The notes under the pieces were generated by a model, which worked only from the letters and a program-made list of their open reading frames with translations, was not told where the DNA came from and made no database searches. The position numbers were made by a program, and so were the translations under genes. A stretch of 56,787 nucleotides of DNA from positions 1 to 56,787 of the IMG/VR virus record IMGVR_UViG_3300028610_000868; one strand, written 5' to 3'. The DNA comes from a virus (taxonomy: Duplodnaviria > Caudoviricetes). This document shows, piece after piece, positions 1-56,787 of the stretch. Each line of letters opens with the position of its first letter. Position 1 is the first letter of the stretch.

Positions 1-491
1 CGGCTCTGAATTGTCATATTAGTGCTACGCATAGCAGCTTTACCCTCAGATACGGCTTTAACATCCTCTTCGGTGAAGTCAAAACTAAACCGAGGGTTTT
101 TTGTGTTTAGGGTTCTCTTTCCAGTTTCTTTGTTAGGTGGAATATCCTTAACCGCCTTGGCCAAGGCACATCTGAACTCAAAGTTAACTTTTCCACAATC
201 AAAGTACAGCTTTTCAATAATTGCGTCGTCATGTTTGTGTTGGACGGCATCAACAGTAAACCCATCTGCATTTTTTAACAGGTTTGATTTATGTCTTAAT
301 GCCAATAACCGCGCTATACCAAGGGACTCAAATTCAAACCCATAATTTTTAAGAGAGGCAACAATAATACCATCATCATCATTGTATCCACGTATTCCTT
401 CCTGATCCAACACCAAACCATCTATACCAAGCACCGTAGCTAGGTTAGTTGTGTCAAGTATTAAACTGACTGTATCACTAGATAATCTCAC
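1..491 (-). CDS. Probable sliding clamp / polymerase accessory protein (runs off window edge; not in ORF track)
   Basis: GTG at 491 overlaps the polymerase TGA (GTGA coupling); open frame MRLSSDTVSLILDTTNLATVLGIDGLVLDQEGIRGY... to position 1; clamp call is inferred from position next to the polymerase. Confidence 0.5.
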   Translation of the reverse strand, partial: MRLSSDTVSLILDTTNLATVLGIDGLVLDQEGIRGYNDDDGIIVASLKNYGFEFESLGIARLLALRHKSNLLKNADGFTVDAVQHKHDDAIIEKLYFDCGKVNFEFRCALAKAVKDIPPNKETGKRTLNTKNPRFSFDFTEEDVKAVSEGKAAMRSTNMTIQS

Positions 492-3052
492 TCGAACAAC
501 CCCTCTTCAAATAATAGTTTCTTTTTCGTTGGCACTTTAATACCAGCGACAGAAATCATGATCTCCATTGGTCTATCTACCAACTTTTCTATCTGTATTC
601 CACGGTCTATGATAGGTATAAAATGTTTTACAAACCACGGTGGTAAAACATCTAGATCTACCGGTACAGCAATACTTTTGAACCTTCCGATAGGACTAGT
701 CAGATAAAACACAGACAATTTTGACCCAGATATTATTCTTTGGCTTTCCTTGTCACCATAACTTTGTAGACATTTGTTCCATAGTATAGCAGCAGAAACA
801 TGTCCCGGCAAGCGTAATTTCTCTTCCTTAGCGTTAAACCTTTCAGTATAATGCTCTAATTTATTAATTCCCTTTGGTGACCCTAGCCCCCTAATGTCCT
901 CTATTTCCATAAGTTCATCCTTAAATCCTACAATCTCCGGGCCTATTATATCCCAATCTTCCCCACGCAAAAGACGTTCTATGAACGTGCTCAATTTATT
1001 CTTAATTGCTTTCGGTAACGTGGTCTTTTTAATTGGCACACCCATGAACTTCATCTTATCAACGGGCTCACCATCGTTGTATACCACATGCAACATATAA
1101 TATTTCTTTCCAACATATATGCCACGGGAAGCTATAACTTCTTGCTCTGCCTTCATTATCCAGTTATGGGTTTCATCACAGAAAAAGGTATCTTCCATAA
1201 ACGCTGGGTATGAAGTGTTGATCGTCTTGCATACTTCATTTGCTAATGCAAAAGCGTCTTCCGCATTATCTTCATATGTTTTGAAGTATACAGAATCAGT
1301 ATCACCATAAACAATAGCATCTGATTCCATATCATATGCACCAGTTAATTCTTTGGCAATCGTTTTAGCCATGTGAAGTAAAACTTCGCGGCCAGATAGG
1401 GTTACCGACACAGGCATCCGTGTGTCGAAGAACTTAAAGAACCTATTACCACAGGCACCATACATCGCGTTAAGCTGGATTTTTTTGATATACTGCATAC
1501 GGTCATAGTATTCTCGCTGAGTTTTATCACCAGCGTTGCCAGCTTCCCACATCTTCTTTTTGAATTCCTTTCTTTCATCGAACCATGTTGTAAGAATTGA
1601 TGGTATAACACCAATATGATTTTGGTTGTACGCAGTGCCTGCTGCACTTATGGTCCACCCAAGTTCCCCAAACATCTTCGGCCATTTGTTTGCCGGGGCA
1701 TTCATAGACTTATTGGTATGTTCTTTCAAAAAGGTAATAGGTTCATCGGAACCTTCCCGTATTAGTTCAAATGCTCTATTACCATCTGCAAACTGGCCCA
1801 TAATAGATTCAGGACTAATATTCAAAGACCTCATTATACCCGGATATAGAGACTGCAAATCCACTGATGCTGTCCACTCATGCATTCCAACTTTAGGTGT
1901 AATAACTGTGGCACCATCATACTTTTCACTACTTGATTCTGGTGGAGTATGGTCTGGTACTTGTTTCCCCATTTCATAATGACAGTAGTTGATGATAGAC
2001 TGCTCAGCAACTTTAATAGTGCCTAGTACATCTGGAATCGGAGTAGTTGCCATATGAGATATTTGAACAGATAGTTTGATATACCTTTTCTTTTCTTCCA
2101 GCCCCTTAAGGATAACGGTATCACGAATGTTGTACCTGATGAATTCCTCAAAATTGTTTCGATACAAATCATACAATGATCCAGCGTAAGAAATCTTAGG
2201 CAAGTCTGGCAGTTCATCTTCAGCTACATGTTCTAGTTTGTAGCTTGGCTTCTCTGCCATTTCAAATTTCTTATATAAATCAAGATAATCTAATCCCACT
2301 CTACCATGGAGAACTAATTTCTTGTTGATATTACCGTACATTTGAACATCACGATAATAGGGATCACTAGTTCCATTGAAGCAAAGCTTATTACCAGCAC
2401 CCTTGTATAATACTTTGTTTGCCCTCTCGTAGATATACGGAAGGTCGAAGAAATCACTGTTCCACCCCGATATGATGTCGCTGTCGTCAAACTCTTCAAA
2501 CAAGAGTTTCAATAATTCGGCTTCGTTCTTACAAATTGTGACAGAAGCTTCATCCTTAATATCTTGTGGTATATCACGTTTTTTGAATTTTGCCCTGTTT
2601 TTGGGGGGAACGACCAAAACAATAGTTTCATCGGTATGACAATGATAGAGTGCTACTGAATTTATTGGGGCATACGGATTAGTCGGAGACGAGAATCCCC
2701 TATTCTTATCATAATCAACTTCGATATCGAGGAATGTTATATGCAAATCCCCGATCTCAGAGCCATAGAATTGCTCTGAGAGCACTTTATTCTCTGGCTT
2801 GATGTCCGACTCACATAGGACCACATTACGGTCTGTGTAAGTCTTACGGGCCTTCTGGAAGGCAAAGAAGTCCGTAAAGTCCAGCCGGGTCAATTTGTTC
2901 CCGTATAGATCACTAAATTTGCCATCTTTGTCGGGTACATAGAAGAAATAGGGAGCGTCAAACCTCTTTACAGCCCGCTCCCCCCCGGCATTTCTAGACC
3001 AAATTTTAACGAACTTTTTATTGTTTGTTAATATGGATGAGATATACGTCAT
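488..3052 (-). CDS. gp43: Family B DNA polymerase (T4 gp43-like) with 3'-5' exonuclease
   Basis: Exo motifs FLDIEVD, SGWNSDFFD, YNIRD; polymerase motifs SVDLQSLYP, KIQLNAMYG, YGDTDS. Confidence 0.97.
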   Translation of the reverse strand: MTYISSILTNNKKFVKIWSRNAGGERAVKRFDAPYFFYVPDKDGKFSDLYGNKLTRLDFTDFFAFQKARKTYTDRNVVLCESDIKPENKVLSEQFYGSEIGDLHITFLDIEVDYDKNRGFSSPTNPYAPINSVALYHCHTDETIVLVVPPKNRAKFKKRDIPQDIKDEASVTICKNEAELLKLLFEEFDDSDIISGWNSDFFDLPYIYERANKVLYKGAGNKLCFNGTSDPYYRDVQMYGNINKKLVLHGRVGLDYLDLYKKFEMAEKPSYKLEHVAEDELPDLPKISYAGSLYDLYRNNFEEFIRYNIRDTVILKGLEEKKRYIKLSVQISHMATTPIPDVLGTIKVAEQSIINYCHYEMGKQVPDHTPPESSSEKYDGATVITPKVGMHEWTASVDLQSLYPGIMRSLNISPESIMGQFADGNRAFELIREGSDEPITFLKEHTNKSMNAPANKWPKMFGELGWTISAAGTAYNQNHIGVIPSILTTWFDERKEFKKKMWEAGNAGDKTQREYYDRMQYIKKIQLNAMYGACGNRFFKFFDTRMPVSVTLSGREVLLHMAKTIAKELTGAYDMESDAIVYGDTDSVYFKTYEDNAEDAFALANEVCKTINTSYPAFMEDTFFCDETHNWIMKAEQEVIASRGIYVGKKYYMLHVVYNDGEPVDKMKFMGVPIKKTTLPKAIKNKLSTFIERLLRGEDWDIIGPEIVGFKDELMEIEDIRGLGSPKGINKLEHYTERFNAKEEKLRLPGHVSAAILWNKCLQSYGDKESQRIISGSKLSVFYLTSPIGRFKSIAVPVDLDVLPPWFVKHFIPIIDRGIQIEKLVDRPMEIMISVAGIKVPTKKKLLFEEGLFE

Positions 3053-3063
3053 AGAATGAGCGT

Positions 3064-3366
3064 TTACTCCACGTCATTGTCATCTGGTAATCCAGCATCA
3101 CCCAAAATAGTTTCACGAACTAGCTCAAAGACGCTGTTTTCAGATGTCATTTCAACGTACTTTTCATCGTCCATAGCTTTAGCTAGTTTAGCGGCAAGAA
3201 CGGGTGGCATCCCAAATTCTTCCTTAAGATCATCCTTTATATCTTTGACGCTGGCTCGTCTGTCTTTGACCATCTGCTCTTGTGCAGAGATCTCACAGAT
3301 TCGGTCTTTTATTCTTTGAATATCTTCTGGTTTGGTAGGTAATTCAAATTCACTTGTGTTACTCAT
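3064..3366 (-). CDS. DsbA/GapR-like double-stranded DNA binding protein
   Basis: 100-aa helical protein with the VKDIKDDLKEEFGMPPVLAAKLAK pattern of the T4 DsbA family; upstream of polymerase. Confidence 0.65.
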   Translation of the reverse strand: MSNTSEFELPTKPEDIQRIKDRICEISAQEQMVKDRRASVKDIKDDLKEEFGMPPVLAAKLAKAMDDEKYVEMTSENSVFELVRETILGDAGLPDDNDVE

Positions 3367-3418
3367 TATTATACTCCATTGTTATTGTTATTGCACTCGT
3401 ATATACGAGAAGATGAAC

Positions 3419-3447
3419 ATTATGTCACGGAAAATAATAAATTGCAA
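3419..3447 (-). promoter_or_regulatory. Sigma70-type promoter for dsbA-polymerase-clamp operon
   Basis: Minus strand TTGCAA-17 nt-CATAAT. Confidence 0.6.
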
Positions 3448-3452
3448 GAAAT

Positions 3453-4091
3453 TTATTCAGTATCAGCAAACCATTCCATATAACCGCCGGGAAAGTTTTC
3501 TTGATCATATAGGTATTCTTCTGTAGCTATGATGTTAAAGCGGATTATATTTAAATCTCCAGCCTCTACCGGGCTAATTGCATTTACAAATTGTGGACGA
3601 CAAGGGTATATAACAGTGGTGCCACGGTTGGCATTGAATCCAAAATCGTGGGTTGGAAATTCTAATTTACCACCCCTTACTTCGAACCTTTCATCAAAGT
3701 CTTGTTCTTCATTGAAGTCATTTAGAAAAACAACGACAGAAAAGTCATAATCTTTGACCTTCTGCCACAACATAGATTCACTACGTTTGCTTAAAAGAAC
3801 GCTGCCTTCACATGTGGCGCTTTGCCCATTGAATCCAGAAGGATACCATTCAAAGATAAATGGTGACAGAGTTTTGGTGGTAAACGTATAATATTTTTCA
3901 ATCGTTGGCATGAGGGTATTGAATATGGTTGTGATTCTCATCTCTGAAAGACGACTACCCTTATATGTAACTGTTGGTTTGCCCAATTGATCTGAGTTGG
4001 GTACAGTATTTTTCAACTTGCCCACAATGTCTTCACACTGTAGCGGTGATAACAAATCTCTTATTATGAGAAAGGGAGACTTATTGGGCAT
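3453..4091 (-). CDS. 2OG-Fe(II) oxygenase-fold protein, apparently lacking iron ligands
   Basis: N-terminal LSPLQCEDI, FSVVVFLND, GGKLEFP, GTTVIYP and SPVEAG match the prolyl-hydroxylase-like fold; no HxD or distal His. Confidence 0.7.
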   Translation of the reverse strand: MPNKSPFLIIRDLLSPLQCEDIVGKLKNTVPNSDQLGKPTVTYKGSRLSEMRITTIFNTLMPTIEKYYTFTTKTLSPFIFEWYPSGFNGQSATCEGSVLLSKRSESMLWQKVKDYDFSVVVFLNDFNEEQDFDERFEVRGGKLEFPTHDFGFNANRGTTVIYPCRPQFVNAISPVEAGDLNIIRFNIIATEEYLYDQENFPGGYMEWFADTE

Positions 4092-4134
4092 AGAAACTCC
4101 AAGAATAACGCATCATACTGATATGTATATAAAA

Positions 4135-4644
4135 TTACAATAAGTGAGTTTTGCTTAAAAGGATATGGGGTTCTTCAGTAGTTATAGAAAGAATAAAAGG
4201 AACGTTCGTTATTCTTTTTCCTTCTACCACAACCGTCAGTTCAATGGTAGCAACATTGTCATTTTCGCACATATTCATATGTGAAGTTCTGTCATTCAAT
4301 ACTATTGAACCGTTCCCATATGTTCCGGCAGTTGCGGTATAATCCTTTACATAGAAGATATTTTTGTCTTCTTCGGTAAGGGTTAATTTAAAGGACGGAT
4401 TACCAGAAAGAGATTCCACTACTATATTTGTGGCGGGTATTGCTATCTCAGTAGGTTCAGTAGATTCAGTCACCTTTTCTTCGGACTTCTTACAATCACA
4501 TTCACACTCACTGTCATCACCACAATCACAATCGTCGGAACATTTACATTTTCCTTCAGCCACAAGCTCTTCGAAAAGTTCAAGAAGCTTCTCTTCATGG
4601 TCGTTGAAAAATTCTAATAAAGCTTCGGCATCTTTGAATAACAT
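4135..4644 (-). CDS. Hypothetical protein with Cys-rich cluster and possible degenerate retropepsin-like C-terminus
   Basis: KCKCSDDCDCGDDSECECDCKK; C-terminal IELTVVVEGKRITNVPFILS...HILLSK. Confidence 0.55.
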   Translation of the reverse strand: MLFKDAEALLEFFNDHEEKLLELFEELVAEGKCKCSDDCDCGDDSECECDCKKSEEKVTESTEPTEIAIPATNIVVESLSGNPSFKLTLTEEDKNIFYVKDYTATAGTYGNGSIVLNDRTSHMNMCENDNVATIELTVVVEGKRITNVPFILSITTEEPHILLSKTHLL

Positions 4645-4645
4645 T

Positions 4646-5134
4646 TTAAGTGTCCCCTCGCAATACCTTATTAAGACGACTCAACCGCTTGGATAGTGTT
4701 TTTCTCTTGGTAAACAAGGTCTTTCTAACACGGATTCCTTTCTTAACTCTGGCAGCTCTTTTTCCAATACGAACACGACGTGGGTCTTTACGTTTCCCAC
4801 ACTTTTCCGGGGATGTTACTAATCGCCCAGCCTTCGGTCCTGTTGTACATCTATATTGTCGTAGAAATTTATCACCATAACGACGGAATTGACGATCAAC
4901 AGCTTCAGCTAACATGCTGATTCCTTCTTGATCTAGAACTTCATTCAACTTAGTTATGATGGAATTAACTTCCGTTATAGCCTTTTCATCTAGAGTATTG
5001 TCTTTGAGGATAGTTTGAATTCGTTGTATGTCTCTACCAACCCATTCTAATTCTTCAAGAACAACTACTGTATCTTCAGCTATAGTTTCCTCGTTTAAAA
5101 AAACGCTTTCGTGTATAACGCTATTTAATTTCAT
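4646..5134 (-). CDS. Hypothetical virion protein with basic C-terminal half
   Basis: 162-aa ORF, acidic N-half with (L/I)xE sites and basic C-half (YRCTTGPKAGRLV); ATGA overlap with upstream gene. Confidence 0.6.
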   Translation of the reverse strand: MKLNSVIHESVFLNEETIAEDTVVVLEELEWVGRDIQRIQTILKDNTLDEKAITEVNSIITKLNEVLDQEGISMLAEAVDRQFRRYGDKFLRQYRCTTGPKAGRLVTSPEKCGKRKDPRRVRIGKRAARVKKGIRVRKTLFTKRKTLSKRLSRLNKVLRGDT

Positions 5135-6441
5135 TGTGGACCTCGTTGGGGATTCATGGCTTGGCCGGGTTGCTTTTCTTCCTGATCTTGTTTGGCTTTA
5201 TCCAGTCTGGCTTGGGTTTCTTCTCTGCCTGCTTGATCAGCATTAAACTGCTCTTGATTCCTTGCTGCCCGCATTTTAGCCTGTAGCTCTCTTTTTGCCG
5301 CTTGAAACTGTTTCTGTTTGTGTGCTCTTTCTTCTGGCGTATCGGTTTTTCCGAGCTTATACTTTTGTATCATTATCATTTTTTCTCTATTCAAAGAAGC
5401 CGTAGTATCATTAACATCAAGTTCTAATATCATAGAAGTAAATATAGAGGAAAATCCTTCCCCCATACCTCTTTTCCTTTTATAGTTATACTTAGCCAAT
5501 TCTGCACGTTCTTTAACCCGTTTTTCTTTTTCCTTTTCAGCATCCATCTCAGCCTGTGCTGAAATCATTTCTTCCTGTGATGCCATCTCATTTTTAGAAG
5601 ATCTCAATGCTATTTCAGCTTGGTGGGCTTTGGCCTTTTCTTCTTCTGCCTTGGCCTGTGCTGTTTCCTTTTCATTCTGAGACTTAAGCATCCCAAGAAC
5701 GGAAATCAACAGAGATTCTTTATCAGGTTCTTCGCCAAAATCATCTCCAATGTCGGCATCATCATCCCCCAATTTACCATCCATACCTTCTGGACCTTCT
5801 GGACCTTCACCACCCATATCTTCTGGACCTTCACCACCCATTTCGTCTTCACCACCCATACCTTCTGGGCTTTCATCTTCGGCCTCTGGTAAAGTAGATA
5901 TTTCATCAGCGTTATATACTGCATCTTTCGGGATGGTTGGAAACTGGGCATCAATGATTGTGAATTCATCTTTAAGTTCATACAATAGCTCTGCAAGGGT
6001 CTTATTTTCCCCGTTACCGGTTTTTTTGTAGTCTAGGACATCTGCTAACGCCTGAGCACAACGCCTCTCAAGCTCTTCAGATTGCTCCATTGGGACGGTT
6101 ACAAGCATAAGGTTACCCATGTCATCTTGAATGCCATATGAAATCACATCAGTAGGTTCATATCCACTGTTCTTTTCCATACTTTTTAGTCTGGAAGTGG
6201 CGTCATCAAGCTGAAAGGGGTATGAGGCTGATTCATTTATCTTGGATATAGAGCCTTGTAATTTAAGGGGTACGGGGGTATATCCCTTACTGCCCTTTTT
6301 AACGTTATTGTAAAAATTCAACATAAAGTCTTTCAATGACATTCTGGATTGCATAGCACCCAAACGATTACTAGGAACTACAGCTATGGAATGAGCTGTT
6401 GTAGATCCTGCTGCGGCTGTTTCATTCACTTTGTCCATCAT
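5131..6441 (-). CDS. Hypothetical (probable virion/head) protein with acidic GGEGPE repeats and coiled coil
   Basis: 436-aa ORF, ATAAATA late-promoter-like motif upstream. Confidence 0.65.
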   Translation of the reverse strand: MMDKVNETAAAGSTTAHSIAVVPSNRLGAMQSRMSLKDFMLNFYNNVKKGSKGYTPVPLKLQGSISKINESASYPFQLDDATSRLKSMEKNSGYEPTDVISYGIQDDMGNLMLVTVPMEQSEELERRCAQALADVLDYKKTGNGENKTLAELLYELKDEFTIIDAQFPTIPKDAVYNADEISTLPEAEDESPEGMGGEDEMGGEGPEDMGGEGPEGPEGMDGKLGDDDADIGDDFGEEPDKESLLISVLGMLKSQNEKETAQAKAEEEKAKAHQAEIALRSSKNEMASQEEMISAQAEMDAEKEKEKRVKERAELAKYNYKRKRGMGEGFSSIFTSMILELDVNDTTASLNREKMIMIQKYKLGKTDTPEERAHKQKQFQAAKRELQAKMRAARNQEQFNADQAGREETQARLDKAKQDQEEKQPGQAMNPQRGPQ

Positions 6442-6491
6442 ATTATCCGAACCCTTTTCATATATTTATCATTTTGAGCTTAAGTTGCTGA

Positions 6492-6932
6492 TTAATTGAA
6501 CTGTTCATTCTCCGTTAAAACACGGAATGTAATCCCTTTTCCCTTGCACCAGTTTCTTGCTGCTTCCCATTTCAGTTGATTTATAAAAAATATTTGATTT
6601 TCAAACATCTTGTTCTTTGGGTTTCTTGAGCGGGAAGCCCTAGTTTGTTTTTTAGGCTTTATTTCAATTAAATCCTTACACAAAGTCCCTGATGTATTTA
6701 TATACTCTATGTATAAATCTGGATAATATTTAGATGGCTTCACCCCTCCCTTCGCGGCTGGTTTAGCATAAGGAATGACTATCTCTTCAGATGACCATTT
6801 TAAAACATTGGGGTTGTTATCACAGAACACAAAAGCAGCGTATTCCCATGAAGAACGGTAAAAGACATTTGTAACATCACCCTTATACTTTTCTGGGTGT
6901 TTGACTGTGTAATACTCTTGTTGCCAACCCAT
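6492..6932 (-). CDS. gp4: Head completion nuclease (T4 gp4-like, TnsA-type PD-(D/E)xK)
   Basis: HPEKYKGD, YRSSWE, WSSEE, YYPD, LIEIKP, KWEAA motifs. Confidence 0.93.
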   Translation of the reverse strand: MGWQQEYYTVKHPEKYKGDVTNVFYRSSWEYAAFVFCDNNPNVLKWSSEEIVIPYAKPAAKGGVKPSKYYPDLYIEYINTSGTLCKDLIEIKPKKQTRASRSRNPKNKMFENQIFFINQLKWEAARNWCKGKGITFRVLTENEQFN

Positions 6933-6941
6933 AATTTATCC

Positions 6942-7952
6942 TTAGAATGCGATAATGTCTGGCAGGAAGTCAATATCAGGTTTAAGTAATGGGTCTAACT
7001 TATTTAAGTTACCAGCAAGTGGACCAACAAAAGTTCCTATCGTATCAATTACAGGAATATTTGGTATTACGTCTAACCTACGAACTCTCCTTACAAGGCG
7101 CTCTGCATCAACCACCTTACCTCTTATATCGTTTAAGGTAAACGTATTTTTCTCTGGTTCTGGAGTTATTATTTTAGCGTCATCAGTTGGAGAATTAATA
7201 TACACGGAGTCATATACAAAGTTCATCATTAGGGTATTAATATCAGATTGCCCCATATCTAATTCATCAAGTGTCATGTTGATAACCTTTGGGTTTAAGA
7301 AATGATAATCAACATATTGATGGTTCTCGGCATTTTCTCCCTCTCCACCGCGCCGTTCTATTTGGCTAAAGAACCAATGTCTAATGGTGATGGTTTCGAT
7401 AAGTCCACTCTCTCCACCAGAAAGCACGCCGGGGGGCAATGGTCCTATAGATCCAGTACTAACCCTACTATTTTCTGAGGAGTTAAATCCTTTATTTTTT
7501 GGGCCTGCCTTTTCAGTGAATAGTTGATTTGCCAAAGCTGGGGGAGCATTAGCGATAGGGCTAATGCCTTTTAAGTAAGATTCATATACATTATGTGCAA
7601 CATTACCAACATCGTCATAAAATGTAACTTGCATTGTTCCGTAATCCATTTTGGTTGCAACTTTGGTTCTATAATTGTAAAAATTCACATCCACATAATT
7701 AACCGTGGGGATTGGGCGTGAGGCTTGTTTAATAGAGAAAGTTACGATGTCCGTAAGGTTATTTGTGGTCATAGACGCTTGTAGGCTATTACCTATTGGT
7801 GGCCTGAATTTAAGGGATACCGTAAAGTTAAATTTAAGCTTTGGCCGTTTAATAGTGGTGAACATATCTACCACCGGGGCATCACCGTCACCACCAGATA
7901 TATCTGGTCTACGGGATAATAGTCTGAATCTGCCTTTGTTACTATCAGCCAT
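6942..7952 (-). CDS. Tail tube-like baseplate protein (gp54/gp48-like tube initiator)
   Basis: PKLKFNF, ASRP, VNFYNYRTKV, VTFYDD, LDELDM tube-fold motifs; adjacent to tube gene. Confidence 0.75.
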   Translation of the reverse strand: MADSNKGRFRLLSRRPDISGGDGDAPVVDMFTTIKRPKLKFNFTVSLKFRPPIGNSLQASMTTNNLTDIVTFSIKQASRPIPTVNYVDVNFYNYRTKVATKMDYGTMQVTFYDDVGNVAHNVYESYLKGISPIANAPPALANQLFTEKAGPKNKGFNSSENSRVSTGSIGPLPPGVLSGGESGLIETITIRHWFFSQIERRGGEGENAENHQYVDYHFLNPKVINMTLDELDMGQSDINTLMMNFVYDSVYINSPTDDAKIITPEPEKNTFTLNDIRGKVVDAERLVRRVRRLDVIPNIPVIDTIGTFVGPLAGNLNKLDPLLKPDIDFLPDIIAF

Positions 7953-7976
7953 GATTAAATTCCATACCTTTTTAAG

Positions 7977-7984
7977 TATTTATA
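7977..7984 (-). promoter_or_regulatory. T4-type late promoter TATAAATA
   Basis: Exact TATAAATA on minus strand upstream of tube-like gene. Confidence 0.7.
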
Positions 7985-8018
7985 AAAAAGGAAAGGCCCG
8001 TAAAACGAGCCTTCTTTT
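7984..8018 (-). terminator. Intrinsic terminator after tail tube gene
   Basis: Minus strand AAGGCTCGT-TTT-ACGGGCCTT hairpin followed by TCCTTTTTT. Confidence 0.7.
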
Positions 8019-8032
8019 AAATACTTATTGGT

Positions 8033-8626
8033 TTATAATATGAAGCCACTTCCTGAGGAACCAGCACCGCCAGTAGCTTTACCGGAAACACCGTCAGGGT
8101 TAATATTCTGACGTGCATGGTCAAATCGGAAAGTAACCGTTACCTTCACAGATTCAGATGCTGCATAATCTAGGTCAGTGAAGTCAACGTTCTGTATGAA
8201 CGCGCCTTCCAAAATCCATGTTTCAACAACAGATGTATTACCATCCAGTAAGTCCATCTTAATAGCAAATTTATAATCCTGTCCAGATGGTGCAGAAGGC
8301 AAACGTGGGGCCGCAGTCAAACCAATAATACTTTGCTGTAGCTCTAGTTGTTCTTGTAATGCTGCCGTTACACCACCGTTCAAATCGTCTTCAAAGGTGA
8401 TATTAACTGGCTCAAAGATGTGTTTACCAGCAACATATCCCTTAGAGTTGTAACGATCTAGTACAACCTCTTCGAATTGTAGTTTAGGGCGGTCGGCACT
8501 TATTGCGTTCAAACGAAGCGGTTCAGAGTCACCAGCCATATTTTGAAACGTTATTGCCCACTTGTGTTTTAGGCGCGGTTGGGCAATTCCACCACCATCT
8601 ACGCCTAAGTCAGTAATTAATGCCAT
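8033..8626 (-). CDS. gp19: Tail tube protein (gp19-like)
   Basis: QPRLKHKW, SADRPKL, YVAGKH, ITFEDD, W.LEGAF, LDYAAS, VTFRFDHA. Confidence 0.9.
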   Translation of the reverse strand: MALITDLGVDGGGIAQPRLKHKWAITFQNMAGDSEPLRLNAISADRPKLQFEEVVLDRYNSKGYVAGKHIFEPVNITFEDDLNGGVTAALQEQLELQQSIIGLTAAPRLPSAPSGQDYKFAIKMDLLDGNTSVVETWILEGAFIQNVDFTDLDYAASESVKVTVTFRFDHARQNINPDGVSGKATGGAGSSGSGFIL

Positions 8627-8659
8627 CGATTATTCTCCCTTGCATAGGTCTGTTTAAAG

Positions 8660-8667
8660 TATTTATA
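8660..8667 (-). promoter_or_regulatory. T4-type late promoter TATAAATA
   Basis: Exact match upstream of tube gene with GGGAG SD. Confidence 0.75.
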
Positions 8668-8739
8668 GAACCTGCATTTATTTTTTACATGTTTTCGGTA
8701 TAATGATAAATAAATATATGTAGAATATGGAGTTAAACA

Positions 8740-9483
8740 ATGGCCTCTTTTAAACAATACGTTGCAGAAAGCATTCTTAGTGAACAGGACAAATCTGAAG
8801 TCAACGCAGATGTCATCTATCAGAAGATGTTAGATGTGTTAGATAATGCCCATATTGACTTTAGTGAAGACATGATTAATTTTCACTTGGGGAGAATCAT
8901 CAAGAACAGTAACATTAATATATCTGTAGTTATACGCGTGGAAGACCGAGATGATGTGCGTTTGGGGCGTAACAAGGATACTGGTGAATTGACCATAGTA
9001 GTGGGAAGCCGTAAAGAACTTCCAGCTAGGACGGAAATAGATGCTTTCCTATCCAAAGACCGTGCCAGAGCCCAAAAAGTAAAGGGATTCATCTCTCAAT
9101 ATCTTACTGATTTCTACAGAAACGAAGACCCTTCCCTTATTACCACGAAGTATGAAGAAGAAACTGAAGCTAATTCAAGTATTGATGACCGATACGAAAA
9201 GCTTGCCCAGCAGTTAAAAGGTCGTATGGATGACTATAATGGTATGATAGAAGACCTTCAGGGTGATATGGATACCGAAAACACCGGTAAACAGGAAACG
9301 GCCAAAAGAGCTATGAAACATTTGGCCAAAGAACAATTTGGTGATACTCTGGAAGAATTCAAGAAAATTGCCTTGAAGTTGTTCGGTGTTTCAAAACTTA
9401 TGAGCAAAGAAAACAAGGAAAAATTGTCCAATAGATTAGACAGTTTTTACGATCAGAAAATTAAGCCATTGTTGGCCAAGTAA
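8740..9483 (+). CDS. Hypothetical protein, probable capsid-internal protein
   Basis: N-terminus MASFKQYVAES resembles the T4 capsid-targeting sequence; GGAG SD; ATAAATA upstream. Confidence 0.6.
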   Translation: MASFKQYVAESILSEQDKSEVNADVIYQKMLDVLDNAHIDFSEDMINFHLGRIIKNSNINISVVIRVEDRDDVRLGRNKDTGELTIVVGSRKELPARTEIDAFLSKDRARAQKVKGFISQYLTDFYRNEDPSLITTKYEEETEANSSIDDRYEKLAQQLKGRMDDYNGMIEDLQGDMDTENTGKQETAKRAMKHLAKEQFGDTLEEFKKIALKLFGVSKLMSKENKEKLSNRLDSFYDQKIKPLLAK

Positions 9484-9629
9484 TTATACCCCAGACGAAA
9501 TAGATGTCACGATTGGTGTGAATAAAAGAAATGATGGTCAATCAATAAAAGGCTATGTCCCCTACAAGTAGGGGACCATTAATTCCATAGTCGAGATCCA
9601 CATTGACGCTCATAAATAACGTCACCGAA

Positions 9630-11756
9630 TTATCTTATAATAGCATCGGTCCTAACAAGGCGAAGATCAACAAGAATGAACTCAACCGCTTGAACAGGCT
9701 TGATAGCTATGTCAACGATCAATTCACTACGAGCAACTACTGCCGGTGGATTATTTTGATCGTCAACCTGAGTAGCAAAATCAAATAATCCTCGACGGCC
9801 TACTAGTTCCCCTAAGAAGCTATCGACAGCCGCTTTAACATTTTGTCGTGTAATATCATCATTTGGTTCAAACAAGAAATCAAACAACCTACGGCGTAAA
9901 GTTCTGCGGATGTAAGCAGTAAGTCTGGACACGTTAACACGGTCTAATGCATCTGCTGTGGACTGTGTGGTGTTCTGAGCCAAAAGCAAGATTCCACGGT
10001 TAATGATATCGGAGAAATAATTGATATCAACAGCAAATAAGGTATCCTGTGTGCCTTTGTCTATATCATTTTCAACCCATGTCGTTGCAGTCCCTAAAAT
10101 ACCGGATACGTATCCAATGGATGTTAGGTGTGTTGCTGTACCCCGGTTTGGTCCTGCTGGTGCAAACCACAATTCGCCATCCCTATCATTGATGGCATAG
10201 GCACGTAGTGCGGATGAAGCACCGGTAGTCATGATTTCTACACCATCCGTGTTGGATGATAGACCATGTGGGTAGTAGTAAGCAGAAAGATTACTGAAAA
10301 CCTTGTTATCATCTTGCCAGCTAACTATACCATTTGCTCCAGTTGGTGGACGATCAAACGGTGTATCAGCAATGACAAATACTTCGCCGTCCATATCTTC
10401 AGCAAGTCTAACTAGTTCGTCTGTTGATTCCCAATAGCCGGGAGTCAAAGTTAAGTTAAAATCAAAACGATCTGAGCGGAAAATGCTGTTCGGGTTATTT
10501 ATTGATGCTTGAAGCTGTGTATTGATTGATACTCTACGTTCTGCATCGTTTGAACCAAGAGAAATTTCGTTCTTAAACTCCAGAGTGTTGTCGTAATTTG
10601 CAGCTTCTGCAATAAGCACTCCTTCTGCTTCATCAGCATCGAACTCGGTGGCAACAATGCTACCCGCTGTCCATGTGTCTAAAACTGAATCCAAACCATC
10701 ATACGTTGTTACAACAACGGCGAAAGCATCGTCATAAACGGATAATGGTGCAGCACCTTGACCACTAATTGGTGTATCAATTGATACGAAGAGGTTTGTG
10801 TTCAACCACAATGCGGTTGTACCACTGGAGCCATCTGCTGTAATTTCAACAGAAGAGGTTGCTCCCGATAAACCAGATGTAATACGGATTTTACCGGCAA
10901 TAATTTCAACTACTGTACCAGCATCACCCGTTACGCCCTGAATTGCAGATTCTACTTCAGAGATAAGCTCTGAAAAGTTCTGCATATCTTGACCGGCAAC
11001 GGAAACAACAAAGGAGTTAGTTCCCCCATTATCCGATACGGTTATTTCAAAACCATACAGAGTGGTGTCATTGGTTAGACCAGTATTATCAAGACCGGAG
11101 ATGTTACCTGCGTCAGTGTTGTAAGAAACTTCTTGGAAACCAGCCCTATCAATGGTATGGTCAAAGATAAAGCCTTCTTGGAATGCTGTGGTACTAAAGG
11201 AATATGATGCAAAAACGTCTACCATAGATGTATCAACAAGAGTTTTAAGCTCGGCGGATGTAACGGTTTCTTTGTAGCCGGGGGATGCCGGGACTAAACC
11301 ATTAGCAACGTTGGATTCTGCTATGAAATCTGCTACTAATTCGTTCAAATAATCGGCAGCAGCAGAAATCTTGGTGGCCCATACTAATTTTACGTTTGCG
11401 TATGTATCATCTAGGTTTACGTTTGCTCGAACAACGAATGCTCGTTCCCCAATTTCAAGGAACTTGTTTAGTGCGTCTACGCCATATTCGTTTCGGGCAT
11501 CGCCGTGTTGTGCTTGTGCCGCAGCATCTACTAGGAAACGCGGTGTTCCATAAAGTTCTGCCGACTGAGCCAAACCTGTAACAGTACGAACAACATCATG
11601 TTCGAAAGTTCCCAATGCTGCTGATACCCCATCCGACTGGAGTTTTTCATCCGCTGTAGCGATGAAAATTAGAGGTACGGTGGCTTGACGGCCCGGAATG
11701 AAAAAAGATTCTCCGATTACGTCTACTGCCACGCCGGGGCTGACTAAAGTTGCCAT
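9630..11756 (-). CDS. gp18: Contractile tail sheath protein (gp18-like)
   Basis: LVSPGV N-terminus, WFAPAGPNRG, ALDRVNVSRL, FLFEPND, DQNNPP, IKPVQAVEFI. Confidence 0.96.
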   Translation of the reverse strand: MATLVSPGVAVDVIGESFFIPGRQATVPLIFIATADEKLQSDGVSAALGTFEHDVVRTVTGLAQSAELYGTPRFLVDAAAQAQHGDARNEYGVDALNKFLEIGERAFVVRANVNLDDTYANVKLVWATKISAAADYLNELVADFIAESNVANGLVPASPGYKETVTSAELKTLVDTSMVDVFASYSFSTTAFQEGFIFDHTIDRAGFQEVSYNTDAGNISGLDNTGLTNDTTLYGFEITVSDNGGTNSFVVSVAGQDMQNFSELISEVESAIQGVTGDAGTVVEIIAGKIRITSGLSGATSSVEITADGSSGTTALWLNTNLFVSIDTPISGQGAAPLSVYDDAFAVVVTTYDGLDSVLDTWTAGSIVATEFDADEAEGVLIAEAANYDNTLEFKNEISLGSNDAERRVSINTQLQASINNPNSIFRSDRFDFNLTLTPGYWESTDELVRLAEDMDGEVFVIADTPFDRPPTGANGIVSWQDDNKVFSNLSAYYYPHGLSSNTDGVEIMTTGASSALRAYAINDRDGELWFAPAGPNRGTATHLTSIGYVSGILGTATTWVENDIDKGTQDTLFAVDINYFSDIINRGILLLAQNTTQSTADALDRVNVSRLTAYIRRTLRRRLFDFLFEPNDDITRQNVKAAVDSFLGELVGRRGLFDFATQVDDQNNPPAVVARSELIVDIAIKPVQAVEFILVDLRLVRTDAIIR

Positions 11757-11834
11757 TCTGATATCTCCTCAATTAGGTTATCGTGTTAATAGTATTTATG
11801 AGGGTTGCACCAGAATTTGTAAAAATGATAAAAG

Positions 11835-12599
11835 CTAAGAACTATCTTCCCAATTATCTGTGGTTATGATAAATGGATCAAGATTCCCTTCATTTATAGA
11901 GGATGGCGTTTCGGAGAGGTCATCAGTTATTGCAACTCGAATTTGGATTTCTTTGATTATTTCGTCTCTCAGATTTACAGGGGCTGATAGATACAGACAA
12001 TATGTAAATAACAAAGTTGAAGATACTATCCTATTATCGGTACCAGCCGGATAATCTTCATCCAAACTGATAGATTGAAGAAATACTTCAATTACACTCT
12101 GTTGGTTACCGTATGCGTCTGATACTTGAATTTGTATTGATGGGTTAAACAGGAGTAATATTTGCTCCAATAATTGAAAATGTTGATCAGTATTTGATGT
12201 GTTTACGGCTAATTCCATGGAAACGTTATATGGAACAGGCTTAAGCATGGTGTGCTGTTGTAAATCATCCGGTATAGAACCGCCTCTTTTAAGTTTTATT
12301 TCCTTTCGTTCTTGGTTTTGCCCAGATAACCGATCCGTAAACAGTTCCAACCCCATTAACTGGGCACTCATTATGGGTAGTCGTACCATCTTGTTTTGGG
12401 TCTGATCAGAGAAAATATGGGAAACCACACGGTCACGACTGCCGTAGACAACAGGAACAGTCATGAGATTTGTTTGAGAAGCAAAATCATTCTTCCCCAC
12501 AGAAACCTTTAGCCCAGCAAATACGGCCATAAACTGCACGATATGCTTGCGGAGCTGCTTGTTATAATAATAGTTTTCTACTGAAATATCTGTGTTCAT
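11835..12599 (-). CDS. gp15: Tail terminator / sheath stabilizer (gp15-like)
   Basis: YYYNKQLRKHIVQF, VPVVYG, RLPIMS, PVPYN, QLLEQILLLFNP; ends in TAG. Confidence 0.85.
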   Translation of the reverse strand: MNTDISVENYYYNKQLRKHIVQFMAVFAGLKVSVGKNDFASQTNLMTVPVVYGSRDRVVSHIFSDQTQNKMVRLPIMSAQLMGLELFTDRLSGQNQERKEIKLKRGGSIPDDLQQHTMLKPVPYNVSMELAVNTSNTDQHFQLLEQILLLFNPSIQIQVSDAYGNQQSVIEVFLQSISLDEDYPAGTDNRIVSSTLLFTYCLYLSAPVNLRDEIIKEIQIRVAITDDLSETPSSINEGNLDPFIITTDNWEDSS

Positions 12600-12603
12600 A
12601 TCC

Positions 12604-12611
12604 TATTTATA
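12604..12611 (-). promoter_or_regulatory. T4-type late promoter TATAAATA
   Basis: Exact match directly before GGAT-ATG of gp15-like gene. Confidence 0.7.
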
Positions 12612-12617
12612 CCACCA

Positions 12618-15600
12618 TTACACCTGTCTATAATGTGGGCCGCTGCCGCCGCCACCACCGCTATAATATGGGTATCCAATTTCAATGTTAATATCAGGGT
12701 CAATCAACACTAGATGAACAATTCCCATATAAACAGCATTTAGTGTTCCATTGATAGCGGGATTTCCTGTTGGTGCAGAACCTATTTTATGAACTGCCCA
12801 CATATCTAAAGCGACTGTTTGTGTATATATTGAAGAATTTTCTTCTATTAACCACTGTCTAGTATCTGTCATATTTAGCCACGTATCACGCAAATCTGAC
12901 TCTGAGGTAAACGAAACACCATCATTTTGAACAACCGTTGCATAAATATACAAATCATCATAAGTTGCTGGTGGTGCATCATTTACATCAACACCAGAAC
13001 TTTCCCACCATGGATTCATTCTGGAAAGATCATCACCATTGTTTCTCCACCAGTATCCACGGCGTAGGGTTGTCGCTGCACTTCCTCCAACTTTGAAACC
13101 GACAATGGTGCTATCCGACGCAGCGTATACCGGGGAGGCATTACTACTCCACGGAAGCAGTGTAATTGTTCCAGACGAACTTGCCGGTGTAACAACAGGC
13201 GTAGTTGTTGGTGTTACCGTCGGTGGTGGCCCAGAAGCAGGAGGTTCGGTTGGTGTATTGCTCGGCGTAAGGGTAACCGTAGGCGTAACATTCGGCGTGG
13301 CGGTGTTTGTCGGAGTCACAGCCGGTGTTCTCGTAGGAGTCACTGGCGGTGTATTACTGACAGATGGTGTCTTCGAAGGTGTTACCTGTGGCGTGTTTGT
13401 CGGAGTCACAGCCGGTGTTCTCGTAGGTGTTGGTGGTGGCGTACTTGACACCCCAATTGTTGGTGTTACGCTTGGTGTCTGTGTTGGGACCGGAGTCTTT
13501 GTTGGTTCTGTGGTTACTGATGGAGTTACTGTCAAAGTTGGTGTTGGTGTTGCGCTAGAACCAATGGTCGGTGTCACAGAAATCGTTGGTGTCACAGATG
13601 GTGTTGGTGTTGGTGTTGGTATAACACCATCAATTGGGTCACCATCATATTCGAAGCCCAGCATAGATTCTGTTATATTATTCCATAGATCGATATCAAT
13701 CTTTGATAATTGCCGTTCGCGGAACATTTTCCATTCATCATGCACATTTTTGCGGTGCATTTCACCACCTTTAGGATTAAGCCTATGGGCGAATGATAGG
13801 TCAGGAGTTAATCTGTCACGTAATGAAAAATCTCTAATGAAACGTAAAGTGTATGCGTTGTTTGCTTGAACATTATCATCAAGTCCTTTGATTATTAATT
13901 GGTTGTATCCAAACGGATATTCGTATGACAACATGATATCCGGGTTAACCCGCGTTGGATCAAATAAGGACAACAGCTCATTAAACGCTGTTCCTTTCAA
14001 ATCAACAGGATTATTGGGGATCATGTATGGGGTTGGGATAGTTTCTATTCCTTCCTTTGCCGTTTTAAGAGTTGTTTTATTCGTGAATCCACCACGAAGA
14101 GGAACATCACTTAGTCTGTTTTCAACCCAGAAATAATATGTGAGGACTTCATTTCCCGTGTTTGGGTTTATGCTATTATAAACACTGTATGGGGTATCTA
14201 GTTTATAAAGAATTGCATCTATTTCTTCCTGTGTTGGAGTCGATGCCGGTGCAATAACATGTATCAATTTACCGGGTAGAGTTGCCCGGAAATTATTAAA
14301 TTCAATGCCAGATCCAAAAGATTGTGTTGAGTGGTATACACCATCTACATAAACAAACACATCTGTGTTTAACGAACCCCCCGCGTCTGTGTATGTGCTG
14401 TTCTCTATTGTTTCATTAACAAAATCAAAGTGTTCGTCTCTTTCTTCTACCCAAGTTGGAACTTCTTCTGTTCCATCATTGCGGTAAACAACCGTTCTAG
14501 TTGTCCCGCTTTTTCTATCAGATATAGGTATTGTGGCATCGTTTTCCTGAATCACTGCTTCATCATATTCAGAAGGTGGTAAATCAGATTCTGTCCATTG
14601 AAATAGATTGATCTCCCCCCAGTTAGCTAATGTTCCCCAGTTTTGGAAACGGATGTTTTTATTTGATTCAACGTTTTTATCATCATATGGCAAATAACCT
14701 TCGGAATTAGTATCAAACCAAACGATGTCTTTCTTGTCAGAATGCCAAAAATTGTCTAGACCAGTAGAACCATCTGCTGGAGAATTGTATCTTGCCGGAT
14801 CAATATTTTGTCTACGGTCTACCACTGCGATAGCTTTAGAATAGTATTGTTGACGGGCAGGGTTCCATATTGATATCTCTGTAACTACCTCTCCTGCTTG
14901 CCTATTGATAATGCTGGCCGGATTCTGTGCCTCGTAATTGTAACCTAAAGTAATCACAAAAATTGTGTTCGAACTAGGTTTGAATGTTCCATGTGTAAAT
15001 TTTATTAGGGTGTTAGTTACAAATTCAAACCCATTTCCTTCATCGAGAATATTAATAGTTGACCATGGATCTGCCGGAGTTAAAAGAACCCCAACCCATG
15101 CTGCATCCGCAGCATGTTCTAATCGTAGATATTCTTCTCCGTTTGCTGTGAAATATCCGGGTTCACCATATCCAGCAACAGGCGCTGCACCAACATCCTC
15201 ATAATATTCCAAGGGAACAGTTGTGAAATATATCCTGTCTCGTGGGGATAACTTCTCAGCTTGATCTGGCTGATCAAACCAACGAGTACTGTCATCCAGT
15301 GTTATTGGTATAAATGTAATATCCGAAACACCAACGTCAGAAGAAGGATCTTTAAATTCTAAACGTAGTTCATTGCGCACCACATCATTTGTAAACAATC
15401 TCATTTCTGGATATATTTTTTCTTTGGAATCCCCAAAAGTGCCCAAGCGATATGCCCAGAACTCATCTATAATGAGCTGGTTATATGCCACTTGGTTAGA
15501 GAAAGCATTTGCTGCAAAGTTAGTTCCTTTTTTCTGAATCATCCCCCGATAAAATGTGAACTGTGCTTTATCAGTTATACCAATATCATCAGCATAATCA

Positions 15601-18600
15601 AATGGCCCCTCATATCCAAGAGCTTTTCTAACCCTTTTTGTGATGTCATCTCCCTCCTTTGATCGGTGGGGGCTATATGCTCTTCGTAGAGATTCAATTG
15701 CGGATTCAATATTTTGAATTTGTGTTCTATCCAGAACAACATTACCACCAACGTTTGGACGAAGCGTAAACCCTTCTTGTCTGTCAAATTCTAAAGAAAC
15801 CCGTGGAATATTAATTCCTAAGAAAGGATCGTATAATAAAAGACCGGCAGTACTATAATTTTCAAATTGTAGAATGTGCTCATACCCGTCAAAAAATAAA
15901 TGCATCCCTTGCATAGTTATAACATCATCGGTATTTTCTAAATTTGCTTGTCTTCTACTATTTGACAACTCAATTTGAGTTTGTATATCTCTCCTGCTAA
16001 CAATGATATCATTGGAAGACAAATTATTATTATTCTTGTCATATATTCGCTGATCAGTGATAAGATCTAATTTGGTTCCCTCTAGAACATTAGATAAAAT
16101 TCCTGTCTCGTGTTGTATAGTTACAGAATTTCCGTGTGGATTCAATGTTATTGTTGGTAGACGTGTTGAATCAACAGCGATATTTAATATAATATCACCA
16201 CTACCATTATCAGAAAATGTTATATTTGATCCATTTCTGGCGTGAGCTTCAGACGCTGCTAATTGAAATACACCACTTGTTGCGGTTTTAATAATATAAT
16301 ATGGTATGCTGTCTGCTATTGGGTTTTCAAATTCTGCTGGCAACGTGCCCTCTGGGGAAGTTAATGTTACAAGAGTTCCGGTAACCCATGTAACATTTTC
16401 TGGGCCAACAAAAGTATCACTTATATGTTCTGGTACTACTACAAATTCTTCTGGCAATGTTTGTGTTCGTCTACGAGTGTTGTATATGAATTCAATCAGT
16501 TGCTCTGTGGACATCTGCCAATCGTTGATTTTACCAGTATTTTGATCTCGGTTGGTACTGTCGGTATCAGTGTATAATACACCCTGACTCTCAAGATAAC
16601 TACCATATCCGTTGATAAAGTCAACCATATTCTGGACACCAGAGATGGTGATTGGAGTTGGATGCTCTTGCACCACGCGGTCATCTATGAAATGTTGTTT
16701 CCAATATTGTAGAACTGATCTTGCGGAGAAAGCAGTAAAACTATTCTTTACTCTGCCAATATACTGCTGTTCACTTCCTTCATTTACCGGGGATATGGAA
16801 TTAGTTCCGTTGATAGCATCTTCCCTTGTTGGAGTTAATCTAAATTCTCTATCATTGTCCCTTATCAGATAGTACAGTTTTGTTGTCCCAAACACTTCAA
16901 AGTCGGCAGGGTCACCATATGCCGGGGTAATCCCGTTTGAGCCCCAAGTAACACCAATCCCCGTTATCCATGTATCGGGCATGTCAACCGCAGTTTCTGG
17001 CTCTAAATATCCATCGACTGTATTATCGGTAATTATGTATTCCTCATTAACTTCAATCCTAGTACGCCTCTCCGTTGGGCTATAGAAAGAAGATACTACA
17101 GTGTATGTTCCATTAAAGTTTGTGGAATCAATTAAATCAAAGGATGTTCGAGGAGGGAAAAATTTAACAACATTGTCCTTGACATAGAAAATCTTATCAA
17201 ACGTAATAGTGCTGAATTGATTTCCTGTTGTTCCACCATAAGTTATACCAGAAGGAGTAGCCGTTACAAACAAATCAGTATCAGTGATAACCACCGACGT
17301 TGTTCCACCAATGGTATTGCTGGAAATCATAAGGTTACCATCTCGTATTGATATGATACCATATGGATCGCTTGGATCATTTATTTGAATATTTATTTCA
17401 TCAATCAACTCTTCAAATGTCTGGGCATCACTTCCCTCAATAGATAGGGGGAAAGCGAATGCACCATTAAATAATATCGATGCCGAGTATACCGTGGAAT
17501 CATTTGCTAATCCAGTTGCTGTTTCTAATGAAATAGTCTCAGAATAGTTAACCATATCAAATCCAAAACTATCTTGAGTTAATGCGTCATCAAGTTTAAA
17601 ACTAAATATCTTAAATGGTGGGTTTGGACTTAATACATCCCGTGATAGGGCACGTACTGGATAACTTTGCACACCAAACGTTTCAATTGGGCGACCAACG
17701 GGTGACGAATTATCAAAACTCACCGTCCAACCTAATCCAGAATCATTTTCGTTTGCAAACGAAGATGGAGTAGATAGGAGTGTGGTTATTAGTGAGTCTA
17801 TCCAGAGATCTCGTATTCCAGATGTTTTCTTGAACAGAATTCCATAGTCACGATCAGTGGGATCAAAAAGAGTGCTGCTTAATTTAAAATTATCTGTGTC
17901 AATAAATGCAGAGAATTGATATGTTAACGGTACTGTCCAATCCTTCCACATTTTTCTGAATTCTGATGATACACCATCAAACCCACTGTATCGGTTAAAG
18001 TGAATGTACCATTGGTTTAATCCGTTTACTTGAAAGAGATTGCCATCAATATCAACATCTCCATGAAAAACAATATCCAAATGACTACGAACTTTATTTA
18101 CTATGTCCGTTACTTGTAAACAAACAACATCTACCAAATCCAAACCAAAGGACTGGTTAAAAAATTTAAGTGGTTGTAATTTAAATGCAACAATTAATTC
18201 ATCGTATAAGCGGTTGGAAGATATTGACCATGCCCACTCTGATGGTCCCAACTGCCCATAAACATAATCAGCATTAGGTGTAACAATAAATTCATTTAAT
18301 GCAGCATCAAAAAGGCCACGCACAGCTACGTTTACTGAGTTATTACTGTTCCAGTATGGCGGCAGAACGGCATCTGGAACATACCCATCCAGCGTGTCAG
18401 TAGCTTCCATATTAACTGGAATGTAAGTGAACAAGATGGTTATTTGCCCAGCGATACCAGTTCCAGCGTCACCATTTGGTGCATCGTATCCAATTGGAAC
18501 AATTCCAGTTAGGATGTTTGTCCACATTGCCGCAAGCCACTTGCGTGTTAGAGTTGGGTCTAAATACTCCGCATCCCACCAAGTTGGTTTCGTTATATAC

Positions 18601-21600
18601 CCTTGTAATACCCACGGCTCCAAATGCGGCAATGGTGTTCCATATACGTTGTTATATAGTGCTTCCCAATGGGCGATATCATTAGATGTTTCCAATCCCG
18701 TTACGGGATCAGTTGTGATATCAGTATACGCATAGTTCCATGTGAACGGATTGTTTTGCACGTATCCAGAATTGGTGAGGGGGGTTTGGATGTTTAACTC
18801 TCTCACATATCGGGAAAACTGCTCTTGTGATTTAAGATCATATGCAATATCATTTTGTGTAATGGAAAAATCAAATTTTGATGTAAAGTTAGGTGGTGTT
18901 GCCCCACTACCCAAAATTGAAAATAAGTCTTCTTCAACCCCCAACAATATGTTGGCATACAATAGTGTAATATCCAGCTCTTCCCAAACACTCAACGAGT
19001 TTAGGCGATACAGCGTTCTTGTTGACGCGGAAACATCTACTTCAATAACTAAATCTCCAGTTTCAACTGGATTATCGTCAATTAATGTTGGGAATGGATC
19101 TCCAACATTTATTGTTTCTAATGTGGTGTTTAGGGAAATTGTGTTAAATAAAATTGATAGTGCTGCTTGATTGAAATTAACATCCAGCCGGTGACCATCA
19201 TGGTGTACTAACTGCAAAATTTCTGTTGCTTCATCTATAAGTAGGTACGGTGTAAGTGATTGGGCAAGACCAAAGAAAGGAATGGTTGCTATCCAATTTT
19301 TTATACCTGCGCTGGTTGTTAAATCCCAAGTTGTACTATCGCCAAACCACTGGTCCAGCCTATCGTTTCTTTCAAATACAGTTTTAAGTTCTGCCTTAAC
19401 GTATGTAGTCAGATCCTCAACATTATTAATGCCTGACTGGTTCAGATAATCCACTATATTGGCACTTAACATTTCACGTAAGCCATTCTGTAGTGAGTCA
19501 TATTGTGCGTTGGCAAAAGATATAATATCAATCGGATTGGTGTTATTAACAAACATAGATGAAATAAGGGTATCCATTCCATCATTGTGTTCTTTGATGC
19601 TGCCCCCAAGTCCATAATTAACGGCTTGGTCTATATGATAAAAATTATTAAACCCACTATTAGATACGCCAATTGCTGTTTGTGCATCAATGATTGTACT
19701 AAAATGCCGGAAAATATCAGTCAGATTTACGTTTTTTCTGTTTTCGTGACTTACATTGAAATATAGTTGGTTTGGTATTTCCCAGAAACCATCAGCAACT
19801 ACCGGAATATATTGCTCCTTGCCAAGGCCGTGTTTCCATATGCTTTGATACTCGTTGTTTAGTTCTCTAGTATCATAATAGATGTATAACTCACCAGTTT
19901 CATCATCAACTAGCCCTTGTTCAAATTGATAATCTTGTGCGGGTTCATCAAAATCTATTTTCTGATCAATGGTGAGGAAGTACTCACCATCTTCTGCATC
20001 TCTGTATCGGAACAGATTGCTTGCAAAAATAAATGGTTCATTATGTATATCGTATACATTGAACCACGGGTACTGGGCTCTTTCTGATTTAACTTGTTCT
20101 ATCCTTCTGGTATCGACCAAGTTGAATAGTTCTACCCCAGATCCGGTGTTTACAATAACTGCTCTCTTGCCAATGTCCTCAATATCATATTCACCAAGTT
20201 CTATTCGTATAATGTCATCTTCTGTAATTTCAAACGTGGGTGCAAATATGATTCCCCCGGTGTAATCTGGGCTAAAATCAGATTGAACATCATTAAAATT
20301 ACCATACTGGCGAACATCATTAATGTATACCCTAATATCACCTTCTTGATAATCCTCAAACAAACACAAATCATGCAAAGAAGAATCAAGTATGAGCAAC
20401 GCTCCAAAGATTGATGATCCGCCGGATAAAATTTTAAATTCTTGATATGCCAATCCCCAAAGGGTTGCTTTGGTTGCATCAGTACTACTTCCCACAAAAT
20501 CACTTAGCATAGGGTTAGGTGTGGGTTCAACGCTTGACGCCAAAATGTTTTCAAGTCCTTGGAACTGCCAATGATAAGTTTCAACAGATATCCAATTATC
20601 ACCCAAAGAGGTCGTTATTGGTGCTATATATGACCCTAAATCCACTGGATCACCCGGTGCTGGTATGGGTGTTTCTAAGAACATGCGGGTGACCCAACGA
20701 GAGTTTGGGGTTAGTTGAACAAACTCTGAGGATGCTACGTTTCTTTCACCAGTATTGAAACCAAAACTCCCAAATTTTATAGATACACCTTCAGTGAGGT
20801 CTGCTGTCAAATTTCCAAATTTATGATGAAACAGAATCGTTGTACCGTCTACGATAGTTATTTCGTCTCCATCAACTACCGTCGTGTCTATGATTTCGAA
20901 GAGTGTTGGTTCCTGTGTTGTGTCGGCATATGATACTTCGGTATTCCTACGATATTTCCATGTTTTATCAGCATATGAATGATGTGATAATTTAACAAAT
21001 GGAAAGTATTCTATTATTGGCTGTTGGGCTCTTAGTTTTCCTGTAAAGCTGTTTATCTCTGTGATATGAATCCATTTGTTTTCATCAACCCAATCATTAT
21101 TTTGTGCTAAATCAATAAGATGAGCGTCATTGTTAATGTCTATTAAATATGAGTAACCATCTAGCATTACATCCCACGCGGAGAGGACACCCCATCTTTT
21201 CAGTTGATCATTAGCGGTATCATACCAAAGTTGTCCAACCGAAAGAGCTGGTGGTTCCGTATCGCCTTCCATATCTGTTAACACTCGCTCACGAACGATG
21301 TCATATGATATTGCAGTTTGATCGAAGAACACACGGTCCAAGCCAAGTTGATCTGATGTTAGCAAGTTTTCAATTATATAATCACCGGCAATACCCGTGT
21401 CATTAATTCGTAGAATGTCCCCTACCCGATATGTGCCATCTAAAAAATCTTTAGCCCCATTCGTGTCGGTGAACACGTTAGAGCCTAACGTTGTTCCATC
21501 TAGTCCGTTGGTGGTTCTACTTAATAGGCTAATGTGTTTAACCCAAATGATATCGCCCATTTCATTATCGACACTGGCTTCCGCAAGGGATTGTGGAAAC

Positions 21601-22715
21601 ACTGAAAGTGAAAATGGGCCTCTACTATAAGGGGCATTGCAAATTTCGTTGTATTCAGATTCTACTGAGCGTATTAACGGCTTGGTGGATATTCGTGTCC
21701 AATCAAACTCGGCGTCCGTGAAGTCTTCTGTTACTATGATTGAAGTAACGTTGTCCACTATATGAACTTCGCGTGTTTCAACACGCCAAAGCCTAATCGG
21801 TTGCGCAGTTGCGCTATCTTCGGTAGCAAACACATAATCTTTTGTAAACAAGTCAGTAAAGTCACCATCCACAAAGATCTTTCTACGATCTGCATCTATT
21901 CCTGTTATTGGCAATTCAGTATTAGATACCTGCCCATAAATATCATTGACCCCCAGCACAATATCATAATCCCCTGTATCAAACACAAGATCAGTGGTGT
22001 TATCTAGAACGTTATATGACGAAGCGAGTACTTTTGCTGCTATAGGATTCACTAAAGCCCCAGACAAAATAGCAAGTTCTCCATCTCTAAATGTTGTAGT
22101 TAAGTTTTCTTCAACTTCGACAGTGTTAGTAAATTCGTCATAACTCACGATAGTGTGAATTGGCATTGATGTGGTAACTGCACGTAAAGTTTGTGTGTAA
22201 CGCGCTTCTACCCAATTACAGTGATTTTTAATTGTAATATATTGTGGTGGATCATTGAGATCGGTTGATGCCCAAAAATAGTCTTGGTAATTGATTAATT
22301 TGTCTATGTCTATAGGCGGAATCCAGTTGAATTGGAGACTGCTTCCCCATTCATTAAATCGGTCAAGATCCACGCCCAGTAAGGCTAACCTGTTCATAAA
22401 ATCTTGGAACGATAGGAACCAGTCGAGGTTACCAACCTTATCATATACAATTGGCTGAAGCTGATTTGCTTGTCTATACTCGGTTGGTTCAATTATCTGA
22501 CGTAATTCTGTGATAATTGATTCGTCTAGAGATCCTATAATACCTACGATTCGTTCCACTTCATCTTTAGTAAAGAACCGGTTAAACAGATTATGGTTTA
22601 GCCCTTCCAATAACTTAGCATTATCCAAGTTAATTGCTGGAAGCAGCTTATTTAAATCTGTTCCGGGTTTATTATAATCTGAAAGATTCTTGGCGCTCAC
22701 GAAAACCTCATACAC
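12618..22715 (-). CDS. Giant (3365 aa) virion structural protein, baseplate/fibre-associated, with Thr-Pro linker near C-terminus
   Basis: Continuous ORF between gp6 and gp15; DKLINYQDYFW and RAQQPIIE motifs typical of jumbo-phage baseplate-associated proteins; PTPTPSVT tract. Confidence 0.8.
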   Translation of the reverse strand: MYEVFVSAKNLSDYNKPGTDLNKLLPAINLDNAKLLEGLNHNLFNRFFTKDEVERIVGIIGSLDESIITELRQIIEPTEYRQANQLQPIVYDKVGNLDWFLSFQDFMNRLALLGVDLDRFNEWGSSLQFNWIPPIDIDKLINYQDYFWASTDLNDPPQYITIKNHCNWVEARYTQTLRAVTTSMPIHTIVSYDEFTNTVEVEENLTTTFRDGELAILSGALVNPIAAKVLASSYNVLDNTTDLVFDTGDYDIVLGVNDIYGQVSNTELPITGIDADRRKIFVDGDFTDLFTKDYVFATEDSATAQPIRLWRVETREVHIVDNVTSIIVTEDFTDAEFDWTRISTKPLIRSVESEYNEICNAPYSRGPFSLSVFPQSLAEASVDNEMGDIIWVKHISLLSRTTNGLDGTTLGSNVFTDTNGAKDFLDGTYRVGDILRINDTGIAGDYIIENLLTSDQLGLDRVFFDQTAISYDIVRERVLTDMEGDTEPPALSVGQLWYDTANDQLKRWGVLSAWDVMLDGYSYLIDINNDAHLIDLAQNNDWVDENKWIHITEINSFTGKLRAQQPIIEYFPFVKLSHHSYADKTWKYRRNTEVSYADTTQEPTLFEIIDTTVVDGDEITIVDGTTILFHHKFGNLTADLTEGVSIKFGSFGFNTGERNVASSEFVQLTPNSRWVTRMFLETPIPAPGDPVDLGSYIAPITTSLGDNWISVETYHWQFQGLENILASSVEPTPNPMLSDFVGSSTDATKATLWGLAYQEFKILSGGSSIFGALLILDSSLHDLCLFEDYQEGDIRVYINDVRQYGNFNDVQSDFSPDYTGGIIFAPTFEITEDDIIRIELGEYDIEDIGKRAVIVNTGSGVELFNLVDTRRIEQVKSERAQYPWFNVYDIHNEPFIFASNLFRYRDAEDGEYFLTIDQKIDFDEPAQDYQFEQGLVDDETGELYIYYDTRELNNEYQSIWKHGLGKEQYIPVVADGFWEIPNQLYFNVSHENRKNVNLTDIFRHFSTIIDAQTAIGVSNSGFNNFYHIDQAVNYGLGGSIKEHNDGMDTLISSMFVNNTNPIDIISFANAQYDSLQNGLREMLSANIVDYLNQSGINNVEDLTTYVKAELKTVFERNDRLDQWFGDSTTWDLTTSAGIKNWIATIPFFGLAQSLTPYLLIDEATEILQLVHHDGHRLDVNFNQAALSILFNTISLNTTLETINVGDPFPTLIDDNPVETGDLVIEVDVSASTRTLYRLNSLSVWEELDITLLYANILLGVEEDLFSILGSGATPPNFTSKFDFSITQNDIAYDLKSQEQFSRYVRELNIQTPLTNSGYVQNNPFTWNYAYTDITTDPVTGLETSNDIAHWEALYNNVYGTPLPHLEPWVLQGYITKPTWWDAEYLDPTLTRKWLAAMWTNILTGIVPIGYDAPNGDAGTGIAGQITILFTYIPVNMEATDTLDGYVPDAVLPPYWNSNNSVNVAVRGLFDAALNEFIVTPNADYVYGQLGPSEWAWSISSNRLYDELIVAFKLQPLKFFNQSFGLDLVDVVCLQVTDIVNKVRSHLDIVFHGDVDIDGNLFQVNGLNQWYIHFNRYSGFDGVSSEFRKMWKDWTVPLTYQFSAFIDTDNFKLSSTLFDPTDRDYGILFKKTSGIRDLWIDSLITTLLSTPSSFANENDSGLGWTVSFDNSSPVGRPIETFGVQSYPVRALSRDVLSPNPPFKIFSFKLDDALTQDSFGFDMVNYSETISLETATGLANDSTVYSASILFNGAFAFPLSIEGSDAQTFEELIDEINIQINDPSDPYGIISIRDGNLMISSNTIGGTTSVVITDTDLFVTATPSGITYGGTTGNQFSTITFDKIFYVKDNVVKFFPPRTSFDLIDSTNFNGTYTVVSSFYSPTERRTRIEVNEEYIITDNTVDGYLEPETAVDMPDTWITGIGVTWGSNGITPAYGDPADFEVFGTTKLYYLIRDNDREFRLTPTREDAINGTNSISPVNEGSEQQYIGRVKNSFTAFSARSVLQYWKQHFIDDRVVQEHPTPITISGVQNMVDFINGYGSYLESQGVLYTDTDSTNRDQNTGKINDWQMSTEQLIEFIYNTRRRTQTLPEEFVVVPEHISDTFVGPENVTWVTGTLVTLTSPEGTLPAEFENPIADSIPYYIIKTATSGVFQLAASEAHARNGSNITFSDNGSGDIILNIAVDSTRLPTITLNPHGNSVTIQHETGILSNVLEGTKLDLITDQRIYDKNNNNLSSNDIIVSRRDIQTQIELSNSRRQANLENTDDVITMQGMHLFFDGYEHILQFENYSTAGLLLYDPFLGINIPRVSLEFDRQEGFTLRPNVGGNVVLDRTQIQNIESAIESLRRAYSPHRSKEGDDITKRVRKALGYEGPFDYADDIGITDKAQFTFYRGMIQKKGTNFAANAFSNQVAYNQLIIDEFWAYRLGTFGDSKEKIYPEMRLFTNDVVRNELRLEFKDPSSDVGVSDITFIPITLDDSTRWFDQPDQAEKLSPRDRIYFTTVPLEYYEDVGAAPVAGYGEPGYFTANGEEYLRLEHAADAAWVGVLLTPADPWSTINILDEGNGFEFVTNTLIKFTHGTFKPSSNTIFVITLGYNYEAQNPASIINRQAGEVVTEISIWNPARQQYYSKAIAVVDRRQNIDPARYNSPADGSTGLDNFWHSDKKDIVWFDTNSEGYLPYDDKNVESNKNIRFQNWGTLANWGEINLFQWTESDLPPSEYDEAVIQENDATIPISDRKSGTTRTVVYRNDGTEEVPTWVEERDEHFDFVNETIENSTYTDAGGSLNTDVFVYVDGVYHSTQSFGSGIEFNNFRATLPGKLIHVIAPASTPTQEEIDAILYKLDTPYSVYNSINPNTGNEVLTYYFWVENRLSDVPLRGGFTNKTTLKTAKEGIETIPTPYMIPNNPVDLKGTAFNELLSLFDPTRVNPDIMLSYEYPFGYNQLIIKGLDDNVQANNAYTLRFIRDFSLRDRLTPDLSFAHRLNPKGGEMHRKNVHDEWKMFRERQLSKIDIDLWNNITESMLGFEYDGDPIDGVIPTPTPTPSVTPTISVTPTIGSSATPTPTLTVTPSVTTEPTKTPVPTQTPSVTPTIGVSSTPPPTPTRTPAVTPTNTPQVTPSKTPSVSNTPPVTPTRTPAVTPTNTATPNVTPTVTLTPSNTPTEPPASGPPPTVTPTTTPVVTPASSSGTITLLPWSSNASPVYAASDSTIVGFKVGGSAATTLRRGYWWRNNGDDLSRMNPWWESSGVDVNDAPPATYDDLYIYATVVQNDGVSFTSESDLRDTWLNMTDTRQWLIEENSSIYTQTVALDMWAVHKIGSAPTGNPAINGTLNAVYMGIVHLVLIDPDINIEIGYPYYSGGGGGSGPHYRQV
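13170..13625 (-). repeat. Thr-Pro/Ser low-complexity tract, including a 35-bp direct repeat (13303-13337 / 13393-13427)
   Basis: About 150 aa of (TP)n-like repeats; GTGTTTGTCGGAGTCACAGCCGGTGTTCTCGTAGG occurs twice, 90 bp apart. Confidence 0.9.
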
Positions 22716-22772
22716 AATATCAAGTGATTAGTATTATTTATCTCACTTGCATGTGATGGAAAACCGTCATTT

Positions 22773-25679
22773 TTACTGGCGAAGAGTTTGGGGATCTAAA
22801 GACTCCACTATTTCCACTTGGTCAACGGTGAAATCAACCTGAATTATTTCATCTTCTCGTGATAGTACTTGATATAAGTCACCAAATTCATTTGTGTTAA
22901 GTATCGGAACCAATACAACAGAATCCAGTGCTGTGGGTAAGGTAGAATGAATGAATGCTGACAGTTCTGAAAAATAGAAAGTTTCACCAAATTCCCATAA
23001 TCTTATATCAAAAAATTCAATTACTGCATCTACTATACTCGTCTTAATCTGATTATTACTGAGACTGCGGTCAGCAGAACGAATAACTTTGATTGTTGCT
23101 TGAACTTCTGTAGCAGCATTGGAACCAAACAATATCTTGATATTACCCGGATGTAATATCACAGTATCCGATATCATTTTATTTTCCAATAGCTCTTGAT
23201 AATCCCCTCTAAGCTGGAATGGTGTTGGTGCTTCTGGTTCAGCAGATAGATTACCATTTAGCCATAATCTAAGATTTCTAGCGTACCCACGGGTTATAAC
23301 ATACATATCTACAATATTAGAAGAGGCAGGATCTATTAAATGATACCTTGGTGTTCGGTGAAACCATGCAAAGTTGATTCCTTCCTTACCATTTTCTCTC
23401 TTCCATAATTGGTCCACTTGGTTTGGATTGATTGCCTGATCTTCATTCCATTCCTCTTCCGGGTTGATACTTTGATATGCGGTTTGGAAAACCCACGGAT
23501 CATTGATTGTTTCCCTGTTAAAATAAACATAGTCTGTCGGGCCAAAGAGATAAGCTAGATCAACATCATCTGGGATGCCGTCACCATTGGCATCATCCGG
23601 CATGATATATAATTTGTTAATATCGATCAATCCAGTATTTTCTCCGGTGTCTATTATTACTTGTCCCAATACATCAAAATCATAATTTTGTGTTAACAGG
23701 GCAGAAGCACCGGTATTAGCCATCAGTACAACCACTGTATCAAGATTGGTATTCAGAGTATCGGTGGTTATAACCGAGCCATCGCTAACATTCCAAAATT
23801 TTGTCTCTTGGCTATGAAAAATTATGCGTATTGATTCATAACATAGTTCCCAATCCGTACCAGCTAAAGAGGAAACACTGAACCAGTATTCGGTGCCAGT
23901 TAAGTCTTCCACCCATGCTGACCCGTTGAAATCAAAATATTTGGTGGACGGTTTATTATTAGTAGCGTCCACTAATCTACTTTCTATAAGAGTCCGTTCA
24001 GTTTCTGTGAACTCAGTTTTAATGGCCGTAGGTGCTATGCCCTCAATTATAAAGCGAGTAAAGAAAGCCCCAGAAGATAACAACGGTTCAATATGGTTGT
24101 CAATTAATGAGGCAATCAATGCTTCGTGATTTGGTGGATCTTCATCAGGAAGCACACTTGAATAGATGGTTTCACATATTTCGTCAACGTCATCCTCAAC
24201 GTTGAAGTATATCACCCCATCATCTCCAAATATCTTTACATTATCATAGCTTTCACTTGGGTCATGCCATGGAATGTACTTTGAGTCCCCAGCAAATGTT
24301 CGGTTAACTGACCGCAATTTTAAAATGGTGTTATCTTGTAATAAGAATTCATTATAATCACGCCCATTAACCATACGGTCTTGTGTGTAATACACCGCTG
24401 GTGCTGTTTTTCGTATATGCTCTATATCCTCTGATGGAGCAGAATTTTGAATTGGGGTTAACAGTGACACGGTTAAATTAAAGGTTTGCTCTTTGGCCTC
24501 GGGGTCATTGTATGTGAACGAACTTCCAACATCTTGTATAGCCGTTGTGGGAATTGGATTATCTGTGTTGGCCGATTCTCTTGACCATATTTCAAATGTT
24601 CCGTTTGGTATGTTTGCAAATTTTCCGTCACCAAATATCACACGGAACTGATCATCATCCAACGTCTCAATTTCATATCTGTTTCTGTTTGTTTCACTGG
24701 TGAACACAATGTTTTGTCCACCAGCCGTATCAACCTCTATCCATTCTCCGAGACGAGTTTCAGCGTTGAAATCCTCACTATCCTCTAGAATTTCCCCGGT
24801 GTCTGGATCAATATTATTAATGAAGATGTCAGTTTCGTTACTGTTTGAAAGAAGAACATCATATGTTTGGTTGGGGGTTATACCATCAAAAGATGTCTCA
24901 GTACGGGAAAGTGTACCTTGTTTCGTATACATGAAAAATCCGGTGTTCTCTGAAGAATCTCCCAATCCGTCATTCAAATATAAAACACCGAGGTTCAAAT
25001 CTTTTTCTGGCCTTGTTTCTAATGGGCCAAATTCATTTAAATCAGAACCAACTAATTCCATTGGTAATGTTTCACTTGAAACTGTGATTGAGTATGGAAG
25101 GGTGTTAGTTGATAGGGAACTATTGATAAATTTATACTTCTCAAATAATACGTCTTGAACTTGTACCCGGTCAGATGGTGAGACAACCCCAAACTGTTGA
25201 TCCAACACCCTATTCATAATTAGGATAAACTGTTCTTTCCAATTATCATTGTTAGTGTCATTCCAGCGTATTGTGGAATTGGACAAATCATTGCCAGCCG
25301 AATCAAACACGCGCTCAGTGGTGCTGACGCTGGTTAATTTAACTAATCCTCTGGCAGGTATGTTTCTATTAGAGTTGTAAGACAGTAACTTAGCTAAACG
25401 CAGGATGGATTCTTTTCTTTCAGCAGTAGAAATAAAATTCTCGTGGGCATTCATATCAAAACGATATGCATCCAATTCTGCCAAATATGCAAATAGTTCA
25501 AGAAGAGCAACTAGTTCAGAGCTTTCTATAAAGTCATTAAATTCTTCAGGATAGTATAATTTCAGATAATCAAGCATGGACTCCTTAATTGTCTGGAAAT
25601 CCCATGCAGCAAAATTAACTTGTTGAAAAGCCTCATATGCTCTTTCCCAATTTTCTGCTCTGTTTATAACTCTAGTCAT
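22773..25679 (-). CDS. gp6: Baseplate wedge protein (gp6-like)
   Basis: DFQTIK, FNDFIESSE, FISTAERKESILRLAKLLSY, VIFGDG, EDIEHIRKTAP..Y.TQDRMV..DY. Confidence 0.9.
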   Translation of the reverse strand: MTRVINRAENWERAYEAFQQVNFAAWDFQTIKESMLDYLKLYYPEEFNDFIESSELVALLELFAYLAELDAYRFDMNAHENFISTAERKESILRLAKLLSYNSNRNIPARGLVKLTSVSTTERVFDSAGNDLSNSTIRWNDTNNDNWKEQFILIMNRVLDQQFGVVSPSDRVQVQDVLFEKYKFINSSLSTNTLPYSITVSSETLPMELVGSDLNEFGPLETRPEKDLNLGVLYLNDGLGDSSENTGFFMYTKQGTLSRTETSFDGITPNQTYDVLLSNSNETDIFINNIDPDTGEILEDSEDFNAETRLGEWIEVDTAGGQNIVFTSETNRNRYEIETLDDDQFRVIFGDGKFANIPNGTFEIWSRESANTDNPIPTTAIQDVGSSFTYNDPEAKEQTFNLTVSLLTPIQNSAPSEDIEHIRKTAPAVYYTQDRMVNGRDYNEFLLQDNTILKLRSVNRTFAGDSKYIPWHDPSESYDNVKIFGDDGVIYFNVEDDVDEICETIYSSVLPDEDPPNHEALIASLIDNHIEPLLSSGAFFTRFIIEGIAPTAIKTEFTETERTLIESRLVDATNNKPSTKYFDFNGSAWVEDLTGTEYWFSVSSLAGTDWELCYESIRIIFHSQETKFWNVSDGSVITTDTLNTNLDTVVVLMANTGASALLTQNYDFDVLGQVIIDTGENTGLIDINKLYIMPDDANGDGIPDDVDLAYLFGPTDYVYFNRETINDPWVFQTAYQSINPEEEWNEDQAINPNQVDQLWKRENGKEGINFAWFHRTPRYHLIDPASSNIVDMYVITRGYARNLRLWLNGNLSAEPEAPTPFQLRGDYQELLENKMISDTVILHPGNIKILFGSNAATEVQATIKVIRSADRSLSNNQIKTSIVDAVIEFFDIRLWEFGETFYFSELSAFIHSTLPTALDSVVLVPILNTNEFGDLYQVLSREDEIIQVDFTVDQVEIVESLDPQTLRQ

Positions 25680-25702
25680 GTTTCGGCCCGTTAATCATAT
25701 AA

Positions 25703-26080
25703 TTAGTTTTCAAAGGTCAGATTGATGTGTAATGTATTGCGCAGATCCAACTCAACATAAAACAAACTGGCAGCAATTGCCATGATTCTATTTTCAAAGT
25801 CAGTAGCCATTACGTAATCATCTTCTGATAATAAAATAACTCTTGGGTCAAACCCAATTACCTCACGCACTTGGTCATTTATTAAAACGATAGTCGGGTC
25901 ATCAAATGGTTCAAACAATAAATCCTGTATATTAGTGCCATACCCACGGAAGCCAACACGTTCACCCTTTCTGGTGAAAATGTGGTTTAGTAAGTCCTGT
26001 TCAACCATCTCAACATCAGTAAGTACAAACGACTTATCACGTTGCCAGCTCTTGAATGAAAACCCTCTATACACTGCCAT
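25703..26080 (-). CDS. gp25: Baseplate wedge / sheath initiator (gp25-like)
   Basis: DLLNHIFTRKGER, YGT.I.DLLFEP, FDPRV. Confidence 0.92.
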   Translation of the reverse strand: MAVYRGFSFKSWQRDKSFVLTDVEMVEQDLLNHIFTRKGERVGFRGYGTNIQDLLFEPFDDPTIVLINDQVREVIGFDPRVILLSEDDYVMATDFENRIMAIAASLFYVELDLRNTLHINLTFEN

Positions 26081-26102
26081 ATTTTTAACCTGATCTTTAC
26101 TC

Positions 26103-26110
26103 TATTTATA
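26103..26110 (-). promoter_or_regulatory. T4-type late promoter TATAAATA
   Basis: Exact match upstream of gp25-like gene. Confidence 0.7.
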
Positions 26111-26114
26111 TCTC

Positions 26115-27842
26115 TTACCGTCTCCAGAAAGGTCCACGTGTGATTGTATCAGTTCCTTCCACCTTTCCTATCGATTCTCTACCGTTTGTGCCGACATTAT
26201 CGTATTGTTTAATCCAATCCACATTATTCAAATACCCAGAATTGAGGGAGTTAACTGTATCATTGGAATCCTGCATTAATACTCTTGGCCACGGCTCATG
26301 CTCTGGAACTCTGTTTGTCCATGGGGATATTTGAGTTTCGTCTTCTTCCACCTCCGGGTTAGCTTCTAATGCTTCATCATTAATTTCTGTTGCATCATTA
26401 GCATCGTATCCAGATCCTACAGCATTTACAGTTGTACCGGCTGAAGAACCAGTAGAGATAGTGTGCGCGTGACTATCAAAAACGGACACAAACGCATTAA
26501 CTTCCCCAACAAATTCATCTAAGAAATCAATTTGGTCACGTACTGTAGTATCTTTCCCAGTTACTCGGAATCGTATATTTCCAGAATCAAAAATCACATC
26601 GTTTACTGCCGTGATATACGCGCTACTACCTACTTCTAAATTGTAATCTCCCCCCACACTTAAATCAACGTTACCGGTCTCAACACTTCCAAGAACGTCA
26701 TTCTGAATGTTGAAGCGTATATCGGCACCTACTGTTACGTTCAAGTCATCAGCAGCATGTAACCTAATTTCCCCGGTCCTAAGTTGGCTGGCAAGCGGTG
26801 TTTGTCCAGTTGCTTGTCCAGCATACATTGAAATATATGTCCCAGCCTTAAACCGTATTGATTCATCAGCAGAGAAATTTAAATCCTTACCGGAATGGAT
26901 GGATAATCTACGTTCAGCGAAGATGTCTATATTTCCAGAAGAATCCATTTCTAACCAGCTTTTACCACCACTGGCCGAAAAATACATACGTTCATTAGTA
27001 TCATCCAATATTATCTGATGACCACCAGTTGTTCTTATTCTAATGCGAGAGTTAAATGCACGGTCATCCATCTGAATGGAATGAAAGCCGGGAGTTGACC
27101 AAGAAAACACACGAGATGCTAAGAATGATGCAATGTTCTTATATCCTGTCCAATCATATCCATGATCCCCGAGCTTTTGATCCACCCAACTATCAGGTTC
27201 GGCAGATTTCATGGAAGCATTGTCACTATCAATGTATTCTTGTTTGTTGGTGGCTGGTGCTTCCTTTACAGAAGTGATTTGATAGTCTGCTGCTCTGGTT
27301 CTCCATTCAGCAGAACCCATTTGATACCCAAAGGCTTCTCGTAGTTGGGTGGCCGTTGGTTCAATGAAATCACCAGTTGATGACTGTGGACCTTGTACTT
27401 CATCATCAATGTGTTTAAATCTTCCATGCCCCAACGTATGAGTTTCTTGGTGACTGGGTAAACATCCAAGCCATATTCTACGTCGTGGATCACCGTTGAT
27501 ACATGCAATAATAGCATGTGCCCCAATTTCTGGAATAGCCCAAAACCCATAATGTACTGGGCCAATAGTAGTTTCGCTTCCTTGTATATGTCCACGGGCA
27601 TATGATTGGTTGTTAATTACCCCACCAACCGGTGATACATACCCGGCCCACGGTAGGTGTAACAACTTTTTAGGGTCATCATTATATGATGGACAAAATA
27701 TACGAAGTCTTCCTTGCTGTAAAGGATCATCGTTATCCACCACAACACCAACAGACATAACATCCGTTATGTCTGTTAGGTCCCCAGATTCTTTACTATT
27801 AGCAATAAAATCTTCAATTAGCCCATCAATCATTTCGTTCAT
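26115..27842 (-). CDS. gp5: Baseplate central spike (gp5/VgrG-like) without lysozyme domain
   Basis: OB-fold GVVVDNDDPLQQGRLRI, LPWA, YGFWAIP; beta-helix repeats; RTTGGHQIILDD. Confidence 0.87.
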   Translation of the reverse strand: MNEMIDGLIEDFIANSKESGDLTDITDVMSVGVVVDNDDPLQQGRLRIFCPSYNDDPKKLLHLPWAGYVSPVGGVINNQSYARGHIQGSETTIGPVHYGFWAIPEIGAHAIIACINGDPRRRIWLGCLPSHQETHTLGHGRFKHIDDEVQGPQSSTGDFIEPTATQLREAFGYQMGSAEWRTRAADYQITSVKEAPATNKQEYIDSDNASMKSAEPDSWVDQKLGDHGYDWTGYKNIASFLASRVFSWSTPGFHSIQMDDRAFNSRIRIRTTGGHQIILDDTNERMYFSASGGKSWLEMDSSGNIDIFAERRLSIHSGKDLNFSADESIRFKAGTYISMYAGQATGQTPLASQLRTGEIRLHAADDLNVTVGADIRFNIQNDVLGSVETGNVDLSVGGDYNLEVGSSAYITAVNDVIFDSGNIRFRVTGKDTTVRDQIDFLDEFVGEVNAFVSVFDSHAHTISTGSSAGTTVNAVGSGYDANDATEINDEALEANPEVEEDETQISPWTNRVPEHEPWPRVLMQDSNDTVNSLNSGYLNNVDWIKQYDNVGTNGRESIGKVEGTDTITRGPFWRR

Positions 27843-30349
27843 TATCTGTCACCGGGTGTCCCCGCTACAAGCACTGCCTTGTCTGGTTCTTTCTTTTTCT
27901 CAATCCCTTGCAACGCCTTTGTTTGTGCGGTTCTTGTTATGTTTCCTTCTTTGGTTACTGCTAATATTTCTTTTTGTGTTTCTGATGTTTCTTCTGCGCT
28001 TAAATTGCCCTTTTCAGCATTGGCTTTATTTTGTTTTTCCACTTCTGCTTGGACTGTCGCTTCTCTCTTTATTTTGTTTTCCTCTACTTGACTAGCCGGG
28101 ACAGCGACAGGATTAATACCACCCATACCACCTATCGACAGGTATGCAGCGGCTTTGCCTTTAGCTCTACTTACATTAGGATCTTCTTTCACATATTCTT
28201 CGGTGGGAGTGTAAAGACCCAAAGCGGCAGCGGCACCAAGAGCAGCATCTCTAACAGCATACATGGCGTCACCAGCAATAGTAGTGGCCGTGGCAAGTTT
28301 TGGATATTCAGCCATCATACCGTCGGAAAATGTACGAACGTCAGCCCCAAACTTTGCTTCAATATCCGCTATAATATCTGGCATAGCTAACAGAGCAGCA
28401 GCAGGGCCTATTGGTGATTTAATAACGCCTTCAATCGCCTCAAGTATCATCACGTTTGATACTAATGGAGCTTTTGTTTCTGCCGCTGCCGCGTCTAATC
28501 TGATTTGCTGTTGTTCCTTAACAGCCTCTGTTACCTTGGCTTGTTCCCTCATTTGTATGCTGGTTATTTCTTCAATGCCAGCTTGCTGCATCAATATTTG
28601 AAGACGTTGTGCCCGCTCTACACCTTCCGGTCCTTGAGCAAAAGCGGCAGTCAACTCAGTACCTAACTTCTTACGCAATTCCGTCATACGTACATCAAAT
28701 GCCCCACGGTCTGTTTCAGTTAATGATTCTCTGAATCCCCTTCCTCGCTGTAATAGTTCTGCATCAGCGCCACCCATTCCTAGTTCTTCGGCTAACTGAC
28801 CAGTAAACGCTGCTTGAACTACACGCTCCGCTCCCATACGACCGCGTTCTGCTGCCAATTGCTTTCTATACTTCATAAATTCGTCAGCATTCATCCCAAC
28901 ATTATGTTGTAATAGTGAGAAGGAATCAGTTAACATGGTGGTTGCGTTGGCACCTTGGCCTAAGCTCATCATCAACCCTTGAAAACTAGGATCACTCGCC
29001 ATATCTTCAAATTCGCTGAAAAGTTCCCTCGCTGACTTGTTTGAAGTTTTCGCCATGTTTTCCACACCTTGGGTAAATGCGGAAAAGTTTCTCTGGGTGG
29101 CTTCCATTCCCATATTGGATAGGGTTGTTATTCCCTGACTTACCATATCAAGTTGGGCTTGTCCAGTAGCACCGAAGGTGTCCCGTACTATGTTACCATA
29201 GCCCTCAATTGCCTTTACTCCTTCTCCCGCAGATAACATTGCAGTTCCTGTGATTGAAGTCAACACATCCCTGTTTGTGGCAGCAAACCGTGAAGCTTCC
29301 TCTGGAGAAACACCCATAAGAAAAGAAGCGTCAATCAAATCTTTTATGTTTCCCCCACCACCAAGCTCAAATCCAGTGGCCAAAGTTTCTCGCATGGCGC
29401 TTGATGTTCTAGTTAAAAATACACCAACAGCTATTCCTATTGGACCGGTTAATTTTGATAATGAATTCGTAAAACTGTTTTGTGCTTTCTTCCTTTCCTT
29501 TTCGGCCAGTTTTGCTGCTTTAAGGGCTTCTTTGGCCGCTACCGTGGTCTCTCTGGATACTTTTAATCTAGATTTATCTTCAGTTGTTAATAGCTTTGAT
29601 ACAGATGCAAGTTTTCTATGTTCTTGGGAAAGAGCAGCATTACTACCTGATAAATTCTTTACTGACTCATCTATAGCATTCACCATGGAATTAAAGTCAC
29701 CGTCAGCTTCTCCGAATGCTTTGGATAAAGAATCCACTTGCATTCCGTTTTCATGAAGGGCATTATTAATAATTTGAATTGAGCCAAGGTAAGAGTCGTG
29801 TACTGATGATAGATCATCTCCCCTCTTTGCGGCATTCTCTGCTGCGTTCCTAAGGTGTTGCAACCCTGTTATTGCAGTTTCGTTTTTGTCATGATGCTCT
29901 TTTATTACATCGGATAGAGTTTCTATACCCTTACCAAGATCTTCGTTCTTTTCAAAGATATCATCAGATTGTTTTATTTGGTCTTTTAGGCTTGCGGATA
30001 TGTTTGATATAGAGTCAGAAACCAGAGATGTGCTACTTTTTATGGCACCGCTTGAAGCAGATAATTCATCCTTTATGGTCTTGGATATTTTATCTAAATT
30101 TTTCCCAGATTCCTTTTTTAACTTATTCTGCTCTTTGGTTATCGCTTTTTCTTCTTTCTTCGCTTCTTTAAGGGATGTGTTGGCCTTCTCTAAATCACTA
30201 AAAGATTTAAGCAATGCTGAAGAAGAAAGGCCACCCCCAGTATCATCACTCATACCTGTTTTTCCGCCAGCAATAGCTTTCGCCGTCACACCAGTATGGC
30301 GTTCAATAAGTTCTAGGTATCTTACTGCTTCTTTTGACAATTCAGCCAT
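27842..30349 (-). CDS. Probable tape measure protein
   Basis: 835-aa Ala/Ser-rich helical protein immediately upstream of spike gene. Confidence 0.55.
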   Translation of the reverse strand: MAELSKEAVRYLELIERHTGVTAKAIAGGKTGMSDDTGGGLSSSALLKSFSDLEKANTSLKEAKKEEKAITKEQNKLKKESGKNLDKISKTIKDELSASSGAIKSSTSLVSDSISNISASLKDQIKQSDDIFEKNEDLGKGIETLSDVIKEHHDKNETAITGLQHLRNAAENAAKRGDDLSSVHDSYLGSIQIINNALHENGMQVDSLSKAFGEADGDFNSMVNAIDESVKNLSGSNAALSQEHRKLASVSKLLTTEDKSRLKVSRETTVAAKEALKAAKLAEKERKKAQNSFTNSLSKLTGPIGIAVGVFLTRTSSAMRETLATGFELGGGGNIKDLIDASFLMGVSPEEASRFAATNRDVLTSITGTAMLSAGEGVKAIEGYGNIVRDTFGATGQAQLDMVSQGITTLSNMGMEATQRNFSAFTQGVENMAKTSNKSARELFSEFEDMASDPSFQGLMMSLGQGANATTMLTDSFSLLQHNVGMNADEFMKYRKQLAAERGRMGAERVVQAAFTGQLAEELGMGGADAELLQRGRGFRESLTETDRGAFDVRMTELRKKLGTELTAAFAQGPEGVERAQRLQILMQQAGIEEITSIQMREQAKVTEAVKEQQQIRLDAAAAETKAPLVSNVMILEAIEGVIKSPIGPAAALLAMPDIIADIEAKFGADVRTFSDGMMAEYPKLATATTIAGDAMYAVRDAALGAAAALGLYTPTEEYVKEDPNVSRAKGKAAAYLSIGGMGGINPVAVPASQVEENKIKREATVQAEVEKQNKANAEKGNLSAEETSETQKEILAVTKEGNITRTAQTKALQGIEKKKEPDKAVLVAGTPGDR

Positions 30350-30458
30350 GGTAATCCCAAATGTAAATTCTTATATCTATATTTAGTTTTTTACACAAAG
30401 ACCGAATTTCACGTCTTTGTATAAAACATAAATAGTTTCATAAACATGAGGATATACC

Positions 30459-31427
30459 ATGACAGATACAGAAAATCCACTATTAAAGAAAATAAGATTG
30501 CCGGGAAAAAGATTCAGACTCCCTTCCCGTGGGCTGTTTTACATGGATGGTGAACTAGATGAAGGCGTGATAGATGGCGAAGTTGAAGTATTTTCCATGA
30601 CAACGGTTGATGAAATAACATTACGTTCTCCAGAATTTTTGTTCAACGGTGAGGCAATCGAACGTGTACTTAAACGGTGCGTTCCAGAAATCAAAAAACC
30701 GTTGAGGTTATTATCAAGGGACGTTGATTACATATTGACATGTTTACGTGTTGTGTCATATGGTGGTACGTACCAAATCAATACTCATTGCCCGGAATGT
30801 GAAGACCTCCAAGGACGAACAAATGAGCGTAGGGTAGATGAGTTCCTTACAGAAGTTAGGGCGAAGGCAAACGAACAGGATGTTGATTTTGATCTTGCCA
30901 TGCTTGACGATAAGGTGCAAAAGAGATTAGAAACTCTTAGGGCAAAACGATCTGACGAACAAACATATAACGTGAATTTGGAAGGGATATTGCTCAATAA
31001 CACAACAGAGATATCTGATGAAGAACTTCTCAAGTATGATTTTATGCTATCTAATGAGCAAAAAATTCGCTTGACCCCAATGAAAATGGACAGTGCAGTA
31101 GCCACACACCAGTTTCAAAATGAAACAAACACACTAGATTTGAATGGAATTGAAGAGTTTGTATCCTTTATGATAGCATCCACTATTTTACAGGTGGATG
31201 ACATCACAGATTGGGACATGATATGTGAGTGGGCAAAAGTTTTACCTTTAGAACTTAAGAGAGAAATGGAAAAGACTGTGGAGAGGCTTAAGATGTGGGG
31301 TACCGATTTTACTTACAATGTGGTATGTAAAAACGAGGAATGTGGCTACGAGCGAAACATCAATACCCTTCTGAATCCTATAACTTTTTTTATGACACCC
31401 TCAGGATCGGAGGAGCCAAGCAATTAA
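30459..31427 (+). CDS. Baseplate hub assembly protein (gp26-like)
   Basis: NPLLKK, RLPSRGLFY, MTTVDEI, DVDYIL..LR..SYG, CPEC and C..C motifs, C-terminal NPITFF. Confidence 0.8.
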   Translation: MTDTENPLLKKIRLPGKRFRLPSRGLFYMDGELDEGVIDGEVEVFSMTTVDEITLRSPEFLFNGEAIERVLKRCVPEIKKPLRLLSRDVDYILTCLRVVSYGGTYQINTHCPECEDLQGRTNERRVDEFLTEVRAKANEQDVDFDLAMLDDKVQKRLETLRAKRSDEQTYNVNLEGILLNNTTEISDEELLKYDFMLSNEQKIRLTPMKMDSAVATHQFQNETNTLDLNGIEEFVSFMIASTILQVDDITDWDMICEWAKVLPLELKREMEKTVERLKMWGTDFTYNVVCKNEECGYERNINTLLNPITFFMTPSGSEEPSN

Positions 31428-31630
31428 CCGAATTGCTGACCAGTTTTGAGGGTCAAATTAGACATTTGGTCAAAGATTGTGTTATAATTTCCCATTACCA
31501 TGAAGGTGTGGATTATCATTCTGCGTTCGAACTTACACCATACGAAAAGCAAATCATTGCTGAATTTGTGGAAAGTGAACAAGAACGTGAAATGAAACTA
31601 CGCAGTGCGTTTCTTGGGAGAATGATTTGA
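31340..31630 (+). CDS. Small hub assembly chaperone (gp51-like), possibly expressed by -1 frameshift from the upstream gene
   Basis: GVDYHSAFELTPYEKQII..F pattern; overlaps the gp26-like 3' end in the -1 frame. Confidence 0.6.
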   Translation: MWLRAKHQYPSESYNFFYDTLRIGGAKQLTELLTSFEGQIRHLVKDCVIISHYHEGVDYHSAFELTPYEKQIIAEFVESEQEREMKLRSAFLGRMI

Positions 31631-32094
31631 AACTAGTTGTGGCGGGCGGTCGTAAATTTAACGATAAGACCCGCGTTTTCCGCATCTTGAATAAAATTCA
31701 TGCAGAACACCCTGATCTTGAAATTGTTTCAGGTTTAGCTAAGGGTCCAGATACCTTTGGTAAAGAGTGGGCCGAAGCAAACGGTGTTAAGTGCTATGAG
31801 TTCCCTGCCAAGTGGAAAGTGAATGGTGTTTTTGATCGGAGTGCTGGCTATAAACGAAATCGTGAAATGGCTAAATTCTCAGATGCGGTTTTACTTTTTT
31901 GGGACGGTATTTCTAAGGGAACGATGCACATGCGGGATCTAGGGTATAAACACAATATACCAGTTGCTATTGCTTATTATGATCCAGATACCGGAAAACC
32001 CCCGACAGTAACACCTAAGGGCATATCCAAAGTCCTCCGTGAAGACGAACAAATAACTCTTCGTAGGCACCGGGACAACAGAGAACATACCTAA
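31627..32094 (+). CDS. SLOG-family YspA/DUF2493-like nucleotide-binding protein
   Basis: MKLVVAGGRKF, IVSGLAKGPD, AGYKRNREM, FWDG.SKGT..M. Confidence 0.88.
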   Translation: MKLVVAGGRKFNDKTRVFRILNKIHAEHPDLEIVSGLAKGPDTFGKEWAEANGVKCYEFPAKWKVNGVFDRSAGYKRNREMAKFSDAVLLFWDGISKGTMHMRDLGYKHNIPVAIAYYDPDTGKPPTVTPKGISKVLREDEQITLRRHRDNREHT

Positions 32095-32109
32095 CTTCAA
32101 TCACTAAAT

Positions 32110-32859
32110 ATGGTTATGATAAACATCGTGGCCATAGACCCCTCCCTAACCTCAACCGCTGTTGTAATCAATGGCAAAGCATACTCAATCGCCTCCGAAG
32201 ATAAGGCCCTTACTAAGAAGAAAGACTTTACTAGATGGTTCGAACTGGCTAATACACATGCAGAAATAGTGGTTACATCAAAACGCTATAAAGAAGAAAC
32301 TGTATATGCTAAATCGGAATTAGCCAAATTGGGTGCCTTTAGAACCAATGTTAATGTAATATCCAAACTAATGAATATACACTGCGAAAACGGCAAAGCC
32401 ACTATAGTTGTAGTTGAAGGTTATTCATATTCATCTGTTGCTGGACCTATTATTGATCTAGTCACCCTTGGTACGCTTTTACGGAACATGATATACACTA
32501 GACTTAATACGCAGCTTGTGATATTATCTCCCAGCTCTGTTAAATCACAAGCAGCCAAACTTACATATCCAGCCATTAAGAAAGGCAAGAAGGTTATTAA
32601 GTTTGAATACCGAAACAATGATGGTGTAATCGGTGGTAAGTTCAAAAAACATGAAATGTATCGAGCACTTACAGATAATATTAGTTTGCAAACACCGTGG
32701 GTTGATTTTTTACGAGATCACCAAGAAGAGATAATGTCACTGAAAAAAGTACCAACTCCTATAGATGATATCAACGACGCTATGTTAATGTTCCATATAA
32801 CACAAAGTTTAAATGCTGCTGATTTTAATCAATTGGTAGATACGTTAAAATCAACATAA
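32110..32859 (+). CDS. RuvC-like (RNase H fold) Holliday junction resolvase
   Basis: VAIDPSLTSTA, VVVEGYSY, DDINDA. Confidence 0.8.
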   Translation: MVMINIVAIDPSLTSTAVVINGKAYSIASEDKALTKKKDFTRWFELANTHAEIVVTSKRYKEETVYAKSELAKLGAFRTNVNVISKLMNIHCENGKATIVVVEGYSYSSVAGPIIDLVTLGTLLRNMIYTRLNTQLVILSPSSVKSQAAKLTYPAIKKGKKVIKFEYRNNDGVIGGKFKKHEMYRALTDNISLQTPWVDFLRDHQEEIMSLKKVPTPIDDINDAMLMFHITQSLNAADFNQLVDTLKST

Positions 32860-32902
32860 ATTTGATCTATGTCAATTTATTATCAACTTGAAAATATTTC
32901 AC

Positions 32903-32930
32903 TTGACAAATTTTTCATTACTGTTAAAAT
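32903..32930 (+). promoter_or_regulatory. Sigma70-type promoter facing a non-coding hairpin/T-rich tract
   Basis: TTGACA-16 nt-TAAAAT with extended -10 TG. Confidence 0.6.
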
Positions 32931-33112
32931 GCTTTTAACCGTAGGTAATCATCCAGCTTTTAACTTCCATACCTCTATCTCTCCAAATTTGGCCTTCGCT
33001 TCGCGTTGGCCAAATTCGGGCCTAACTTCGTTTGGCCCCATTTTTGATTTTTTTATTTTCATTTATTTAGGTTATTTTATACAGTTTTAACAGTTATCTA
33101 AAATTTTTTCAT

Positions 33113-33141
33113 TTGACTAATTTCATAGTGTTTGGTATATT
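33113..33141 (+). promoter_or_regulatory. Sigma70-type promoter for helicase
   Basis: TTGACT-17 nt-TATATT; GGAG SD before ATG 33167. Confidence 0.65.
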
Positions 33142-33166
33142 ATACAACACTATATCGGAGACAGTT

Positions 33167-34840
33167 ATGGACACATCCCCACAGATAATTACCACATTAA
33201 CACCACCAACACCAAAAAATATTTGGGACCATTGGGCAATGCCGGGGTATGAACCCCGTGAATCACAGAAAATTGCTTTAGACTGGATGGCAGAACTACC
33301 AACTAAGAAAAGATTTATTCTTTGTCAGATCCCAGTTGGTGGAGGTAAATCACCAATTGCAATATCATATGCCAGTTTCTTAGGTCGTGGGTTTCTAGGA
33401 AGTTCTTACATCCTTACACCTCAGCGTATTTTACAACGACAGTACGAAGAGTCATTTGGTGATCAAAATTTACAGTCTGTTTATGGTAAGGCCAATTATT
33501 TATGCCATACCAAACCGGGGCTTGATTGTGACATAGGCAATGATATCAAACCCGCATGTGAAGACTGCCCATCCAAAATGGCATTTGAGGCAATCAAACG
33601 CACTCCGCATGTTGTATTAAATTATAAATTGGCCTTGTTGTATTCTGAATTATTTCCGGGTGAGGACACTGTGTTTCCAATTAAAGACTTGATGGTGTTT
33701 GACGAGTGTCACACATTAGAAAATAAGTTAGTCGATCATCGGGCAGTTGAAATCACGCGTAAGCGGTGTGACCAAATGAAATTGCGTTTCTTCAAGCCAC
33801 GAGACTTGAAAGAAGCACATGAATGGATACTGGACGAATATCTTGAGGCGATTACTGAACTTTTCCTTGAATTAGAGAAGTCAGTCAAGGCCATTGATAT
33901 TAAATATGAATTTTCACATGGCGGTTTGTTACCATCGGAACTTAATGCTAAACGAAATTTCAAGAAGATTGCGCGACACCGTGATCTAGTCAAGAATCTA
34001 GTGAAAAAGGATCTTGAGACGGTGGAGCAAAGGTATGTATTGATGACGGATGATACCCGGTTCCAGTTTAAGGAAATATATGGTGCCAATTTGTTCCGGC
34101 ATATATTGGAACCAAAAGCGAATCGGTTCCTGTTTATGTCTTCCACCATTTTGAATTTTCATGAGTTTGCAACCGATATGGGACTACCAGAGGACGAGGT
34201 GGCTGTTATTTCTCTTCCGTCTGAATTTGCAGAAGACTCCCGGCCTGTTTATTTCCACCCAACATCCAAGATGGCATACGGTTGGAATAAACCTGAAAAA
34301 CAGGCACTACGTACTAAGATGTCAAATAAGGTCATTGACTTGCTAAATAATAAGCACGGCCCTGACTCTGGTATTATTCATACTGGAAGTTTTCAAATTG
34401 CCAAGTGGTTAATTTCACAACTGAAAGGAAACATAGACCACGAAATAATTTCCCATAGCGGCGACGATAATGCTAGTAGGGACGATTCTTTCAAAGAGTT
34501 CACAGATAACAAGGGGGCACGACCAATGGTGCTAGTGTCACCCTCTGCTACTGAGGGGTTGGATTTGGTAGAAGACACCGCACGTTTTGCAATATTTGTT
34601 AAGGTGCCATATCCGAACCTAAGTGATGAATGGATTACTAGACGTAAAGATCTTTCTAGTGAATGGTATCAGCGTCAAGCAATGATAGCTATCATTCAAG
34701 GTGGTGGGCGTATTGTAAGAAGCAAGGAAGATTGGGGGGTGACTTATATATTAGATGAGTCATTCAACTATTTGTGGAGTCAGTTTAAAAGATTGACACC
34801 AGATTGGTGGAAGGAGGCGTTTTTTCTTCCACATAAGTAA
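33167..34840 (+). CDS. DinG/XPD-like superfamily 2 helicase
   Basis: PRESQ, PVGGGKS, four-Cys cluster, VFDECH, FMSST, EGLDL, KVPYP, QGGGRIVRS; start moved to ATG with SD. Confidence 0.9.
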   Translation: MDTSPQIITTLTPPTPKNIWDHWAMPGYEPRESQKIALDWMAELPTKKRFILCQIPVGGGKSPIAISYASFLGRGFLGSSYILTPQRILQRQYEESFGDQNLQSVYGKANYLCHTKPGLDCDIGNDIKPACEDCPSKMAFEAIKRTPHVVLNYKLALLYSELFPGEDTVFPIKDLMVFDECHTLENKLVDHRAVEITRKRCDQMKLRFFKPRDLKEAHEWILDEYLEAITELFLELEKSVKAIDIKYEFSHGGLLPSELNAKRNFKKIARHRDLVKNLVKKDLETVEQRYVLMTDDTRFQFKEIYGANLFRHILEPKANRFLFMSSTILNFHEFATDMGLPEDEVAVISLPSEFAEDSRPVYFHPTSKMAYGWNKPEKQALRTKMSNKVIDLLNNKHGPDSGIIHTGSFQIAKWLISQLKGNIDHEIISHSGDDNASRDDSFKEFTDNKGARPMVLVSPSATEGLDLVEDTARFAIFVKVPYPNLSDEWITRRKDLSSEWYQRQAMIAIIQGGGRIVRSKEDWGVTYILDESFNYLWSQFKRLTPDWWKEAFFLPHK

Positions 34841-34951
34841 ACTTACAGGAGGGACAAAGAGGGGGCGGTTCAGGCCGTCCCTTGATGGCTAAAGTGTCAG
34901 TAATGACGCATTAACCCCCAATATTGGACTTAATGCGTAACCTTTGCAGCA

Positions 34952-37192
34952 TTACACAGTTTCCACGATATTAGAAAACCCATCCTTAAGTTCAACAACC
35001 ATTCTGCTTTCAAACATACTGGCTATTTCATCCCGGTGAGAAATGATAAACATTGACATGTTATCTTCTTCGGCTATTTCCTTAATCATTTTAGCAGCAA
35101 GCTGAACGCCCACGTTGCCTAGTCCGGTGTCAAGGCACTCATCTAGCATACAGAAGGAGATCTTGCCGTGACGGGCCTGTAGAATGTCCCTGAAGGCGAA
35201 AGCGAGGGCTAGATTAACTCTAGCTGCCTGACCAGAGGAAAGGTTAGTGAAACCAAGCTCTGTTCCAAATTGGGATATTCTGGCACTCATGTCAGGTAGG
35301 AACTCAACCCGGTGAGGCAAACCAAGCTTTTCAAGGTATACCATAAGCCGTTTGTTTAGGAAAGGTAAACTTCTGTCTAGTAGATTCTTTCTTACGAAAG
35401 AATCCTTTTTGGTTAACAACTTTAGCAGGAACTCTTGGTGTTTGATTGTATCATCAAGTTCGTTAAGCTGTTTTGACTTATCATTGTCAAACTCAACTTC
35501 TTTCAGTTCTTTAAGCGTGTCAGTATGTGGATTGGTTTCGGCTATTAGTTCTGCAAGTCTTTCTTTGATTAACTCTTCTTTAGTGGCCATCTTTTCAAGT
35601 TCAGCTACTGAACTAAATAAGGCTTTGCTTTTGGTCTTTTTTATAAGCTTTTGTTGTTTGGCTATTTCTTTAACAAGGTCATCTATTCTTTCTTGGGCAG
35701 TTTCAATCTTTTCTTCAATGTCATCATCCACTTTAATTTCTTGGTAGGAATTAAGTTGGATTTGAAATTGATCGTACTGTGATTGTAGCTTGATCAAGTC
35801 ATTAGATGAAAGTTGATCACCTGAAGTCAGTTCTTCATGAGTTTCATTCAAGTTTGTTAATTCTTTGTGTGTTTCGTTTCTGGATTTAGTCAGATCCCCA
35901 ACAGTAGTATCAAGTTTCTTTTTGTCTTGTTTGGATGATTTAATCACCCCATTGTTTTTTCGTATAGCAGCTTTAACTTCTTTGGTTTTTGTTTCCACAT
36001 CAACAAAGGGTTGCTTGCAATACGGGCAGGTTTCATCACCAAGCTGTTCAAGTTCCTGTTTTAGTTTTTCGTTGTCATCTTCAGCGTCTTTGATGGTGGT
36101 AGCTATGGTGTGTATTTTTTTCGAAAGGTCTTCTATTTCTTTCCGGTTTGCATCCAGTAGGGTTTTGGTGTCTTCCATTTCCCCTTCAATAGTTGCTATT
36201 TCATTTAAGCGTTTTTGTTCTTTGTCAAAGTCTACGCCCCTTTCAATAGCTTTTACTTTTTTACGGATGTTATCTATTCGTTCACGATGTGCTTGAGCTG
36301 TTTCAAGCTTGTCGTTCAGCTCACGAATGTCTCTTTCAAATTCCGCTTTGATGTTCTCATCAGTTTTGACGGCATCCTCAAACCCGACAATAGCGGTCAA
36401 TCTGTCACGTTCTTGTTCGAAGTCAACTTGTGACATAGCACCGATTTCGTCTCCAGCAGATATGATCCTAACCCGTTGTGCCTCTTCCCATTCGGCTAGT
36501 CTAACTTTTGTTGCCTCTACTTGTTTGTCGTGGCGATCCATTTCAAGGCTGATCTGTTCTTGTAGATTTTTCAGGTGAGTGAACTCTCCCTTGGTTCCCT
36601 TTATAGCCTCTTTGAGGTTCTCTGCTTTATCTGTAAGTTCAGTGTAACCAAATAACTCTTCCATGATACTGGTTTGATTGGTCTTGGTTGCATGTCGGCT
36701 TGGTAGATCTAGGAACGGTTTGAATGTGGCGCTAAATACAATAATTCTAGAGAACACGTCAAATGGTAGTCCAATAATTCTTTCTATTTCTTTGTTTGTG
36801 TTTAGGATACTATCACGGGTTTTGTCATCGTCCCCAACAAACCAACGAACATCTGCTTTAGTTTTGCTCTTTCTTATACGAACAATCTTGTAAGTTATTC
36901 CATCTTTTTCGAATACAACAGACACTTCAAGATTTTTCTTGTTGATGTTGTTGATAAGACTTCCCTTATCCACATTGGAAATGGTTCTATCATATAAGGC
37001 AAATGACAAGGCATTCAATATAGCTGTCTTACCACTACCGTTGCTGTCAATTTGGCCATTCACAATAGCATCTAGGTTTTGACCAATGATAAGAACTGGC
37101 TCATTGAATTCAAGATTTATGACGGTATCATTGTTACCATATGACATAAAGTTACGTATGGTGAGTGTTTTGAATTGTACGGGAGTTGGCAT
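34952..37192 (-). CDS. gp46: Recombination ATPase subunit (gp46 / SbcC-Rad50-like)
   Basis: RNFMSYGN, NGSGKT, CPYC zinc hook, LSSGQ signature, LDE, ISH. Confidence 0.95.
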   Translation of the reverse strand: MPTPVQFKTLTIRNFMSYGNNDTVINLEFNEPVLIIGQNLDAIVNGQIDSNGSGKTAILNALSFALYDRTISNVDKGSLINNINKKNLEVSVVFEKDGITYKIVRIRKSKTKADVRWFVGDDDKTRDSILNTNKEIERIIGLPFDVFSRIIVFSATFKPFLDLPSRHATKTNQTSIMEELFGYTELTDKAENLKEAIKGTKGEFTHLKNLQEQISLEMDRHDKQVEATKVRLAEWEEAQRVRIISAGDEIGAMSQVDFEQERDRLTAIVGFEDAVKTDENIKAEFERDIRELNDKLETAQAHRERIDNIRKKVKAIERGVDFDKEQKRLNEIATIEGEMEDTKTLLDANRKEIEDLSKKIHTIATTIKDAEDDNEKLKQELEQLGDETCPYCKQPFVDVETKTKEVKAAIRKNNGVIKSSKQDKKKLDTTVGDLTKSRNETHKELTNLNETHEELTSGDQLSSNDLIKLQSQYDQFQIQLNSYQEIKVDDDIEEKIETAQERIDDLVKEIAKQQKLIKKTKSKALFSSVAELEKMATKEELIKERLAELIAETNPHTDTLKELKEVEFDNDKSKQLNELDDTIKHQEFLLKLLTKKDSFVRKNLLDRSLPFLNKRLMVYLEKLGLPHRVEFLPDMSARISQFGTELGFTNLSSGQAARVNLALAFAFRDILQARHGKISFCMLDECLDTGLGNVGVQLAAKMIKEIAEEDNMSMFIISHRDEIASMFESRMVVELKDGFSNIVETV

Positions 37193-38229
37193 TATAATCC
37201 CTTGAATATGGTGATAAGTTTATCGTTGTTAATGGCGTCTGCTTCAATCTTGCTCAACATGTTTATAACTAGATCTACTGTTGTATCAAGATTTTCCAAT
37301 TCTTCATTGTTAATATTAGTATCTTCCAGAGCAACTAACTGGTCTGGATTTTCATGGAGGTTTATTTCCCTGAGTCCATATTTTTTAACCAATTGGGTTT
37401 TCAGTTTTATGCTTTGTTCGTAGGTTAGATCTATATCAACAACACAATTGACAATGGCATCTTTTCTTAAAATACTGTCAGGGGTTTTTACAATTTCTGA
37501 TAATGTTGTTCTGGCATAACTTGGGCAATCCGGCCAGTCATAGAAGAACGCATCATCTAGCCCGTATTCATATACTAGCATACCACGTTTGGTATCGTTG
37601 GCATCACTGAAGTCAGCGGGGAAGGCATTTCCAATATACGTAATGTTTCCGCCTGACTGCCTTTTGTGAAAGTGTCCAGAGAATATTCTGGTAGGTTTTC
37701 TGAAATCATCTGGGTCTGGGCCGTGTTCTTTCATTCTGGTTTCACCAGTAAGTATGAATCCTTTGAATTCAAAGTGCCCAAACCATATTGGAGTGTTGAA
37801 GTATTTGGCTAGGCCAGCGTATTCGTTTTCAAATAAGAAGGGGCACATCAATGCTCCCCCACGCCCCAGATCATCAATGACTTGTGGGGTGTTGATTATG
37901 TTGAACCCAAGTGAATCAAAGAAATTCGTGGAGTATACGTCTCTGGTTGTACGGTAGTACAGGTCGTGGTTACCTACAATGAAATAAACTGGTAGGTTTA
38001 ACTCCTGTATTAACAGGGCACCACGATAGGCATAATCCAAGGTTAGGCCGTTAATAGCAGCACGTTGTTCAAACCAATCACCCATAAAGATAATATGATC
38101 TATTTGATCGTCTGACTTTACATTATCACAGAACCAGTTTATAAAGCGAAGGCAATCTTGGTTGTGCAACTCACTGTTGTTCTTTCGCCCCCAGTGTATA
38201 TCAGTAAAACACGCGGCTTTTCCCTTCAT
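37192..38229 (-). CDS. gp47: Recombination nuclease subunit (gp47 / SbcD-Mre11-like)
   Basis: TDIHWG, MGDWF, VGNHD, GHFE, SGHFH. Confidence 0.95.
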   Translation of the reverse strand: MKGKAACFTDIHWGRKNNSELHNQDCLRFINWFCDNVKSDDQIDHIIFMGDWFEQRAAINGLTLDYAYRGALLIQELNLPVYFIVGNHDLYYRTTRDVYSTNFFDSLGFNIINTPQVIDDLGRGGALMCPFLFENEYAGLAKYFNTPIWFGHFEFKGFILTGETRMKEHGPDPDDFRKPTRIFSGHFHKRQSGGNITYIGNAFPADFSDANDTKRGMLVYEYGLDDAFFYDWPDCPSYARTTLSEIVKTPDSILRKDAIVNCVVDIDLTYEQSIKLKTQLVKKYGLREINLHENPDQLVALEDTNINNEELENLDTTVDLVINMLSKIEADAINNDKLITIFKGL

Positions 38230-38700
38230 TTACTTTTTCTCTTTTTTTTCTTTTTTAAGTTCTTCCCTTTCTTTACGATAATCTTCCATGTAAGCATCCG
38301 AGGGTAATTCCCCCATAGAGATAAGTATAGCATCTCTGTTCAATCTATGCTTCTTTTCTTGCGAAACATATTGCCAAAATGTGTGTTTTATTGCTTGAGT
38401 GAAGTAAGCGAAGGGATTATCGTACTTTTCTAGATCAAAACTACGCCACGCCCTGACAACATTTGTCACTGCAACACTCTTCATATCCTCAATGTGGGGG
38501 CTGTAATCAGAGTATTCATATCTACTTCCATACCGAGCAGCTAAAAGCATGATCATTTTGGCGAACTCATCCGTCATTTTATCTTGTTCGTGGCATTTTC
38601 TAAGTTCGGCCAGCATGTCTTTGTTATTTAAATAATTTTTTTTCTTTTTTATCTTTGGTTTTGGTTCTTCCGTGACTTTCTTTTTAGTTGATTTTGCCAT
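38230..38700 (-). CDS. gp55: Late transcription sigma factor (gp55-like)
   Basis: NYLNNKDML, FD.EKYDNPFAYFTQ motif; beside gp47/gp46 as in T4; start trimmed to MAKS. Confidence 0.9.
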   Translation of the reverse strand: MAKSTKKKVTEEPKPKIKKKKNYLNNKDMLAELRKCHEQDKMTDEFAKMIMLLAARYGSRYEYSDYSPHIEDMKSVAVTNVVRAWRSFDLEKYDNPFAYFTQAIKHTFWQYVSQEKKHRLNRDAILISMGELPSDAYMEDYRKEREELKKEKKEKK

Positions 38701-38740
38701 GTTATTTACCATATTATTGTTTTTAGTTATATAATCTTGA

Positions 38741-38769
38741 AGTATATCACATTTTGTAATAAAGATCAA
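38741..38769 (-). promoter_or_regulatory. Sigma70-type promoter for gp55-gp47-gp46 operon
   Basis: Minus strand TTGATC-17 nt-TATACT. Confidence 0.55.
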
Positions 38770-38802
38770 TAGAATTATATATTTACAACTATTGTATGTG
38801 TC

Positions 38803-38810
38803 TATAAATA
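38803..38810 (+). promoter_or_regulatory. T4-type late promoter TATAAATA
   Basis: Exact match upstream of baseplate operon. Confidence 0.7.
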
Positions 38811-38837
38811 TTGTCATATGCCAGAGGTATTTCATCG

Positions 38838-39536
38838 GTGAGTGATTATTATCAAGTACGACTTAGCCAGTTTGCTAAAGACAAGGGGTCTGGAGCCAGT
38901 ATCGCTGCTGGGCGTGTGTTAGCCCCCAATAATTTTGTGGGTCCTATGACTCCAGATCAAAGGAAGAATAATGAGAATGCCACGGAACGGCAAAAGGTGG
39001 TAGATGGTGGTGTGGTTATATTTGATGCTTCTCCAACTTTAGCGGAATCAAGAACAGCGGAATATGTTGATCAAGCGTTACCGGGTCCAGTTGGTATAGT
39101 TGTTTATAAGATGACTGGTAATAGACGTTTCACTATTAGTGCTAAGTTTATATCTAGAACGATTGATGAGGCAGAACTGAATTATGGCTACGTTAATCTG
39201 TTACGATCTTGGATGATTCCCCAATCCCAAAGCGGAGCTTCGGGTGAAGGCAAAACAGGCAGGCCACCAATACTTCGTTTAAATGGATATAAAAAACAAT
39301 TTAACAGCATTCCGACGGTGTTGTCTGAGATGAGTGTTAATTATCCAGAGGATGTTGATTATATTGAAGTTCCAGATCTAGCCATGGTCCCCATTATACA
39401 GAGTGTTGATGTAACCTTAATTGAATCTCATAAGAGTACATCTACTCGTCTTAGTGATGATGATGCAAAATCTAACACGCAAAAGAATGAATTTAATTTG
39501 AAAGAATTTAGAAAGGGGATATTAGTAGGATATTGA
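38838..39536 (+). CDS. Baseplate tube-cap-like protein
   Basis: ESRTAEY, YKMT..R.FTISAKF, GRPPILRL, YPEDVDY, VTLIESH; GTG start with GAGGT SD. Confidence 0.7.
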   Translation: MSDYYQVRLSQFAKDKGSGASIAAGRVLAPNNFVGPMTPDQRKNNENATERQKVVDGGVVIFDASPTLAESRTAEYVDQALPGPVGIVVYKMTGNRRFTISAKFISRTIDEAELNYGYVNLLRSWMIPQSQSGASGEGKTGRPPILRLNGYKKQFNSIPTVLSEMSVNYPEDVDYIEVPDLAMVPIIQSVDVTLIESHKSTSTRLSDDDAKSNTQKNEFNLKEFRKGILVGY

Positions 39537-39537
39537 T

Positions 39538-39885
39538 ATGGTTTTTAAGCTATACACATCTAAGAGTTCGGTAAAAAAGAAAAACTCTCGTTATGTCCAA
39601 GGAGGAGTAGCCGAGGTTGGCGAACATTTTATTCGTTGGTGGGAACGAGATGTTTTACCAAGGGATGTTATATCTGACTTTTCCTTTAAGATCACCAACG
39701 TATATGCTGGTCATCCCGATTTAATTGCTTATGATTATTATGGTAGGAATGATCTTGGGTGGTTAGTTTTGCAATATAATAATGTGGTTGATATCAATGA
39801 AGAACTTGCAACGGGGGAAACAGTGATCCTTCCATCTAAAGATCGTGTGTTCTATGAGCTGTTATCACGTTCTGCATCAAGTTAA
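39538..39885 (+). CDS. gp53: Baseplate wedge protein (gp53-like, LysM-like)
   Basis: HPDLIAYDYYGRNDLGWLVLQYNNVVD, G..V.LPS. Confidence 0.85.
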   Translation: MVFKLYTSKSSVKKKNSRYVQGGVAEVGEHFIRWWERDVLPRDVISDFSFKITNVYAGHPDLIAYDYYGRNDLGWLVLQYNNVVDINEELATGETVILPSKDRVFYELLSRSASS

Positions 39886-39900
39886 AGGATAAGCAATCAT

Positions 39901-41841
39901 ATGTCTATCCCAGCAAACCCCTTAAATGAATCAGGAAGCACAACCTTCCGGCACATTCTTGTTGCATTTAAATATGCGGAAGATGCTTTTGATGTTAAAG
40001 AATTTAATCCGCAGGGCGTTACTGTTGGGGGGTCTGTAGAAGGGGTAGGCCCGAACATGGTTGTTATTAATGAGTTTACTGACCAACGTTTTAGTATACC
40101 AGAGGCTATTTGGGATTTTGATTTTACCCCGTGTATAGGGGTGAGTACTTCAACAAGTGTTGGTAAACTGGTAGTTGCCGATAGATTTGTGCCATACAAT
40201 TTTATAGGGTATCTTCAGAGGGAGGTATTGTCCCATTTGAATAAGGATGCTAGTGGTGCAAAGAATTTAATGTCCTTATCCCATGCAACGTTTATGCTAA
40301 AAACAATATTTACTGTAGATGAATCGACGGTGGATTCTCTTGGGGATGATGTTAGATCCCCAGACACAGTTAGAATAAATCCGTTTTTCTTTAATATTGA
40401 CAGTATCGAATCAGTGCCAGAGGTCGGATCAATAACGCCCCACACTCACATTTTGCATGTAATGGGGGCTTCTAATACAACTGGGTTGTTGCGTTCGTTC
40501 TCCAGCGTATTTCAGATGAATATAACACACAAAGAGGACACCATACACACAAAGATTCCACGGGGTACTGGTACTGGTAGCACGCTTAGATTTAGGGAAC
40601 AAGAAGATCAAGAGAACAACCAAAAGAGAAAGGACAGGATGGATTTGTCTAAACCAATGACAAGTCTTAAAGATATATTTGAGGGTTTTGAAGCTGATCT
40701 GAATCAATTGAAATACACTCACCAAGGGCAATTACAAGAGTGGCTTGAGGAGATAAATGTTTCTCATTTACATAAAATTACCGGTTCCATAAAACAAACC
40801 AAAGAACCATCCCCAGAACAGTTACCGATAAGTTATAAAATAGATCTTGACCCCCTTTATGATGATTACCAAATTGATAATCGTAATATGCCGTTTGAAC
40901 AACCAAATATACCACAGAATGAGAACGGAATACGGGTATTTCCAGTAAGACCCGGAGTCCACATTTTGGATTTGATATCAGACATAATGCTTTTATCCAA
41001 ACAGATAGGCGTAGATGCTATAAAAATCACACCGAAGACATTCAAAGTGACTGTGACTGCCATAAGAAAAAGAACGAATGAGATTGGGTATGAGATAAAC
41101 ATCAAAATACGAAGATATGATATCCCACGAAACGGTATTATACATGGGAAAACTATAGCGGATAATATTGTGGTGGATAAGGGACCGGGGGAAGCTGGTG
41201 ATAATGCTCTCCATTTTTTCTTAAATGACCCACTGGAAGGGGATGTTGATGTTGTGGCGTTCAAGTCTCATATTAATTATGATTCTGGAGATAATATGTT
41301 GGAGGAACAGGTTGAAGCTTCCGGTACCAACATTGTTTATGGGGATAGAGAACAAGCTACAGCAGAACGCAATCTAACCGTACCCTTCTTTCAATCAATC
41401 TATAGTGGCATAAGGCCGATGGTTGGTTCATATATTATTGATGGTCTTGAGAGTGCTCAACAGGCTGGTAATGTTGTTAATTTGATGGATAGATATACTT
41501 ATACGCAGACGACTGATTATGAACTTGTCATTCTGGGTAATCCCTTTCTTTTATCTGATATAAACCGCAACCCAAAGGATGTGGTAAATGATGAGGATGG
41601 GGTTGTACATTACTACCCAAAACCAGAAGTGAACCCCATGTATCTTAGACTTACAATATTTGAAAAGAGCCAGACTGATCCAGTTGAAGGTGCGGGTGAA
41701 GAAAATGAGGATATACCGGAAAGATTTTATTATGATGGGCATTACCACATAGCCAGAATAGTCAACAAGTTTGGTATAATTGGTGGAGGGAGATCTTTCT
41801 ACCAGAATTTAATATTGAAACGCGGAGATACCTTGGTGTGA
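39901..41841 (+). CDS. Baseplate hub protein (gp27-like)
   Basis: NPL N-terminus, LVILGNP, FYYDGHYHI..IVNKF...F.Q.L C-terminus; follows gp53. Confidence 0.65.
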   Translation: MSIPANPLNESGSTTFRHILVAFKYAEDAFDVKEFNPQGVTVGGSVEGVGPNMVVINEFTDQRFSIPEAIWDFDFTPCIGVSTSTSVGKLVVADRFVPYNFIGYLQREVLSHLNKDASGAKNLMSLSHATFMLKTIFTVDESTVDSLGDDVRSPDTVRINPFFFNIDSIESVPEVGSITPHTHILHVMGASNTTGLLRSFSSVFQMNITHKEDTIHTKIPRGTGTGSTLRFREQEDQENNQKRKDRMDLSKPMTSLKDIFEGFEADLNQLKYTHQGQLQEWLEEINVSHLHKITGSIKQTKEPSPEQLPISYKIDLDPLYDDYQIDNRNMPFEQPNIPQNENGIRVFPVRPGVHILDLISDIMLLSKQIGVDAIKITPKTFKVTVTAIRKRTNEIGYEINIKIRRYDIPRNGIIHGKTIADNIVVDKGPGEAGDNALHFFLNDPLEGDVDVVAFKSHINYDSGDNMLEEQVEASGTNIVYGDREQATAERNLTVPFFQSIYSGIRPMVGSYIIDGLESAQQAGNVVNLMDRYTYTQTTDYELVILGNPFLLSDINRNPKDVVNDEDGVVHYYPKPEVNPMYLRLTIFEKSQTDPVEGAGEENEDIPERFYYDGHYHIARIVNKFGIIGGGRSFYQNLILKRGDTLV

Positions 41842-41877
41842 TTAATTCACAAACTAGAATCAGTTGCACCCGGTCAG

Positions 41878-41885
41878 TATAAATA
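41878..41885 (+). promoter_or_regulatory. T4-type late promoter TATAAATA
   Basis: Exact match upstream of portal gene. Confidence 0.75.
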
Positions 41886-41911
41886 TAGCAAAGAACATAT
41901 AGGATGTACAC

Positions 41912-43621
41912 GTGAAAAGCAATAGTATACAGACATATTTTAAGATTGTTGACCCTAAGTCACCCAACGTGTCGATACAGGATAATCAGGACATTTCTGG
42001 TAGTCGTGGATTATATGGTAATCACGGTTGGTATCAGAGAATAGTTCAAGGATCAACCACCCGATTAGTACGTTATCGTGAGTTTGATGTCATGGATAAT
42101 GACATTGATGTTGCTCGTGCTCTTGATATTATGGCCGAGGAAATGACAGGTAATAATCCTAAGACTCGTATGCCGCTTAACATTATGATAGAGGCTGGAT
42201 CAGAGGAAAATATCCCCGGTCACGTCTTTGCAACATTGCGTGCTGCTCTTAAAACATGGACCAGAGTACATAATTGGCAGGGTGGCCGGTTGTTTTACTT
42301 AGCGAGGAACATGATCAAGTATGGTGACTGTTTCTTTGAACGAAATAAGAACAAGAACAAGCGGTTTAAATTTATCCATCCGAAGCATGTTATAGGTGCT
42401 ATTGTTAGTGAAGATGATATCACAGACATCCGTGGATGGCATGTGCAGCAAGAGTATAAGAAGCCAAACCAATATTGGCAATCAAGTGTGGCATTTCAGA
42501 CTAGCGGTGATTTAGCTGACCATAATGTTCAGTCACTAGACAAAGATAAAGTGGTACGTTTCAGTATTTTGGATGATACCTCCGATGAGGCACCGTTCGG
42601 TATTTCCGTTTTACGCCCAGCATATAGGGTATTCAAACAGAAAGAATTATTGGAAGATTCTATTCTAATTTATAGAATTTCAAGAGCCCCGGAAAAGAGA
42701 GTATTTTATATAGACGTTGGTAATAGGCCAGATCATCTAATTCCGGGTGTGTTAGAAAGATTCAGGAACCAGATCAAGCAGAAGAAAGTACCTACTCGTT
42801 ATGGTGGAAAATGGCAGGTTGAATCTGTCTATAACCCGCAGAGCATGAACGAGGATTTCTATTTTGCAAAAAGACCAAATGATGGTGGTTCAAAAGTAGA
42901 GACTTTACCGGGAGGTCAAGGTCTTGGTGAACTAACAGAACTAGATTATTTCTATCGTAAGATGTGGCGGGCGCTACGTATCCCATCATCTTATCTTGGA
43001 ACATCAACTGAAGATGGCCAAGCTGTAGAGAATGAAGCCCGTGTTGGTATTGCATACATTCAAGAAATTAAGTTTAGTCAATACATTCAACGTCTTCAGA
43101 GATATGTTGAAGATGTATTGGATGCAGAATTTAAACGCTGGATATATGATTCCGGCATTCACGTGGATTCTACCATCTACAGAATTACCTTACCTGAACC
43201 TTCTGATTATCAAGCATCTCGTCAACAAGCTATGGATGCTGATCTACTTGGTAACTTTACAACTGCCGAAGGTATACCGTTTATTGCAAAACGTACTGCT
43301 TTGGAGAGATATGCTGGGTGGTCTAAGGATGAAATTAAACGTAATGAGGACATGATCCGCATTGAAAAGGGTCTACAGGCAACGGGTGATGATCGTGATT
43401 TACCAATGATTTACCAGCCAGAAGATGCAGAAGCTGGTGGATTTGACGGTGGCACGGGCGGTGGAGGTGGAGCGGGCGCTCCTCCCTCAGAAGAAGGTGG
43501 CGATGAATTAGAGGATTTGGAAGATGAAGGTGGAGAAACTAAAGGTGGGGAAGGTGGAGAAACTGGCGAAGAAACCACATTAGGCCAAGCATCTGAAACT
43601 CCAGCACCGGAAGCTGCTTAA
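41912..43621 (+). CDS. gp20: Portal protein (gp20-like)
   Basis: LLEDSILIYRISRAPEKRVFYIDVGN, SMNEDFYF, VETLPGGQ, ALRIPSS. Confidence 0.97.
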   Translation: MKSNSIQTYFKIVDPKSPNVSIQDNQDISGSRGLYGNHGWYQRIVQGSTTRLVRYREFDVMDNDIDVARALDIMAEEMTGNNPKTRMPLNIMIEAGSEENIPGHVFATLRAALKTWTRVHNWQGGRLFYLARNMIKYGDCFFERNKNKNKRFKFIHPKHVIGAIVSEDDITDIRGWHVQQEYKKPNQYWQSSVAFQTSGDLADHNVQSLDKDKVVRFSILDDTSDEAPFGISVLRPAYRVFKQKELLEDSILIYRISRAPEKRVFYIDVGNRPDHLIPGVLERFRNQIKQKKVPTRYGGKWQVESVYNPQSMNEDFYFAKRPNDGGSKVETLPGGQGLGELTELDYFYRKMWRALRIPSSYLGTSTEDGQAVENEARVGIAYIQEIKFSQYIQRLQRYVEDVLDAEFKRWIYDSGIHVDSTIYRITLPEPSDYQASRQQAMDADLLGNFTTAEGIPFIAKRTALERYAGWSKDEIKRNEDMIRIEKGLQATGDDRDLPMIYQPEDAEAGGFDGGTGGGGGAGAPPSEEGGDELEDLEDEGGETKGGEGGETGEETTLGQASETPAPEAA

Positions 43622-43685
43622 ATTTTGTCCGTAAAAAGCCCAATTACCATAAATAATTAAGAGTATAGCGTTTTACAGAGGCGAA

Positions 43686-44108
43686 ATGAAACAATCGTTC
43701 CTAAATGAGATCATTATGGGAAGCACCGAACGGAGTGTTGACACCTCGTTCAGTAATTTTTTGCATGGTTCTATCAAATTAAAATCATTGAGGGAAAGTG
43801 GCACTGATGATTCTATGATAGATGATCTTGTTGTCTTTATGGAGAGTGATTCCGAGTTACACACACAGATGTCTGATCTTCGGAACACTTTGGTTAAGCA
43901 TTGGAAAAGGAATGAATATGACACCCTACTTGCTGAACAGGCTTGGTCCAGAATTGTTTCTGATGGTGTCAAGGCATATGCAGTTAAGATTCTTAAAGAA
44001 GAAAGGTTATGGGAAGAGTTTGTTACATCAGAGACCCGTCAGGCCGTAGTTAAAGGGCTTGAACATGGTCATCAGATATTACTAAAAGCAATTAAAAAAG
44101 AAGGATAA
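43686..44108 (+). CDS. Hypothetical head-associated protein
   Basis: 140-aa ORF with GAGG SD and CATAAATA upstream; N-terminal MKQSFLNE. Confidence 0.65.
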   Translation: MKQSFLNEIIMGSTERSVDTSFSNFLHGSIKLKSLRESGTDDSMIDDLVVFMESDSELHTQMSDLRNTLVKHWKRNEYDTLLAEQAWSRIVSDGVKAYAVKILKEERLWEEFVTSETRQAVVKGLEHGHQILLKAIKKEG

Positions 44109-44113
44109 TTATT

Positions 44114-44293
44114 ATGAGTGATAAAGACAGAATTAGAGATATGGTAATGGCTCTTTCTCGTGGAGACCACGAGGAAGCACAAGCTGCTGCTAATGATGTT
44201 ATGGCTGCTAAGACAACTAGGATTACCAACGAAAGCGAAGCAGACGATGTTGACATTAAGGATGTTGATGCTAAGGAAAACAAGGATGAGTGA
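44114..44293 (+). CDS. Prohead core protein (gp67-like), 59 aa; not in ORF track
   Basis: MSDKDRIRDMVMALSRGDHEEAQAAANDVMAAKTTRITNESEADDVDIKDVDAKENKDE; AAGGA SD; helix plus acidic tail like T4 gp67; downstream of portal. Confidence 0.75.
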   Translation: MSDKDRIRDMVMALSRGDHEEAQAAANDVMAAKTTRITNESEADDVDIKDVDAKENKDE

Positions 44294-44377
44294 TAAAGAC
44301 AGAATTAGAGATATGGTAATGGCTCTTTCTCGTGGAGACCACGAGGAAGCACAAGCTGCTGCTAATGATGTTATGGC
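44114..44377 (+). repeat. 92-bp identical direct repeat (44114-44205 and 44286-44377) encoding a shared N-terminal leader
   Basis: Direct comparison; both copies begin exactly at an ATG. Confidence 0.95.
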
Positions 44378-44831
44378 CGCTAAAACTACGCGTCTTAGCG
44401 CCGATGAAGATTTGACGGAAAGAATGAACCCGATGCATCAACGGCTAAATGCCATGGGGAATAGGGGCAGAGCGGCTAGGAATATGGCTCGTGGTGAACG
44501 TGGTATGCGTGGACGTGACAGAATGAATGAAGAGGATGATTATATTCCTAACTGGGACGAGGAGAATCCACAAACATGGGATGTTCAACCAAGTGACGCT
44601 GACGATACTTTAGATCCAGAGTATGTAGCACACGTTAAAGAATTGGGCAAGGTGCTTAGAAAAGATCCACGAAATAGTAAAGAGTGGGAATCCAGATCTT
44701 GGGGATTGGCCAAATTACTTGCAAAGAAGTACAATATACCAGCGGATCATGCTTGGAGAAATTTAGATAATGCCTATTATGGAAGACCACTATGGTCTAC
44801 CTATACGGGCAGGCAGAAAGGCGAAGAATGA
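44286..44831 (+). CDS. Head protein with duplicated gp67-like N-terminus and novel C-terminal domain
   Basis: Likely start is the ATG at 44286; first 36 aa identical to preceding gene. Confidence 0.7.
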   Translation: MSDKDRIRDMVMALSRGDHEEAQAAANDVMAAKTTRLSADEDLTERMNPMHQRLNAMGNRGRAARNMARGERGMRGRDRMNEEDDYIPNWDEENPQTWDVQPSDADDTLDPEYVAHVKELGKVLRKDPRNSKEWESRSWGLAKLLAKKYNIPADHAWRNLDNAYYGRPLWSTYTGRQKGEE

Positions 44832-45169
44832 AACTGCACGAAATTACTAACATAAAATCATCTGGGGATGCTACCAGTTTAAGTGGTGGTAAGTTACCTA
44901 ACATATTCAGGGATAATGTTGACAGTGTTAGTAAATTGCCTCGTACCAAAAAGAAGGATATGTACGGTAGTACTGGAATGAAAACTAGCGTGGATAATTC
45001 CGGCGATGGAGATGTTGGAGATGCAGGCGCTCCTGCTGCTTCACCCTCTGGTGGTGCTGCCCCTGCTGGTGGTGCTGCCCCTGCGGGTAGTGGAGCTGGT
45101 AGTGGTAGTGGTAGTGGAGCTGGAGGTGGTGGAGCCGGTGGTGGAGCCGGTGGTGGAGCTGGGTCATGA
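44828..45169 (+). CDS. Hypothetical Gly/Ala-rich protein, probable internal head protein
   Basis: ATGA overlap start MKLHEI; C-terminal GGAAPA/GGGA repeats. Confidence 0.6.
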   Translation: MKLHEITNIKSSGDATSLSGGKLPNIFRDNVDSVSKLPRTKKKDMYGSTGMKTSVDNSGDGDVGDAGAPAASPSGGAAPAGGAAPAGSGAGSGSGSGAGGGGAGGGAGGGAGS

Positions 45170-45253
45170 GATTAACCGCTTCGCATACGAGATTGAAGTT
45201 AAACCCTCCCATTTGGGAAGTTTTTTCCAAAAACAGCGGGGGATTGGATAAAT

Positions 45254-45523
45254 ATGTTTAAACAGTCATTTAAAGAATATTTGAAAGAATATTATAAATA
45301 CTTTAATTCGTTTTCCGACGTTGTTGATCATCATGATACTGATGATGATTCAGAGAAAGATCACGAATCGGAGAGAAAAAAAGATGATGATTTCGCCAGT
45401 GATGGTGAAAGGATCGAAACTAAAAAGCGTGGTATTAAAAAGAGACATCATCGTCGGGATAAAGAGGATTTGAACCCTCGTAGATTCCGACAATGGATGG
45501 AAATTTCAATAGCAGGCGATTAA
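45254..45523 (+). CDS. Probable capsid-internal protein
   Basis: MFKQSFKEYLKE resembles T4 capsid-targeting sequence; GATAAATA immediately upstream. Confidence 0.6.
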   Translation: MFKQSFKEYLKEYYKYFNSFSDVVDHHDTDDDSEKDHESERKKDDDFASDGERIETKKRGIKKRHHRRDKEDLNPRRFRQWMEISIAGD

Positions 45524-45537
45524 ATTAGGATATTACA

Positions 45538-46290
45538 ATGAACACAAAAGCAAAAACGAAATTATATGAATCCCTAGAAGCCTTTGTTGACGCGGTTGCT
45601 AACAATGATACAGAAGCAGAACGCGATTCTATGAAGTCTTACATTACTGCAAAGACTAAAATTACTTTGGAATCAGGTAAGGAAAACAACATTAAGCTTG
45701 ACGGCAACGATGTATTGGTTGCTGGAAAGAAAGTTGGTACCTTTTCCCATGACGTAGAAGACTCGAAAACTTCCATCCAGTTTGAAGCTGCCGACGGCGA
45801 GAAAGCAGAATTTGCTTCCTTGGAAGAGTTGTATGGCCATATAGCTGAGAAATTCAGTGTGAAAGAAGATGCCATCAATGAAGATGACGTGGCTGAAGGC
45901 GCGGCTGATGTACAACCGGCTGTTACCAAGCAGAAAGCCGGTGCTGATAAGAGAACCAAGCGTATGGCTGACTCCAAGAAAACAAAACAGGGTGATAGTA
46001 AGGAAGGCAGCTATGATGGAGGCACTGATGTGAATATGAGTGACGCTCCTGCACATTCTGGCCATGAAGTTGATCCTCGTCATAAGACTGGGTATTATGA
46101 TCAACATGACCCACGTTCTGGCCATAAGGATAAGATTAAGGGCGGTTCTGACGCGGCACATCCGGGTGCAGCATCTGACATTGAGACAGACGGTAACTAC
46201 GATAAGCACGATGTACGAAAGTCTCATAAAAAGGGTGATCACAAGACTGGTGGTTCTGCCACCACGAAGGGTAAGCACGACAGTAAGTAA
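45538..46290 (+). CDS. Prohead core/scaffold-like protein with gp67-like N-terminal helix
   Basis: LEAFVDAVANNDTEAERDSMKSYITAKTK; located just before prohead protease. Confidence 0.6.
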   Translation: MNTKAKTKLYESLEAFVDAVANNDTEAERDSMKSYITAKTKITLESGKENNIKLDGNDVLVAGKKVGTFSHDVEDSKTSIQFEAADGEKAEFASLEELYGHIAEKFSVKEDAINEDDVAEGAADVQPAVTKQKAGADKRTKRMADSKKTKQGDSKEGSYDGGTDVNMSDAPAHSGHEVDPRHKTGYYDQHDPRSGHKDKIKGGSDAAHPGAASDIETDGNYDKHDVRKSHKKGDHKTGGSATTKGKHDSK

Positions 46291-46301
46291 CGGGGTATAT
46301 T

Positions 46302-46937
46302 ATGGAAACGGGTCTATTAATTGAAACGTTGCAGCCTCACGAGGGTAATATCATTACCGAGGGCGTGACAGGTAAAGATGGTAAGAAGAAGTTTTACCTG
46401 AAAGGTATTTTTATGCAAGCAGATGTTAAGAATAGGAATGGGCGTAATTATCCTCTTTCCGAAATTAGCAATGTTGTATCTACCGCTGCCAATAACATTA
46501 AAACACATGGTGGTATTTTTGGTGAGCTTGATCATCCACAGACTTTGACTATTAATATGGATAGGATTTCTCATGTTATTAAAGAACTGTACATGGATGG
46601 TGCCAATGCTATTGGTAGAGCGGAACTTCTTGATACCCCAATGGGGCAAATAGCCCAGACACTCGCAGAGAGTGGTGCCCGTTATGGCGTATCTAGCCGT
46701 GGTACTGGTGATGTTGGTGATGACGGTGATGTTGGTGGTTACAACTTTGTTACGTGTGATTTGGTTGTTACACCATCTGCCGAGGGAGCTATGCCAGATC
46801 CGATCTACGAGTCGTTGCAGCAAGATGTTAAGGGCCGACGTATTTTGACATTAGCTGAAGCCGTGCAAAATGACCCGAAAGCACAAGAATTCCTTAAGAA
46901 AGAAATCTTGAAGATGTTTGCAAGTATTTTACCGTAA
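46302..46937 (+). CDS. gp21: Prohead protease (gp21-like)
   Basis: GIFMQADVKNRNGRNYP, GELDHP, LDTPMG, GVSSRGTG, DLVVTPSA. Confidence 0.97.
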   Translation: METGLLIETLQPHEGNIITEGVTGKDGKKKFYLKGIFMQADVKNRNGRNYPLSEISNVVSTAANNIKTHGGIFGELDHPQTLTINMDRISHVIKELYMDGANAIGRAELLDTPMGQIAQTLAESGARYGVSSRGTGDVGDDGDVGGYNFVTCDLVVTPSAEGAMPDPIYESLQQDVKGRRILTLAEAVQNDPKAQEFLKKEILKMFASILP

Positions 46938-46959
46938 AAAAGATTGTAAGAAAGATTGT

Positions 46960-46983
46960 AAAAGGGGCGAAAGCCCCTTTTTT
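46960..46983. terminator. Bidirectional intrinsic terminator
   Basis: AAAAGGGGC-GAAA-GCCCCTTTTTT between convergent genes. Confidence 0.85.
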
Positions 46984-47404
46984 ATACATGTGGGTTGAAA
47001 GTCCCAGTTCTGTTCATCTGCATAACGGAATCATCATCACCTAATTTGAAGTTACTGTCATACTCGTCATCGTATACATCAGTATTAGGGAGTAATTCAC
47101 TATCAATTTCTTTGGAGTTTTTCATATTAGCGGCTCTTCGCCTGTCCCTGCTACCACCAAGGCTGTGGCTTAGCTCAATTGCCTGTTGCCCATTTTTTGT
47201 TAGTTCACTGTTGTTATCAACTAGCCCATACTCTTGTAATTCGTACACTATATCCATCATTCGGTCTGAAGCATTATCAAAATCCAAGCGGCCATCATAA
47301 ATCGCTTTAAGTGCTCCGACATGAAGGGGGGATAATTCGTTAAAATTTAATCCACTTTCCATCAATACGTCTTGCACATCATGGCATATATCGGTAACTT
47401 TCAT
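46982..47404 (-). CDS. Hypothetical protein (possible winged-helix)
   Basis: 140-aa ORF with GGAG SD; ELQEYGLV...LTKNG pattern. Confidence 0.6.
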   Translation of the reverse strand: MKVTDICHDVQDVLMESGLNFNELSPLHVGALKAIYDGRLDFDNASDRMMDIVYELQEYGLVDNNSELTKNGQQAIELSHSLGGSRDRRRAANMKNSKEIDSELLPNTDVYDDEYDSNFKLGDDDSVMQMNRTGTFNPHV

Positions 47405-47458
47405 TATTATTATTATTCTCCAATTTCTTGCTTCGTATTATATTTATTCATTTCGTGC

Positions 47459-47487
47459 TTGTCAAGGAGTGTTTTATAGTTTATAAT
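47459..47487 (+). promoter_or_regulatory. Sigma70-type promoter for mazG-def-suppressor tRNA unit
   Basis: TTGTCA-17 nt-TATAAT. Confidence 0.7.
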
Positions 47488-47518
47488 CACATTTTACATC
47501 TTATTGTCGGGGAAGATA

Positions 47519-47896
47519 ATGATGGAATATGAAAACGACGCATTGTATGCTACTATTAAATTATCTAGAAAACTGCAACCTGTTGCCGAGGCTAATGACT
47601 GGAGCATATCTGATGTGCTATCTAAGGCAATAGAGGAGTTGGGTGAATTTTCGGAGGCAGTACAGATTGAACGAGGTAAAATGAAAAACAAGATGAAAAA
47701 GCTAGATGCCCCGTTCTATGAGGCTGCTGATGTAATGCAATGTATTCTGGACACCCTTTCTAGATTACATCCCAATAAGTCTCCGGCGCAGATATGTACT
47801 CTATTATACCATGCTCTACGTAGTAAAGACAAGAAATGGGAAAATGTCGTACTTGCGGAGGCGACAGTGCTTGTGACGCAAGATCATGCCCTTTAA
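47519..47896 (+). CDS. MazG-like nucleotide pyrophosphohydrolase
   Basis: KAIEELGEFSEAV and EAADV motifs. Confidence 0.8.
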   Translation: MMEYENDALYATIKLSRKLQPVAEANDWSISDVLSKAIEELGEFSEAVQIERGKMKNKMKKLDAPFYEAADVMQCILDTLSRLHPNKSPAQICTLLYHALRSKDKKWENVVLAEATVLVTQDHAL

Positions 47897-48404
47897 AATT
47901 CTCAAGCTTGGTAGTGAGGAACTCACAGCACCAAACCTTATAGTGAAAGACCACTGGTTTAAAACCGACCAGCTTAAGCTATTTGCTAATGAGATGTTGG
48001 CGTGTATGGCATTATCTGATGGGATTGGGCTTGCCGCCCCACAGGTCGGCAAGAACATACGGCTGTTTGTAATGAACAATTCTCCAGAAGTTTTGGTGTG
48101 CATCAATCCTGTTATAATTGAGACTTCCGAGTTTAGCAGTGTTTCTTTGGAGGGCTGTTTATCCTTCCCCGGTTTGTACCTTGATATCATACGTCCAATA
48201 ACTGTGAAGGTTGCTTATTTTGATGTGGAAGGAGACTTGGTTGAGAGGGATTTGGATGGTATATTGGCTAGATGTTTTCAACATGAACTTGATCATTTGA
48301 ACGGAATTCTCTTTACTTCTCACGTAAAAAAGATTAAACTAGATCAAGCGAGAAGGAAAGCAAAGATAACGGAAAGAAAGAAGATAAGACGAAAACGAAG
48401 GTAA
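47886..48404 (+). CDS. def: Peptide deformylase
   Basis: GIGLAAPQVG, EGCLS, QHELDH all intact. Confidence 0.96.
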   Translation: MPFKILKLGSEELTAPNLIVKDHWFKTDQLKLFANEMLACMALSDGIGLAAPQVGKNIRLFVMNNSPEVLVCINPVIIETSEFSSVSLEGCLSFPGLYLDIIRPITVKVAYFDVEGDLVERDLDGILARCFQHELDHLNGILFTSHVKKIKLDQARRKAKITERKKIRRKRR

Positions 48405-48405
48405 T

Positions 48406-48482
48406 GGCTAGGTAGCTCAGTCTGGCAGAGCGGGGGTCTCTAAAACCCTGAGTCGAGGGTTCGAACCCCTCCCTAGCCGCCA
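48406..48482 (+). tRNA. Amber suppressor tRNA (anticodon CUA), Trp-like body
   Basis: GGCTAGG/CCTAGCC acceptor, GCTC/GAGC D stem, GGGGT-CT CTA AA-ACCCT anticodon arm, GAGGG-TTCGAAC-CCCTC T arm, G73, CCA. Confidence 0.92.
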
Positions 48483-48507
48483 AATATTTGAAACATTACT
48501 TCCTGAG

Positions 48508-48536
48508 TAGACTTTTTAAAAAAGATGTGCTATCAT
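48508..48536 (+). promoter_or_regulatory. Sigma70-type promoter, likely giving a leaderless mRNA
   Basis: TAGACT-17 nt-TATCAT with TG extension; ATG 7 nt downstream, no SD. Confidence 0.5.
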
Positions 48537-48543
48537 GTTCCTC

Positions 48544-48900
48544 ATGAATAACACAGACACCAAGCGTACCCCAGTAAACAGCTCTAGTATGTGGGAAATC
48601 CTTGTGCCTACGGCAAACAATGAGGGCAAGCCATTTCGTACTAGATACCACAGGGTATGGGATGTAAAAGTTCGTAGGCTTTCCCATGGGTTAACTATAC
48701 TTAGTCCTGTTAGAGGGCAGTTTGTGGCCCCGGATGGGGAATTATTTACAGAACGTATGATTCCTGTAAGGATCATGTGTCCGAGAGAAGATATAAATAA
48801 GATTATTGACTTTACTATGAGATATTATGATCAGGATGCAGTTTTGGCCTACATGATATCCTCAGATTGCATTTTAAAATATCGGGAGACAAGGCAATAA
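48544..48900 (+). CDS. Hypothetical protein
   Basis: MWEILVPT...GLTILSPVRGQF...ERMIPVRIMC...YYDQDAVLAY; protein-like composition. Confidence 0.7.
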   Translation: MNNTDTKRTPVNSSSMWEILVPTANNEGKPFRTRYHRVWDVKVRRLSHGLTILSPVRGQFVAPDGELFTERMIPVRIMCPREDINKIIDFTMRYYDQDAVLAYMISSDCILKYRETRQ

Positions 48901-48946
48901 TGCCAACCACAGGGGTAAAAAATGTATATAACGAAAGGAGAAATTC

Positions 48947-49504
48947 ATGAATACATTTTTTACAGGCGACCAACACTTTGGTCATAAAAACATTTGCAGG
49001 TTTGTAAATCGCCCTTTCGCTTCCATTGAGGAAATGAATGAGGCACTTATCAAGAATCATAATGACACGGTTAACCCCGGTGATGTAGTTTGGTTTTTGG
49101 GTGATTTTGGCTTTATGAGTCAAACTGGTATCAGAGCCATTCTAAGACGATTGAATGGTCAGAAGAATCTTATCTTGGGAAATCATGATAAGCCTTTTAT
49201 GAAACGCGGAAGGGAATTTATAGGCAAAGGATTGCTTAATGCCATTTTTCATTATAGAGAAATCAATATTGAAAAACAGCATATAGTTCTTCTTCACTAC
49301 GGTATGAGGGTGTGGAACAGGGCACATCACAGTTCATGGCATCTATACGGTCATTCTCATGGGTCACTCCCCCCATATCATAAATCACTTGATGTAGGAG
49401 TAGACTCTAAGGAGATAACCCCTGAATACAGACCTTATGCCTTTGAAGAGGTAAAGAGGTTTATGCAATCGAGAACGGCAGAATCGGTAGATCACCACAA
49501 CTAA
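48947..49504 (+). CDS. Calcineurin-like metallophosphoesterase
   Basis: GDQHFGH, LGDF, GNHD, LLHY, YGHSH; AAGGAG SD. Confidence 0.93.
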   Translation: MNTFFTGDQHFGHKNICRFVNRPFASIEEMNEALIKNHNDTVNPGDVVWFLGDFGFMSQTGIRAILRRLNGQKNLILGNHDKPFMKRGREFIGKGLLNAIFHYREINIEKQHIVLLHYGMRVWNRAHHSSWHLYGHSHGSLPPYHKSLDVGVDSKEITPEYRPYAFEEVKRFMQSRTAESVDHHN

Positions 49505-49524
49505 TTTATTTTGTTTGGTGTGAA

Positions 49525-50241
49525 TTAACCGAACTTAAGGTCGTCTAGGTTATCATCCCCATCATCCCCACCGATAGCAGCTAAGTCGTCTATTGCACTA
49601 GGGCGTTGTAGTGGTGCAGCCTTGCCACGTTTTTCTCTATGGGCTTCTAATGCTTCCTTCCCCTCTGGAGTAATGGCACCATCTGCGGTTACAAACTCAT
49701 CTTTTTTAAGCATGTCGAAGGTTTCGGAATACTTATCATTCTGTATAATATCGGTGCTAAGCTTGCCCTGACTTGCCATATTCAATATGAAGGGAGCGAA
49801 TTTGCCATAAACTGTGATATCAGCCTCCGGTGCAAAACCGTCATCTGGCTGTTCTCCTTTAACCTTTCCTGTAGTGGCTTTTTTGATTTCCGCTTTGGCT
49901 GTTTTCTTGATCTTATCCATGTTTTTCATGGTACGCTTTAAGGCGGCAGTCAAGGATTTACTGTTATTGGTTATTGCCTTCCTGTGTTTAGCAGACTCCT
50001 TTTTGTCGAAGCCACCACTTTTCTGAAGTCTAGCTACAATAGTTCTGGCCCTTGCTACAGCTTCTATTCTGCTCTGTAGCTCAGCAACCTTTTGGACAAG
50101 ATCATCACTTAGATCATCTAAAACGCCTTCATTTAACTGGGTGAAGGCCACCAGATGCTTGTATTCATTGAGTACAGCATCCATCTGTTTTGCAAGTTCC
50201 GTAAGTTCCCAGTCACTTACCATTTCATTTAGCAAATTCAT
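49525..50241 (-). CDS. Hypothetical protein, probable virion-internal protein
   Basis: 238-aa ORF, GAGG SD, ATAAATA upstream, LNE sites near N-terminus. Confidence 0.65.
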   Translation of the reverse strand: MNLLNEMVSDWELTELAKQMDAVLNEYKHLVAFTQLNEGVLDDLSDDLVQKVAELQSRIEAVARARTIVARLQKSGGFDKKESAKHRKAITNNSKSLTAALKRTMKNMDKIKKTAKAEIKKATTGKVKGEQPDDGFAPEADITVYGKFAPFILNMASQGKLSTDIIQNDKYSETFDMLKKDEFVTADGAITPEGKEALEAHREKRGKAAPLQRPSAIDDLAAIGGDDGDDNLDDLKFG

Positions 50242-50323
50242 AACAATTCCTCATTGACAATATAGAAGTATTTATTGTAATATACGGTTTTTCCATATAA
50301 TTCATCCGAGACTAAATAAAAAT

Positions 50324-51091
50324 ATGAAAACTGTTAATACTTGGTGGTCAAAAGGCCCGTCGCCCGGTAATTTTGGGGATATACTAACTCCATTGTTAGT
50401 AGAACACTTTAGTGATCATGTTTGTGTGTTCGTCAATATGCCATTTACGTCCCCAACCTTATTTGGGACGGGGAGCATCCTTTCTCGTGCTGAAAACAAT
50501 ACTATTATCTGGGGTAGTGGGATGATGCGTGCCAGTGATCAGGTAAAGCGTGATGCCATATATCTATGTGTTCGTGGACCCAGAACGTATGAAATCCTTC
50601 AACAAAGACATGTTAAGTGTCCACCAATATTTGGTGACCCGGCATTACTTATGCCAAAGGTATATAACAGGACAGATCTTCCTAAGAGATTTGAATATGG
50701 GGTGTTTGCTCATTATGTTGATACCGAAACTGTTTCGAAATGGTATAGATACGATCAAACTGTCAAGATAATAAACCCATTGAATGCCAACCCGTTGCAG
50801 GTAATAGCTCAAACACTACAATGTGAAAGAATTATTAGCAGTTCATTGCATGGGGTGATTATAGCCCACGCTTATGGTATCCCGGCTATCTGGGTCAAGC
50901 ATTCAGATAAATTGAACGGGGACGGTATTAAGTTTCACGATCATTTTGAGTCTGTGAAACTAGTAGCTGAATGTATTGATTTTCAAGAACGTATTCCCGT
51001 AGAGGATTTGGGAAAATTTAATTATCAGGCTGGTATCAGTATTGATACTACTAAAATATCAAGAGCACTACAGAGCTATTTGAATGAGTAA
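50324..51091 (+). CDS. Polysaccharide pyruvyl transferase family protein
   Basis: GNFGDIL, GSIL, WGSG, VRGP.T, GDPALL, SSSLHGVIIAHAYGIPA, KF.D. Confidence 0.88.
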   Translation: MKTVNTWWSKGPSPGNFGDILTPLLVEHFSDHVCVFVNMPFTSPTLFGTGSILSRAENNTIIWGSGMMRASDQVKRDAIYLCVRGPRTYEILQQRHVKCPPIFGDPALLMPKVYNRTDLPKRFEYGVFAHYVDTETVSKWYRYDQTVKIINPLNANPLQVIAQTLQCERIISSSLHGVIIAHAYGIPAIWVKHSDKLNGDGIKFHDHFESVKLVAECIDFQERIPVEDLGKFNYQAGISIDTTKISRALQSYLNE

Positions 51092-51713
51092 TCCGTACCC
51101 AACAATAATTAGTTTTTACACACGGGCGTGGCTATATCCAAATTATGCTATTAAGATGCGGGTTGCATGTAAAGTTTTGGGGCTGGAGCATCATATTGTA
51201 TCTAGAGAAGATGCCGGGGGGTGGGTGGCGAACACCAGAATGAAGCCACAGTTTATCTATGAGGCCATACAGGAGTTACAGCGGCCAGTGTTGTGGATTG
51301 ACGTGGATGGTACTATATTACATATTCCAGAACTTCTCAGAGAAGGTTATCCTTTTGATTTTGCTGCAAGAAAGATGGGTAAGCATAGGGATAGAACGTG
51401 GCAAGTAGGTACGCTGTATTTCAATTATACCCCGGAATCCTTGGCGTTTTTGAAAGAATGGAATAGAAAGATAGTCGATGATACTTGGTCAGATGAATTA
51501 TCTTTGGATGAATTGTGGTTGGAACAGGGTGAAGAGATAAGAAATTTGAGAGTTGGTGAACTCCCCAAGGAATATTTTCAGATGTTACGGGGTGATAATT
51601 CGACACCATCTCCTAGTTCCGTTATATGTCATCGGGCATCTAAGGGTGATGATAAGATGCGGGTTATGAAAGGGATACGGGCTAAAAGGGCTGATCTTGG
51701 AACAGGCACATGA
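51084..51713 (+). CDS. Nucleotide-diphospho-sugar transferase (GT-A, DxD) family protein
   Basis: W..NT..KP.FI, VLWIDVDG, GTLYF, W, DE..L, VICH..S. Confidence 0.75.
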   Translation: MSNPYPTIISFYTRAWLYPNYAIKMRVACKVLGLEHHIVSREDAGGWVANTRMKPQFIYEAIQELQRPVLWIDVDGTILHIPELLREGYPFDFAARKMGKHRDRTWQVGTLYFNYTPESLAFLKEWNRKIVDDTWSDELSLDELWLEQGEEIRNLRVGELPKEYFQMLRGDNSTPSPSSVICHRASKGDDKMRVMKGIRAKRADLGTGT

Positions 51714-51743
51714 TGTTTGATTCAAAAAAGATGATAAAAAGGG

Positions 51744-51772
51744 TTGACAAGGATTTTTTTGACATATATACT
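51744..51772 (+). promoter_or_regulatory. Near-consensus sigma70 promoter, leaderless transcript
   Basis: TTGACA-17 nt-TATACT; ATG 6 nt after the -10. Confidence 0.75.
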
Positions 51773-51778
51773 TAGAGC

Positions 51779-52009
51779 ATGAACACACGAAAAGTAACAA
51801 TGAGGATGACGGATAGGGATATCCATAATACAGAATATCTCAAAGCTTTATTAGAGTCGCCAAACAAGGCAACTGCTATAAGTTCAGCATTAGAATATAC
51901 AGCAGAGCTATATAGAATGTTGAAGGCTACGGGTGATGTTTTGAAGATTCACCACCAAGATGGAAGTACTGAAATTATTACTTTTGAAAAAAGGAAGAAA
52001 AAGGGTTGA
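51779..52009 (+). CDS. Ribbon-helix-helix-like DNA-binding protein
   Basis: N-terminal alternating strand RKVTMRM followed by two helices (NKATAISSAL). Confidence 0.6.
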   Translation: MNTRKVTMRMTDRDIHNTEYLKALLESPNKATAISSALEYTAELYRMLKATGDVLKIHHQDGSTEIITFEKRKKKG

Positions 52010-52043
52010 CAGGATAAAAATTTTTGTGTAAGATGCATAAATA
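52006..52043 (+). promoter_or_regulatory. Near-consensus sigma70 promoter plus late-promoter-like motif for leader/tRNA cluster
   Basis: TTGACA-17 nt-TAAGAT, then CATAAATA at 52036-52043. Confidence 0.75.
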
Positions 52044-52105
52044 CTTTTAACAATACAGGTTTACCCCTGTGGGCAATTAAGCCCCTTAACATTGAAAACG
52101 GAACT

Positions 52106-52243
52106 ATGAAAACTTTACTAGCGAAACAATTTATACAGCAATTACCCGCGATTCTCGCGTGTGTTCCATTGCGTGTGGAAATTGCCCGCGAGAATTATGA
52201 TAGAACCTCCGCTTTCTCAGGAGTAGGTGATAAAGAAATGTAG
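52106..52243 (+). CDS. Putative 45-aa attenuator leader peptide ending in TAG (not in ORF track)
   Basis: MKTLLAKQFIQQLPAILACVPLRVEIARENYDRTSAFSGVGDKEM*; GGA SD; overlaps antiterminator arm. Confidence 0.65.
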   Translation: MKTLLAKQFIQQLPAILACVPLRVEIARENYDRTSAFSGVGDKEM

Positions 52244-52273
52244 ATCACCAAAAAGAACTTCAAGAGAAAGCGG
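52209..52273 (+). promoter_or_regulatory. Putative antiterminator
   Basis: CCGCTTTCTC (52209-52218) is the perfect complement of GAGAAAGCGG (52264-52273), the 5' arm of the terminator. Confidence 0.65.
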
Positions 52274-52294
52274 GCAGAAAGGCCCGCTTTTTTT
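52264..52294 (+). terminator. Intrinsic terminator (attenuator) upstream of tRNA cluster
   Basis: AAAGCGGGC-AGAAAG-GCCCGCTTT followed by TTTT. Confidence 0.85.
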
Positions 52295-52308
52295 GCTTTA
52301 AAATTAGG

Positions 52309-52516
52309 GTTATGTAGAGAGAGACTTATAGTCTCCCGGTTAGACCAAGTACCGGCGCAAGAGTTGAAATGCCCCGATCTACATAGCGGAACTCGACCTG
52401 ATGTGGTAATCAGGTTGCCAGCCACGCGGATCACATTGGACATTCGTCCTTCGCCGCCGAAAAGAAATCCCATCACCATTTGGGTATCTGTCTCCGTCCG
52501 GTGAAACAATAGACGG
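52309..52516 (+). ncRNA. Putative structured ncRNA (multi-hairpin)
   Basis: GTTATGTAGA/TCTACATAGC closing stem with GAGAC/GTCTC and CCGGT/ACCGG arms; further GACCTGAT/ATCAGGTT and CCGTC/GACGG hairpins. Confidence 0.5.
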
Positions 52517-52522
52517 CTTTAT

Positions 52523-52600
52523 GGAACTCTGGCAGAGGTGGTCCTATTGCGCCTGTTTGAAGAACAGGATATCTCCGTTCGATTCGGGGGGGTTCTACCA
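52523..52600 (+). tRNA. tRNA-Phe(GAA)
   Basis: Cloverleaf; CCTGT-TT GAA GA-ACAGG; TTCGATT; CCA. Confidence 0.88.
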
Positions 52601-52653
52601 AATCACTTGCATAAAGTATCACTTTCCGATACTATATGCAACCAATTACTGCG

Positions 52654-52732
52654 GTGCTGTGACCGCCTCACTGTCTGTTATTATGATGGTGAGTGACCAC
52701 CAAGACTCGGTGGCCTGATAAATGCACAGCAC
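52654..52732 (+). ncRNA. Putative three-way-junction ncRNA
   Basis: GTGCTGTG/CACAGCAC closing stem; CTCACTGTC/GATGGTGAG and CCACC/GGTGG arms. Confidence 0.5.
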
Positions 52733-52738
52733 GAATTT

Positions 52739-52856
52739 AGACATGTGGCTGAGTGGATAAGTGCTAGTGGGTCTGGTAATCTAAGGGTCTTACAAACTAA
52801 TAACTTAGATTGGCTGCTAGATTAGAACAGCGGTTCGAATCCGTTCATGTCTTCTA
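52739..52856 (+). ncRNA. tRNA-like RNA with greatly extended anticodon arm
   Basis: AGACATG/CATGTCT acceptor, D-loop AGTGG, AGCGG-TTCGAAT-CCGTT T arm; about 60-nt arm replaces the anticodon loop; ends CTA, not CCA. Confidence 0.65.
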
Positions 52857-52867
52857 ACAAACACAAT

Positions 52868-52954
52868 GCCCCTGTGGTGGAATTGGTATACACGCTAGTT
52901 TTAGAAACTAGTGGCCGAAAGGTCGTGGAGGTTCGATGCCTCTCAGGGGTACCA
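52868..52954 (+). tRNA. tRNA-Leu(TAG)
   Basis: CTAGT-TT TAG AA-ACTAG; long variable arm; CCA. Confidence 0.92.
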
Positions 52955-52957
52955 AAT

Positions 52958-53042
52958 TAGTAGGTTCGAAAACGCCTTCCGGCACCAACCCAAGTGGTGT
53001 AAGGGGTACATACGACACGATTAGTACTTTCCGGCACTACTA
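52958..53042 (+). ncRNA. Putative small structured ncRNA
   Basis: TAGTAG/CTACTA closing stem, GCACCA/TGGTGT and GGTAC/GTACT arms. Confidence 0.35.
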
Positions 53043-53060
53043 CATTTTTAAAGTAACAAT

Positions 53061-53137
53061 GCGCTATTCCTCTAGTGGCCCAAGAGTCTGGACTTTCAAT
53101 TCAGGGAACGTCGGTTCGAATCCGACATAGCGTACCA
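53061..53137 (+). tRNA. tRNA-Glu(TTC)
   Basis: CTGGA-CT TTC AA-TTCAG; GTCGG-TTCGAAT-CCGAC; CCA. Confidence 0.9.
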
Positions 53138-53146
53138 AAAAGCAAT

Positions 53147-53233
53147 GCCGCTGTGGTGGAATTGGTATACACGCATGTTTCAAACGCATGTGCTCGAAAG
53201 GGCATGGAGGTTCAAGTCCTCTCGGCGGTACCA
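53147..53233 (+). tRNA. tRNA-Leu(CAA)
   Basis: CATGT-TT CAA AC-GCATG; long variable arm; CCA. Confidence 0.9.
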
Positions 53234-53287
53234 CTTTATAGATTATTGTGATATAATATCAGCTTTACATGTATATAAGAGGCACTC

Positions 53288-53551
53288 ATGGCAGAGTTAT
53301 ATTCTGATACTCCGGTAAAAAGAGTTGTAATACCGTGGCGCACGCGGGCTATAGGGTGGTTTACTGGATTGCCGCACAGCTATCCACATTCTTCAAGAGA
53401 GTGGATTAGTTCCTCATTAGATGAGGCGAAAGAGTTGATTGCTACATTTTCTCTAGCAATGCATTCGCCCTTTTATACAATGCCATGTAGTACCACGTGT
53501 AAGATATGTAATATGTGCCCAGCCTTATATCGTAAAGCTGCAAGCGAATAA
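53288..53551 (+). CDS. Hypothetical protein with C-terminal Cys cluster
   Basis: 87-aa ORF with GAGG SD; CSTTCKICNMC. Confidence 0.5.
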   Translation: MAELYSDTPVKRVVIPWRTRAIGWFTGLPHSYPHSSREWISSSLDEAKELIATFSLAMHSPFYTMPCSTTCKICNMCPALYRKAASE

Positions 53552-53555
53552 CAAT

Positions 53556-53642
53556 GCCCCTGTGGTGGAACTGGTATACACGCTGGACTTAAAACTCAGT
53601 GGCCGAAAGGTCGTGGAGGTTCGATGCCTCTCAGGGGTACCA
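53556..53642 (+). tRNA. tRNA-Leu(TAA)
   Basis: CTGGA-CT TAA AA-CTCAG; body nearly identical to Leu(TAG); CCA. Confidence 0.9.
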
Positions 53643-53708
53643 AATGTATCATATATGATACATTAGACGGTTTAATGCTCTATATATAGCACATTTGATA
53701 GAAATTAT

Positions 53709-53793
53709 GCATGAGTTGGACAGCGTGGTGGGTCCATCAGACTGTAAATCTGAAGCTTCGGCCTTGTAGGTTCGATTCCTACCTCATGCACCA
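53709..53793 (+). tRNA. tRNA-Tyr(GTA), long variable arm
   Basis: TCAGA-CT GTA AA-TCTGA; GTAGG-TTCGATT-CCTAC; CCA. Confidence 0.92.
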
Positions 53794-53863
53794 AACGTTG
53801 GGTAATATGAAAAGGAACCATCCACTCCCTCCGGGGACTGGTTGGCCCTTGAATTATTATCAA

Positions 53864-53978
53864 GTCACAAGATGAGAAGTAATACTATCATCTAAGGCCA
53901 AGACCTTGCCTTTGCAGCGGGGAATGTGGGTTTCAAATTCCCACTAGTATTATGGGTAGGCCACCCTAGTCTTGTGGC
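53864..53978 (+). ncRNA. ncRNA containing an embedded tRNA-like cloverleaf with no free CCA end
   Basis: Inner TAATACTA/TAGTATTA acceptor-like stem, D-like arm, CTTGC-CT TTG CA-GCGGG arm, GTGGG-TTTCAAATT-CCCAC T-like arm; outer GTCACAAGA/TCTTGTGGC stem. Confidence 0.55.
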
Positions 53979-53990
53979 GGATCTAATTTT

Positions 53991-54066
53991 GGGGCGGAAG
54001 CTAAAGTGGATAAGCGTTAGTCTGTAAAACTAACTATAGTTGGTTCGAGTCCAACCCACCTCACCA
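53991..54066 (+). tRNA. Atypical tRNA with GTA (Tyr) anticodon and short variable loop
   Basis: TTAGT-CT GTA AA-ACTAA; 5-nt variable loop; A8; C5-A68 mismatch; CCA. Confidence 0.8.
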
Positions 54067-54069
54067 ATT

Positions 54070-54218
54070 TGATAGTGTACTAACACGTAAAGGTGTGTAA
54101 GAAAACAGCCAAGAGTGGCCTAAGACGAGTGCATACTACCTTGTAATGATGGGTATGCAACGTGAACTACGCATGACATAAGCAAAAGGTTCCTAAGTGT
54201 AAATCTTGTCAGCTATCA
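54070..54218 (+). ncRNA. Putative structured ncRNA
   Basis: TGATAGT/GCTATCA closing stem; ACAC/GTGT, GCCA/TGGC and TGCATAC/GTATGCA arms. Confidence 0.4.
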
Positions 54219-54351
54219 TTTTTATTTTAAAATATACTGTGGTAAATTGTGGAAGAGTGCATAAATATGCATTATAGGGCAACCAATCCTATCTGTAGGG
54301 TATTTCCATTCCTATATATGAAAGGGAAAAACGTACAGAAGTATATTTTAT

Positions 54352-54429
54352 CGGGGATTAGCTCAGTCTGGTCAGAGCACTGCGTTTGGGGCGCAGGGGC
54401 CGAAGGTTCAAATCCTTCATTCCCGACCA
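54352..54429 (+). tRNA. tRNA-Pro(TGG)
   Basis: CTGCG-TT TGG GG-CGCAG; C1-G72, A73; CCA. Confidence 0.95.
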
Positions 54430-54439
54430 ATAAAAGAGT

Positions 54440-54514
54440 TTGCAGGTAGCCGTGGAGAGTTAGTCGTCACCACTATGATGTCAAGACTAGGCATAATAGC
54501 ATACGGCCCTGCAA
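54440..54514 (+). ncRNA. Putative small structured ncRNA
   Basis: TTGCAGG/CCTGCAA, GCCGT/ACGGC and TTAGTC/GACTAG nested stems. Confidence 0.45.
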
Positions 54515-54557
54515 TTGAATTATCTCTACGCAGTTTAGTCTGGTAGAGCACTTGTTT

Positions 54558-54635
54558 CGGGGATTAGCTCAGTCTGGTCAGAGCACTGCGTTCGGGGCGC
54601 AGGGGCCGAAAGTTCGAATCTTTCATTCCCGACCA
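54558..54635 (+). tRNA. tRNA-Pro(CGG)
   Basis: CTGCG-TT CGG GG-CGCAG; near copy of Pro(TGG); CCA. Confidence 0.95.
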
Positions 54636-54637
54636 AT

Positions 54638-54802
54638 TAGTGTTGTAATGTGGCTTTCATCGCAGAGACTGAAAGTCATTGGAAGTGATATTAATTCATG
54701 TTAACCTATTCTCTGGGGGGCATGATAGGAGCGGGTCTATGCCCAATGGGAATAAAATAGGCCGGTACTGGGGTCATGCCCGGTACACTTCCCACAATAT
54801 TA
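54638..54802 (+). ncRNA. Putative multibranch ncRNA (about 165 nt)
   Basis: TAGTGTTGT/ACAATATTA, TGGCTTTCA/TGAAAGTCA, GGAAGTG/CACTTCC, GGTCTAT/ATAGGCC, GTACTGGG/CCCGGTAC stems. Confidence 0.55.
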
Positions 54803-54812
54803 ATTTTACAAT

Positions 54813-54887
54813 TGGCCTATAGTATAATTGGCAGTGCATGAGCCTCTGACGCTCTCGGTCTAGGTTCGAATCCTAGTGGGCCAGCCA
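54813..54887 (+). tRNA. tRNA-Gln(CTG)
   Basis: T1-A72, G73; TGAGC-CT CTG AC-GCTCT; CTAGG-TTCGAAT-CCTAG; CCA. Confidence 0.92.
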
Positions 54888-54901
54888 AGTTTCACCAAGG
54901 A

Positions 54902-55093
54902 TATGGCGGTGCCAAACGTAGGCACTGTATAAGATGATGACGGTTCGAGTACGTAACATGGCAACCATCACCATAACCGTTTGTAAGCGCACATGAAGGT
55001 GAATTTGAACTGTGGTGTTCTGTGGACAGGCTGATACCGGCACAGTGTAAAGGGAAACATGGTGGAGATAACCCAAGACACCCCCACACCATA
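54902..55093 (+). ncRNA. Putative structured ncRNA (about 190 nt)
   Basis: GCGGTGCC/GGCACTGT, GACGGTT/AACCGTT, ACTGTG/CACAGT stems; GC-richer non-coding gap between tRNAs. Confidence 0.4.
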
Positions 55094-55102
55094 ATTAATA
55101 AT

Positions 55103-55180
55103 GCACCCGTAGCTCAGTCTGGACAGAGCGTTCGCCTACGAAGCGAAGGGCCGAGGGTTCAAATCCTTCCGGGTGTGCCA
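55103..55180 (+). tRNA. tRNA-Arg(ACG)
   Basis: TTCGC-CT ACG AA-GCGAA; CCA. Confidence 0.95.
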
Positions 55181-55218
55181 AAGTTGTGGTAAATAGTATA
55201 AACGTCGGAGAAAATATT

Positions 55219-55473
55219 ATGGATTTATATCAAAAAGCATTAAATGCTAAAAGATATAAACGTGAAGAAGAAAGATTGAAAAAACGAACAACAAAATCTA
55301 TTGAAGAAGAATTAGAAGTTGTTAAACGTAAGGATGATGAATTAAAAGAACGTATAGGAACGCGGAGTAAAGAGATAAACTCATCTCTATTGAATGAACG
55401 TTTTAGAACACTAGTTAGAGCATATCGTTTAATGAGTCATTTACAGAAACGACCTAAAGTATATCTAGTTTAA
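55219..55473 (+). CDS. Hypothetical charged coiled-coil protein
   Basis: ATG with GGAG SD; MDLYQKALNAKRYKREEE... Confidence 0.55.
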   Translation: MDLYQKALNAKRYKREEERLKKRTTKSIEEELEVVKRKDDELKERIGTRSKEINSSLLNERFRTLVRAYRLMSHLQKRPKVYLV

Positions 55474-55476
55474 AAT

Positions 55477-55553
55477 GCCCCGGTAGCTCAGTAGGACAGA
55501 GCAGCTTCCTTCTAAGGAGACCGTCGAGGGTTCGAATCCTTCTCGGGGTGCCA
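55477..55553 (+). tRNA. tRNA-Arg(TCT)
   Basis: GCTTC-CT TCT AA-GGAGA; GAGGG-TTCGAAT-CCTTC; CCA. Confidence 0.92.
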
Positions 55554-55561
55554 AATATTTA

Positions 55562-55590
55562 TTGACAGTGATTAGGTGATGTGTTATCCT
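55562..55590 (+). promoter_or_regulatory. Sigma70-type promoter for tnpB
   Basis: TTGACA-17 nt-TATCCT with TG extension. Confidence 0.55.
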
Positions 55591-55620
55591 TTAATCTTAC
55601 GCTATTAAAGGTTATTAAAG

Positions 55621-56769
55621 TTGATATTACGAGCATATAAATTTCCTTGTTATCCTGATGAAAGGCAGAAAGCGCAGCTAGAGATTGAGTTTGCCGCAGC
55701 CCGTGCTATATTCAATTGGGGTTTAGCTACTCGTAAAGGTGAATATGAAAAGGATAAGACACGTGTTAGTAGGGTAGATTGTAATAAGCGTTTGACTCAA
55801 TTAAAAAAACATCCAGATGAATATTGGCCAGAACATATGGGTGGCACGGAATGGTTAAAAAATGCCAGTGTTACTGTATTACAATATTCGTTAATTAATC
55901 TTGATACAGCTTATAAGAATTTTTTTGAAGGTACTGCAAAGTATCCACAATTTAAAGTAAAGGGTAAAGCGCGAAATTCAGTAACTTACCCAATTTCTGC
56001 TTGTGTATATTTACATGAGGAAGAAAAGTTATGGTTAACAAACCAATATTATAGAAAAATGTCTTCGTTGAAAATTAAACGAGACCGTAAATTACCAACG
56101 GAACCAATAAAGGTAACAGTTAGTAAAGACAGGGTTGGTAATTATTTTATAAGTTTTCTTGTTAAGGAAGATATCGATCCATTACCGAAGACTGGAAAGG
56201 TGGTTGGGGTTGATGTTGGGATCACGGATGTTGTCATTACTGATGATGGTTATAAGAGTGGTAACCCGAAAAGTACTGCAAAATATGCAAAGAAGTTAAA
56301 AAAATTACAAAGGCAAAAACGCTTAAAGGAAAAGGGAAGTAATAATCAGGAGAAACTTAGGATAAAGATTGCAAAGGTTCATAAGAAAATTGCTGACACT
56401 CGTTTAACATTTTTACATAGGGAAAGCAAAAGGTTAGTAGATGAAGCAGATATTATTTCTGTTGAATCGTTGAATGTTCAGGGGATGATGAAAAACCGTA
56501 AGTTATCAAAAGCAATTGCCGATGCTTCGATGTCTGAATTTCACCGGCAGTTAGAATATAAATCACAATTTTATGGAAGAAATTTTGTTAGTATTGATAA
56601 ATGGTTTCCTAGCACAAAAACATGCAGTAGTTGTCATCATGTTGTTGATAGTATACCATTATCAGATAGAAGTTGGGAATGCCCTGAATGTGGTGTCAAA
56701 CATGACAGGGATATTAATGCAGCCATTAATATTAAAGAAGAGGGTCTCAGGATTTTAAATAATGCTTAA
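55621..56769 (+). CDS. tnpB: TnpB RNA-guided endonuclease (IS200/IS605 family), solo
   Basis: RAYKF..YP, ARAIFN, YPQFK, RuvC-I VGVDVG, RuvC-II VESLNV, CSSC/CPEC zinc finger, RuvC-III HDRDINAA. Confidence 0.95.
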   Translation: MILRAYKFPCYPDERQKAQLEIEFAAARAIFNWGLATRKGEYEKDKTRVSRVDCNKRLTQLKKHPDEYWPEHMGGTEWLKNASVTVLQYSLINLDTAYKNFFEGTAKYPQFKVKGKARNSVTYPISACVYLHEEEKLWLTNQYYRKMSSLKIKRDRKLPTEPIKVTVSKDRVGNYFISFLVKEDIDPLPKTGKVVGVDVGITDVVITDDGYKSGNPKSTAKYAKKLKKLQRQKRLKEKGSNNQEKLRIKIAKVHKKIADTRLTFLHRESKRLVDEADIISVESLNVQGMMKNRKLSKAIADASMSEFHRQLEYKSQFYGRNFVSIDKWFPSTKTCSSCHHVVDSIPLSDRSWECPECGVKHDRDINAAINIKEEGLRILNNA

Positions 56770-56787
56770 AAGTTTTAAAAATAGGGG

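What the first reader, a model, noticed from the sequence alone, without database searches (positions are those of the whole stretch)
52006..52294. Candidate codon-sampling attenuator that switches on the phage tRNA cluster when translation stalls
Seen: a near-consensus sigma70 promoter, then an unannotated 45-codon ORF (52106-52243), then an intrinsic terminator (52264-52294), then the tRNA/ncRNA cluster. Inside the ORF, CCGCTTTCTC (52209-52218) is the exact complement of the terminator 5' arm GAGAAAGCGG. GGAGT/ACTTC and GGTGAT/ATCACC extend this alternative helix around the stop codon. Established: this is the geometry of trp/his-type attenuators, where a ribosome reaching the leader end masks the antiterminator arm and an upstream stall frees it. 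Unusual: there is no run of one amino acid. By my count the leader uses 35 different codons in 45 positions, including Leu TTA/CTA/CTC/TTG, Arg CGT/CGC/AGA, both Gln, both Glu, Ile ATA/ATT and Pro CCC/CCA. These overlap the isoacceptors encoded downstream. Inference: a general tRNA-depletion sensor that induces phage tRNAs when host anticodon nucleases or starvation remove almost any tRNA. Caveat: a possible internal promoter at 52607-52635 could limit how much of the cluster it controls.
Basis: partly seen in the sequence, partly recalled or inferred. Interest (0 to 1): 0.88.

Follow-up and report, generated by a model that had tools for sequence, protein, structure and literature searches.

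The report
Translation-coupled attenuator heading phage tRNA operon
A short translated leader in an uncultured giant phage seems to decide, by how closely ribosomes follow the RNA polymerase, whether transcription stops or runs on into a new structured RNA and the phage's tRNA genes.

Summary
It recurs in 4 lineages with DNA in hand: the window, L002, L098 and L099/L100. The window is a 16%-complete fragment of a jumbo myovirus distantly like Xanthomonas phage XacN1.

Each lineage has, in order:
- a sigma70-like promoter;
- a 45-47-codon ORF, open only in that frame;
- a long hairpin (-21 to -34 kcal/mol) holding the stop codon, whose 3' arm takes the first G/C bases of an intrinsic terminator;
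- a new ~215-nt structured RNA (27 of 53 pairs changed on both sides);
- tRNA-Phe and the tRNA cluster.

Terminator stems and inner hairpin stems differ between lineages but still pair.

In footprint-constrained folding, the terminator forms only when a ribosome sits on codons ~34-44. With no ribosome, or a ribosome further upstream, the antiterminator forms. The switch point falls at the end of an invariant Asn-Tyr-Asp (AAT TAT GAT) run.

The attenuator reading is therefore well supported in silico. The "codon-sampling" part is not. The 35 of 45 distinct codons exceed phage gene windows (0.4% reach 35), but they match sequence without codon bias (13-17% reach 35). Internal promoters also limit how much of the cluster the leader controls. 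No expression data exist. Best label: new variant of a known kind.

The parts
52006..52034 (+). sigma70-like promoter TTGACA-17-TAAGAT
   Evidence: scores it 10 of 12. It is conserved in L002, L098 (TTGACT-17-TAAGAT) and L099 (TTGACA-17-TACAAT).
52055..52084 (+). two small 5'-UTR hairpins (ACAGG/CCTGT and GGGC/GCCC)
   Evidence: Both appear in the MFE folds. The sequence is conserved in L002 and L099. L098 keeps the first hairpin with a different sequence and lacks the second.
52106..52243 (+). leader ORF, 45 codons plus TAG; weak GGA Shine-Dalgarno with a 3-nt spacer
   Evidence: Listed. The ORF frame has 0 stops and the other frames 3-5 stops in each of 4 lineages; P(open | composition) is 0.04-0.07 each. 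The start codon lies a fixed 87-90 nt before AATTATGAT. There is no Pfam or PHROG family.
52193..52201 (+). invariant AAT TAT GAT (Asn-Tyr-Asp) run, candidate control codons
   Evidence: Invariant in 4 lineages. L098 reads NNYD, L099 reads DNYD..H, and protein-only relative P0005 reads YND. These are the last A-site positions at which the modelled ribosome still lets the antiterminator form.
52209..52273 (+). antiterminator hairpin: 10-bp outer, 5-bp middle and 6-bp inner helices, with the stop codon in the apical loop
   Evidence: Folds at -25.4 kcal/mol. Shuffles reach it 7 of 1000 and 2 of 500 times. Equivalents in L002, L098 and L099 fold at -26.5, -21.4 and -34.0. Outer helix cells are 92% paired against 44-56% when slid, with one U-A to C-G compensatory pair. 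Inner stem is GGTGAT/ATCACC in the window and GGTCC/GGACC in L002 and L098.
52264..52294 (+). intrinsic terminator: A-tract, core GCGGGC-AGAAAG-GCCCGC (52270-52287), T7
   Evidence: Stems in relatives are GCGGCC/GGCCGC, GCGGCT/AGCCGC and GGCGGATC/GATTCGCC, all followed by T7-T8. It is one of only 2 strict + strand terminators in the window.
52306..52515 (+). novel structured ncRNA (~215 nt, 10 helices), directly downstream with no promoter of its own seen
   Evidence: The covariance model hits 5 loci at E 1e-42 to 1e-91. Of 53 pairs, 27 changed on both sides. 97.1% of cells are paired against 32-43% when slid, and 0 of 500 shuffles reach it. No Rfam family matches.
52523..52600 (+). tRNA-Phe(GAA)-like gene, first tRNA after the ncRNA
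   Evidence: 45 bits. tRNA-Phe(GAA) is the first tRNA after the ncRNA in L101, L102 and L103 too. The L002 homologue is not called as a tRNA.
52607..52636 (+). internal promoter-like site (TTGCAT-17-TACTAT) with the palindrome AGTATC..GATACT
   Evidence: Conserved in L002. It is below the threshold. It limits how much of the cluster depends on the leader.

Best explanation
This is a ribosome-mediated (leader-ORF) transcription attenuator at the 5' end of the phage's ncRNA and tRNA operon.

**Proposed sequence of events**
1. Host RNA polymerase starts at the sigma70-like promoter.
2. A ribosome loads on the 45-codon leader ORF.
3. If that ribosome is on roughly codons 34-45 when the polymerase reaches the U tract, it holds the 5' arm of the long hairpin. 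The terminator then folds and the transcript ends at about 52294.
4. If no ribosome has loaded, or the lead ribosome lags or pauses at or before the Asn-Tyr-Asp codons (30-32), the hairpin forms first. It takes the first G/C bases of the terminator stem, and the polymerase reads through into the ~215-nt ncRNA, tRNA-Phe and beyond.

The element would therefore raise output of the phage's translation RNAs when translation is slow and lower it when translation is efficient.

**Shown here:** the anatomy, its conservation, pair-preserving changes, maintenance of the ORF, and the in-silico switch.

**Inferred:** that the ORF is translated, that termination and read-through really alternate in vivo, and what slows the ribosome.
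For: **Same order of parts in 4 lineages.** Portal identity to the window is 69-78%.

**Mutually exclusive hairpins in all 4.**
- Antiterminator: -25.4, -26.5, -21.4 and -34.0 kcal/mol.
- Terminator: -19.3, -19.7, -17.1 and -18.3 kcal/mol.
- The antiterminator is reached by 2, 1, 0 and 0 of 500 shuffles.

**Pairing kept through sequence change.**
- The four terminator stems have different sequences.
- The inner antiterminator stem is GGTGAT/ATCACC in the window and GGTCC/GGACC in L002 and L098.
- The middle helix shows G-U/G-C swaps.
- The outer helix has a U-A to C-G change in L099/L100.

**ORF kept open.**
- 0 stops in the ORF frame against 3-5 in the other frames. P(open) is 0.04-0.07 per lineage.
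- The start position is fixed and the W-L002 indel is 3 nt.
- The N-terminal 29 residues are poorly conserved. The invariant residues cluster in NYD and in the hairpin arm.

**Geometry conserved.**
- The hairpin 5' arm starts at codon 35-37.
- The stop codon lies in the apical part of the hairpin.
- The stop is 26-31 nt before the terminator core.

**Partition-function folding up to the base of the U tract, with a 28-nt footprint.** P is the probability of the terminator closing pair.
- No ribosome: 0.03-0.35.
- A site at the sampled codons 2-31: 0.43 or less. At the Asp codon at the end of the run: 0.09-0.46.
- A site at codons 35-41: 0.82-0.98, in all 4 lineages.

**Prefix folds.** Transcripts ending before the terminator 3' arm adopt the antiterminator in both lineages tested.

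**No separate promoter.** None is evident between the terminator and the ncRNA (by eye), so the ncRNA needs read-through.
Against: - There are no RNA data. Translation of the ORF and termination at this site are unobserved.
- The Shine-Dalgarno is weak: GGA or GAG with a short spacer.
- Only 4 sequenced lineages exist, two of them fairly close. Outer-helix covariation is thin: 1 compensatory pair, and 46 of 500 shuffles reach the covariation score.
- The full-length equilibrium MFE, with the U tract free, prefers the terminator in 3 of 4 lineages. The model therefore rests on kinetics.
- With the ribosome on the stop codon itself, the folding model lets the outer helix close around the ribosome (P(T) 0.03-0.42 in 3 lineages). 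I discount this on steric grounds only.
- The footprint size is assumed. A change of 2-3 nt moves the switch by one codon.
- Part of the peptide is conserved at the amino-acid level, for example Arg coded AGA or CGT. That would also fit a functional small protein.
- Internal promoters mean the tRNA cluster does not depend on this element alone.
Confidence: 0.6

Rival explanations
1. This is an ordinary small protein gene with its own, partly leaky, terminator. The long hairpin would be an mRNA-stabilising or RNase III-type processing element. The ncRNA and tRNAs would be made by constitutive read-through and processing, with no regulated switch.
For: - The C-terminal peptide motif is conserved, including Arg coded AGA in three lineages and CGT in L099.
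- The codon-usage score is intermediate. It is 0.128, against 0.25 +/- 0.115 for genes and -0.11 +/- 0.13 for out-of-frame windows.
- Gene callers predicted small ORFs of this family in public data: P0002, P0003 and P0005.
- An A-tract plus T-tract terminator is formally bidirectional.
- A 21-25-bp interrupted helix resembles phage RNase III sites. This resemblance is recalled, not tested.
Against: - The hairpin's 3' arm takes the first 3-4 G/C bases of the terminator core in every lineage despite different sequences. A stabiliser or processing site has no need for that.
- The N-terminal two thirds of the peptide diverge strongly.
- No Pfam or PHROG family matches.
- One close relative (run X2) carries a stop at codon 43.
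- The C-termini differ between lineages.
- Among close relatives the listed ORF changes are 2 synonymous against 3 non-synonymous codons plus the stop (my reading).
Confidence: 0.17
2. The leader would be designed as a 'codon-sampling' sensor, with codon diversity selected so that loss of almost any tRNA induces the tRNA cluster.
For: - Diversity is 35, 34, 32 and 34 distinct codons in the first 45. Phage gene windows average 27.9 +/- 2.8, and 0.4% of 13,732 overlapping or 1.6% of 317 non-overlapping windows reach 35.
- In the model a lag anywhere in the first ~32 codons favours read-through.
Against: - The same diversity is expected from sequence without codon bias. Triplet windows in the RNA-gene region average 31.9 and 13.1% reach 35. 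The nucleotide-shuffled leader averages 32.3 and 16.6% reach 35.
- The N-terminal codons are not conserved between lineages, so no particular codon set is maintained.
- The phage tRNA sets are broad. L103 carries 19 tRNAs, which makes 'overlap with downstream isoacceptors' nearly automatic.
Confidence: 0.12
3. The hairpin-terminator switch is set by a trans factor and translation of the ORF is incidental. Candidates are a phage or host protein, a tRNA, or the downstream ncRNA binding the hairpin or its conserved AGGAGU motif.
For: An AGGAGU motif is conserved in the hairpin of all 4 lineages. In L099 it sits in a different reading frame and with a different pairing partner. This points to an RNA-level constraint beyond pairing.
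Against: - The ORF is kept open with a fixed length, and the stop codon is always inside the hairpin. A purely factor-driven switch does not explain this.
- No Rfam family such as T-box matches.
Confidence: 0.08

Closest known systems
Leader-peptide transcription attenuators of amino-acid operons (trp, his, leu, thr, ilv, pheA; pheST for a synthetase). Named from established knowledge; pheL is in the listing (PMC3082878, listing and abstract start only).
   Same: - Promoter-proximal short ORF.
- Antiterminator overlapping an intrinsic terminator.
- A ribosome reaching the end of the ORF masks the antiterminator arm.
- Candidate control codons lie just upstream of that arm.
   Different: - There is no run of a single amino acid. 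At most there is a 3-4-codon Asn/Tyr/Asp run.
- The downstream genes are RNA genes (ncRNA and tRNAs) in a phage, not biosynthetic enzymes.
- The modelled default without a ribosome is read-through, so there is no clear superattenuation state.
- No pause hairpin has been shown.
Upstream ORFs and attenuators that sense general translation stress, such as antibiotic-responsive leaders. Examples are the E. coli uORF upstream of topAI-yjhQ (PMC12121999), the msrD leader (10.1101/2021.11.29.470318) and hflXr (PMC6310831). All come from the listing; I saw abstract starts only.
   Same: - A leader ORF without an amino-acid run.
- Ribosome slowing or stalling switches on downstream expression.
- The output helps to restore translation.
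   Different: - Those respond to drugs and control protein genes in bacteria, and some act through Rho.
- Here the switch is an intrinsic terminator, the setting is a phage, and the output is tRNAs and an ncRNA.
- The signal here is unknown.
pyrBI-type coupling attenuator (recalled, no call)
   Same: The distance between the lead ribosome and the polymerase decides whether termination occurs.
   Different: The sign is opposite. In pyrBI a closely following ribosome prevents terminator folding because the leader ORF runs through the terminator. Here the ORF stops 26-31 nt before the terminator core, and a close ribosome favours termination.
Small stable RNAs inside the phage T4 tRNA gene cluster (recalled, no call)
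   Same: A non-tRNA structured RNA sits co-linear with phage tRNA genes and is probably released by tRNA processing.
   Different: No sequence or structure relation was tested, and Rfam gives no hit. T4 is not known to me to have a leader-ORF attenuator there.

Membership tests
Leader-peptide (ribosome-mediated) transcription attenuator | Short ORF in the 5' leader that is maintained and translated | tested here: met
   The 45-47-codon frame is open in 4 of 4 lineages and the other frames carry 3-5 stops. P(open) is 0.04-0.07 each. The start position is fixed. Translation itself cannot be tested with these tools.
Leader-peptide (ribosome-mediated) transcription attenuator | Intrinsic terminator between the leader ORF and the controlled genes | tested here: met
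   A G+C stem followed by T7-T8 is present in 4 of 4 lineages, -17.1 to -19.7 kcal/mol. The ncRNA follows directly.
Leader-peptide (ribosome-mediated) transcription attenuator | Antiterminator helix mutually exclusive with the terminator | tested here: met
   The overlap covers the first 3-4 G/C bases of the core in 4 of 4 lineages. It exceeds shuffles, which reach it 2, 1, 0 and 0 of 500 times.
Leader-peptide (ribosome-mediated) transcription attenuator | A ribosome late in the ORF masks the antiterminator, while a ribosome stalled upstream frees it | tested here: met
   Met in silico only. P(terminator) is 0.82-0.98 with the A site at codons 35-41, and 0.43 or less at the sampled codons 2-31. 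This depends on an assumed 28-nt footprint.
Leader-peptide (ribosome-mediated) transcription attenuator | Run of codons for the sensed amino acid | tested here: inconclusive
   There is no single-amino-acid run. An invariant AAT TAT GAT run (NNYD in L098, DNYD..H in L099, YND in P0005) sits exactly at the switch point.
Leader-peptide (ribosome-mediated) transcription attenuator | Pause site or anti-antiterminator (1:2 pairing) | tested here: inconclusive
   Full-length MFEs pair the start-codon region with the antiterminator 5' arm or the bases just 5' of it in 3 of 4 lineages. No covariation test was possible.
T-box riboswitch | Match to the Stem I / T-box consensus (Rfam model) | tested here: not met
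   No T-box hit at E up to 10 on 52040-52530, nor on L098 or L099. None at E up to 1 on 47000-56787.
Any Rfam 15 family (for the 52306-52515 ncRNA) | Covariance-model match | tested here: not met
   Searches give only tRNA hits nearby. A YrlA hit in L099 (26.9 bits against a gathering score of 69) lies on tRNA genes, not on the ncRNA.
Known protein family (for the leader peptide) | Pfam or PHROG profile match | tested here: not met
   Pfam gives 0 families. PHROGs gives 1 of 4 members at E 0.031. The word-based search found no candidate.

The most novel reading that the evidence does not exclude
The leader may be a dedicated sensor of decoding by the GUN-anticodon (queuosine-family) tRNAs for Asn, Tyr, Asp and His.

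The three to four consecutive NAU codons are the control codons. They sit at the last positions where a paused ribosome still frees the antiterminator. Their depletion or under-modification would switch on the phage's own tRNA operon and a new ncRNA, giving an inducible counter-defence.

Possible causes of depletion include tRNA-cleaving host immunity. Retron-Eco7 degrades tRNA-Tyr (PMC11555353, abstract read). Colicin-E5-type nucleases cut exactly the Tyr/His/Asn/Asp tRNAs (recalled, not checked here).
Probability: 0.2. Interest if true: 0.88.

Novelty: new variant of a known kind. Interest (0 to 1): 0.7.

Why it matters
Phage tRNA genes are now seen as answers to tRNA-targeting host immunity and to decay of the host translation apparatus. 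Relevant papers are PMC11555353 (abstract read) and PMC11464382 and PMC12409363 (listing only). In those accounts the tRNAs are expressed constitutively from strong promoters.

A conserved attenuator that couples transcription of a phage tRNA operon to the performance of the ribosome would be a feedback loop. The phage would measure translation and top it up only when needed.

My searches found no paper describing a leader-ORF attenuator in front of phage tRNA genes. One search listed 15 of 60 papers. One search listed 10 of 45. One search found 1 paper. All three searches cover only the held library.

The work also yields a new ~215-nt RNA class with very strong covariation and unknown function. 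It is the first product of the regulated transcript.

The promoter looks sigma70-like and the switch needs only polymerase and ribosome. The hypothesis can therefore be tested directly in a laboratory host with reporter fusions.

Tried and rejected
**Searches for relatives that found nothing new**
- blastn of 51700-52700 against 50,697 phage records: no match.
- tblastn of the peptide against phages: only 2 Dickeya phage records, the same phage twice, at E 5.
- blastn of the ncRNA against phages: only 33-34-nt matches at E 0.02 or worse in lambdoid phages, some near annotated nutR sites. I treat these as chance and did not follow them.
- Word-based protein search with the peptide: no candidate.
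- Exact-pattern scans of viral contigs. One search gave 13 stretches, of which only the L002 contig was related. One search gave 58 stretches, of which only that contig was related by blastn. Searches found only contigs already in hand.
- Metagenome scan with the two-peptide alignment: only the L002 contig again and an identical 8.5-kb contig.
- Genome-contig pattern scan: 0 hits.
- Model R2 on the XacN1, Xoo-sp13 and RAS14 records: nothing. The tool notes that such a blank shows nothing.
- P0005 in viral contigs: no DNA found. That fifth lineage is therefore known as protein only.

**Expression and profile searches**
- Sequencing runs: no RNA holder listed. This is no evidence on expression.
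- Four long proteins (1018-5817 aa) matched only profile positions 24-43 in 4-22 stretches each. I took them for repeat proteins and did not examine them.

**Ideas rejected**
- Amber read-through of the leader stop by the phage's CTA-anticodon tRNAs, as an antitermination route. In the window, TAG read as a residue opens 86 more codons. However, L002 ends in TGA then TAG, L099 ends in TAA, and L098 meets TAA after 12 codons (by eye). The feature is not conserved.
- Lipoprotein signal (ILAC). The Cys is Ser in L002.
- Type I toxin. There is no clean hydrophobic helix (by eye).
- TATGAT inside AATTATGAT as an internal promoter or sigma-dependent pause element. No conserved -35 was seen by eye, though one search lists GTGAAA-18-TATGAT at 9 of 12 in L103. 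This is left as an open note.
- Bidirectional terminator. It is formally possible, but there are no minus-strand genes downstream in the window.

- Supplements of papers were not consulted.
Full report
**Context.** The window is an IMG/VR virus record of 56,787 bases, with completeness estimated at 16%. It encodes a DNA polymerase, a tail sheath, baseplate proteins and a portal. A 3365-aa ORF is also present. The portal is 52% identical to that of Xanthomonas phage XacN1, a 384.7-kb jumbo myovirus. The window is therefore a fragment of an uncultured jumbo phage. ARAGORN finds 13 tRNA genes. Twelve of them lie on the + strand between 52523 and 55553.

**Observation.**
- The promoter is TTGACA-17-TAAGAT at 52006-52034.
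- The ORF is 52106-52243, 45 codons.
- The 10-nt complementarity is 52209-52218 against 52264-52273. The two inner helices bracket the stop codon.
- The terminator is GCGGGC-AGAAAG-GCCCGC-T7.

The long hairpin folds at -25.4 kcal/mol and the terminator at about -19 to -20. In dinucleotide shuffles of the upstream sequence, a hairpin this stable that captures the terminator core arose 7 times in 1000. A perfect complement of 10 nt or more arose once in 5000.

**Relatives.** None of the 50,697 phage records searched matched this region. Relatives came from four routes.
- A neighbouring 209-aa protein led to contig L002. It holds the same unit at about 78% DNA identity.
- A portal scan, followed by a covariance model of the downstream RNA, led to three more records. 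L098 has portal identity 69%. L099 and L100 have portal identity 76% and differ from each other by 1 nt over this region.
- Logan contigs of four DNA runs hold close variants (about 96-98% identical) of the window's leader.
- A profile search of 1.84 billion proteins found three small ORFs of the family. Two are the L002 and L099 peptides. One, P0005, is a fifth lineage known as protein only.

**Anatomy is conserved.** All 4 lineages with DNA have the same parts in the same order:
- a sigma70-like promoter;
- a 5' hairpin;
- an ORF of 45, 45, 45 and 47 codons whose start lies 87-90 nt before an invariant AATTATGAT;
- a long hairpin whose 5' arm starts at codon 35-37, with the stop codon in its apical part;
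- a terminator with T7-T8;
- the same structured RNA, beginning a few bases later;
- then tRNA-Phe(GAA) and a tRNA cluster on the same strand.

L002 is the exception for the last part. A convergent 228-aa gene lies between the RNA and the tRNAs, and the tRNA-Phe homologue is not called there.

**Pairing survives sequence change.** The four terminator stems are GCGGGC/GCCCGC, GCGGCC/GGCCGC, GCGGCT/AGCCGC and GGCGGATC/GATTCGCC. The inner antiterminator stem is GGTGAT/ATCACC in the window and GGTCC/GGACC in L002 and L098. The middle helix swaps G-U and G-C at two pairs. In L099 the outer helix becomes a 12-bp GCCTTCTCAGTA/TACTGAGAAGGC.

In the shared register of the outer helix one pair changes from U-A to C-G. 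There, 92% of cells pair, against 44-56% when the partner is slid. That helix alone shows little covariation: 46 of 500 shuffles reach its score.

In every lineage the hairpin takes the first 3-4 G/C bases of the terminator core next to the A-tract. It is far more stable than shuffles allow, being reached in 2, 1, 0 and 0 of 500.

In the close variants, no listed difference falls in the stems. At most 3 unlisted differences could do so. X2 has 8 of its 10 differences listed, X3 has 9 of 9 and X4 has 6 of 7. X5 does not cover the hairpin.

**Is the ORF read?** Several observations favour translation.
- The ORF frame has no stop in any lineage, while the other two frames have 3-5 each. The chance of an open frame given composition is 0.04-0.07 per lineage.
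- The indel between the window and L002 is 3 nt.
- The peptide diverges strongly in its first 29 residues. It has no Pfam or PHROG family.
- The invariant residues are M1, Q8, L17, N30, Y31, D32, A36, F37 and V40. A36, F37 and V40 lie in the hairpin arm, where the RNA constraint explains them.

Selection on the amino-acid sequence looks weak.
- Between the window and L002 I count, by eye, 5 purely synonymous and 8 non-synonymous codon differences.
- Among the close variants there are 2 synonymous changes, 3 non-synonymous codons and one stop at codon 43.

This is the pattern of a leader that must be translated but whose product matters little. A functional small protein is not excluded. The Shine-Dalgarno is weak, GGA or GAG with a short spacer.

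**Mechanism in silico.** A transcript ending just before the terminator's 3' arm adopts the antiterminator (window and L002). I then folded the RNA up to the base of the U tract. This is the state at the moment of decision, when the U tract is still in the hybrid. I blocked a 28-nt ribosome footprint at successive codons.

The probability of the terminator's closing pair behaved as follows:
- 0.03-0.35 with no ribosome;
- 0.43 or less with the A site at the sampled codons 2-31;
- 0.82-0.98 with the A site at codons 35-41.

The change falls at the same place in all four lineages.
- At the AAT and TAT codons the probability is 0.14 or less.
- At GAT it is 0.09-0.46.
- At the next codon it is 0.66-0.98.

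The invariant Asn-Tyr-Asp run therefore sits at the last positions where a paused ribosome still frees the antiterminator. Classical attenuators place their control codons in this position.

L098 has NNYD, L099 has DNYD followed two codons later by His, and P0005 has YND. All these codons are NAU codons read by GUN-anticodon tRNAs.

There are caveats. The footprint size is assumed. With the ribosome on the stop codon itself, the model lets the outer helix close around it, which I discount on steric grounds. The full-length equilibrium fold prefers the terminator in 3 of 4 lineages, so the switch must be kinetic.

**Codon diversity.** The leader does use 35 distinct codons. L002, L098 and L099 use 34, 32 and 34. 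This exceeds 45-codon windows of the phage's own genes. Their mean is 27.9 with sd 2.8, and 0.4% of 13,732 overlapping windows or 1.6% of 317 non-overlapping windows reach 35.

It equals what unbiased sequence gives. Triplet windows in the RNA-gene region average 31.9, and 13.1% reach 35. The shuffled leader averages 32.3, and 16.6% reach 35.

High diversity therefore reflects a lack of codon bias, perhaps imposed by RNA structure. It is not evidence of a sampling design. A general sensitivity to slow translation still follows from the geometry.

**What is controlled.** The first product of read-through is a new RNA at 52306-52515.
- It has 53 predicted pairs in 10 helices, and 27 pairs changed on both sides.
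- 97.1% of cells are paired, against 32-43% when slid, and 0 of 500 shuffles reach this. That alignment was fitted to the model.
- It has no Rfam match.
- No promoter is evident between the terminator and this RNA (by eye).
- tRNA-Phe follows within about 10 nt. Processing at the tRNA 5' end by RNase P would then release the RNA. This last step is inference.

Sigma70-like promoters occur inside the clusters. The window has the conserved 52607-52636 site and others. L103 has one at 7676-7648 and L102 has several. The leader therefore governs the ncRNA and the first one or two tRNAs outright. Further downstream it only adds to transcription from the internal promoters.

**Comparison and novelty.** The element works like a trp/his-type attenuator and meets its structural criteria. 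It fails the criterion of a single-amino-acid run, and it controls RNA genes in a phage.

In logic it is closest to leader ORFs that sense general translation stress (listing, abstract starts only). It has the opposite sign to pyrBI (recalled).

Three literature searches found no description of such an element before phage tRNA genes. Their limit is the held library.

I rate it a new variant of a known kind, and the downstream RNA a new RNA class. No expression data could be found. No RNA holder was listed, which is recorded under Tried and rejected only.

Noticed in passing
window 52306-52515; L002 8046-8260; L098 1501-1724 (-); L099 1501-1731 (-): A new structured RNA of ~215 nt. It has a four-way junction domain followed by four hairpins, and conserved single-stranded blocks such as CUGAAAYGCCCC, ACGGAACUC and GCCAGCCACG. 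27 of its 53 pairs changed on both sides. There is no Rfam match and its function is unknown.
   Followed up: partly
window 48406-48482 and 55477-55553: Two tRNAs carry a CTA anticodon (amber suppressor type; ARAGORN labels them Pyl), scoring 65 and 52 bits. Only 1 of the 31 long ORFs I tabulated ends in TAG. The leader ORF ends in TAG in the window and in L098. Relatives carry the same kind of tRNA.
   Followed up: partly
window 51738-52011: The 76-aa gene 51779-52009 is flanked by two copies of AAAGGGTTGACA promoters. Contigs of runs X2, X3 and X4 join 51740-51793 directly to 51994-52004, so the gene is absent there. Its ATG lies 7 nt after the -10 TATACT, which suggests a leaderless mRNA. 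L002 shows the same arrangement.
   Followed up: no
window 52607-52636; L002 about 9190-9225: A conserved promoter-like site inside the cluster carries the palindrome AGTATC..GATACT across its spacer. It may be an operator.
   Followed up: no
window 52739-52853: A 115-nt match to the tRNA model at 36.8 bits is not called by ARAGORN. It may be a tRNA with an insertion. Contigs of runs X4 and X5 skip 52646 to 52731/52733 just upstream.
   Followed up: no
window 55621-56769: A TnpB / IS605 OrfB-like ORF of 382 aa, with Cas12f1-like TNB, OrfB_IS605 and HTH domains, sits at the end of the tRNA cluster.
   Followed up: no
window 47886-48404: A peptide deformylase gene (Pfam E 2e-41) lies immediately before the first suppressor-type tRNA. 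This is another translation-related phage gene.
   Followed up: no
window 52219-52224 and equivalents in L002, L098, L099: An AGGAGU (Shine-Dalgarno-like) motif lies 9-16 nt before the leader stop codon in all 4 lineages. In L099 it is in another reading frame and pairs with a different partner. The reason is unexplained.
   Followed up: no
L002 8258-8944 (-): A 228-aa gene is inserted convergently between the ncRNA and the tRNA cluster in this lineage only. Its stop abuts the 3' hairpin of the ncRNA.
   Followed up: no
proteins P0001, P0004, P0006, P0007: Very long proteins (1018-5817 aa) match profile positions 24-43 of the leader peptide in 4-22 stretches each. They are probably unrelated repeat proteins and were not examined.
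   Followed up: no
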